Program-made: the position numbers and the translations under genes
The notes under the pieces: model-generated
What the model saw: the letters and a program-made list of their open reading frames with translations, nothing else
Database searches by the model: none
What the model was told of the DNA's origin: nothing
Shown: piece by piece, positions 1 to 64,000 of the stretch
Layout: each line of letters opens with the position of its first letter
Numbering within the stretch: the stretch's first letter is position 1
Source: Eledone cirrhosa
Lineage: Eukaryota
DNA length: 64,000 nt
Assembly (NCBI GenBank): GCA_964016885.1
Contig: OZ024740.1
Coordinates: 302,684,001 to 302,748,000 of the forward strand
Reading direction: 5' to 3'

Positions 1-1310
<1,310 letters not shown>

Positions 1311-1419
1311 ACCTAACTGTATTTTCTTGATATATTTTTGTGTATTTCATTGGTCAATTTAAACTCTGTTCCCAAACAGACCTGTAATTTTGAATTGTTG
1401 TTATTATCAATAAATATAT

Positions 1420-1572
1420 TTCATTATTTCTGAAGACGGCATATGTATGTGTTGGTATGTGTATTAGATTTGATAGTTTGTATAATTTTGTATAATTTTG
1501 TACATAGATCTGTTGAATATGCATGCCAATTCTAACACATATATGTCCTAGAAACGATCGTTAAATAATGAA
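1420..1572 (+). ncRNA. Type I hammerhead ribozyme with long stem II insertion, probably in a PLE terminal fragment (~1310-1770)
   Basis: Stem I ttcattattt(1420-29)/aaataatgaa(1563-72); CTGAAGA 1430-36; stem II base ggcatatgtatgtgtt/aacacatatatgtc; GAAA 1551-54; palindromic stem III cgatcg; UH=TT. Confidence 0.8.
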
Positions 1573-1766
1573 CTTTTTTTGTTTAATATAAGGAACTGCT
1601 TCATTGTTATATTCATTATTTTTTTAATACTTTATCTTGACTCTGTATTCCGTTTATCTTTCACCGAAAGTGATTTTTGAATGCATCTCTTCTTTCCATG
1701 ATATCCGGATTACATTGAGTTCTTCATACGGATTGGACACTACCGTAAACTCTTGGTAGATTTATC

Positions 1767-3654
<1,888 letters not shown>

Positions 3655-3666
3655 TTATTAAAATAA

Positions 3667-3740
3667 CAGATTAAAGTTTAAGCAAAGAATCGCTGCTTTC
3701 ACCCTTAACGGAATCTTCCGAAACTAACAAAGTCAATCTG
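3667..3740 (-). ncRNA. Variant type I HHR of PLE family 1 (core CGGAAGA/CAGAAGA)
   Basis: Sense: cagatt..agttt CGGAAGA ttcc-gtta-agggt GAAA gca..tgc TT aaact..aatctg. Stems I and III pair; the core has a purine at U4. Confidence 0.6.
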
Positions 3741-4651
3741 TAAACGCAGAACTGGATATTTCAAAAAACGTTGCAACCGGAGGAAGACAGGAAGACGATA
3801 TTTTGGTTCATGGTGACGTTTGCTGGCAAAGAACGGGAAAAAACGAATAATACGTCATTAATAGGAGCGGTGAAAAACAATTACGCGCAAAGACAGAACC
3901 ACGTTTATGGTATAAAAGAGGTCGTAGACTAATGTTCTCTAAGTGGTGCATAGAGACGTTCTCTGGCAATGAACGAAAAAACGAAGATAATAAGTCATAT
4001 GTGGAGCGTGGAGAACAATAGCGTGCAAAGACAAAACCACGTAAATGGTATAGCAGAAGTCGTAGACTAAAATTCTAACTAGGAGACCGAATGAATCTCC
4101 GCTACAGAGTTAAGAACAAAGTAAATAAATACAATACAGAAGTAATAGGAACAAATAAATACATACACGCAAACAGATACGTACATACACAAGCATACGC
4201 AAAACCTTACCATAGGTATACAAAACCACGCACATATAAATATGTGTATGTGTGTATGCTTGTGTACAAATAAATAAATAATTATATAAATGTATATAAG
4301 TAAATAAATACGTATATAACAAGCGCACACACATACCTACAAATAAATACATGAAGGTTCGGAGACGTAAGTCAACTAAAACAAGAAGTACACATATACA
4401 CACACCCACCATACGTACAAACCTGCATACTCACGCAGACGCAAAACTCCCATATACACATAACCAAGCCCTAAATACCAGAATATGTAAAAATTATACG
4501 CCAAAACAGTCAAATATACGTACGAGAAGGCATAAATACCTTCACAAAACATACGGGTAATATATACTTACCTATGCAAATAAGTAAAGGAATAAACAAA
4601 ACATATACTTAGCTCCCACATCAAGACGTAAATATTCACGTATAGATCGTG

Positions 4652-5150
4652 CTATCCGTTAGGGTATAACGTAAGGCTGTAATACAGGAAAGTTTTGTGC
4701 AATTTATGTTTACAAGCCGAAATTGCCTCAGATTTTTTGTTTAAGATGTGGTCTGTGGCGTAGAGTATTTCCAGGGCCTCAGCGGCGCAGAGGTCACATG
4801 GTCTTTTATTTCCGTTATACGATCTAGCCCTAGCTAGGATCTCCCAGTGTAACTTATATTGGGTGTGGTTGTCTTTTAGACTCCAGATATAAGCTGAAAG
4901 TGACGTCATATTCCTTCTTAGAGGGTAACGAAAAGAATGGGTATGCATGTAAAGACGCTGCTTGAAACTATTGGCGGTTAACCCTATGTAGGCCCTACGG
5001 GACGAGGGTGTTACAACCTTACATTTGTAGACAATGTTACTAGAGAGGCATTTCCCGGATAGGGGACAATCAGCCCGATTCCTACAATTACAGTTAGTAC
5101 TAACTACAGGGTTGCACGTGTTCCTACGGCTAGGTATTTTAGCTAAATTT
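4652..5150 (-). pseudogene. PLE Cys-linker + GIY-YIG endonuclease (frameshifted continuation of the RT ORF)
   Basis: CNCRNRADCPLSGKC, IVYKC..AYIGLT..FKQR..H, CDLC..E..LN. A 5-nt deletion (ctgtg) relative to the sibling at ~61924 causes the frameshift. Confidence 0.9.
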
Positions 5151-6776
5151 GAAGATGTTATGTGCAAGGTTAGGAGTAGTTGAGTAAGAAATTTTAATAG
5201 TGTTTCTATTAAAAATGTTACTATATTTATGTGTAGGGGGAAAATGCTTCGTAATAAGGGAAATAAAGATCTTAGCTAATGGTGTGGCCACCTCCATATT
5301 ATATGGTGGGTTAAACCAACAAATGCGACGGGATCTATTTCTTCTAGGTCTATTCTCGTACTCTGTATATGCTACCTTATCGACAAATCCACTTCGAGCA
5401 AGAGCTTCATTGTAATATGTGGAATGGTCGTTGAAAATGCGCTCGTTGGTGGAAAGACGGGAAAGCCTCAACGAAACGTTTTTTACCAGGTTCTTGGTTA
5501 TGCTGGCAGGATGGTTGGAATGCTTACTTATGTAATTAAGCGTATCATTCGGCTTTCTATACGGGTAATGCAACCCATTCAATAAATTGAGGGTAACGTC
5601 GAGGTAATTAACGACCGAGAGATTGGCCTCAACCTGTATAGAGAGGTTGAAGCCTTTAAAGAAGGCTGTGAGTTCTTTTCTGAATCTGTCGCAAGCACGA
5701 GGTCCGCACTTAGTCATGGTCAAAAGACCATCGTCACGGTACAAACCACCGCCCGCGTTGGGGAATTCGTCCTTGATAGAGAAAAGAAGGAAAAGGCCAA
5801 TAACATCAGTAACCTCCGCAGAGTCACTGGCGCCCATACTCACGTCGAATGGGGTACTATTGGATTTTTTAATCCAAATAGAATCGTCAAAATTAATCAC
5901 CGACTTTCGGGCATTAAGGATGACATCAACTTCGAAATCCTTAACCACTGTGAGTGTTTTAGCGAAATTGATAGCTCTAAGGAGAAGTGGTAAAGTGATG
6001 GAGGAGTAGTAATTGTTGATGTCGAATAGGATAAAACGGCAATGTTCCTTGTTACATATGCCGTTGAACCAATCAATCACCGCGAAAGAATTGTTCCACA
6101 GTGCGAGAGGGGCCAAATTTCTAATTTCAGGTATAATTCTATCAAGAATCGTTTTACTAAGTCTACCTAAATCGGACTTCGTAGGGTTAATAAGCCGAAT
6201 AGAGGGGTTGTTCAGAAAATTGGATTTGTGATCCTTCAGGGTAAAGTGGGAAGAGATAGGGTCCAGAGGTTCGGTCCGGTCCAGGATGTTGAGATCAGAT
6301 GTGATTTTAAACCCAGCATCGTTGATTTCATTGATGACACACCGATTAGTTTTACGGTAATCCTTAGTTACAGCATTATGTAGTAGTTGATGGTAAGTAC
6401 TGCGCTCCACTTGATATAGGTTGCCAGTTTTGTCGGAATGGACGTGCACGGCGTTAAAATCCTTAATAGAACGAATTCTATTCTTCAGGTCTTGCTGGAA
6501 GGAATTGCTCCTATTCCGAAATTTGATTCTCCGAATGAGTTCCAAGACATCATTTTCGAAGGGTAGCAATGCTGGGTTCCACTGAGGATTATTATAGGTT
6601 TTAAATCCAAATTTGTCCTGTTTGTTGTCTGCTTTTCGCGGATTATCGAAATAAAAGGCACGCCAACGCAACCTTTTAATGAACGCGTCTGTTTTCTGTA
6701 TCAGGAGTTTTAGGTATGTTTTCCTGCTTGGTACGGGTATGTTCTTTGTAGAAATATTCAGATGTTGTTTCTGCAT
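5139..6776 (-). CDS. PLE reverse transcriptase, 545 aa (N-terminal part of an RT-GIY-YIG polyprotein)
   Basis: SDKTGN motif, motif A FDINNYYSSI, motif B' SMGASDSAEVTD, motif C LYRDDGL, YLDVTL, YRKP, thumb WFNPPY. Confidence 0.93.
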   Translation of the reverse strand: MQKQHLNISTKNIPVPSRKTYLKLLIQKTDAFIKRLRWRAFYFDNPRKADNKQDKFGFKTYNNPQWNPALLPFENDVLELIRRIKFRNRSNSFQQDLKNRIRSIKDFNAVHVHSDKTGNLYQVERSTYHQLLHNAVTKDYRKTNRCVINEINDAGFKITSDLNILDRTEPLDPISSHFTLKDHKSNFLNNPSIRLINPTKSDLGRLSKTILDRIIPEIRNLAPLALWNNSFAVIDWFNGICNKEHCRFILFDINNYYSSITLPLLLRAINFAKTLTVVKDFEVDVILNARKSVINFDDSIWIKKSNSTPFDVSMGASDSAEVTDVIGLFLLFSIKDEFPNAGGGLYRDDGLLTMTKCGPRACDRFRKELTAFFKGFNLSIQVEANLSVVNYLDVTLNLLNGLHYPYRKPNDTLNYISKHSNHPASITKNLVKNVSLRLSRLSTNERIFNDHSTYYNEALARSGFVDKVAYTEYENRPRRNRSRRICWFNPPYNMEVATPLAKIFISLITKHFPPTHKYSNIFNRNTIKISYSTTPNLAHNIFKFS

Positions 6777-7059
6777 GATGAATATAAGTCAGTAGAGTGC
6801 TCAACCGAAGGAGCCAAATAGTAATAATAATAAAATTGAAGACTAAAATCCAGAGAGGGCTCGATAAGGAAAATATATATCAAATATATAAGAACCGAAG
6901 GGTGAAAGCGGCGATTCTTTGCTTAAACTTTAATCTGTTATTTTAATAAATATTTGCTCTTCGGTTCTTATATATTTGATATATATTTTCCTTATCGAGC
7001 CCTCTCTGGATTTTAGTCTTCAATTTTATTATTATTACTATATATATATACATATATAT

Positions 7060-7114
<55 letters not shown>

Positions 7115-7140
7115 TATGTATATATATATATCAATACATA

Positions 7141-7655
7141 TTTAAGTTGAAATAAAATGAAAACAAAATTTCATTTGTCACTCTTAGTACGGCACTTACT
7201 TAAATGTAAGTATGTATGTATACGTACATACATATATGTATACAGACGTACAGTAGCATGCATATATATATATACATACAGGTACACATACATATATGCA
7301 CGTATCAGTTTAGCGGACGCTAATTATATGCCTGACCGACTTAACTCAGTCGATATGCAAATTAGGCTGCTCAGCCGTTAATTTTCATAAGGAAAGTATA
7401 TACTTTCGAACGTTCAACTAACTGGCAGAAGGGTATACGGTACTGATGATAGCTAACAAGCTTGAAACTAGTATATCGTTCCTGTGTCAGTGTTGAACAA
7501 AAAGGTGACGTGGTTGCCTTAACACCGCACGGCATAAATTCAGGCTGTTCAGTTTGTTTACAAACGAACAAAGCGGCGTTATAATAAGCTTCCGCTAAAC
7601 TGATACGTGCATATATGTATGTGTACCTGTATGTATATATATATATATATACATA
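7141..7655 (+). mobile_element. Fold-back insertion of a ~470-bp HHR non-coding element (family B2)
   Basis: Homologous to 15735-16483 and 30270-30730; inversion junction near 7320; ATGCAAAT at 7355-62; HHR at 7437-79. Confidence 0.8.
7437..7479 (+). ncRNA. Minimal type I HHR
   Basis: acggta CTGATGA t-agct-aaca-agct-t GAAA ctag TA tatcgt. Confidence 0.88.
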
Positions 7656-7977
7656 CATACTTACAATACATATATATATATATCAATATATATATATATA
7701 TCAATATATATCAATACATATATATATATATCAATACATATATATATATATATATCAATACATATATATATATATCAATACATATATATATATCAATACA
7801 TATATATATATATCAATACATATATATATATCAATACATATATATATATATATATATATATCAATATATATATATATCAATATATATATATATATATATA
7901 TATATATCAATATATATATATATATCAATATATATATATATATATCAATATAAATATATAAATATATATATATATAT

Positions 7978-8009
<32 letters not shown>

Positions 8010-8049
8010 CAATATATATATATATATCAATATATATATATATATATAT

Positions 8050-8083
<34 letters not shown>

Positions 8084-8103
8084 TGATATATATATATATA
8101 TAT

Positions 8104-8243
<140 letters not shown>

Positions 8244-8341
8244 ATATATATATATATATATATATATCAATATATATATATATATATATATATCAATATA
8301 TATATATATATATATATATCAATATATATATATATATATAT

Positions 8342-8463
<122 letters not shown>

Positions 8464-8618
8464 TTATATAGATTTTGAGTTTCTGTTGGCTGTATACCAA
8501 CACCTCAGTATGCAGGCTGGAGCACTCGACGAAGTGCGCAGGTTGGTTTGGTTACTCCGGAGTAGTGTAAAATAAAGTTAAATAAAAGTCAAATGATTAA
8601 AATTTAGCTTCGTTTATT

Positions 8619-8673
8619 ACTGCTATATATATTTCAGTGACAGCCATCTTTGACTGTGACCTCTTCAGGCAGT
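8619..8673 (-). ncRNA. Type I HHR
   Basis: Sense: actgc CTGAAGA g-gtcacagtc-aaagat-ggctgtcac-t GAAA tatata TA gcagt. Confidence 0.82.
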
Positions 8674-8917
8674 TTGAATTAGTATGGTATAGACAAGTAC
8701 ATATGTTATTTAGGTGTATGATATTGTCAATACTCTGATATGCCCAGTTCCTTGTTGGGTTGTTAATTCATCCAGTTCCCCAGTGAATTAACAACCCAAC
8801 AAGGAACTGGGCATATCAGAGTATTGACAATATCATACACCTAAATAACATATGTACTTGCCAAAATGGCGTAGGATAGAAGAAAGGAAAGGCACAGAAA
8901 CGAAGAAAGAAATCCCC

Positions 8918-8962
8918 AGTCACTGAAGAGGTCACAGAGTGTGTGACGAAAGAACTATGACT
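8918..8962 (+). ncRNA. Minimal type I HHR
   Basis: agtca CTGAAGA g-gtcaca-gagtg-tgtgac GAAA gaac TA tgact. Confidence 0.82.
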
Positions 8963-9129
8963 ATATATATATAAACAACTATCTGGTTGTGGAACCAACC
9001 AACCAACCAGAAATTTATAAATTTGTAAATTTATAAATATATATTAAATTAAATTGAAGTGAAAGCAACTGGTGCGTGTGTTTCTTATTGGCAACATGAC
9101 CCTCCCAAAGTATAACAATATATATATAT

Positions 9130-9224
<95 letters not shown>

Positions 9225-9247
9225 TATACATTGATATATATATATAT

Positions 9248-9301
<54 letters not shown>

Positions 9302-9375
9302 ATATATATTGATATATATATATATATATTGATATATATATATATTGATATATATATATATATATATATATATTG

Positions 9376-9412
<37 letters not shown>

Positions 9413-9414
<2 letters not shown>

Positions 9415-10021
9415 TAATTTAATATATCAACTAACATAAGCGCACAGATGCACGCCTATGCCAGCAAATACAGAGGTTATGTCATAGTACCTAGGTGGTT
9501 CAATGCAGGAGGATGCAGAACAATAATATAAAAGACGTAAAATAAGAAAATCCTTTTAAAAATATTTAAAAAAAAAAACTTTTACTTACTTAAATTTTCA
9601 CTCCAACTAATTAGTTTCTGCAATGGGATAAAGACAGTTACGTAATCCAACTGTCGAGAATTCATTGCGTCATCAGGGAGTTTATTCTCAGCTAAGTCTC
9701 CAGGCAATGCGCGGACACTGGCGGCTCATATAAAAATAATAATAATTCGGTAGATGGAACAGCTAGCGAGGACTGAATTCCATGCACTGAAATCCTCACT
9801 GCTTCTAGTCAAATGGCCGATTCTAAAGAATCAATCACGTGACACAGAGGCTAGTCAGAAGGAATGGGATGGTAAAATGACAGACGCCTACTAACACCCC
9901 CAAAAAAAATTTTTTTAGAAGTGGTTTTGGCAGGTTTGCTCGACAAATCAGTGATTTGGAGATAAATATAGATAATTTAATATATCAACTAACATAAGCG
10001 CACAGATGCACACCTATGCCA
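9413..10021 (-). mobile_element. Non-coding HHR element, ~558-bp unit present as 1.1 copies (family C)
   Basis: Direct terminal repeat gataatttaatatatcaactaacataagcgcac at 9413 and 9971; HHR 9600-9681; homolog at 30871-31487. Confidence 0.82.
9600..9681 (-). ncRNA. Type I HHR with extended loop II
   Basis: Sense: actcc CTGATGA c-gcaatg...cattgc-a GAAA ctaattag TT ggagt. Confidence 0.85.
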
Positions 10022-10153
10022 TATATATATATATTGATATATATATATATATATTGATATATATATATATCAATATATATATATATATATATATATATAT
10101 TGATATATATTATATATATATATTGATATATATATATTGATATATCTATATAT

Positions 10154-10215
<62 letters not shown>

Positions 10216-10250
10216 ATATATATTATATATATATATTGATATATATATAT

Positions 10251-10295
<45 letters not shown>

Positions 10296-10338
10296 TATAT
10301 AGATAGATATATATATTGATATATATATATATATATAT

Positions 10339-10520
10339 TTGTTTCTACTTTAGACACAAGGCCAGAAATTACCCAGTTCATTACTGGTACTCTATTTTAT
10401 CGACCCCGTAAGGATGAAAGGCAAAGTCAACCTCGGCGGGATTTGAACTCAGATCGTAAAGGGACGGAACTATGCTGGAAAGCATGGCGTTCGACCCTCT
10501 ACCGATACTGTCAATCCATA
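10339..10520 (-). mobile_element. tRNA-derived SINE (family S1)
   Basis: B-box gagttcaaatcc and central gcctttcatccttacggggtcgataaaat..agtaccag; many copies in the window. Confidence 0.85.
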
Positions 10521-10751
10521 TATATATATATTTATTAATATATATATATATATATATATATTGATATATATATATTGATATATATATATATATATATATA
10601 TATATTGATATATATATATATATATATATATTGATATATATATATATATATATATATATTGATATATATATATATATATATATATATTGATATATATATA
10701 TATATATATATATTGATATATATATATATATATATATTGATATATATATAT

Positions 10752-10830
<79 letters not shown>

Positions 10831-10875
10831 TATATTGATATATATATATATATATATATTGATATATATATATAT

Positions 10876-12039
10876 ATATAAAAACAAATAACGAAACGAA
10901 ATTAAATTTCGTTTCGCTTCTAACTCACTTTTGTATATATATATAAAAACAAATAACGAAACGAAATTAAATTTCGTTTCGCTTCTAACTCACTGTTGTA
11001 TGACTGACGCTTAAACAATTAAGTTAAAGTGTACAGCTAGTCTGTATGTAACCACACAGACGGACCGGGTTTTAGAGTCATACGAGGTTTCAAGGAAACA
11101 CATTTCCTCTATTCTCCAGAGGGCCAGACAGGAACATTGGACTAGTTTCGATGTTATTACATCTCATCAGCAATATTTACCCATCTTCCGGCTTCTCTGG
11201 AGAATTGTAAAAGCACATATCGTTATATGCTTTTTCTATGAAAATTAGTAGTGGGTAGACTAATTTGCATAGAACGTGAGTCATTGTACGCACCGGTTCA
11301 GCGGAAACGATAAAAACAAATAACGAAACGAAATTAAATTTCGTTTCGCTTCTAACTCACTTTTGTATGACTGACGCTTAAACAATTAAGTTAAAGTGTA
11401 CATCTACATATGTATACGGAAGTATTAGTATGCATATAAATACACACATGTATACATCTGTACATGTACTCAGTTTTTCACTAGACACTTTACAGTGAGT
11501 GTCAGCTAGTCTGTATGTAACCACACAGACGGACCGGGTTTTAGAGTCATACGAGGTTTCAAGGAAACACATTTCCTCTATTCTCCAGAGGGCCAGACAG
11601 GAACATTGGACTAGTTTCGATGTTATTACATCTCATCAGCAATATTTACCCATCTTCCGGCTTCTCTGGAGAATTGTAAAAGCACATATCGTTATATGCT
11701 TTTTCTATGAAAATTAGTAGTGGGTAGACTAATTTGCATAGAACGTGAGTCATTGTACGCACCGGTTCAGCGGAAACGATAAAAACAAATAACGAAACGA
11801 AATTAAATTTCGTTTCGCTTCTAACTCACTTTTGTATGACTGACGCTTAAACAATTAAGTTAAAGTGTACATCTACATATGTATACGGAAGTATTAGTAT
11901 GCATATAAATACACACATGTATACATCTGTACATGTACTCAGTTTTTCACTAGACACTTTACAGTGAGTGTCCGCTAGTCTGTATGTAACCACACAGACG
12001 GACCGGGTTTTAGAGTCATACGAGGTTTCAAGGAAACAT
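10876..12039 (-). repeat. Tandem array of a 469-bp HHR-containing unit (family B1, retrozyme-like)
   Basis: Identical sequence at 11312 and 11781 (period 469); HHRs at 11134-76 and 11603-45; ATTTGCAT at 11263 and 11732. Confidence 0.88.
11134..11176 (-). ncRNA. Minimal type I HHR (second copy at 11603-11645)
   Basis: Sense: atattg CTGATGA gatgt-aata-acatc GAAA ctag TC caatgt. Confidence 0.92.
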
Positions 12040-12217
12040 ATATATATATATATTGATATATATATATATATATATATATTGATATATATATATATATATA
12101 CATTGATATATATATATATATATTGATATATATATATATATATATTGATATATATATATATATATATATTGATATATATATATTGATATATATATATTGA
12201 TATATATATATATATAT

Positions 12218-12257
<40 letters not shown>

Positions 12258-12613
12258 ATATATATATATATATATATTGATATATATATATATATTGATA
12301 TATATATATATATATTGATATATATATATATATTGATATATATATATATATTGATATATATATATATTGATATATATTGATATATATATATATATTGATA
12401 TATATATATATATTGATATATATATATATATTGATATATATATATATATTGATATATATATATATATTGATATATATATATATATTGATATATATATATA
12501 TATTGATATATATATATATATTGATATATATATATATATATTGATATATATATATTGATATATATATATATATTGATATATATATATATATATTGATATA
12601 TATATATATATAT

Positions 12614-12703
<90 letters not shown>

Positions 12704-12737
12704 ATATATATATATATTGATATATATATATATATAT

Positions 12738-12773
<36 letters not shown>

Positions 12774-12801
12774 ATATATATATTGATATATATATATATA
12801 T

Positions 12802-12859
<58 letters not shown>

Positions 12860-12875
12860 ATATATATATATATAT

Positions 12876-12941
<66 letters not shown>

Positions 12942-12945
<4 letters not shown>

Positions 12946-14908
12946 TGGAATAAATGCTCTGAAATAGCGATATATATGTGAATATAGACATAGAATATTC
13001 GAAAATATTCTGTATGTTTATAATAAACATTTTGAAGACCTAATCGCTATAGAATAGAATACGTCACGTATTACAATTAGATTCTCGATAAAAGCAAGGG
13101 AAGTAATCTACGCGTTTCATTCTCGTTAGAAATCATCAGGACTACATATCCAGTGCTTTTATCGAGAATGACACAGCTAGAGACTTATAGAATACTTAGC
13201 TGTGTACAGGAACTGGTTTGAAAGAGCGGTTGCCGGTCCGGCAGAAATTAGAAATTGGAATAAATGCTCTGAAATAGCGATATATATGTGAATATAGACA
13301 TAGAATATTCGAAAATATTCTGTATGTTTATAATAAACATTTTGAAGACCTAATCGCTATAGAATAGAATACGTCACGTATTACAATTAGATTCTCGATA
13401 AAAGCAAGGGAAGTAATCTACGCGTTTCATTCTCGTTAGAAATCATCAGGACTACATATCCAGTGCTTTTATCGAGAATGACACAGCTAGAGACTTATAG
13501 AATACTTAGCTGTGTACAGGAACTGGTTTGAAAGAGCGGTTGCCGGTCCGGCAGAAATTAGAAATTGGAATAAATGCTCTGAAATAGCGATATATATGTG
13601 AATATAGACATAGAATATTCGAAAATATTCTGTATGTTTATAATAAACATTTTGAAGACCTAATCGCTATAGAATAGAATACGTCACGTATTACAATTAG
13701 ATTCTCGATAAAAGCAAGGGAAGTAATCTACGCGTTTCATTCTCGTTAGAAATCATCAGGACTACATATCCAGTGCTTTTATCGAGAATGACACAGCTAG
13801 AGACTTATAGAATACTTAGCTGTGTACAGGAACTGGTTTGAAAGAGCGGTTGCCGGTCCGGCAGAAATTAGAAATTGGAATAAATGCTCTGAAATAGCGA
13901 TATATATGTGAATATAGACATAGAATATTCGAAAATATTCTGTATGTTTATAATAAACATTTTGAAGACCTAATCGCTATAGAATAGAATACGTCACGTA
14001 TTACAATTAGATTCTCGATAAAAGCAAGGGAAGTAATCTACGCGTTTCATTCTCGTTAGAAATCATCAGGACTACATATCCAGTGCTTTTATCGAGAATG
14101 ACACAGCTAGAGACTTATAGAATACTTAGCTGTGTACAGGAACTGGTTTGAAAGAGCGGTTGCCGGTCCGGCAGAAATTAGAAATTGGAATAAATGCTCT
14201 GAAATAGCGATATATATGTGAATATAGACATAGAATATTCGAAAATATTCTGTATGTTTATAATAAACATTTTGAAGACCTAATCGCTATAGAATAGAAT
14301 ACGTCACGTATTACAATTAGATTCTCGATAAAAGCAAGGGAAGTAATCTACGCGTTTCATTCTCGTTAGAAATCATCAGGACTACATATCCAGTGCTTTT
14401 ATCGAGAATGACACAGCTAGAGACTTATAGAATACTTAGCTGTGTACAGGAACTGGTTTGAAAGAGCGGTTGCCGGTCCGGCAGAAATTAGAAATTGGAA
14501 TAAATGCTCTGAAATAGCGATATATATGTGAATATAGACATAGAATATTCGAAAATATTCTGTATGTTTATAATAAACATTTTGAAGACCTAATCGCTAT
14601 AGAATAGAATACGTCACGTATTACAATTAGATTCTCGATAAAAGCAAGGGAAGTAATCTACGCGTTTCATTCTCGTTAGAAATCATCAGGACTACATATC
14701 CAGTGCTTTTATCGAGAATGACACAGCTAGAGACTTATAGAATACTTAGCTGTGTACAGGAACTGGTTTGAAAGAGCGGTTGCCGGTCCGGCAGAAATTA
14801 GAAATTGGAATAAATGCTCTGAAATAGCGATATATATGTGAATATAGACATAGAATATTCGAAAATATTCTGTATGTTTATAATAAACATTTTGAAGACC
14901 TAATCGCT
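12942..14908 (-). repeat. 310-bp HHR tandem array, ~6.3 copies (family A, retrozyme-like)
   Basis: gaaatagcga recurs at 12961, 13271, 13581, 13891, 14201, 14511, 14821; HHRs start at 13103, 13413, 13723, 14033, 14343, 14653. Confidence 0.95.
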
Positions 14909-15610
14909 CGTATTCTATTCTATAGCGATTAGGTCTTCAAAATGTTTATTATAAACATACAGAATATTTTCGAATATTCTATGTCTATATTCACATATAT
15001 ATCGCTATTTCAGAGCATTTATTCCAATTTCTAATTTCTGCCGGACCGGCAACCGCTCTTTCAAACCAGTTCCTGTACACAGCTAAGTATTCTATAAGTC
15101 TCTAGCTGTGTCATTCTCGATAAAAGCACTGGATATGTAGTCCTGATGATTTCTAACGAGAATGAAACGCGTAGATTACTTCCCTTGCTTTTATCGAGAA
15201 TCTAATTGTAATACGTGACGTATTCTATTCTATAGCGATTAGGTCTTCAAAATGTTTATTATAAACATACAGAATATTTTCGAATATTCTATGTCTATAT
15301 TCACATATATATCGCTATTTCAGAGCATTTATTCCAATTTCTAATTTCTGCCGGACCGGCAACCGCTCTTTCAAACCAGTTCCTGTACACAGCTAAGTAT
15401 TCTATAAGTCTCTAGCTGTGTCATTCTCGATAAAAGCACTGGATATGTAGTCCTGATGATTTCTAACGAGAATGAAACGCGTAGATTACTTCCCTTGCTT
15501 TTATCGAGAATCTAATTGTAATACGTGACGTATTCTATTCTATAGCGATTAGGTCTTCAAAATGTTTATTATAAACATACAGAATATTTTCGAATATTCT
15601 ATGTCTATAT
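14909..15610 (+). repeat. Inverted continuation of the 310-bp array, ~2.3 copies
   Basis: Reverse complement of the unit begins at 14909; HHRs at 15137-79 and 15447-89. Confidence 0.95.
15137..15179 (+). ncRNA. Minimal type I HHR of the 310-bp unit (8 copies in total)
   Basis: gtagtc CTGATGA t-ttct-aacg-agaa-t GAAA cgcg TA gattac, enclosed by attctcgataaaagca/tgcttttatcgagaat. Confidence 0.92.
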
Positions 15611-15630
15611 ATATATATATATATATATAT

Positions 15631-16483
<853 letters not shown>

Positions 16484-17319
16484 AGGCTCCCTGTAGTGTT
16501 TGTGTTTGCTATTGTTAAGTACATTTGACCTCTACCATTATTTCGGTAGTGTTGTTGGTGTTGTGATCAGCTTATGTCTTGCTGTTGCTGACAATTTAGA
16601 AGTATCTGTGTGTGTTTTTTCTTCATCCCTTCTGCCACCATCTCCCGTAGTTGTGGTGGGGGGGGGGGGGGTTCTTCCATGTACATGAAGAAATATAAGG
16701 CAATAAATGAAGAAAACAGAAAATAAATAATAAATAGAGAATAAAGAATAAACGAAAAATTGGTGAAAAAGTAATGAAATGAATATGGAGAAGTGAAAAA
16801 TAAAATGAAGATTCAAATAAAGTAGGATAAAGTGTGTGTGTGCTATAACCAATCTCAAGGTCAGAAATATGTTGGATAGATTTGTATGTTAAAATGATAA
16901 TAAAAGAATAAGATAATCAAACAAAATGTGTTTGTGTTAAAATCAATCTCAGCTTAAAAATAGATATAAAGATGATACAGTGAAGAGGACAGAAAACAAA
17001 TAACAAATTAATAAAGAGAAATCAAGATTTACAATTGGAATTTGAAAATCAGAAATCAAGTAAATTAAAATGTGTTTGTGTTATATAGATGTTGGCCAAA
17101 TTATAATGGCTGTGTCCGATTCAATCTCTAGGCTATCATGGTGTCTGCTCAGCCTGGGTTGTTCCCTATGGCTTGAGGGGAGTTCTCAACCTAGGGTGTT
17201 GTTACTGCTCATATAGCTTGAGGGAGGTCTGGCCGAGAGGTGCCTACATGTTCTGGATAAGTCCCTATTGCTTGAGGGGTGTTCACATCTTCTTGTGTTG
17301 CTACTGTCCATATATCTAA

Positions 17320-17545
17320 GGTGTATGCATGTCCCGAAGAAGTCGGTTCTGAGGTTTATCAGGCCGCTTCCACCTCTTAGTATCTCGAGGGTCTCGTTCA
17401 GGCATAGTTTGCATATGCAAGATCCCCCTTTATCGGGTGGTACTTTCCTGATTATGTACCAGGCCAGAGAGTACGGGGTCCTGTCCAGCTTAAGCTCCAG
17501 ATCAGGTCGGAGAGAGCCGTGCTTTTCCTTTAGGCCTCCTTATTG
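17320..17545 (-). pseudogene. GIY-YIG C-terminal fragment of a GC-richer Naiad-like PLE (family 3)
   Basis: Manual translation with frameshifts: RKSTALSDLIW.LKLDRTPYSLAWYIIRK..ICKLCLNETLEIL..LINLRTDFFGTCIH. Confidence 0.75.
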
Positions 17546-17546
17546 A

Positions 17547-18270
17547 ATGAAGAACCTTGTATACGGTTGTAGGGTTAAAACCCCCAACTCCGAACACCTC
17601 TACATAGGAGCCACATCAACGAGCTTTAAAGACCGCTGGTACAACCATCGCCATTCATTCAATAAGGAGGCCAAAAGGAAAAGCAGAGCAGAAACGAGTA
17701 GGCACCATGTGCCCGACACCACCACACGGGCGTTGGTAACTAGTACGCTTAACTACGAGATGAAACCCAATATGAGTAGCAGCCACAGGGGTGACGCTAA
17801 CAACCCCAGGACCTACGACCCCAACCGCAGGACACGTAGGTGCGGTGGAAACGGGGGACCACCCCACGATAGATCCCCCAGCGCGGGCAACGACCACCCC
17901 ACAGATTGGTTGCCGTGAAGATAACAAAAAGCATAGCGCCCAAAGGGGAAGCAAAAGTGCGGGAACCACCAGCAACCCAACAAATCTCCAACAAATCACG
18001 ACGCCCCCGACCCACACATATAGGAGGAGACACAGAAAAATCACGTGGTACAACCCACCCTACTCATCGGCCCTAAAGAACAGCTTGGCCCGATCATTCT
18101 TTGGAGCACTTGATAAATGCTTCCCGAGGGACCATAGATACCACAGGATCTTCAACAGACACACTGTGAAGCTCTCGTATTCAACCACGAGAAATCTGGC
18201 CCAACACATAGCTAGCATCAACAGAAGTAGGCTTAAAAACCACACACAACCAGAAGATGGCAATACAAGC
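17547..18270 (+). pseudogene. Scrambled family 3 PLE fragments: GIY-YIG N-half followed by RT linker/thumb
   Basis: NLVYGC..LYIGATSTSFKDRWYNH (17547-17685); RKITWYNPPYS..FNRHTVKLSYSTTRNL (18030-18240). Confidence 0.8.
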
Positions 18271-18504
18271 ACTCAACAGAACCATTGTTCAATTGGTCAA
18301 ATATAGATTAAAAAAGGTACTCCCAAAAATTCTTATTTAGATAAAATAAGCCAAATACTCATTGTATTCTCATTAAAAAACCTTCTATATACCTCTTTAC
18401 CAGTAAATTGAATTGCCATCTGTCATATACTATCCCCTCTCTTCTTCCTTTCTTACAACTAATATAAATACTTCAATTTTTCTGATTTTTTTCCAATTTA
18501 TCCA

Positions 18505-18625
18505 ATATCTCTGAAGGAGTGACAACTGATTATACATTTGCTATCGAATACTTGTTAACATTATATGATTACGCAAGCAGCGATACATAGGTATTCCGTC
18601 AGTTACAGAAACATATGTCAATACC
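18505..18625 (+). ncRNA. Degenerate long-stem-II HHR-like motif
   Basis: CTGAAGG 18511; aactga/tcagtt; GAAA catatg TC at 18608-19. Stem I does not pair well. Confidence 0.35.
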
Positions 18626-18776
18626 TAATAAATTCCTTTATAAAAGCACTTTCACTTTATATTCATCTTTTCTACATTTCTCCGGAATATAATTTATACT
18701 CGTTGAGCAAACCTACACGTACGCTGTTCATCTCTAACGTGACGATATATTATCACTACATTATTCATAACTTGAA

Positions 18777-18834
<58 letters not shown>

Positions 18835-18856
18835 ATATATATTGATATATATATAT

Positions 18857-18902
<46 letters not shown>

Positions 18903-18904
18903 AT

Positions 18905-20020
18905 ATAGCGGCGATGAATTAGTTTTGCGAGCTTTTTTTATATGAAATCGTGTGTCGAAACAAATATTGTTATACTTGGGGAGGGTCATATTTGTGTAAT
19001 ATTGCCAGAATTAATAGCAGAAAACACTCACTGTTTGGTTGGTTTTCGCTTCTCGCTTCTGTGTCCTTTATATCGGTAATCTAAATTACTCGGTCCTCAA
19101 TGTTGCCATTGACTGACCGACGGTCAGAATTAATACAGATACAATATAGACACAAACACATATATATAGTTTATCATAAATCTTTCGTTGCACATCTGCA
19201 ACATCGTCAGTGGTGCTATCTTTTCCTCCTGTTGTATTGTATGTCTACGCCATTTTTATTCAGTCTGTCTATATATTTATTTAATTATTTGCTTGTTTGT
19301 TTATTTTATTTTGTCTTCTTTGCGCATGCGTCTTTGCGTGTGTGTATAGTGTGTTGTTTGCCGTGTGATGGGTGACTAGTGTGTGTTTATGTGCTTGTTG
19401 TTATTGTGCTTTATTTATTTATTTATTTATTTATTTTATTTTATTTACTTATTTATACTTCACTTACCCTTTTAAGAAAACCCACTGTACCAATAGGAAA
19501 TGTATCATATGTAAGGTAAACCCCGGATAAACTGTAAAACTAGAAACGTAGTCTATAGCATAAGATGTACAGAGGGTACTTGCAGAAACATGACAACAAC
19601 ATACATAGGTGAGACAGCTCGTAACATATGTGAAAGGATAGACCAACACCGGGGGGAACTAAAAGGACGAAAAAATGGGTCAGTACTATACAAACATGCT
19701 AGACAACAACATGACGGTAACATAGACAACATAGAAATTAGAATAATATCTAAACATAGAAATGACCCAGCAGATAGGCAAATCAGAGAGGCCAGTCAAA
19801 TAGAAATTAGAAGACCAAGACTAAACGGAAAGAATGAATGGAATAACAACAACACCCAAACAAACAACACTGACTTAAGAGAAGTATAAATAAGTAAATA
19901 AAATAAAATAAATAAATAAAGCACAATAACAACAAGCACATAAACACACACTAGTCACCCATGACACGGCAAACAAAACACTATACACAAACGCATGCGC
20001 AAAGAAGACAAAATAAAATA
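18905..20020. mobile_element. Fold-back insertion of a Neptune-like PLE 3' end
   Basis: Inverted arms ~19300-19462/19880-20020; HHR-like motif on - at 19172-19215 (CTGACGA t-gttgca-gatg-tgcaac GAAA); endonuclease fragment inside. Confidence 0.75.
19485..19889 (+). pseudogene. GIY-YIG endonuclease with CxxC linker (Neptune-like PLE)
   Basis: C..KCIIC..NCKTRNVVYSIRC..C..YIGETAR..R..QH..RQIREA..LNGKNEW. The clade is inferred. Confidence 0.75.
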
Positions 20021-20029
20021 TATATATAT

Positions 20030-20069
<40 letters not shown>

Positions 20070-20189
20070 ATATTGATATATATATATATTGATATATATA
20101 TATATATATTGATATTGATATATATATATTGATATTGATATATATTGATATATATATATATATTGATATTGATATATATTGATATATAT

Positions 20190-20230
<41 letters not shown>

Positions 20231-20699
20231 ATTAAATAAATGGAAAACTATATTTATAAAACCATATTTATTTCATTATATATATTTCGGGGATATCATA
20301 TTAACAATATGCTATGCCTTCATCAGACAAAATACAATATAAACAGTTTTATAGATAAATATATTCGACATACCGTAATAAACATCAACTTCATTTGGAG
20401 AGGTTTATGCTAGCAGTGAAAATACAGAGAGAAAGAAAGAGAGAAAGAAAAGAGGGAAAAAAGAAAGAAAGAAAGACAGAACGAAGAGAAGGAAGAAAAA
20501 GAAAAAGAAGAAAAAAGAAAAAGAAGAAATGCATGGAACAAAATAGAGAGATGGAAAAATAGATAAAGCGAAGAGCTTCATGTAAAGAGACAGAAAGAGA
20601 TATATATATATAGAGAGAGGAAATAGAGATAGATACATATATATATATAGAAAATTAGGTAGTGGGAGGTCATTTTGAGTAAGTGTATCAATGATACAT

Positions 20700-20738
<39 letters not shown>

Positions 20739-21359
20739 GCTCAAGTATTAATGTAAGGGAGAAATATAGAGAGATATAGAGAGATATAGAGAGAGAAAAA
20801 ATTTTTAAATAGCCAGACATATTCGAGGCGTAGAAAACCCTATGTTTTAATGTATTAGTATTTATAAAACTTACACTACACTATACTGTAAATATCAGTA
20901 TTCCTGAATGAAACAAGTATTCACAATGTGTGAAAATTCATTATCTTATGTTTAGTTTTAAAAAATTCATATGTTTATGTGACAGCTACAAACATCAATG
21001 TGAATCCAACTGATTCACTCCGCAAATTCTAAGTTACCGGAAAACATTCTCAATGTGGTATAAAAATTTGAGCATATTATTATTCTTGCGATTACTCTAC
21101 AAGATTATCTATCAAGCAGAAATTTTGTAATTTGTTTACATTTTCTATTTAGTTCAGGGTTATTATTATTAATAAGTAAAAGCATGTCATCCCTATATAA
21201 ACCTCCGGTAGTACCGGGTATTTTCCTATGTAGCGAATTGATTAAAAATAAGCCCACAAGGTCAGTTACCTGAGCTGAGTCGGAAGATCCCATAGTTATG
21301 TCAAAATTGCTATCTCTATCTGCTCTGGTCCATAATTTGTCATTAAATTCTATCAAAGG

Positions 21360-22638
21360 ACCAGAGCAGATAGAGATAGCAATTTTGACATAACTATGGG
21401 ATCTTCCGACTCAGCTCAGGTAACTGACCTTGTGGGCTTATTTTTAATCAATTCGCTACATAGGAAAATACCCGATACTACCGGAAGTTTATATAGGGAT
21501 GACATGCTTTTACTTATTAATAATAATAACCCTGAACTAAATAGAAAATGTAAACAAATTACAAAATTTTTTAATTACTTTAACCTTAAAATAGAAATTG
21601 AGAACAACCATAGAATAGTCAATTTCCTAGATATAACATTAAATCTCAACACATGTCTCCACTATCCTTTTCACAAGTTGAATGAAAACTTAAACTATGT
21701 CAACTTTAACTCTAACCACCCCAGATCTGTCAAAAACACTATAGTAAACTCAGTCCAAAAACGTATCTCTAGGATCTCGTCGAATAGAAAGATTTTTGAC
21801 GAAAAGGCCCAATACTATAATGATGCACTAGCTAGGGCAGGGTATGCTGATAAGATTGTGTACATAGATAATGATAGACAAACTAAACAAAGTAACCGGC
21901 AACAACATTAACAACTATAATAGAAAGCATTACAATAATTCCAAAGGACAAAAAAGAAATAGAACTAGGAACATAATTTGGTTTGCCCCCCCTTTCTCAC
22001 TAAACATTAAAACCCACATCGCTAAATTATTTTTCAAAGCTCTTGATAATCGCTTCCCTAGAACACATAGGTATCACTCAATCTTCAATAGGCATACAAT
22101 TAAATTAACCTACTCATCCACCAAAAATTTAGCACAAAATATTAATAGAATAAATAATAGGAACTTAAAACCTACTGATAATAGCATAAATAATATACAA
22201 GTTAACAAATGTAACTGTAGAGATAGATCTAAATGTCCGTTAAATAACAACTGCTTAGTTAAAAATATAGTATACAATTGTAATGTTAATACTGACTCTA
22301 ATTCTTTTAACTACGTCGGTTCCACATCGACGGAATTTAAACTTCGCTATAATAACCACAAGAATTCTTTCACAGATCCAAATAAAAAATCTTCAACGGC
22401 ACTATCAGGGGTACTCTGGCAACTTAAGCTAGATAACGTTAGATATTCGACGGCTTGGAATATAGTCTCAAGAGGGATTCCTTTTAATTCATCCTCTGAG
22501 ACATGTGACCTCTGCGCAGAGGAGATATTCTTTATACTAAAATCTAAAAATTCCCTTAACCTACGGACAAATTTATTCAGTTGTTGCAAGCATAGATTAA
22601 ACTCAACGTTTAAATATAAATTTAAATTTAAAATGTAG
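21360..22638 (+). pseudogene. PLE RT C-half + GIY-YIG, frameshift near 21870-21910
   Basis: TMGSSDSAQVTD, LYRDDML, FLDITL, WFAPPF, CNCR..CPL..C, YVGST..FKLRYNNH, CDLC. Confidence 0.88.
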
Positions 22639-24067
22639 TATATTTAGTTTGATTTATATTTATATGAGAACTAGCCGATAAATCTTTTGATTCCTAAATC
22701 TTGGATTCCCTCTTTTTACTCTTTTTATTGTTTAAATTATTTTATTTATTTTTATTTTTATTTTTATCTAAACATGAAAAATTAAGCTACCCTAAAAGCC
22801 GATGCTCCAAATTTTTTGAATTAACCTTACACTAGATAAACTTCTATATTAAATATAGGAACATATGTAGACATTATTGGACATCATAATCTTTTTTGCG
22901 ATATTCTTTGCTAGATGTGATTTGATAGATAATTTTTGGCTTTGTCTTGTAATGAACTTGGCAATATATTGTCAATTAACTTTGAAGGGTTGTTCTTTGT
23001 GGTTTATTTTCATTTTTATTTTTATTTTTATTTTTATCTTTATTCTTTTAGTATTGTAGTATTCTATAATATTTTTATTTTTATTTTATTTTTAATATTT
23101 TTATATGTAAATTTTTAATACGTAATATTTTTTAATACGTATTTTTAATATGCAATATTTTTATTATGTAATATTCTTTCGTAATATCTTTTTAGTTTTC
23201 TATTCTATATTTTTATATATTTTTACTTATTATTATTATTATTGTTATCTTTGTTTATAATATAATATATATTTTCGATTAGTATATTGAAATCTGCTCT
23301 CTATTTCTGCTTGATAGATAATCTTGTAGAGTAATCGCAAGAATAATAATATGCTCAAATTTTTATACCACATTGAGAATGTTTTCCGGTAACTTAGAAT
23401 TTGCGGAGTGAATCAGTTGGATTCACATTGATGTTTGTAGCTGTCACATAAACATATGAATTTTTTTAAACTAAACATAAGATAATGAATTTTCACACAT
23501 TGTGAATACTTGTTTCATTCAGGAATACTGATATTTACAGTATAGTGTAGTGTAAGTTTTATAAATACTAATACATTAAAACATAGGGTTTTCTACGCCT
23601 CGAATATGTCTGGCTATTTTAAAATTTTTTCTCTCTCTATATCTCTCTATATCTCTCTATATTTCTCCCTTACATTAATACTTGAGCTAAATAAATAAAT
23701 AAATGTATCATTGATACACTTACTCAAAATGACCTCCCACTACCTAATTTTCTATATATATATATGTATCTATCTCTATTTCCTCTCTCTATATATATAT
23801 ATCTCTTTCTGTCTCTTTACATGAAGCTCTTCGCTTTATCTATTTTTCCATCTCTCTATTTTGTTCCATGCATTTCTTCTTTTTCTTTTTTCTTCTTTTT
23901 CTTTTTCTTCCTTCTCTTCGTTCTGTCTTTCTTTCTTTCTTTTTTCCCTCTTTTCTTTCTCTCTTTCTTTCTCTCTGTATTTTCACTGCTAGCATAAACC
24001 TCTCCAAATGAAGTTGATGTTTATTACGGTATGTCGAATATATTTATCTATAAAACTGTTTATATTG

Positions 24068-24133
24068 TATTTTGTCTGATGAGGGCATAGCATATTGTTA
24101 ATATGATATCCCCGAAATATATATAATGAAATA
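24068..24133 (+). ncRNA. Type I HHR in the family 2 pLTR
   Basis: tattttgt CTGATGA ggg...cccc GAAA tatata TA atgaaata. Confidence 0.78.
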
Positions 24134-24430
24134 AATATGGTTTTATAAATATAGTTTTCCATTTATTTAATATTGTAAATATACTCCAAATATTTGTCGA
24201 GTGCTTTTATATCAGTTATAAATATTTACTAGTTGTAACCCAACAATTTTAAATATAACTTTACATATATATATATATATATTGATATATATATATATTG
24301 ATATATATATATATTGATATATATATATATTGATATATATATATAGAGATATATATATATATTGATATATATATATATATATTGATATATATATATATAT
24401 ATATTGATATATATATATATATATATATAT

Positions 24431-24464
<34 letters not shown>

Positions 24465-24584
24465 ATATATATATATATATATATATATATTGATATATAT
24501 ATATATTGATATATATATATATATATTGATATATATATATATATTGATATATATATATATATATATATTGACATATATATATAT

Positions 24585-25771
24585 GATAAAGAACACAAGA
24601 GCGTCTACAACATCAAAAGATTTTTATTGGCTTACAATGTTTCTTCCTTACGTAACCGTAGGTTTCGTCAGAGCTATAAAAGGGGTTTGATTGGTGTTAT
24701 GGACTCTACCAACCAAACATTCAAGAACAAAGAGTAAAGAGAGTAAAGAGCAAAAGTAGGGGACGATAAGTCTAATTTTGGTGCGGGAGGGTGGGGTGTG
24801 GGTCCTTGTTTACTAGCTGCGGTCATATTCATTTCCGGGAGTCGAGTGGTTAGCCGAACCATAGATGGGGTGGCGTCGATAGTATGGTGCAGAGGGTGTG
24901 CAGAGGCTACACAAACACAAAGGGCATACAATATATATATATATAACGGAGGAGAAAGTACATGAGGTAATTAGAAATGGAAAAAGAGTAATAATAATAA
25001 TCTATAATTAATAATGTATAATAAGGCATGGGGAAGATTACACTATAATAAGGTATAAAAGTAAGAATAAGGTAAAATATAAAGGAAGATAAAAGTGGAA
25101 ATAATAAAGATAAAAAATATATATGTAAAAAATATATAGAGAATATATAAAGAAATATAAGCGAGTATTTGGAGGGGAAAACACAATGTAAAAAAACCGA
25201 TTTTTTCAAATAAAAATTAAAATATTATAATTATGGGGGGAGAAAACGGGATAGAGAAATATGATCAAATGTGATTCGTTGAGAGAATATAAGATGATAA
25301 TAGTTATGTCAAGTTTATACATCTTAATAATAAATAATCTGTGTATCAGAGTTACAGAACCTTCAATTCACTTACAGGTTCAAGCCACGTGGCATAGTCC
25401 ATTGTTTATCTGTGCGGTCATGCGCGTTTGTTTTTGACACCACAGCAGATGCACAAGTTCGTAAATTCCAATGCAGGTAGAAATCTATTTTTGCTCACCC
25501 AGACATTGACGGAGGATCCAATATTCCTAGTTCAATATGTGTGTGGTGTTATTTTGGTCGCACAAATCAATCACTTGGAGTATGGTTTTCTGGTCTTCGT
25601 AACAGTGTCAGTGGTTGTATATCTCGAAATCACCAGGATCACAGTACTCCGGTTTGTTGTGATTATCGGTCATCCAGCTATTTTGTTGGTGGTTGGATTC
25701 AATTCTATTATTATGCTGCCAATACCTTAATGGGACACGGGTATACAATACCTAACTCCTATTAACCTAAG

Positions 25772-25775
<4 letters not shown>
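24585..25775 (-). mobile_element. Probable PLE 3' fragment with terminal HHR (24622-24681)
   Basis: Sense: ttttatagct CTGACGA aa-cctacg-gtta-cgtaagg-aa GAAA cattg TA agccaataaaa; flanked by (AT)n. No clear ORF. Confidence 0.6.
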
Positions 25776-25832
<57 letters not shown>

Positions 25833-26042
25833 ATATATATATATATATGTATATATTGATATATATATATATATATATATATATTGGTATATATATATAT
25901 ATATTGATATATATATATATATATATAGATAGATATATTGATATATATATATATATATTGATATATATATATATATATTGATATATATATATATATATTG
26001 ATATATATATATATATATTGATATATATATATATATATATTG

Positions 26043-26472
26043 ATATAATATATAAGATCAAAAGATGGTTAAATGAGTTCCATGTATTTTATTATGCGCA
26101 TTTCAAAGACAAATATGAATCATGCAATAACATTTGTGTTTTTATCAGATAAAATAGGAGGACATGATATGAAGGTTAAAAAACACTTGTGGATAGTGCA
26201 GTTTTAAATCAACATATGTTGATTTAAAACTGCACTATCCACAAGTGTTTTTTAACCTTCATATCATGTCCTCCTATTTTATCTGATGAAAACACAAATG
26301 TTATTGCATGATTCATATTTGTCTTTGAAATGCGCATAATAAAATACATAGAACTCATTTAACCATCTTTTGATCTTATATATTATGTATACTCCAGTCC
26401 TACAAATTGTAGAGTGCTTCTTATCCGATATCTGCATTGCTTTAGTGTACTACAATAAAACTCACCTCCTAC
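26043..26472. mobile_element. Near-perfect fold-back (170-bp arms, centre 26215/26216) of an HHR terminal element (family D)
   Basis: HHR 26275-26346: tattttat CTGATGA..GAAA tgcgca TA ataaaata. The mirrored copy has CTGATAA. Confidence 0.85.
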
Positions 26473-28822
<2,350 letters not shown>

Positions 28823-28905
28823 TATATATATATATATATATATACATATATATATACATATATATATATATATTGATATATATATATATTGATATATATA
28901 TATAT

Positions 28906-28972
<67 letters not shown>

Positions 28973-29000
28973 TATATACATATATATATATATTGATATA

Positions 29001-29042
<42 letters not shown>

Positions 29043-29072
29043 CATATATACATATATATATATATTGATATA

Positions 29073-29143
<71 letters not shown>

Positions 29144-29171
29144 ATATATATATATATATATATATATATAT

Positions 29172-29255
<84 letters not shown>

Positions 29256-29273
29256 ATATATATATATATATAT

Positions 29274-29383
<110 letters not shown>

Positions 29384-29461
29384 ATATATATATATATATA
29401 TATATATATTGATATATATATATATATTGATATATATATTGATATATATATATATATATAT

Positions 29462-29516
<55 letters not shown>

Positions 29517-29519
<3 letters not shown>

Positions 29520-29889
29520 CGTTTCTGAATTTGTTTAGCAAGATTCTTTATCTGAAATTTTGTTTTGAAACCGATATTGTTATACTTTGGGAGGGTCATG
29601 TTGCCAATAAGAAACACACGCACCAGTAGCTTTCACTTCAACTTATAATAAATTTATAAATTTAGGAATTTATAAATCTATAAATTTCTGGTTGGTTGGT
29701 TGGTTCCACAACCAGATAATTGTTTATATACTGTCAAAGTTCTTTTGTCACACATTCTGTGACCTCATCAGTGACTGGGGATTCTTTTCTTTGTTTTTGT
29801 GCCTCTCCTTTGTTCTGTCCTACGCCATTTTGTTTCTGTGTGTGTGTTGTGTGCTCAGTCTGCGCATGCGCCACATCCGAGTTTATATG

Positions 29890-29890
<1 letters not shown>
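29517..29890 (-). mobile_element. PLE terminal fragment with mutated HHR (29731-29777)
   Basis: Reverse homolog of 8862-9120; CTGATGA ggtcaca..tgtgac AAAA. Confidence 0.72.
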
Positions 29891-29944
<54 letters not shown>

Positions 29945-29948
<4 letters not shown>

Positions 29949-30730
29949 ATATCAACAAATGGAAACTATATTTATAATACAATATTTATTTCATTATATA
30001 TATTTCAAGGACACCAAAGCAAATTATGGTGCGCTTTCATCAGATAAAATATAATATAGATCAGTTTTATTAACAAATATTGACATACCCTTAAAGAATG
30101 CAACCATGTCGATTGGAAGCTCCCGGATAGTGGGGTTACTAATTTTATTATTGGTCTATTATGCAAATTAGTGTCGGAAAGGTTTAAATCCCTTACATTT
30201 AAATTAAGCCGTTGGAATAGGGAAAAAAGGAATAAGAAAGAACGAAAGAAAAACAAAAGAAAAGAAAGAGAAATAGAGATGAAATTTCGTTTCAATTTTT
30301 CCGTTTATCGTTTACGGTGCACCCGGCCGATTAACCCACTCGATATGCAAATTGGTTTACTTAGCCGTTAATATGCAAAAGGAAAGTATATACTTTCGGA
30401 GGTTCAACTATCTGGCAGGAAGGTATACGTTGCTAACGATAGCTAACAATCTTGAAACTAGTACAGCGTTCCTTTGTCAGTGTTGAACAAACGAGCAACG
30501 GTGGTTGCTAGACACTATGGCTTAATACGGGATGTTGTTTACAAACACACCGAGAATTATAATAAATGTTTGGTGAATCCATACGTACATATATGTGTGC
30601 ATGTATGTATATATATATACATACTACTGTACGTCTGTATACATATATGTATGTACGTATACATACTTATATTTAAGTAACAACCGTACTAAGAGTGGAA
30701 AATGAAATTTCGTTTCATTTTTTCCGCTTA
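29945..30730. mobile_element. Chimeric two-tailed insertion: family-2-like pLTR (-, HHR 29987-30051) joined to a family B2 unit (+, mutated HHR 30427-30469)
   Basis: The left arm resembles 20226-20380; the right arm matches 7330-7640 and 15740-16200 (reverse). Confidence 0.75.
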
Positions 30731-30870
30731 TATATATATATTTATATATATATATATTTATATATATGTATATATTTATTTAAATATATATATATATACA
30801 TATATATTTAAATATATATATATTTATATATATTTAAATATATATATATATTTATATATATATATATTTA

Positions 30871-31478
30871 GATATTAAAAAAAAAAAATTTTATTTTTTT
30901 TTATTTTTTATATTCTTATTTTACGTCTTTTATATTATTGTTCTGCATCCTCCTGCATTGAACCACCTAGGTACTATGACATAACCTTTGTATTTGCTGG
31001 CATTAGCGTACATTTGTGCGCGCTTATGTTAGTAGATATATTAAATTATCTATATTTATCTCCAAATCACTGATTTGTCGAGCAAACCTGCCAAAACCAC
31101 TTCTAAATTTTTTGGGGGTGTTAGTAGGTGTCTGTCATCTTACCATCCCATTCCTACTGATTAGCCTCTGTGTCACGTGATTGATTCTTTAGAATCGGCC
31201 ATATGACCAGTGGCAGTGAGAATTTTCAGTGCCTGGAATCCAGTCCTCGATAGCTGTTCCATTTACCGAATTATTATTATTTTTATATGAGTCCCCAGTG
31301 TCCGCGCCGTGCCTGGAGACTTGGCTGAGAATAGATCTCCCTGATGACGCAATGACATTCTCAATAGTTCATTACGTAACTGTCTTTATCATATTGCAGA
31401 AACTAATTAGTTGGAGTGAAAATTTAAGTAAGTTAATTTAAAAAAATTTTTTTTTTTTTTTAATTTTCTTATTTTACG

Positions 31479-31487
<9 letters not shown>
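30871..31487 (+). mobile_element. Family C HHR unit (~553 bp, 1.1 copies) in a different circular permutation
   Basis: ttcttattttacgtcttttata at ~30913 and ~31466; HHR 31337-31416. Confidence 0.82.
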
Positions 31488-31549
<62 letters not shown>

Positions 31550-31559
31550 AATATATATA

Positions 31560-31601
<42 letters not shown>

Positions 31602-31611
31602 AATATATATA

Positions 31612-31685
<74 letters not shown>

Positions 31686-31695
31686 AATATATATA

Positions 31696-31746
<51 letters not shown>

Positions 31747-31765
31747 ATTTAAATATATATATATT

Positions 31766-31819
<54 letters not shown>

Positions 31820-31896
31820 TAAATGTAAGTATGTGTGTATACTAAGAGTGAGAAATGGAATTTCGTTTTCATTTTATTTCAACTTATATATATATT

Positions 31897-31933
<37 letters not shown>

Positions 31934-32059
31934 ATATATTTATATATTGATATATATATATATATATTGATATATATATATATATTTATATATTGATATA
32001 TATATATATTTATATATTGATATATATATATATATATATATATATTGATATATATATAT

Positions 32060-32101
<42 letters not shown>

Positions 32102-32115
32102 ATATATATATATTG

Positions 32116-32147
<32 letters not shown>

Positions 32148-32149
32148 AT

Positions 32150-32985
32150 ATTAAAATAACCGATTAAAGTTTAAGCAAAGAATCGCTTCTTTCACCCTTA
32201 ACGGGATCTTCTGAAACTAACAAAGTCAATCTGTAAACGCAGAAGTGGATATTTCAAAAAACGTTGCAACCGGAGGAAGACAGGAAGACGATACTTTGGT
32301 TCGTGAAAACGTTCCCTGGCAAAGAACCGGAAAAAACGAATATAATACGTCATTAATAGGAGCGGTGAAAAACAATTACACGCAAAGACAGAACCACGTT
32401 TTTGGTATGAAAGAAGTCGTAGACTAATGTTCTCTTAGCTGGTTCATAGAGACGTTCTCTGGCAAAGAACGGAAAAAACGAAGATAATACGTCATATGTG
32501 GACCGTGGAGAACAATTGCACGCAAAGACAAAACCACGTAAATGGTATAGCTGAAGTCGTAGACTAAAATTCTAACTAGGAAACCGAATGATTCTCCGCT
32601 TCAGAGTAAAGAATAAAGTAAATAAAATACAATACAGAGGTAATAGAAATTAAATAAATACATACACGAATCCAAGTACGTACATATACAAGCATACGCG
32701 AAAACACTCGCCATTGGTATACAAAACTACGCACATATAAATATGTGTGTGTGTGTATGCGTGTATACAAATAAATAAGTAATTAAATAAACGTATATAA
32801 ATAAATAAATATGTATATAACAAGCGCACGCACATACCTACATGTAAATACACAAATGTTCGGAGACGAACGTCAACCAAAACATGAAGACAGCGGAGAA
32901 TCATTCGGTTTCCCAGTTAGAATTTAGTCTACCACTTCGGCTATACCATTTACGTGCTTTTGTCTTTGCGTGCAATTGTTCTCAC
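32150..32985 (-). mobile_element. Family 1 PLE 3' UTR/pLTR fragment with a short inversion at ~32890
   Basis: Homologous to 3655-4385; HHR-like motif at 32160-32233. Confidence 0.85.
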
Positions 32986-35900
32986 TTTTTAAAATGATAT
33001 TGAATTCTAGCATTACCAAAAACCCTAACATCTTTGAAGCTATGTGAAATCAATAATATGAAAACCAGTACTTATGTGTATATATTTATTCATTACACCA
33101 CATTAATTGTATATTTGAAAGTGTTTTTATTACCAGTATACTGAATTTCCACATCTACCGAAATAGTCCATTTATTACAATTAATATTTTGAAGCAGAAT
33201 GAATGCTACTTATTTTAGCGGCTTTGCAAATATAAAAGGCTAAGTTAATATAGGATGAGTGAAAGGCAGAGTCGAACTAGTAAGGATTTGAAATCTGATC
33301 GTAAAACCTCAAATCTAAACACCATACGGCATCTGTCGATGACTGTTCCAATTCTGCCATGTCAACATCAGTGCTAGGATATAATTGGTGACAAGTATAA
33401 TTAATGGTAGGAATAAACGTCACCTGACATTTTCATCTTGAACTCTAGTGATTAACATCATTTTTGATATCATCATGTAATGATTCAGTTGATAATAGTG
33501 ACAAACGTTAAATGAGAATATAATTTATAAAGGTGTTCGATTTAGTGAGGAAGAAGGTATGAGTAAAATTTAATGTTATTAAGGTTTTATAATACTCTGT
33601 ATAATGGTTTGTTGTGCTTCATTGGAATTCAGCACCTGAGAATAATACATTACTCCAGGTGATTAATAGTAATTTGGTAAAACAAATGTGTTTCGAACTA
33701 CTAATATTACTCAAATATTCCGAGACACTAGACAGAATGAGAAGATGGATTTCATAATCACTTTTATTTTGTATTAAGGAGATTTTAGTTTGTTTGTTTT
33801 TTTTTATTTTCAATTTCATTCTACTTTATTTAGTTATTTATTTTTGTCTTTCCTTCTCAAAAGTAGCTATCTTGATAGTGAAAATCGATATTGATTTGCA
33901 ATCACCCTTGGGTAATGAACTATTTTGAGCAGAAATAACCCAATGAAAGTTTTGTATGTAGAAAGACGTTGATTTGAAGTTGTTTTATTGTTTGTTTGTT
34001 TATTTGTTATTTTTAGAGTGTGCAAAGGTTGCTGAGAAAGGGTGTGTATGCGTTAGTTGTATAATCATACAACAGATATACACAATGCTTCGAAGCAAAT
34101 TCTTTTATCAAAATAAAAGCGTACACTTCAAGACATTAAGACACCTACATAAAAGTCTTTTAATCTATTATTCAAAACCCTCTTAATGTTATTGTCTTCT
34201 ATCGCTTTCTTATTCTTTTTATCGAAATTCGCAACCAGCCGAAAGTCAGCCATTGTTGTTGAACAAGAAGAAAAAAAGAAGTCTAATCAAATGAACGATA
34301 AGAATGATTTACCTTACATTTAGACAGTTTTATCCCTGTGGTTATATGAGGAAAACACATGTAATCCACCTGACAATGGTATGATACTATAGGAATTAAT
34401 AGCAGTAAGAGAAATATATTGCTTGACCTGGACAGCAGGTCTATCAAATTCATACGCTTACTGTCAAAGTCCTTTACGACCTAAGCAATCAAAATTACAA
34501 CAGTGTTATATACATTATCATGGGGTTTAATGAATAGTTGTGCGGGCTAAATTAGGAAATGACAAAAAAATGAAGAACCGTACACTATCGATACACTTAG
34601 AATATAAACAACATATTCTATATATATGGGATTCTAGCATCGACTCACGGTAGATTATATGTAACCATCGAGGTCTTACATGTAAACTTTGATGAGATTT
34701 GAACTTAGAACGAAACGTAAATAAATATTTCACGACATTTAGTTCGATATATGGTGTTCCATATCACAGTAACATTGGCTCCAGAAAGACAAAAGTACCG
34801 AATGGAGGCTAAGAGAAGAAAGCTAATATGTTGATACGCATGATGGAAATATTAATTTTCTCAAGCGAAGTAGTATATGGTGGCATATATTGTTAGGATT
34901 GTTGTTTTATTCTGTATCATTACAGATATGTTATATTACAGATAGATATATTAATTCTGTTGAAGTATGATCAAAGATGTTTGAAGCATTCTTTTTAATT
35001 AGATATTATCCAAGATGGAAAGTCATCATATATCCATGATTCTTTAAGATTATAAAGCATTATTTTAAGGTAATTTGGCTGCCTTTCCTACCTAGTGAAG
35101 CGACCACACAAAGTTTCCCCCTCGACTCGGCAAAATATATATAAGTGTTTGTGTGTAAGTATGTATGTGCAGAAATAATTAATTGATTAGTCGTAAACCT
35201 ATACAAACTTTGACTGTCTCCGTATTTTGAAACAAAATCATCTGCATCTATGCTATGATAAAGTCTAACGGAAAAACAGGTGTCTCTAGAATAACTCACA
35301 AAGTTGTTAGTAAATCTACATTCCATAACGTGATAAGGCTTCGACACGCACACATGTGTGTGTATTTGTGTGTTTGCGTATGTGCGTGCACGGGGTAGGT
35401 AAAGGGGATAAACAATAAAGTAAGTGTGTGTGAGCATCATCCTTTTTATGTAATATGTAATAGCATTATATTCCACTAGAGCACTGTATATGATAGGTTA
35501 TAATGAGCGTACTACTCAAAAGAACTGCTACGCTGAGTGAAATAGAGTCAATAAAATGAAATGTTTATTAAATGAATCAAATAAATTGCTTAAATGTTCT
35601 GTTGGTGAAGAAGGAGATAGCGTGATCTTTTATAGCACATATTGCTTTCATTCGAACTCTATTCTGCATCTTCAATTATTAAATTAGTGAGGTATCATAC
35701 TACATAATACATCCAGTAGCCCACAAGTGCGATGGAGGAACTCTTGAAGAATACAAGAAAAGGAGAAAAGCGTCAAATATTGAACAGATCGATATAAAGA
35801 TATCATATAATATTACCCAAGGGTGAAATAAACGAAATATACAAACTTTGCAGCTGTAATGGAATTACGCATTATTCTGCAGCCATAAAGTCACCGTACA

Positions 35901-36559
35901 CAGCAGTAGTAAGTTAGTGATACAATATTTTATTGAGAGATTTGGGGGTGTTTGGAAAATGTTGTAGTGCCTGAGTTATAAAGAATTCATTCATATAACT
36001 TTAGCAATTCAAAGCCTTTATTCACATAAAGGACTTTCAAAAACAAGAATGAAATAAATTTTCAGAAACGTATACTGTTAAATGACGAAGGATATACTGT
36101 GGGAATTATTATCACTAAAGGGATAATTGTGAAATAAGAAAAGACTTTATTATCTGTTTTCTTTGTTCTGGATGTTAGCGTTGCCTTTCATTCTTATGGG
36201 GATCAATAAAAAGAGTAGCAGTCAAGTACTGGAGTAGATTTAATCGAAGTTCCTCAACCCTAAAACTGATGTCATTGTTCCAAAATTAGAAACCATTATT
36301 GATATTCTTATCATTATTTTGTTCGCCCTCAGCATTGATCTTAATTCTTGGTTTAGTCAAGACGACATCCAATGGTCTTGGGTATTATGACGTAGTTTCC
36401 TTCTTTTCAGTGTAAATCCAATAATTTTCGCATTAACCTTATAATTATTATTTTCATTCATAAAGCTTTTGCTCTGGCCGATATTATACCGACACTATAC
36501 CAAAAGAGCGGGTCATAGCCAATGACCAAAGGTCCTTTGGGTCATTCCTTTTCCTTCAA

Positions 36560-39500
36560 CTACCTTACACCCTCCTTCGAAACTTTGATGTTACCAGCAA
36601 GGCAGTTTTCTGCAATAATTCCGTTCTGAACGTAATTCCTAGCTTCTCAAGCCATGCATCCAACATTTTACTAACTGCTCTCGGAACCCCTTCTATGTGT
36701 CTGATTCTCCTTAATTTTCTGATTTCCCTCTTTAGCTCCTAATATTTCTCAACTTTCTCATTTACCTTCTCATTCACCCTGAAGTCTCACGCTGAAGCAA
36801 TATCTGCAATACTTTCCATGTTATTCTTCTTTTCTACTACAAAAATGTCAGGCTTTCTAGCCACGATAAAATAGTCGGCCTGGATGGTCATATCACACAA
36901 GATCCTATATTGTTCGTTTTCAGCAACCCTTTCTGTTTGGTGTTCGTAATATTTCTCACTTCTGCTCATGTCATACTTATGGCAGAGCTTCCAGTGAACC
37001 AATCTGATAATGTTGCCGTGCCTTCTCTTGTACTCGTTTTGAGCAAGCATCTTACATTCACTAATAATTGTTTCTACTTTTGACACAAGGCTAGCAATTA
37101 CCCAGTGCATTACTGGTACTTTATTTTATCGACCCCGTAAGGATGAAAGGCAAAGTTAACCTCGGTTTCACTAATAATGTGGTTTATTGTTTCACATTTC
37201 TCACCACATAACCTACACAGTAGGGAATTCACTGACTTGTCAATATTGAGCTTGATATAGTTCGTTCTCAATGTATCCTCATGTGCTGCGAAAATGAGGG
37301 CTTCAGTCTCAACTTTTAAGTCGCTTTTCTTAATTCTTTCCCGGTTTTAATTTTGTCAACTGCATTTCACGAAAGAATTTACCTTACTTTGTTTTTACTT
37401 TCCATTTATTCAATGTATCATTCTGTCTGATTGTTTGAATTCTCCCCTTTCCTTTGCTTCATCACTGCATAGGACCTTTATCGTTCTTATTCTCTCCTTT
37501 GAATTCTTTACATATCATACCAGATTACTTTCTGGATCTCTGAATTCTGTTTTCTTTAAGAACATCAATGAAAGGCTTTTTCATTCAGGTTGTTTTTCCT
37601 TTTGTTGTTACTTCTTTCTTGGACATCCCCGAGTTTATAATCTCCTCTTTGAGTACAACCTTAAATATTGACTCGCTGCTCTGAGACACATGTTTGTGTA
37701 AACATCTATTCTCCATCTAAGTACAGTCCTCCATGTGAATAAGACCTCGTCCACCTTCAGATATCTTTAGGCACACTATATCAACATAAACCTTCGTATG
37801 AAACACTATAGTTAGTTATGAATTACCTATATTTTTTCTCCAGTTCTTTTTGTCATTTACATTCCATTTTATAATTCCCGCACTATACCTAATAATAGAC
37901 TCAGCTCGGGAATTTACAACAATTATGACATTCCTACTATTCAGATATGATTTTAATATTTTCCTTACTCTCCTCATGCATACAGATCTTACGATCTCCT
38001 TCATGTTATTGTTCTTGATGTTATCTGCCTCCAAAACCACCAAACCCCTATATCCTTGATGGGTGTCGAGCTTCTTTATCATCTCACTAATTGGTATCTC
38101 AATTGTTATTCTTCTTTTCAATTTACCCTTCCTAATCACTAGGACTCCACGTTTATTAATATCAGATTCTATGGATATACTATTGCTGAAAATACGAACA
38201 GTGTGAATAAGTACTCTTTCTTCTGGATGAGTTTTGGGTCGTCCATGAAGAGCATTTAGTTATCCAAGTATGAGGAAATATGTCGAATCCATTCTTGAAC
38301 TCTATCCAGCCCATAGCAAGACCAGTGTGTCTACTTTTACAGTTCCCTATTTTCATCTTGTCATAAGTAACTGCTCTTTTGTACCACGAGACTTCTTTCG
38401 GAATCCTTTCTGTTCAGTTGCTTATGTCAAGGTGGTGTTAAATTACTTCAGACATAATGCATGTTAGCAATTTCCACATCTAGGACAGACACGTAATAGA
38501 CCTATATATTATAACGTCATTTCCGTTGGCTTGGTCTTTCATTATTAGAACGGTTGTTTTGTCAATCACTGTGGTACTTTACCCAACATCAAATAGCTAT
38601 TGAATATGGCTGTCAATATCGGATGAAGAGACGTTATTTTTTACTCCAATATTCATCCGGGTTTCGTGATGTCCAGTTGGTTAATCTATTGGCCTGTTTT
38701 TCAATCGAGATACTGAAGTCGGGTTTGTGGTGTGCTTGTTCATTAACTTTCTTTTTTATAGTCCCAATCCACTCTGCTCGACTATACTTCTCAACATCTT
38801 ACTCCCAAATCCATCTCCATTTTGTCTGTTTGGTCTCAGTGATAGCATCGTTGCTTCTTTTTTTCCCTTCTAGCTGTTTAATTAACATCTTCTGGTTGCG
38901 GCTTTTTCTATACTGGCTAACTATGTTCTCATATCTTTTGATTTTTGTACGTTTCCCCATGACACATTGCTTTAGTTCCTCTATTACAACATTTAGCACT
39001 TTCCCCCTCGTGCTGTTTCCTTGTCAATCTATGTTTAGTATCTATGTTTTGTAATGACGCGTTTAAAAAAGACTCACGTTTCTTGGTGTTCTTTCTTATT
39101 CCCTTGATTTGACCATCTAACCGCTTCTTCCTGTCTGTTTTCACTCATTTTAATTCCAAGAATTCTTTCACCAAATTTGCAGCTGCTTTGGAGATGCTGT
39201 TGGATTGGTGAAGATTCTCGCCTCAAGTTATGGGACGACCCTGTTTACATTAGCTATCATTTCTTTTAATGGTTTTCTGTCTACAGATCTTAGATTCATA
39301 GGTTTTTCACTATCATTATTCATTTCATCCACCATTCAATTCAGAATATCAACAAAATTCCCCCTAGTCCGTCAGCATTCATTTTCTCAATGGTCGTATC
39401 TTTACTCCAGATGTTATTCAGCTCAACCATTAGATTATCGTCTTTTTCAGTTACTTGCTCAGGCCACCCAACCACTTCACCTTAATTTTTTTCTAGCTCA

Positions 39501-39560
39501 ATTGCCTGATTCGCTCCGCTTTCTACAGATTCTTATATTATTATGGGTGGATCTGAAAAT
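36560..39560 (-). mobile_element. Degraded R4/Dong-like non-LTR retrotransposon (RT + REL endonuclease)
   Basis: LFMDD at ~38240-38253; RVRKILKSYLNSRN..IIRYSAGIIKW; YKRRH..VHWKLC..KPDIFVVEK..DIA. Many stops and an internal deletion. Confidence 0.78.
37069..37166 (-). mobile_element. Truncated S1 SINE inserted in the LINE, with 12-bp TSD
   Basis: ttcactaataat at 37057-68 and 37167-78. Confidence 0.8.
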
Positions 39561-39779
39561 AGGACGAACCTTATGAGCATTGAATTAGAATACAGAAGGG
39601 TTTAATGCTATGTATGAGCTTTCACTCGTCATACACAAATAATAAATACAACTCTTGCTTCTCACACCTCAACCACAAAGTTGCTAATACTACTACTACC
39701 ACTAGTAGTACTACTACTACCACCACCACTACTACTATTATCATTATTATCATTGTTGTTATTCTTGATGTCTCAGTCA

Positions 39780-40822
39780 TTGATGCTATTTAACTGGAAA
39801 GTTTGTTCAAATGAACATCAAGCCCCTACCTGCAGCCTCAGATATTCAGAATGTATCGGAGGGTTCTTGCTGTTCCCAGAAAGCATGTCTTTTGAAGTGT
39901 TCGAAAAAAGGGGGCTGGACTAATGTTCTTTAACCATCCTTGAAAACTCTTCGAGATAGTACCTAGTGCTGCTATGACAATCGGGACGACCTTGATCTCA
40001 AGACAATCCCAAATCCTTTTTAATTCCCACTTTAAATCTTGGTATCGGTTAATATTTTCCTTCTCCTTTACTTGCACTCTTGTGTCAAAGGGGCAGGCTA
40101 CATCTATAATCAGGCACGATCTTTTTCCTTGTCAAAAGCCACAAGGTCAGGCCTATTGTGTTCTAATTTCTTGTCTGTCTGTATCCTGAAATCCCATAGC
40201 ACCTTCACTTGATCGTTTTCTATCACCAACTCTGACCTATGTTCATACCACTTCTCAGAATGTGGTAAATTATTTAGTTTTCATAAATGCCAGTGAATCA
40301 CCTTTCCTATTATATGAGTCTGGGCTAGGTGTTTACATTTGGATACGATGTGAGCTACAGTATCCTCTCTCTACAGATTCTACACAGTGAGCTAGCCTCC
40401 TCCTTGTCAATATGGTGTTTCAACCACTTCGTTCTGATGGCTTGCTCTTGTGCAGCCATTGACATTCCTTCTGTAGCTTTTCTAAGGTCTCCTCTTTTTA
40501 ACCAGCTCCATATCGGTGGATCTTTGAATTCCGTTTTCTTAAAAAGGTTCTATAAAAGGATTTTTCACGAAGGTTACTCTTCCTGTTTGTTGTTACTTCC
40601 TCCTTGGACATACCCTGGTCTATTATCTTCTCCTTCAGTACAACTTTGAACATTGGCTCTACTCTCAGATACATATTTGTGCAGACTGCTTTTCTCCATC
40701 TGAACACAGTCCTCTATTCTGATAAGACCTATTCCGCCTTCAGATTTGCTTAAGTAGAGTCTATCAACATCACTCCCCTTGTGGAACATGCTGTAGCTAG
40801 TCATTAGCTTCCTAGTCTTTTT
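39780..40822 (-). mobile_element. 5'-truncated R4/Dong-like LINE 3' end between (TAA/TAG)-like repeats
   Basis: SDVDRLYLSKSEGGIGL..IEDCV; RYQDLKWELKRIW..VVPIVIAALG..LQK..LGTAR. Confidence 0.78.
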
Positions 40823-42126
40823 ATTCATTTCTTCTTCTTCCTTTTTTATCATTATTATTATCATTATCATTACTATTATTGTTATTATTATTATCACTCG
40901 CAAAAGATGCAGCAAGAAAACCAGCAGAGAAAACATTACCATTAATAAAATTATAAACCACAGTTAAGGCATTTAACTGGTTTATCACCACCACCACCAC
41001 CACAAGAATAAGTCTTGTTTGGGGGCTTTCCTTTCAAAACAACATCACCACAAAGAACACCATCACACACATGCATCAAACAGCCTCCCCCCCTCTATAT
41101 TCATCATCGAATGACGAGGAAAAGGCAAAAACGACGGAATATGGCAAACTGCCAAAAGAAGCGCCAAACGAAAATAGAAAGATGGACGGAGAGCCAAATA
41201 TCTGGTAAACCAGTCATGCCTCACAGTACAGACACCAAAACATCGTGAACGACAATAGAAAAACAAAATCCAAAATTACACCAACAATAACTATTACATA
41301 AACGCCAAAAACAAAAAGCCCAATAGCAACAATAAAACCAACAGCTAAAGAAACAAACTAAACACCCGCTCATTCATATCATTGTATAGAAAAAGAGAGG
41401 GAGTGAAAGGGGACGTAATAAATAGCCATATATTTCACCGAGGGAGAAAGGATGAGGTGAGAGAATAATAATATTAATAGAAAGATATAAATGTCTGAAA
41501 AAATATATACTACCTTAACGCTAAAACCAAAGAAAAAGCATATTACAGCTTCTCTCCTTTTTTTCTTTTCTCTGACAAATATTACTCAACTCGGATTGGG
41601 ATCTATATACATGGATTGAATACCAGAATTGTGAAAAGAAGTGTATATCGGCCAGTCCTAAAATATGACCATTTTCTGAAACTGTTTTCTATTAGATGTT
41701 TACATCACTTCTGGCATAACGTCCACAGCATGTCAGCACCAACTCCGCTGCGGCTGTTGATGTATTGTATCTGATTATGGTAGCCAGAGGCAATATTAAT
41801 TTTTTTTTCCTCAACGTCTATATATTCTGATTTTAATTAATCTATTCTATTTCAGCACATAACCTATTTGTGGGCGGGGTTTGTGTGATCTTGGGTCACA
41901 TTCAAGACTCCCTGTCTCATTTTTCAGCCTTACACTTTAGACAATTTTGTCTTTCTCTATGGTGCAATTATTCTCAGATATTTACTATATATGAACTTTT
42001 GCCGTCACTTTTTTCATAGCATTCACTAGCCCCATATTTTATTTCTGTCTTTATTCCTTCTTTTTCATTATACCTATCTGCCATTTCAGGCTTTATTTTA
42101 CATTTGTCCCCTTCTTTCAAAACAAG

Positions 42127-42410
42127 TGGAGACGCGTGGCCCAGAGATAAGGGTGTTGTATTTACGATCATAAGGTCGTGGGTTCGATTCCTGAGCTAGG
42201 TTGTGTGTTGTGTTCTTGAGCAAAACACTTCATTTCACGTTGCTCCAGTATACTCAGCTGAAAATGAGTACCAGCAATAACTGGGGGTTTAACCCTGCGT
42301 TGGACTGACGTCCTGTCCAGGAGGAAGTCTTGTACTCTCATCGCTTCACGCCATAAAACCAGGATAACCACTGGTTTGATGGGCCTCCTGGCTTAAGACA
42401 CACTTTAGAC
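42127..42410 (+). mobile_element. tRNA-derived SINE (family S2); partial reverse copy at ~57885-57995
   Basis: A-box-like gtggcccagag..gg, B-box ggttcgattcc, tgtgttcttgagcaaaacactt core. Confidence 0.75.
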
Positions 42411-42482
42411 TTTCTAGACAAACTAGTTCATTGTTTTGTTCACATTTTGTAGCTATATATATTTGTTTTCTATTATTATTCA

Positions 42483-42620
42483 CATAGTTACGTCCCTTTA
42501 CGATCTGAGTTCAAATCCCGCCGAGGTTGACTTTGCCTTTCATCCTTACGGGGTCGATAAAATAAAGTACCAGTAATGCACTGGGTAATTGCTGGCCTTG
42601 TGCCTAAAGTAGAAACAATT
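42483..42620 (+). mobile_element. S1 SINE (partial)
   Basis: Matches 10339-10470 in reverse. Confidence 0.8.
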
Positions 42621-42916
42621 ATTATTCACTACATATTTTTGTATTTCTGAAGTTTTCTAGTTGTGCAAGGATCCAAACACCCAGTATTCGTAGTATATAT
42701 GATTTCTCTATGTCGCATTTTGTGTCAGCTATTCTAAATGCATGATGTAATTCTCGGGTTTGTTTGTTTTTGTTGTTTTCTTTTCTAATTTTACTAGTCT
42801 GTAAAGCGTCAATTGAAAATATTATATCAATAACTTATCAAAAAGACATCTACACTATTGATGACTATTACGTTATTGTTATTTGTTTCTGGCATTAAGC
42901 TCTTAAATGTTAATAT

Positions 42917-43105
42917 AATTGTTTCTACTTTTGGCACAAGGCCAGCAAATACCCAGTGTATTACTGGTGCTTTATTTTATCGACCCCGTAAGGATGAAAT
43001 GCAAACTTAACCATTGCAGGATTTGAACTCAGAACGTAAAGGGCCGTAACTCAATGCCACGATGCATGCTGTCCGACGCTCTACCGGTACTGCCAAATCC
43101 ATCGC
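42917..43105 (-). mobile_element. S1 SINE
   Basis: Matches 10339-10520. Confidence 0.8.
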
Positions 43106-45429
43106 CACTTAAATGCATAATATTTCATCTTGATACTGTTGTTTTTATTTGTGTGTGTTACACATTGTCTAGTTTATTCATTCTTGAATATTTGTTCATC
43201 AGTTGTACTCTTCATATTTCAATTAGTTTATCTAACATGATATTAGCCTTCATGGTTGGTCTGATGTATTTTGAAATCCAAGTCTTATAAGAATTCCTTT
43301 AGTAAATCTGTATACTATCTGCAGTTTTTTAATAGTTGTCAATTTACAGTGTAAGGAAACTAATTGTCATATCAGAGATTTTGTATCACGAGCCCCATAT
43401 TGGTTAACGTTTTTAGCGCCAAAATGAATGAAGAAAGAGAATCTCCTTGGAATATTTTTATAATGGACTTGATGCTCATTTTTATATTCCATTTTTAATC
43501 TTTATGTATCTCAATGAATAGTATGTTCTTAAGATCTGGCCCCTTACCGTAAAAAGTGATGGCTAATTGTAATATGTATATATAATATAAACAAGAAATG
43601 TTTGTTTGTTGGTTGGTTGGTTGGCTGGTGCCTTCGCGCTCACTCACACAAATGGTACAAACATAAAAACACAGTCAATGTGTGTAGCCAAATCACTGCA
43701 CATATAGACACACATCCCTTCCTTCTCAAGTCGATGTTATCACCCTTTCCTTTCTCACTTTGTCATCACCCCTTCCTTCGTCAGTCATCTGTTGTGACGG
43801 GCAAAAACACAAACGTAGTATATATTAGTAGATTAATGTATCAGCTCATTTTAATTACTCTTACTCGTGGTTTTCAGGGTCTATATTCGTAAACTCTGGA
43901 AAATGAATGCATAAGTATATTATTATTCGATATTCTTCGGTTATGTCTTTCTTGATCAATAAGTGATCCTGGAAATAGGTTGCTTTTTGCCCAGATAAAT
44001 ATTTGTTCTGTGGGATATTATTGCATTTACGGCTTTGGTATGTAGTAGAAAATGAGACTGTGTGTCAGGTGTTTTTGTATGTTTTCTATTTCTATGTTCC
44101 TGCAAAATAAAAAAAGGTTACCTCCTCCGTGATTCAATCAAGTGTTATCTCTGGCTCCATCCGTATCAAATTTTACACCTTTGCTAATAACATATATGTC
44201 CTTACTAAAATCTTTAACGAAAGGGTTTTATCAGCCTTAATATTTTCATTTCGTCCACTAGCACTAATGAATGAGGTTTTCCAAACAAGCCACTAGATGT
44301 CTGAAGACAACGGATCTCTGCCAGTACATAACCGGTCCCGAGTCTGAGAGAACTACTATCTCTACTCTTGCACACAGTAAAGACCATCGACACACCCTTT
44401 TCTATGCTAGACATATCAAGCTCTCCTCTATCGACAGCAGCACACCATAAAATGTCTCCGCAAATACGACGACCGTATTGTAAATATGACTATTCACGTA
44501 AACAAGAAGATCAAGTCAAATCGACTGGATACTGCTGACAATAACAACTTTGTAAGCGACGTAAAAGTTTTAATAGATGATGATTTGCGACTAAAAACAT
44601 AGAACAATCCTTCAAATACCAGGATTTGTATATAGAGATAGAATACTGAGATTATCAACATTGAAATAATCATTATATATAATCACCTAACTTCAAAACC
44701 TTTGTGTTAGAAAAAGACAATTGGAAAATATTATGTAATATCATATGATAGATAAACCATCAGATAATACGGATGAAGCCTTGCGTCCTTTTCTGCGATG
44801 AAAAGTAGAAAAGAGTGTGCGAGTAATTGAGGTAGCAATACCTGATGGCCAGGATGTTTTGCAGAAACGAACCCAATAGCTAAATAATTATAATAAAAGT
44901 TAAGTAGAAAAAGGTTCCTCAACAGTACTAGACGATTCCTTCGGGAAATTACAAGGAACATCTCAAAATAAAATCTCGGATTCCTATGTCAAATCTCGGA
45001 TTGGCCGTCCTCTTTCCCTTTTTTTTCCCTCCTGCTTCGAAAAGTATAGTCAGAGTTGGTATATTCAGTCTATTATATCTAGCCGCTCTCAGGCATCTCT
45101 CATTAAACACACTAGAGAGCAATACCTGTTTTTCGTCCCTCACCTTCCTTTTCAATTGGCACTGGTAGAGGTTTATGATGGGGGTCTGACCAGTGTTGGA
45201 GATTCACATCTACAAGCATTTTAGAGGTGTCTACCATATAGCTATATAGCTGCATTCACTATAGCTAACAGGCAGAGACAGAGGTGTCACGCTTCTGTTC
45301 TAAATGAAGTTGGTGGTTTGATTTTTACTATAGACTAGGCTGATAGCAATATATGTTCTACACGTAAAAGCAGTTGTTCGGCATAAGTTTCTTATGAGCA
45401 GCTAATGATTTTGATAACTTTACATAATG

Positions 45430-45605
45430 GTTTCTTATGTTATCACAAAACCAGTAATTTTGAGGACATGGGGAATCGATTATATCGATCTCAAGATGAA
45501 AGGCAAAGTTGACCTCGGCGAGATTTGAACACGGAACGTAAAGAACCGGAACAAATACTACTAAGCTTTTGTTCGACGCTCTAATGACTCTTCCACCCCA
45601 CGGCC
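45430..45605 (-). mobile_element. S1-related SINE, diverged
   Basis: gatgaaaggcaaagttgacctcggcgagatttgaac. Confidence 0.65.
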
Positions 45606-48600
45606 CTTTATAAATGCACTATATAATGACAGATATAACCGCTCATAGAATAGCATGATTATGCAGCAAGACACATTCGTTAAGTGTCTGTGATCATTGA
45701 ATTGAAAAAGATTAATTTGCAGTTGACAGTTCGCTTCTGGGCTTATTACATTATGTATATAGCGTCTACTTCATTAAGAACTACACACGAATCTAGATAA
45801 TGCATTCAGCATAGAGATTGACATTTTGCTTAATACATTAGTATGTTAACTAAATATTTATGTTATGAACTACTGATGCATTACCAAAGCAACACTCTCT
45901 TCGATTTCACTTGTACCACATTCCAAGGAACGCAAAGGAAATATTGTAAGTGAGAGGTATTAACCATTTCAACTAGATAGAAAAGTCCACAGAGAGTAGA
46001 ATGAGTGAAAAAGCTGTAATGGGCATTGAAACTGCAACAAACACTCGACTCTTCAGGAACTTACCAACATACTGGGAGGTAGCAACAAAAAGGAATTAAG
46101 CTGAAAAACAAATTTATATTTCTCAATCTTAAGTTCAACTGCAATCTTTACTTTAATTTCTTAACACGTGGAAGAGAATTTATAATTAATATCTAAATGA
46201 AGCACACATCTGAGTTTCCCTTGTGTTTATGAAACTTTCATCTGTACCGCTTATTTTGTTTTCAGATAAGAAGTATTTTCTCTAGCCTGTGAGTTCACAT
46301 TTAAAGTGGAGAGTGGAATACTTAAGCGATGTTAATGTTTTTGACATTAAAGTCGCAAATGTGATGACTGCAATTTCAACAACATACAAGAGCAGGAAGA
46401 GAATCCTAGAGGGATGTGACATCCTGCTAGAAATGTACATAATTCTTTCACATTCCACAATGACGTTTACGAGGGAGAAAAAAAATTGTCATTATCTAAA
46501 CATTAACTGGATAAAAAGACAAAATACTGCCAGGATTCTTTTCTATTAGTCTGATATGAATATGAAGAATCTGTAACTAGTTTTATGTTTTCCTAGACGT
46601 GAGCTTTGAACATGGCGATGGTAGTAGAAAAGACTTGTTCAAGGAGGAATTTCCAGATGACCGAGGTTCTGAACAGAAAGCACTGGATTTAATACTTAGA
46701 GCGGAGTCTAGAGTGGATAAATTACAGGTAACCAGAAGAGAATATATGCGTGTGTCAGATGGGCATGAGTGGAATTTGGAAGAGACCAGACAGGTTTGAG
46801 GAGCAGAGGTTAATATAGTAATGGTAGATAAAAAGAAGGAGTAGCCTACACATCTGTGGACCAGATGTATGAGGGTGGTTTTTGAGTGTATGAATCCATG
46901 CCCATCAGTTCAGTGACTCTTATTTGGTTGTGTTCTGCTTCTATGTCTGTGTAGCATTGATCTATATATATGTATATGATCTTATGTATATAATCTCATA
47001 TATATGAGCTGTGTAGAATGTTAATAATTTCAGGTGGAAGCTGAAGTATTTTGCAGTACATTGTCCAACGATTGTGATTTAAGATAGAATCAGCTAAAAT
47101 TTATATTGTATTCGGCTGCCACAAGAACACTCTCTTCTAGTCTCGATTAAAATCTGTGGATAGGCACAAATTAAAGAAAGTAATATCAGAAAGCTCAATT
47201 ATACAGTTTCATATTTGAAAAGAAAAGTTAGTGAGATTATTATTTCTGTGAACACCAAGCAGGATTACATCTCTAGCATGAATCAAACATCTGAGAAGAG
47301 GAAGTGAGATCACGATATTTACAATCCTCTACGGCTGGTGTGTTTGCATAGGTTGGCGTTCAGCCTGAAAGTTTGATAAGCCAGAAATTAGTATGCCTCA
47401 CTCTCAGCTGCTCGTTCCATGAAATAGTTACCCTGTGAAGATACATTTCGATTCAGAATGCCTATTTCATGACAGATGATTATTTATTGATTCTTTATCA
47501 ATTGCTGGCGGTCTAATGAGATGTTGGCAACAGAACTGTAATTCATAAGAAAACGTTTCTAAATGTTATATGTTAAAACGTAACTAATGACAATCACCTG
47601 GCGAATAGTTGTCATATATTTCAATTGTGTAGAAGGCAATTGTTTAGGGAAATACTTCAACCGTATGAACCTGAATGATATTGACGTAATCAGAATAATA
47701 TTTTAAAATGTGCTGTTGCAGTCGTGGTATATTACATTATAAATATGTAATAAATTTTACATTATAAATATCTAATAAATATCTAGATTAGAGTTTATAA
47801 AAGTATCTATATAATATAACGTCTAGATGTTAATAATATACAATCCGTAATAAATCAATTGTTGCTGTTATTATTGCCATCGTTGCTTTCTATCTAAACA
47901 AATATCTGATTGAGACGTCATATGGTCCAGCCACTTCGACGTAATCAAGGTTTTACAATATCTTACTATATTTAGTAAGCATACACCATTACATATTTCT
48001 TTTTTTAAAGCTATGTTGCACTTTGTAAGGCATTTGACAGCTATTACTAGCTGATAGAATAACCATGTCGATGCTCCTTCTTTAGCTTATATCAGATATG
48101 ACGCCATTATTGAAGCTGCATTTATATGAAAAACAGGTACATACTTTATAGAAGAATGTTAAATGTTACAACATCTCTGAGTAAATATGTAAGGTTTTTA
48201 TTATATACTATGTCCTTCATTTACTAATTCAGTAAAACATTTACTGGCACCGAGTAAACTATTTTATTGTTCTATTCAAAATGTCGACGCCACGCAGCTT
48301 TCGAAATTTAGCGTTTAACATGTATTATATCATTTGAGCTTATGTTGTCCGTCTTTGAAACACTTTACAATTTCAACCATGCTAATTATCCAAGAGAGAT
48401 TTGGGTAAATAATATTCTGGCTCACATACTATATCAGTATTTTAAATTTCGGTCGCCAACATTGCCAGGAAGGATACTAATATATTTTAGTTTTACATTC
48501 GTGCTATTAAAACAAAAATGTAATTTAATGAAAATTATTGGCTTTTATTTCAGGAAAACCAGTGTTGTATAATCAATTTTATCGCTAGATTTTACTTCAG

Positions 48601-48807
48601 TCTAACAAATTTTAATAGATTGTCTTTCCTCTTTATTTCTCTTTTATCACCGAAATAAAGAGCCACAGCTTTTGGTCACTACTTGCCACATCTGTGATTG
48701 GTTCCAAGTAAAGGTTACTATAGTCTTATAAAGGTATGGACAGTGCAGGCGCACACACACACACGTAATAAATGATAAGGTTATATATATAAATAACAAT
48801 TGTTTAG

Positions 48808-48847
<40 letters not shown>

Positions 48848-48884
48848 CTACACTAACAATTGTGTAACCATATATATATATAAT

Positions 48885-49325
48885 TAGAAGGGGTATTAAA
48901 TTTGTTGGAAGTCCGACAAATATAAATGTTTATAACTGATTTAGAGCACTCAACAAGTTACTGGAGTAAATATTCAATGATATTAAATAAATGGAAACTA
49001 TATTTATAAAACCTTATTTATTTTATTATATATATTTCAAGGGTACCAAAACACATTGTATTTTATCTGAGGAAAGCGTACCAAAGTTTGTTTTATAAAT
49101 AGAGACATACCCATGAAAATCATACCTTATCGGTTGGATATTCACTGGATAGAGAATATCCAACCGATAAGGTAGGATTTTCATGGGTATGCCTCTATTT
49201 ATAAAAAAAACTTTGTATTTTATCTGAGGAAAGCGTACCAATGTGTTTTGGTACCCTTGAAATATATATAATAAAATAAATAAGGTTTTATAAATATAGT
49301 TTCCATTTACTTAATATCATTGTGT
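48885..49325. mobile_element. Fold-back family-2-like pLTR fragment with intact HHR at 49216-49278 (+)
   Basis: tattttat CTGAGGA aag-cgtacca..tggtaccctt GAAA tatata TA ataaaata; nested inverted arms 48975-49057/49240-49322 and 49090-49141/49155-49205. Confidence 0.82.
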
Positions 49326-50539
49326 ATATATATATATATGTCTACACAATTGTTATTTTTCAATTAAGGAGTCTTAATTCTCGCCTTGAAATCTGCTATT
49401 TCTCTGTTGGTGAGAACATTTTTAAATAAAACCGGTAAAACATACAATTCATCCGCCCATCTATCTATTTATCCATACATAAATCTATACACACATACGT
49501 ACATACATATTTAAATATGCACGTACACAGATATACAAATAAATTGCCTAGGCATGAGCCGTTGAGTGTATATAAGACCTTGATTAACCGCTGACTGTAT
49601 AAGGCCTTGATTAACAGGTCAGATAGTAAAAATCGATGAATACGAATGGTCTAATCAAGATAAAATCGAATGGGTGGAAAAATATGAAGAAAATAAAGAC
49701 AAAAAGAATATGAATGAATCAGTGGGTGGTCGAATGAATAGTTTGATGAATGACCGACGGACGGAATGAATGAATAAATGAATGAATGAATTTCTCAATC
49801 AATGAGTAGGTTAGTATTATATTGAATAAATCCTATCGTTTTCTCCCTGCCACCGCCTCCTTTTATTGTTTCTTCCTCCTCTTTTCCAGTCATCACTAGG
49901 TTACCAACAGCCTTTCTGTTTTCATGTGATTCTTGAATGAATTTAGGTGTAGGCAGTGGTTGTCAAGCCAATAGGTATTTAGGTAGGTATACATGTAGGC
50001 AAGCGAAGAGGTAGGTAAATTGATAGGTAATAGGAAGATAGGTAGGTAGGTAGATAGGTCGGTGCGTACGTACGTAAGTAGGTATGTATGTAGGTAGATA
50101 GGTAGGTAGGTATGTAGGTAGGAAGATATGTAGGTACGTTGGTAGATAGGTAGGTAGGTAGGAATGGAGAGAATCAATCAAGTAGGTAGATATCTGTATA
50201 AACAGGTAGGCAATGATGGATTGGTGTCTTCATTCATAATGTTGTTTCGCTGACAAAACTAAGTTATGTAACTCATTTCTTTAGGCTATCTAACAGTATC
50301 AAATAAATAGGTGATTGCTAGTAGTGTCACTTTTCATATGGACATGCGCACATACACAAACATAGGACAAAATAACTCATATAGACATGAACACACTAGT
50401 AATTGCACTCAAACACGCGTACACATATATATGCTGACATGGATGCTACTTTTTATCTTTATGTATGTATGTATCTATATATATATGTATGTATATGTGT
50501 ATATACATGGGTTCATATGTATGTATATACGCGGGGACA

Positions 50540-50874
50540 TAGAAATAGTCGGGCTGGACATCCGATCGCGCGGTTAAACCACTGGGAGTGAAGGACCCCT
50601 AGTCTTTCCCAGGGCATTCTTCTAGGAGAAGGCAACTCAGGAAACTGGGATAACTCCGATATAAAACCTGCAGCTCAGTAATTACCGATGATGTTGATCT
50701 TTTCTTCTTTTGGGGTTATAGCTACTGTCGCTCAGAGAGTGGGATTCGCTCAGTGCACAGTCTTCCCTCACTTTAATAAATATCTTCACGCACAGGCATT
50801 GCACGATAGAATTAGTTAATAATTATTAATAATGTTATATCGTGCAATAGCCATACTCGATAACGAGGGGGTAT

Positions 50875-50935
<61 letters not shown>

Positions 50936-51780
50936 CTACGCATGCTTGTATATATGTTTCTATGTAAGTATGGATATATGCATATACGTTTGTGTGTATG
51001 CATGTGTGTATGTATGCATATATGCTTTTATATATATGTATATGTATGTTTGAATGTATATACTTTGTGTGTATGTATGAATGTATGTATATATGCTTGT
51101 ATATATATTTCTATGTATGTATAGTTGTATGTATATACGATTGTGTGTATATATGTTTGTATGAATGTATGTATTATATGCTTGTATACATATATTTCTG
51201 TTTATGTATGGTTGTATATATATATATATATACGTTTCTGTGTATGTATGTCAGGTCACTCTTGGGTGCTACTGGTAACATGTAACCCAATACAACCTGT
51301 CACATGGTCGGTTCGTCGGCGAATAAACCGGCAACCCCACCGAGTTTACTTGGCGAGGGGGGATGCTGTTGGACACCCTGCAGAACAAAAAAGAAAAGCT
51401 GACAAAGGTCGGAAGAACTCATAAGAGTCACCGGCCATCCAAAAGTGTGTAAATATGTATATACACAAGTACCGCGCGGTTAAACCACTGGGAGTGAAGG
51501 ACCCCTAGCCTTTGTCAGGGCATTCTTCTAGGAGAAGGCAACTCAGGAAACTGGGATAACTCCGATATAAAACCTGTGGTTCAGTAGTTACCGATGATGT
51601 TGATCTTTTCTTCTTTTCGGGTTATAGCTACTGTCGCTCAGAGAGTGGGATTCGCTCAGTGGACAGTCTTCCCTCACTTTAATAAATATCTTCATGCACA
51701 GGCATTGCACGATAGAATTAGTTAATAATTATTAATAATGTTATATCGTGCAATAGCCATACTCGATAACGAGGCGGCTG
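50540..51780 (+). mobile_element. Dispersed ~300-bp repeat (copies 50540-50870, 51475-51775, 58028-58295), possibly an RTE-type LINE 5' region or a SINE
   Basis: Three near-identical copies; the ctaggagaaggcaactc..aaacc motif is reminiscent of RTE 5' UTRs (inference). Confidence 0.55.
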
Positions 51781-52264
51781 CCATCATCATCATATATGTA
51801 TGCATGCTTGCATATATGTTTCTATGTAAGTATGGATATATGCATATAGTTTGTGTGTATGTATGTGTGTATGTATGTATGCATGTATATATGCTTTTAT
51901 ATATGTTTATATGTATGTTTGAATGTATATACTTTTGTGTGTATATATATATGCTTGTATATATATTTCTATCTGTGTATAGTTGTATGTATATACGTTT
52001 GTGTGTATGTATGCTTGTGTGAATGTATGTATATATGCTTGTATATATATTTCTATTTATGTATGGTTGTATGTATATACGGTTCTGTGTATCTATGTAT
52101 GTATGTATGTGTGCGTGAATGTATGTATGTAAGTATGTATGTATATATGTATGTACGTATGTATGTATATATGTATGTACGTATGTATGTAGGTATATAT
52201 GTAACTATGTATGTATATAAGTATGTATTTATGTTATCTCTTTCTCTTAATTTCGAGTATATTT

Positions 52265-52460
52265 TTTTTGACCAGCCACCTTCCTGGTGGCAAGGTTGTA
52301 AAAGAAAAGAAATTGTCATCCCTTGAATCGCAAGAATGTTTTGCAAATTTTGAAGGTGCCAGCTATCGCAGCCATTTGTAGACTATGAATTAGGGAGCTG
52401 CGCTTTTTGTCCGCAAATCCAAGTTCAGTCATACTTTGGTCCAAGCGGGTTGGTATATAA
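52265..52460 (-). mobile_element. 3' end of a REL-type non-LTR element
   Basis: YIPTRLDQSMTELG..LIHSLQMAAIAGTFKICKTF*, resembling REL-LINE C-termini. Confidence 0.5.
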
Positions 52461-55400
52461 TGTATGTATATTTGTATGTACGTAGGTAGGTATGTATTTA
52501 TATATGTATCTCTGTATGTATCTATGTATGTATGCATGTATGTTCGAATATTAGTGGAACATATCAAATTAGCGATAATTAACAAAGTTATTTAGTCCCT
52601 TTTTCCTTTCATATTTTAAGGTCGATAGAAAGAGTACCAGCCAAGTAGTTGGGTCGATTCTTTCTCACATCCTTTCTCACACTCTCTTTCACCTTCTCTG
52701 GAAGAAATCTGCTGTGTTCAGATCTGGAGATGAGATGGGCTCCGCCAGGCTTAAAACATGCGCACCCTAGAAACACTGTATCTCAATACGGTGCCCCTAC
52801 GACTCTCTCATGAGTTACGGGACCAAAGAATAAAGTCTCTTGGTATCAACGTATTAACCTTACAATAATTGAGACGAATTGGTAAGGGCTATTGTGAGTT
52901 CGATGATAAATCAATGAAAGGGTGGAAAATTGTGTGGAGGGGGGTAGATCACTGAAAATAGACAAAGTTTGCAGAAATACTAAACCTAACAAAGAGTTAT
53001 CAGGATAACAATTTGTATAATTTGGGATGTTTACATTAGGATAACATTAGCATGGCATTAGAATGTAATTAGCATAACATTAATATAGCATTAGCATAAT
53101 AGAAGCATAGTGCAGTATCAACAGTCTTCATGATGGCAGAGAATATTCTAGATTTGCCTAGTTTTTCTCCATCTTTATACTTTTTGATACTGCACTGTTT
53201 TACACCGAGGCAATGCTGTAATTGCTCTCTGCTGCACCAAATAAATACTACACTATGACTTAGTTTCTCTCTACGGCACTAATTAACATTGATGAAGCAG
53301 AGAAGATAACACAATTAAAATCTGAGTTTCCCAAGCTGGACAGTGAGACATGCTTACCTCAATGACTTTAATTAAGAGGAAGGGAGATCTCTCAGAACGG
53401 AGCTGTATGTATGTGTGTATGTAATTATATATGTAAGTATATACGCATGTATGTAATTGTGTGTGTGTATGTATGGAGGAATGCATGTATAAATGTTTGT
53501 ATGTGTGTATGTATGTATGTATGTATGTATGTATGTATGTATGTATGTATGTATGTATGTATGTATGTATGTATGTTGGTATGTATATATTCATATATGT
53601 ATGCATGTGTGTATGTCTTGCGGTATTTATTCCGGATATTTATGTTTAGAATTTGTATCCTGACGATGTCAACTTTATCTTTCATCATTCAGGGGTCGTT
53701 AAAATAAAATACTGCTCAGATAGTGGAAGCAATGTAATCGGCCACAACGTTTGTGTTTGTGTGCAATGTGCTAGCTTAATATGCATGCATTGTCCCGTAA
53801 CTCCTGGGGGAGTCATGGCGGTGCCCTATTGACATACAGCGTTTCTAGGGCATGTTTCTTAACCTGCCGGCGTCCATCTCCTCTCCTGATCCTAGCATGA
53901 TATAGTAGAATCCAAAACATTGTTCAGTTGAACACAAACAATAATTCTTTCGCTTTTTTTTTTTTTTTTTTGCCAATGCAACACTTGAGAAGGTTGTAGG
54001 AGTATCCTATTGACATACAGCGTTTCTATGGTATTTTGAAACCTAGCGAAGCCCATCCCCTCTCCAGGTCTGAAGACAGCAGATTTCTTCCAAAGAGACG
54101 TAGAGTGAGAAAGCGACATAGAAAAAGAATCAACACCAGTACTATACTGGTACTTTTTTATCGGCTATAAATGGATGAATGGCAAAGTTGAGCACGATGG
54201 GATTTGAACTCTCAGAGCAGAGAATCGGAACAAATAACGCAAAGCAGTCTATCCGATGTTCTAACGACTCTGCCAATTCATCGTCTTTTGCCAATTTACT
54301 GTCGATGACGAGAGTTAATCAATCCTCGTCCAAGCCTCATTTAGCTACTTTGGAGAAACAGTGGACTAAAACGGTTGGGCTTGAAAACATTATTGGTTCC
54401 GGCACACGCAGGCGTGCGCGCAGGCACACACTCATCATAGCGTTCACTCACATACAAATATTCTATCCTTGCATGGAAAACGCAAACAAAAATGCGACAT
54501 TTGATGGAGATTTAACTGTTTTTGTTAGCAGGTTGAGAGACCATATTAAAGTTTCCGTGTTGCTGCATTATTAACAGATTATTTTCCATTCATTTTGACA
54601 AAGAAAACTTTACCAAACCTTATTACTTTTCTTGGGTTAATTAAGTTCTTTGCATTCCTGCTCCTGGCTACAGGGATCCTGCTAGTTACGCTTCGGAAAT
54701 CAAACACCATATAATAATTAAACGATGATATCAGTTTTGGTATGAGAACATTTTAGGAGTTGTCAAGTTAAGCTGACTTTCATGTGGCTCCAATGGGCGA
54801 TGTTAACACCAGGGAAATGAACATGTTTTCAATACTTAATAGACTAAATGAAAGCTGGTATTTGTGTTCAATTGAATCAACTAATTTTTCTCTTCGTTAA
54901 TTCTGTTCCATTCTCTGCAGTGTACATCCATGTATAATTTCAGTTGCAATCTGAATTTCTATGAGAAAATGCCACTTAGGATTTTTCATTTTTTTTTATG
55001 GAGAATAGAACATGTGAATGGTTTCACAAGACTCTTCATACAGCGTACTGTAGCCGATTCTGAAACAGAGAACGAGAAAGATTGCAAACTTGACTTAGTA
55101 CTTAACTGGTACTTAAATTTATCTATCTTGTGAGGAAGAAATGCAAAGATGATTTCGGCGGCATTTGAATCAAAGTGCAACGAAACGTAACAAATACTGC
55201 AAGGCATTCTACCCCAGTCTGTAACAAACATAGGGAACTTTCATTGCTGACGTTTGAACAAGGCCATATATCTGGATCGGGCAAACAGACGCTTATATAG
55301 ACCCAGTACTAAGACTTAACTCCATTGTATCATCTATGTAAGGTTAAAAGGCAAATTTTACACCAGCGCAATTTGAGATCAGAATGTGAACTTACACAAC

Positions 55401-56057
55401 CATATACGGCAATTTATTCTGACTGACTTCCCTCCGATTCTGACAATCCATCACACTTGCCATATAAAATATGAAATAGTGTAAGTGTGCGAAACCATTT
55501 TGTTGGTTTCAGAGCTGATGAAGGGGGGGGGGGGGGGGTATGTGTGAACTTGACTTGTATATCGCCTCTCTATATTTCCTTCTTCCAGTCACATCTATGC
55601 GCCAACACACTTCTCCTTATCTCCCTCCTCTCTCAATCTTTTCTATATTTCATCTGCCTGTCACCCACCTCGTGGTAAGTTTCTCTGTAGACAACTCGCC
55701 GCTGATCTCTGTCCTCTAAGACATTTTTGCCCATCGCTGTCATTGAGAGCATTTGGCTCTTTAAACGTCTATTCTAGCGGTGAGTTTTCTTATTTTTTAT
55801 ATGATTGTAGAAAGATTTTATGAAGTTTTGCATTTAGAGAAGCCTGTTGATAAATTCGTATTTTAAATACGATCGAAAGAAAGTTCCTAAAGATAGTACA
55901 ACGCCTATCAATACACTTGCCTAGCGAGTGTGTCAGTAATTAAATAAGCGAAAGCAATTACAGGCAAATATCTTGCCGAAGGATAAAATCCAGGCTTTGG
56001 AGATAAGATTATTTCCGATTGTGCCTCCTCGTTTCATCATTACAATTGGTTTATCAT

Positions 56058-56108
<51 letters not shown>

Positions 56109-56237
56109 GTGTGTGTGTGTGTGCATACATTGGTTATATTCGATGCATTTTGAATTCGGAATACATCTTTGATACACTTTCTACATATAAATGTTCACCC
56201 CTTGTCCCATGTATGAATATGTATATATGTGTGTCCG

Positions 56238-56318
<81 letters not shown>

Positions 56319-56468
56319 GTGTTTATGTATATATTTATGTATATTTATATATTTATGTATATATATTTAAATATTTATGTATATATATTATTTCTATATT
56401 TATGTATATTATTTATATATTTATGTATATATACATATATTTATGTATGTATTTGTGTATTTATGTAA

Positions 56469-56548
<80 letters not shown>

Positions 56549-56722
56549 ATTTATAACTCTATAAGGAAAACTAATACATATACATCTCAATGAAAGGATA
56601 AAATATGTTAATAAATGATCCACTCAGAGAAGTATTAAAATATGTTAGACTTAAGCCTAAATCTCATATTTGGCGGATACAAACCAAATCGGCTAAACAA
56701 AGTCGATTTCAACTTATAGAAT

Positions 56723-56822
56723 ACCCTGACCATGGTTTCTGGAACTCAAGATACAAAATCGGCAATTCCAAGACATTGCAATGACCAATATTGGAAGAAT
56801 TTCAGTTCCTTCATCGGGATGT
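56723..56822 (-). ncRNA. Degenerate long-stem-II HHR
   Basis: Sense: CCGATGA a-ggaact...agttcc-a GAAA ccatgg TC agggt. Stem I is imperfect. Confidence 0.5.
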
Positions 56823-57157
56823 GAAATTTTCTGAGGAATAAGGTGCCTCGTTGAAAATATATCGTACATAATATTTTGTTGCAAGACATGATGAACAAGG
56901 TGTTGTATCACTGATTAACTATATGACTATATTCCACCCAAGTTGGAATATGTCCATATAGACAAGTTGAATATATATCATACATACCATGCCACCCGCA
57001 TGGTGAAACAACGCGTCACAACGCTGAATTACTGTCTGAATATTTCCCACTGAATATATGGAGAAAATACGACGGGCTTAGATCAGCTGAAAATGGTGGA
57101 GCTGTCAATATTGATTTATCACTCTATTTCTTGTATCTATACCCGATTTGGCTTGTA

Positions 57158-57197
<40 letters not shown>

Positions 57198-57263
57198 CGC
57201 TATTCCGGGTTGAATCGGAGGTAACCACAGTAAGTAAGGTACTCAATACATTGCAGAGTATAA

Positions 57264-57361
57264 AAGTTTTAATATAGATGAGATTCTACAGGACTAGAAC
57301 TGTTTCATTCTTAAAGAATGAAACAGTTCTAGTCCTGTAGAATCTCATCTATATTAAAACT
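57264..57361. repeat. Perfect ~48-bp-arm palindrome containing the 3' half of an HHR
   Basis: agttttaatatagatgagattctacaggactagaactgtttcattctt|aa|agaatGAAAcagtTCtagtcctgtagaatctcatctatattaaaact. Confidence 0.75.
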
Positions 57362-57382
57362 ATATATATATATATATATATA

Positions 57383-57790
57383 TGACGGCGATGAATTTGT
57401 TTTGCGAGGTTCTTGATATGAAATCCTGTGTCAAAACAAATATTGTTATACTTGGGGAGGGTCATATTGTTGTAATAATATTGCTAGAAATAGTAACAGA
57501 ACACACTCACTGTTTGGTTGGTTTTCGTTTCTGCATCTTTTATATCTCACAGTTAATTTATTTGGCCATCAATGTTTATCACTGACTGACCAACGGTAAA
57601 AAATACAGATATAAATACATATATATAGTCTAACAAAGTTCTTTCGTTGCATATGTGCAACATCATCAGTGGTACTATTATCATGACCCCCCACCCCTAC
57701 TGTATTGTATGTATTGTAATGTCTACGCCATTTTTATTTTATCCATTTATTTATTTATTTATTTATTTATTTATGTCTTCGTCTCTGCGC
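57383..57790 (-). mobile_element. Neptune-like PLE terminal fragment with HHR-like motif at 57632-57675
   Basis: Homologous to 18905-19330. Confidence 0.75.
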
Positions 57791-58295
57791 ATATATATAT
57801 ATCGACAGTCGATCGACTTTCGTCAATTCGGGCCGAGGAAGCAATCTTTCCGTTGGTCTTTCCAATTGCTAATACTCTCTATCGGTTGCAACTCCAGGTA
57901 GAAGGAGCAACGTGAAATAAAGTCTCTTGCTTAAGGCCATGACTCATCACCCGGTTCAGGGATCGAACTCACAACCTCAGCCACTCAGCCACACTTCTTC
58001 ACAAATAAATGAATATGTATGTATGTTAGAAATAGTCGGGCTGGTCACCAGATCGCACGGTTAAACTACGGGGAGTGAAGGACCCCTAGCATTTGTCAGG
58101 GTATTCTTCTAGGAGAAGTCAACTCAGGAAACTGGGATAACTCCGATATAAAACCTGCGGCTCAGTAGTTACCGATGATGTTGAACCATACTTCTTTTCG
58201 GGTTTTAGTTACTGTCGCTCAGAGAGTGGGATTGGCTCAGTGCACAGTCTTTCCTCACTTTAAAAAATGTTATGGCCATACTCGATAACGAGGGT

Positions 58296-58336
<41 letters not shown>

Positions 58337-58401
58337 GGGTTTAATCAGTTGTTTACCAGGTAAGTAAGGTACTCAGTACATAGAGTATAAATATCTAAAA
58401 A

Positions 58402-58575
58402 GGTTTCTACTTTTGGCACAAGGCCATCAAATACCCAGTACATTACTGGTACTTTATTTTATCGACCCCGTAAGGATGAAAGGCAAAGTTAACCTCGGCG
58501 GATTTGAACTCAAAGGGACGTAACTATGCTGGAAAGCATGGCGTCCGACCCTCTACCGATACTGCCAATCCATCT
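58402..58575 (-). mobile_element. S1 SINE
   Basis: Matches 10339-10520. Confidence 0.82.
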
Positions 58576-59984
58576 AATAATATTAAATAATTATATATGT
58601 GTGTGTGTGTGTTTATGTACGTATCTAGAGAGAGGGGGCGTGATAAATAGGTAAATATATAGGCAGATAGGCAGGCTGACCGATACATAGATAATAGGTA
58701 GACTTGCTAATAATGGTGACTAGAATTCTAAAATTCAGCGACTTCTTGGCTTCTTGAAACTGTATAAATGAGATGAAACTTTCGCTATCTATAGCCCGAA
58801 GCAAATGAATATTTCTAATATCCACTCTCAAGTCGAAGCAAAGTAACATATTCACTACTACATCAACAGGTAGTAAAATATCCTACACTCTTTCCTTTTG
58901 GACTATCCTTTCCTTACCTATTGAATGTGTTTATCCCGCACCTAACTTTTCCTCATAACTACTTTATATGTTATGCTTACTAAATCCTTTTCTATTGGTC
59001 CAGGCTAAGTATAAATGTTCTTCTTAATTTTCATGTTGTTATTTGGTTCTTAAATAAGTCAACGAAACACCAAAGTAAAGAGTCACCTTCAATAAAAACT
59101 ATTAAATACCTTCTATTGTGCATGACAAGAGAGAATGTATTCATCTTGTCCACTATTCTGAGTTTCTCATTTCGGTGTGTACGTTCCGGCGGTTTAAACC
59201 GCTACATTATCTGCATGATGAGGAAAATACTGCATCAGCATTGCCCAAATGATGATGCCATAATCTTCAAAGTACACCTAAGGCTCGGGCTCTGTGCTAT
59301 CCGCCCACAAGAAAAATCAAACGCGCATATCATAACAACATTACGGCACAATTATTTCACCTCAACTTGTCCCACTCTTTAAAATTACACAAAAACACAT
59401 TATAACAGAAACAGATCCTATAAAATTCAAAACTTTTTTGGACACATTCCTCCAAGAAATCACGAATAAACCTCATAGACCTGGATATGTCTCCGTAAAC
59501 AATAACTCTCTACTTGAGGGAGCCACGATTCGTATGAATAATTCTCTACCTTTTAGCGAGTAGAAAAATGCTTTTATATAGTTGATGTATTAAACGTTTA
59601 AATCTGAATAAACCAACTCATCCCACCAAAAGAGGTTAAATTCTACCGAGAATATTCTTTTGTCAATGTAGCCTTATCAGATGGAAAAATTAGTTGGTCG
59701 TTCTTTCAAACTGAAGGAAGCAAATACAAAACAAATTATAGCGCAGAGGCGTTAATATTGTATCCTAAACGGATATCTGTTTGATCAACCGCAGAAATTT
59801 ATTATGGTTTTGTTTTCCTATTTATTTTCATTAGCAGAAGGTCATTGGTGTATTTCTTCTCAGGACATTGACTCTGTTGCGTGTCCAATTAATATTTCTC
59901 TCCTACAGTGATTACCATAATGCAATCCATACGTATATGTTGAGTGAATACAGTCATGGTTTCGAAACATATGTTTACTTATTA

Positions 59985-60162
59985 TTGGCAGTTTCAGTAG
60001 AGGGTCGGACGCCATGCTTTCCAGCATAAAGTTACGCCCCTTTATGGTCTGAGTTCACATCCCACCGAGGTTAACTTTGCTTCATCCTTACCGGGTTGAT
60101 AAAATAAAGTACCAGTAATGTACTGAGTAATTGCTGGACTTGTGCCAAAAGTAGAAACAATT
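59985..60162 (+). mobile_element. S1 SINE
   Basis: Matches 10339-10515 in reverse. Confidence 0.82.
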
Positions 60163-60367
60163 ATCGTTAGAGTATTGGGGAAAGTGCTTCACATCATTTA
60201 GTTATGACAATTTACGATCTGTGTTTAATTCTCGCTGAAGTCAATTTAGATTTTCGTACTGCACTTCAGGTTCATAAACTCAATTCTAAAGTTTGTGTTC
60301 AATCCTAGTGAAGTGTCATCTACTCTGATTGAACAGCACCTTGTACGTCTTTCTGAAATTATTAGTA

Positions 60368-60404
<37 letters not shown>

Positions 60405-60461
60405 TACATACATACATATATATCCACACACACACATTATATATATATTATATATATATAT

Positions 60462-63312
<2,851 letters not shown>

Positions 63313-63568
63313 CCCTATATGTATTTTGCATCTAGGGATACATACCTTATTATTATTAATCTCCCCTGGTCGAGATAACATTTTGGTCGTGTTAACTGCT
63401 GCTATTTCTAGTGGCAATAGATTGACCTTTCCGCCTCTGCCTTCTATCTTTATACACGGCACTAGACAGAATTGCTTCTTCATCATACACTCTCATCTCG
63501 GGAACAATTTTGAATGGCGCCAGTTCGTGATTTGAACTCGGGAATTTTATATTCTCCGAGCGAAAAGA

Positions 63569-63653
63569 ACCCTCTGACGAAAGTCTTCCTTTTCAATGGA
63601 TTTCCGTATGGATTATCCATTTATTTCGAGACTTGAAACCGTACGGTAAGGGT
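63569..63653 (+). ncRNA. Type I HHR with extended loop II in an unassigned fragment (~63310-63725)
   Basis: accct CTGACGA aagtct...agactt GAAA ccgtacgg TA agggt. Confidence 0.88.
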
Positions 63654-63724
63654 AATTACAGCAGGTAGAGTGAACTTTTTAAAATTCATTTATTTTAAAA
63701 CTTTTTCTTATTTGCTAAACCTTG

Positions 63725-63770
<46 letters not shown>

Positions 63771-64000
63771 GAGAGAGATACATGTGTGTATGTATGTGTG
63801 TATGTATGTGTGTATATATATATATTAGAATGTATTTTAAAATATTTAAAACATACAAACTTGAACTCAATAGATACTCAATACATAGGTATGTATGTCT
63901 GTATGTGACCCAATCAACTGTGGCCCTGGTACCAAATAAAATAGGTGATGTACGAAACTGTGGCCTTGTTATCTAATGATATAGATGACCCAATCAATTT

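Follow-up and report, generated by a model that had tools for sequence, protein, structure and literature searches.

An array of 310-bp repeats in the stretch of Eledone cirrhosa DNA analysed here (64,000 bp from contig OZ024740.1, called the window) is probably a very recent non-LTR retrozyme insertion, for which an enzyme of a Penelope-like element (PLE) likely cut an (AT)n run and both DNA ends were extended by rolling-circle copying of one likely circular RNA. A preliminary description drawn from the letters of the window had proposed a non-LTR retrozyme candidate, recently inserted, copied by the rolling-circle route and folded back in the manner of a PLE, and genome-wide tests support each of these points. 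Coordinates are given in Table 1.

Table 1. Features of the array, in window coordinates
Feature	Position	Strand	Remarks
Left (AT)n-type microsatellite	12038..12941	.	putative insertion target
Left arm, 6.35 identical 310-bp units	12942..14908	-	3' end at phase 167 (site B), 5' end at phase 61
5'-to-5' arm junction	14908..14909	.	blunt, without microhomology, unit phases 61 / 46
Right arm, 2.26 identical units	14909..15610	+	5' end at phase 46, 3' end at phase 127 (site A)
Type I hammerhead	15137..15179	+	predicted cleavage after 15173
Hammerhead helix I	15137-15142/15174-15179	+	6 bp
Hammerhead core CUGAUGA	15143-15149	+	
Hammerhead helix II	15151-15154/15159-15162	+	4 bp, U.U at base
Hammerhead GAAA	15164-15167	+	
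Predicted monomer between two cleavage sites	15174..15483	+	putative 310-nt circle
Strand of 16-bp stem, unit 13-28	15186..15201	+	pairs with unit 250-265 (15423-15438), extends helix I
Conserved branched arm, unit 59-145	15232..15318	+	hairpins 79-95 and 98-117; contains start site A
Site A, unit ~123-139	15296..15312	+	one of two fixed 3' ends, putative RT start site
Site B, unit 163-172	15336..15345	+	second fixed 3' end, putative RT start site
Second right-arm hammerhead	15447..15489	+	predicted cleavage after 15483
Right (AT)n microsatellite	15611..15734	.	putative other half of the target

The count of about 8.6 identical copies given in the preliminary description is borne out, with a period of 310 and 0 mismatches among the window units, and so are the head-to-head flip and the running of both 3' ends into (AT)n. 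Unit phase 1 is the first base 3' of the predicted cleavage site (window 15174). The unit has a GC content of about 34%. Eight complete HHR cores, 6 on the minus strand and 2 on the plus strand, all have a single RNA polarity; in the left arm C3 of the cores is at 14689, 14379, 14069, 13759, 13449, and 13139. The array was said to be without an ORF, and indeed none of at least 100 aa is found inside it, the only listed frames to touch it being (AT)n frames that enter about 100 bp into the left end. An ORF with RT plus GIY-YIG is absent from the unit, which is thus not an autonomous PLE.

All core positions and helices I to III of a hammerhead are present in the unit. Helix III has 1-2 bp closed by a palindromic loop, as had been noticed for the stem earlier. 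The ribozyme was called a minimal type I HHR; the type and the count of one per unit stand, but the word minimal does not, for the anatomy is that of the 'canonical' metazoan form as opposed to the 'min-HHR' of PLEs, both defined in PMC4209133 (Cervera and de la Pena 2014). A min-HHR consists of the conserved nucleotides alone, without helix III or loop 3, while this unit has a 6-bp helix I, a 4-bp helix II, and the short helix III. Rfam supports the motif weakly: it has no match at gathering level in the window, and its E-value scan over 24 kb gave no hammerhead match for this unit; the best score to the hammerhead in a 141-bp scan is HH9 with 15.8 bits and E = 0.14, against a gathering threshold of 52. 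C3-G8 covaries with U3-A8 in 10/10 homologues, and the C3-G8/U3-A8 variant is active (PMC3088659).

Folding the monomer as a circle, a check that had been proposed along with the array, yields a stable self-paired molecule at -67.8 kcal/mol (z = -4.5, with 0/200 shuffles as low); the antisense circle folds with z = -5.2. Five of the six hairpins named in the preliminary description are in the minimum-energy fold with mean pair probabilities of 0.57-0.98. The sixth, at unit 79-95, is not, although it is 98% paired across 10 homologues. Among those homologues 18/57 pairs change on both sides. The 16-bp stem has a pair probability of 0.95 and both sides changed in 8/14 pairs among homologues, and the branched arm is the best-conserved part among related families.

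The family is dispersed in the genome. By exact pattern matching there are 4,211 matches to the core and 16,551 to an invariant 22-mer, with 0 for the reversed control in each case, giving an estimate of about 1,600 insertions (about 1,660 at 9.95 units each). The 725 B ends and 878 A ends counted on the forward strand agree with this figure. These are dispersed insertions, so the idea of a single-locus satellite fails. Divergence is 0.033%. Insertions were examined in a sample of 142 loci. Most of these were selected on contigs C1-C3 for showing an A or a B end, which means that the frequencies below are not unbiased. On C1-C3 the arrays adjoin (AT)n directly, and judged from these flanks the dispersed copies appear to lack an LTR/PBS/PPT organisation. 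The expectation had been of dispersed, variably permuted arrays in (AT)n; the dispersal holds and the 5' ends do vary, but the 3' ends are fixed at two sites, one for each arm.

There are 125 5'-to-5' arm pairs in the 142 loci, made up of 113 clean A+B pairs, 2 B+B, 6 with an extra internal switch, and 4 hidden by N or by the edge of the sequence examined. Single-armed loci number 15/142 (about 1 in 10), and none of 102 loci checked has a 3'-to-3' pair. Arrays picked only by the core show the A+B fold-back in 9 of the first 10, and loci picked only by a B end have an A partner in 60/79. The distance from A to B is 26-45 nt, with a median of 37. In the genome sample, 236/240 A or B arm ends give way to an AT run. 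Because of AT microhomology between end and target, the exact base of site A is ambiguous, and target-site duplications are unreadable because the targets are (AT)n runs. At the junctions between arms, microhomology of at least 2 nt is found in 46/92 that are free of inserts (18% by chance), and 21/113 carry short templated inserts. Arms have a median of 4.1 units and reach 27 or more. Their lengths within pairs are not significantly correlated (rho = 0.16, P = 0.09), and they fit a pure exponential poorly (P = 0.004, 84 arrays).

Whether both arms come from one template can be read from variants. The same haplotype is in both arms in 103/104 cases (24% expected), and 47 rare array-wide variants in 28 arrays are each present in both arms, none of them being fixed in one arm yet absent from the other. 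The array L111 carries A>G at 14 sites, in each case in the ribozyme sense, and the changes are present in every unit of both arms wherever the position is covered; a diagnostic 22-mer has 9 occurrences in the genome, every one at L111. This ADAR-like pattern indicates that one molecule was probably copied about 8 times. With L111 excluded, A>G makes up 13/37 of the distinct array-wide substitutions versus 5/115 of those in single units (Fisher P = 6 × 10−6). Unit positions at which arrays show such putative edits include 20, 88, 92, 101, 136, 218, 241, 259, and 276. The neighbour preference of ADAR is not evident, with 5' U or A in 19/24 edits versus 60/91 of the background. The single-molecule argument leans mainly on the one hyper-edited array. 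L120 has discordant arms. In L068 one arm has 276A>G in 7/7 units, while its partner, of 6 units, has it in just the two that were copied last.

Changes confined to one unit number 115, and 15 are in several but not all units. The single-unit changes are skewed to T>C (25, versus 5 A>G; P = 0.0016). The skew is similar whether the arm ends at A or at B and whichever its genomic orientation, a pattern that argues for each round having been copied anew. Indels at the scissile bond are found at 0/1,389 unit borders, and 3/226 5' ends are at phases 1-3 where about 2 are expected; both numbers would fit a closed template. Unit-wise BLAST had suggested that 5' ends cluster at the cleavage site, an artefact that disappeared on exact extension, from which the latter count comes. 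Arrays of 311 bp, considered as ligation scars, proved to carry an extra base 2 nt into helix I that is an array-wide subfamily marker. Helices were listed from the fold of this unit, with one more added from the alignment. Scored against that list, only 1/48 substitutions of the array-wide class disrupts a helix or the core (13.5 expected; as low in 0/5,000 permutations), compared to 52/115 single-unit substitutions (52.5 expected). The two classes of variant speak for selection on the RNA fold and core.

The mechanism we propose would begin with tandem transcripts that form dimeric hammerheads and are cut to monomers, which a host ligase would circularise. Judging from the anatomy, PMC4209133, and PMC7229834, a circle of one unit would mostly stay uncut, because its palindromic helix III is weak. 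As a point against the proposal, only 1/9 predicted dimers of Xenopus retrozymes was cleaved in vitro in a 2026 preprint (bioRxiv 10.64898/2026.07.22.740005). The circle would be open to A-to-I editing, as sense-strand A>G suggests. A PLE GIY-YIG/RT would then cut (TA)n, with one DNA end priming at A and its opposite number at B, some 37 nt away; for this step the ends are observed and the enzyme is what we infer. Several rounds of RT at each end would give the array its length, and that length is observed. The cDNA ends may finally be joined by short microhomology or a templated patch into the 5'-to-5' fold-back, for which the junctions are observed and we infer the joining. The longest arrays may grow later at the DNA level.

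A related possibility, which we consider unlikely, retains the PLE priming but has a linear template, either an uncleaved multimer transcribed from a source array or a series of cleaved monomers, with the RT jumping from the end of one to the next. Uncleaved RNA is accepted by PLE RT in vitro, being the main substrate of Poseidon from Anolis (PMC11167929); homogeneous source arrays would also yield concordant arm haplotypes, and the templated inserts at junctions indicate that the RT can jump. But ADAR edits on a multimer should vary by unit, whereas L111 repeats its 14 edits with no source copy in the assembly, and jumps between monomers ought to have left mixed haplotypes and scarred cleavage sites, contrary to the uniform arrays (103/104) and the unscarred borders. 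Slightly less probable still is that a short retrotransposed copy was expanded at the DNA level, or that one arm arose by DNA snap-back or from a rolling DNA circle. Local expansion by unequal crossing-over or gene conversion is the satellite route suggested in the same preprint, and the longest arrays (L053, L051, L104) have variants repeated at fixed spacing; two of those in L053 reappear after 7 units, a sign of DNA-level duplication in long arrays. In addition, five variants are common to single units across arms. Against expansion as the general explanation are the preponderance of one-unit variants over those in some units, the tie of the T>C excess to RNA polarity in both arms, and the fact that the arms stop in (AT)n, each at a different fixed start site. 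The low divergence also leaves little time for inverted arms to be homogenised at about 1,600 loci, and 77 single-unit variants that lie in mirrored stretches lack a counterpart in the opposite arm.

The helper is likely a PLE of the Hydra clade. PLE ORFs in the window and at the locus L182 carry RWR, DKT, and CxCX5C, which together with (TA)n targeting are marks of that clade (PMC8557442); the window ORFs were assigned by homologues and by the motifs in that paper, and Pfam gave one weak, sub-threshold match, to Dam, for 7 PLE-like window ORFs. It is very unlikely that another non-LTR retrotransposon was the helper, by priming in L1 style. Twin priming is a mechanism of L1, long ORFs resembling other retrotransposons are present in examined loci, and no PLE sharing sequence with the unit was found: no contiguous PLE pLTR is evident at 30 loci of older relatives, and 20 Hydra-type PLE 3' regions gave only low-complexity AT-rich matches (best E = 0.013). 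The anatomy nevertheless has PLE signatures, namely fixed internal start sites about 37 nt apart, (TA)n targets, inverted 5'-truncated arms, and a unit without poly(A) or repeat tail. A decayed PLE fragment lies near one older-relative locus, L161. Least credible of all is an assembly artefact of collapsed or mirrored reads, even though perfect identity and inverted arms look like read fold-back artefacts and a few arrays are at N gaps or seemingly duplicated (L065, L126, L184/L185). The arms are not mirror images, differing in lengths, 5' phases, and 3' ends, and the fixed A/B pattern recurs in 113 arrays on three contigs with locus-specific haplotypes.

A bolder reading, to which we give a low probability on a par with DNA-level expansion, is that the 310-nt circle is an animal viroid-like agent. 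It would persist as RNA, or be passed on in that form from host to host, and a PLE RT dimer acting from both ends of one break would write it into the genome, so that each array serves as a record of a single RNA molecule. We keep this reading in view because selection acts on the whole RNA fold and both strands fold well. The identical unit occurs in sequencing runs under three other organism labels, in two of them as one closed 340-bp unitig, which counts toward it; the kind of these runs is unrecorded, and they may represent the same species, host DNA, or contamination. No RNA run is listed among those that contain the unit, and the four runs examined consist of contigs. Counting against it, the ribozyme and edits are in one polarity only. 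Like hammerhead viroids and viroid-like satellite RNAs (PMC7761336), the unit is of similar size and gives a predicted non-coding self-paired circle with hammerhead processing of multimers; unlike them, it shows a ribozyme in a single polarity, and the genome encodes it thousands of times over.

Returning to the retrozyme interpretation, the metazoan non-LTR retrozymes described by Cervera and de la Pena (2020, PMC7229834) include the axolotl Rtz_331 and Rtz_353 and coral and mussel families. The Eledone family shares with them tandem non-coding repeats of 150-450 bp with GC below 50%, one type I HHR per unit, and a predicted circle that is highly self-paired; the weak palindromic helix III is like HHR_Amex1 and the U.U at the base of helix II like HHR_Amex2. 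The same paper proposes rolling-circle RT by PLEs. Its retrozymes are described as head-to-tail arrays with larger TSDs when present, whereas most insertions here fold back into two arms, have a pair of fixed ends of PLE type in (AT)n, and hold records of single-molecule editing and errors. Circles and cleavage have been measured for those retrozymes and are predicted for the Eledone family.

For EN+ PLEs (Hydra clade, Craig et al. 2021, PMC8557442; Poseidon PAc, Frangieh et al. 2024, PMC11167929), the tail of 30-40 bp lies between two RT start sites, and both strands are cleaved and extended in vitro. The Eledone insertions are alike in having an inverted 5'-truncated copy at the 5' end, a tail at one end (median 37 nt), targets that are (TA)n or rich in AT, a pair of neighbouring internal RT start sites, extension of both target strands, and a type I HHR. 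They differ in that the unit has no ORF and no sequence in common with any PLE examined, arms have up to 27 units or more versus partial tandems, and ends have AT microhomology with the target where PAc starts at non-homologous sites. Li, Clavereau, and Pollet (the 2026 preprint cited above) present retrozymes as pLTR-derived non-autonomous PLE sequences. Co-occurrence with PLEs and a proposed hijack of their machinery are as here; the basis of that work is co-distribution and pLTR homology, the latter not found here in the relatives and 3' regions searched, local tandem amplification is suggested, and the main text is without analysis of insertion ends, fold-backs, or within-array variants.

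The family type is thus known already, as is the rolling-circle idea, PLE RT of ribozyme-made circles having been proposed since 2014 (PMC4209133, PMC7229834, PMC7761336). The twin-primed anatomy and single-molecule evidence are apparently new; we found no report of such anatomy or of editing-based evidence in retrozymes, in a search outside of which most subscription papers and supplements lay. According to the 2026 preprint the retrozyme life cycle has limited empirical support, and the origin of PLE inverted repeats and tail is an open question (PMC8557442). The Eledone family joins both questions in an estimated 1,600 or so near-identical natural replicates, where the two ends of a break begin copying at a pair of fixed positions on apparently one circular RNA. 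Its arrays separate template changes (editing, in all units) from copying errors (in one unit), a separation that Roll-Seq makes by design (PMC11331410). For reconstitution they define the substrate (310 nt), the exact start sites, and a clade in which to look for the enzyme. They also give an in vivo processivity estimate for a telomerase-related RT, with a median of about 1.3 kb per arm and a maximum above 8 kb.

Within the window the array keeps a period of 310 bp in both arms (Tandem Repeats Finder), and exact comparison finds no differences among its units. With window 15174, the base that follows the predicted cleavage site, taken as phase 1 of the unit, the two arms abut by their 5' ends at phases 61 and 46; at their 3' ends (phases 167 and 127) both run into (AT)n. 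The preliminary description of about 8.6 identical units with a head-to-head flip holds. There are 8 complete type I hammerhead cores, all of one RNA polarity. As a circular monomer the unit folds at -67.8 kcal/mol (z -4.5), and none of 200 dinucleotide shuffles is equally low. Rfam has no match in the window at gathering level; the HH9 score of the unit hammerhead is 15.8 bits, E = 0.14. The type I cores and palindromic helix III described earlier are present, but the label "minimal" has to be dropped: by the definitions in the accessible text of PMC4209133, which distinguishes canonical metazoan from PLE (Penelope-like element) minimal forms, the motif is the canonical form, its palindromic helix III being weak. 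By those definitions, cleavage would be expected in the dimer, with the monomeric circle staying quiet.

The window lies on contig C1 of a 3.0-Gb assembly in which an exact 35-base core has 4,211 matches and an invariant 22-mer of the unit has 16,551, the reversed controls giving 0 in both cases. Dividing the 22-mer count by 9.95 units per array gives an estimate of about 1,660 insertions, in line with twice the numbers of the two end types on the forward strand (725 and 878), reverse-strand counts being inflated by overlapping matches. We sampled 142 loci including the window on contigs C1 to C3, 10 chosen by the core alone and the others, hence most, by their end pattern. Single-unit substitutions amount to 115 in 348,719 bp (0.033%). 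The 310-bp repeats are a dispersed, very young family, and the scattered copies that the preliminary description proposed to look for are found genome-wide, with arrays on all three contigs. Older related families are also present, a variant motif having 3,176 matches.

The 142 loci hold 125 5'-to-5' arm pairs, 113 of which combine an arm ending at unit 126-139 (site A) with an arm ending at 163-172 (site B); the remainder comprise 4 in which N or the fetch edge obscures an end, 2 B+B pairs and 6 with an extra internal switch. Another 15 loci are single-armed and 3 could not be judged. Among the arrays chosen by core alone, 9/10 are A+B fold-backs, and an A partner is found in 60/79 loci chosen on the B end alone. 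An AT run follows 236/240 A or B ends, and A and B lie 26-45 nt apart (median 37). The 5' ends fall throughout the unit, somewhat more often at 94-124 (P = 0.0007). Microhomology of at least 2 nt occurs at 46/92 insert-free junctions against 18% by chance, and inserts of 1-23 nt, many of which look like unit sequence, at 21/113 junctions. Arms have a median of 4.1 units, the longest complete one has 27.3, two of more than 29 reach the fetch edge, and both arms exceed one unit in 96/113 arrays. In the accessible text of PMC8557442 (Craig et al. 2021), the PLE hallmarks are a 5'-truncated copy in inverted orientation and a tail of 30-40 bp, and the Hydra clade targets (TA)n; in that of PMC11167929 (Frangieh et al. 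2024), both target strands are cut and extended by a PLE protein, with starts at two internal positions on the RNA between which the tail lies. The arrays resemble such insertions in the inverted arm, the tail-sized A-B gap and the AT targets. Two fixed ends about 37 nt apart, the fold-back and (AT)n therefore suggest insertion in the PLE manner with priming at each of the two DNA ends, in agreement with the PLE-like fold-back proposed earlier.

Locus L055 has an unrelated, GC-richer segment between its A and B arms with no match in the other fetched loci, possibly a captured template. At L184 and L185 (contig C2, 44 kb apart), L065 and L126, arrays with identical junctions are repeated nearby, likely as segmental or assembly duplications. 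The older, more diverged families (L136-L165, L092, L097) have unit 59-196 in common with the 310-bp family, seem to have their ends at sites A and B as well, and carry the U3-A8 core variant in 6/9 aligned copies.

Four diagnostic sites allowed 104 of 113 clean arrays to be typed in both arms, and the haplotypes agree in 103, where their frequencies predict 24%. All 47 rare array-wide variants, from 28 arrays, are found in both arms, none being fixed in one and absent from the other. That one arm is a DNA copy of the other is argued against by 77 single-unit changes within mirrored stretches that have no counterpart in the partner arm. Clustered A>G on one strand is the expected mark of RNA editing by ADAR. 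Locus L111 departs from its parent haplotype at 14 sites, each an A>G change when read on the ribozyme-sense strand; all units of both arms carry these changes wherever the position is covered, and a 22-mer diagnostic of them has 9 genome matches, all at L111. Because an edited multimer should vary from unit to unit, L111 is best read as one edited monomer copied repeatedly, and together with the haplotypes it indicates one RNA monomer as template per insertion, much as the rolling-circle copying of the preliminary description had it. Without L111, A>G still makes up 13/37 distinct array-wide substitutions against 5/115 single-unit ones (P = 6e-6), and 22/113 arrays have at least one, for which we infer ADAR as the source. 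Single-unit changes favor T>C (25, against 5 A>G; P = 0.0016). This bias holds in both arm types and in either genomic orientation and would fit G:U misincorporation by the reverse transcriptase (RT) on each round; transcription-linked mutation is a possible alternative. Linear monomers joined by RT jumps are disfavored, since scissile-bond indels occur at 0/1,389 unit borders (a count that would overlook borders whose anchors are damaged) and the cleavage site shows no accumulation of 5' ends (3/226), which favors a covalently closed template.

Several observations complicate the overall reading. Fifteen variants are common to some units only, 5 partially shared variants are common to units across arms, and the arms of L120 are discordant. 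At L053 two variants reappear at a spacing of 7 units, which suggests that long arrays undergo some duplication as DNA. At L068, 276A>G is in 7/7 units of the A arm and only in the two last-copied, junction-proximal units of 6 in the B arm, which could reflect gene conversion, a switch of template, or editing of the circle while it was being copied. The argument for a single molecule depends heavily on one hyper-edited array, L111, and most of the sampled loci were chosen by an end pattern. The accessible text of Li et al. 2026 (bioRxiv 10.64898/2026.07.22.740005) reports cleavage in 1/9 predicted retrozyme dimers.

The RNA fold and core of the unit are under purifying selection. Only 1/48 distinct array-wide substitutions breaks a predicted helix or the core, against 13.5 expected from the same spectrum (0/5,000 permutations as low); without L111 it is 1/37 against 12.7. 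Single-unit substitutions are neutral (52/115 disruptive, 52.5 expected). In an alignment of 10 natural copies, 18/57 pairs are altered on both sides, compared with 0/500 shuffles and 2-10 in slid controls, which are favorable controls in that one of the aligned sequences supplied the structure and the copies share ancestry. The core pair is either C3-G8 or U3-A8 in 10/10 aligned copies, a covariation that is active according to the accessible text of PMC3088659 (Perreault et al. 2011).

The helper enzyme is probably a PLE, a reading from anatomy only because no PLE with unit sequence was found in 30 loci of relatives or in 20 PLE 3' regions. PLE-like ORFs flank the array in the window, one of them (5142-6788) with 1,720 homologues of about 600-800 aa. 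The unbroken frame at L182, whose 3' region has no match to the unit, carries RWR, DKT and CxCX5C, motifs that mark the Hydra clade, and is a candidate enzyme for assays.

Dimeric hammerhead RNA would cleave itself and be ligated into a circle, ADAR may edit it, a PLE would cut a (TA)n target, rolling-circle reverse transcription would start from both DNA ends, and the cDNA ends would be joined through microhomology; we consider this whole mechanism likely. The family is not an autonomous PLE, yet works like a PLE insertion, and it has every sequence-testable defining feature of non-LTR retrozymes in the accessible text of PMC7229834, the identity first suggested for it. Rolling-circle copying by PLEs was already proposed (accessible texts of PMC4209133, PMC7229834 and PMC7761336), as was a PLE origin of retrozymes (Li et al. 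2026, likewise). In the literature covered, mostly open-access main texts, we found no account of retrozyme arrays that are twin-primed, fold back and have a PLE tail, and no editing-based evidence for a monomer template. The value of the family is genomic evidence for a decade-old hypothesis of rolling-circle copying by PLEs, and it offers a ready-made substrate for experiments on how inverted PLE insertions arise.

Coordinates of arrays, hammerhead motifs and PLEs (window positions unless a sampled locus or contig is named)
Feature	Position	Strand	Details
310-bp array, left arm	12942-14908		6.35 units
310-bp array, right arm	14909-15622		2.26 units (to 15610)
469-bp hammerhead tandem family	11028-12038	-	2.2 copies, 99% identical; cores at 11170 and 11639
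Third family (~470 bp, type I motif)	7136-7630	+	core at 7443
Third family (~470 bp, type I motif)	15735-16480	-	core at 16072
Other hammerhead-like motifs	8480-8970, 20326/24076, 26283, 28635, 30043, 49224		
Hydra-clade-like PLE	3659-7039		both ends in (AT)n
ORF of this PLE	4655-6788	-	split over two frames
PLE-like ORF	5142-6788		RWR, DKT; CxCX5C in adjoining frame
Related PLE copy	61385-62719		
L182 PLE frame	L182:5170-7593	-	807 codons
L055 segment	L055:1899-2170		272 bp
Older families	L136-L165; L092:4925-5239; L097:4231-4585		periods about 280-325 bp
L068	G000:C1:61292500-61302300		

The 469-bp family (Rfam HH9 28.2 bits, E = 0.0024) adjoins the left side of the (AT)n flank of the 310-bp array, the third family is also placed between (AT)n runs, and several of the other motifs sit in fold-back elements or PLE 3' regions. 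The Hydra-clade-like PLE carries a short arm in inverted orientation on the 5' side, and the two ends of the element differ, on visual inspection, by about 85 nt, more than the usual tail. Sequencing runs X1, X2 and X6 (organism labels A, B and D; kind unrecorded) contain a unit identical to window 15000-15309, over which run X3 (label C; kind unrecorded) is heterogeneous; in X1 and X2 the unit forms a single closed 340-bp unitig, at depths of 365 and 14.
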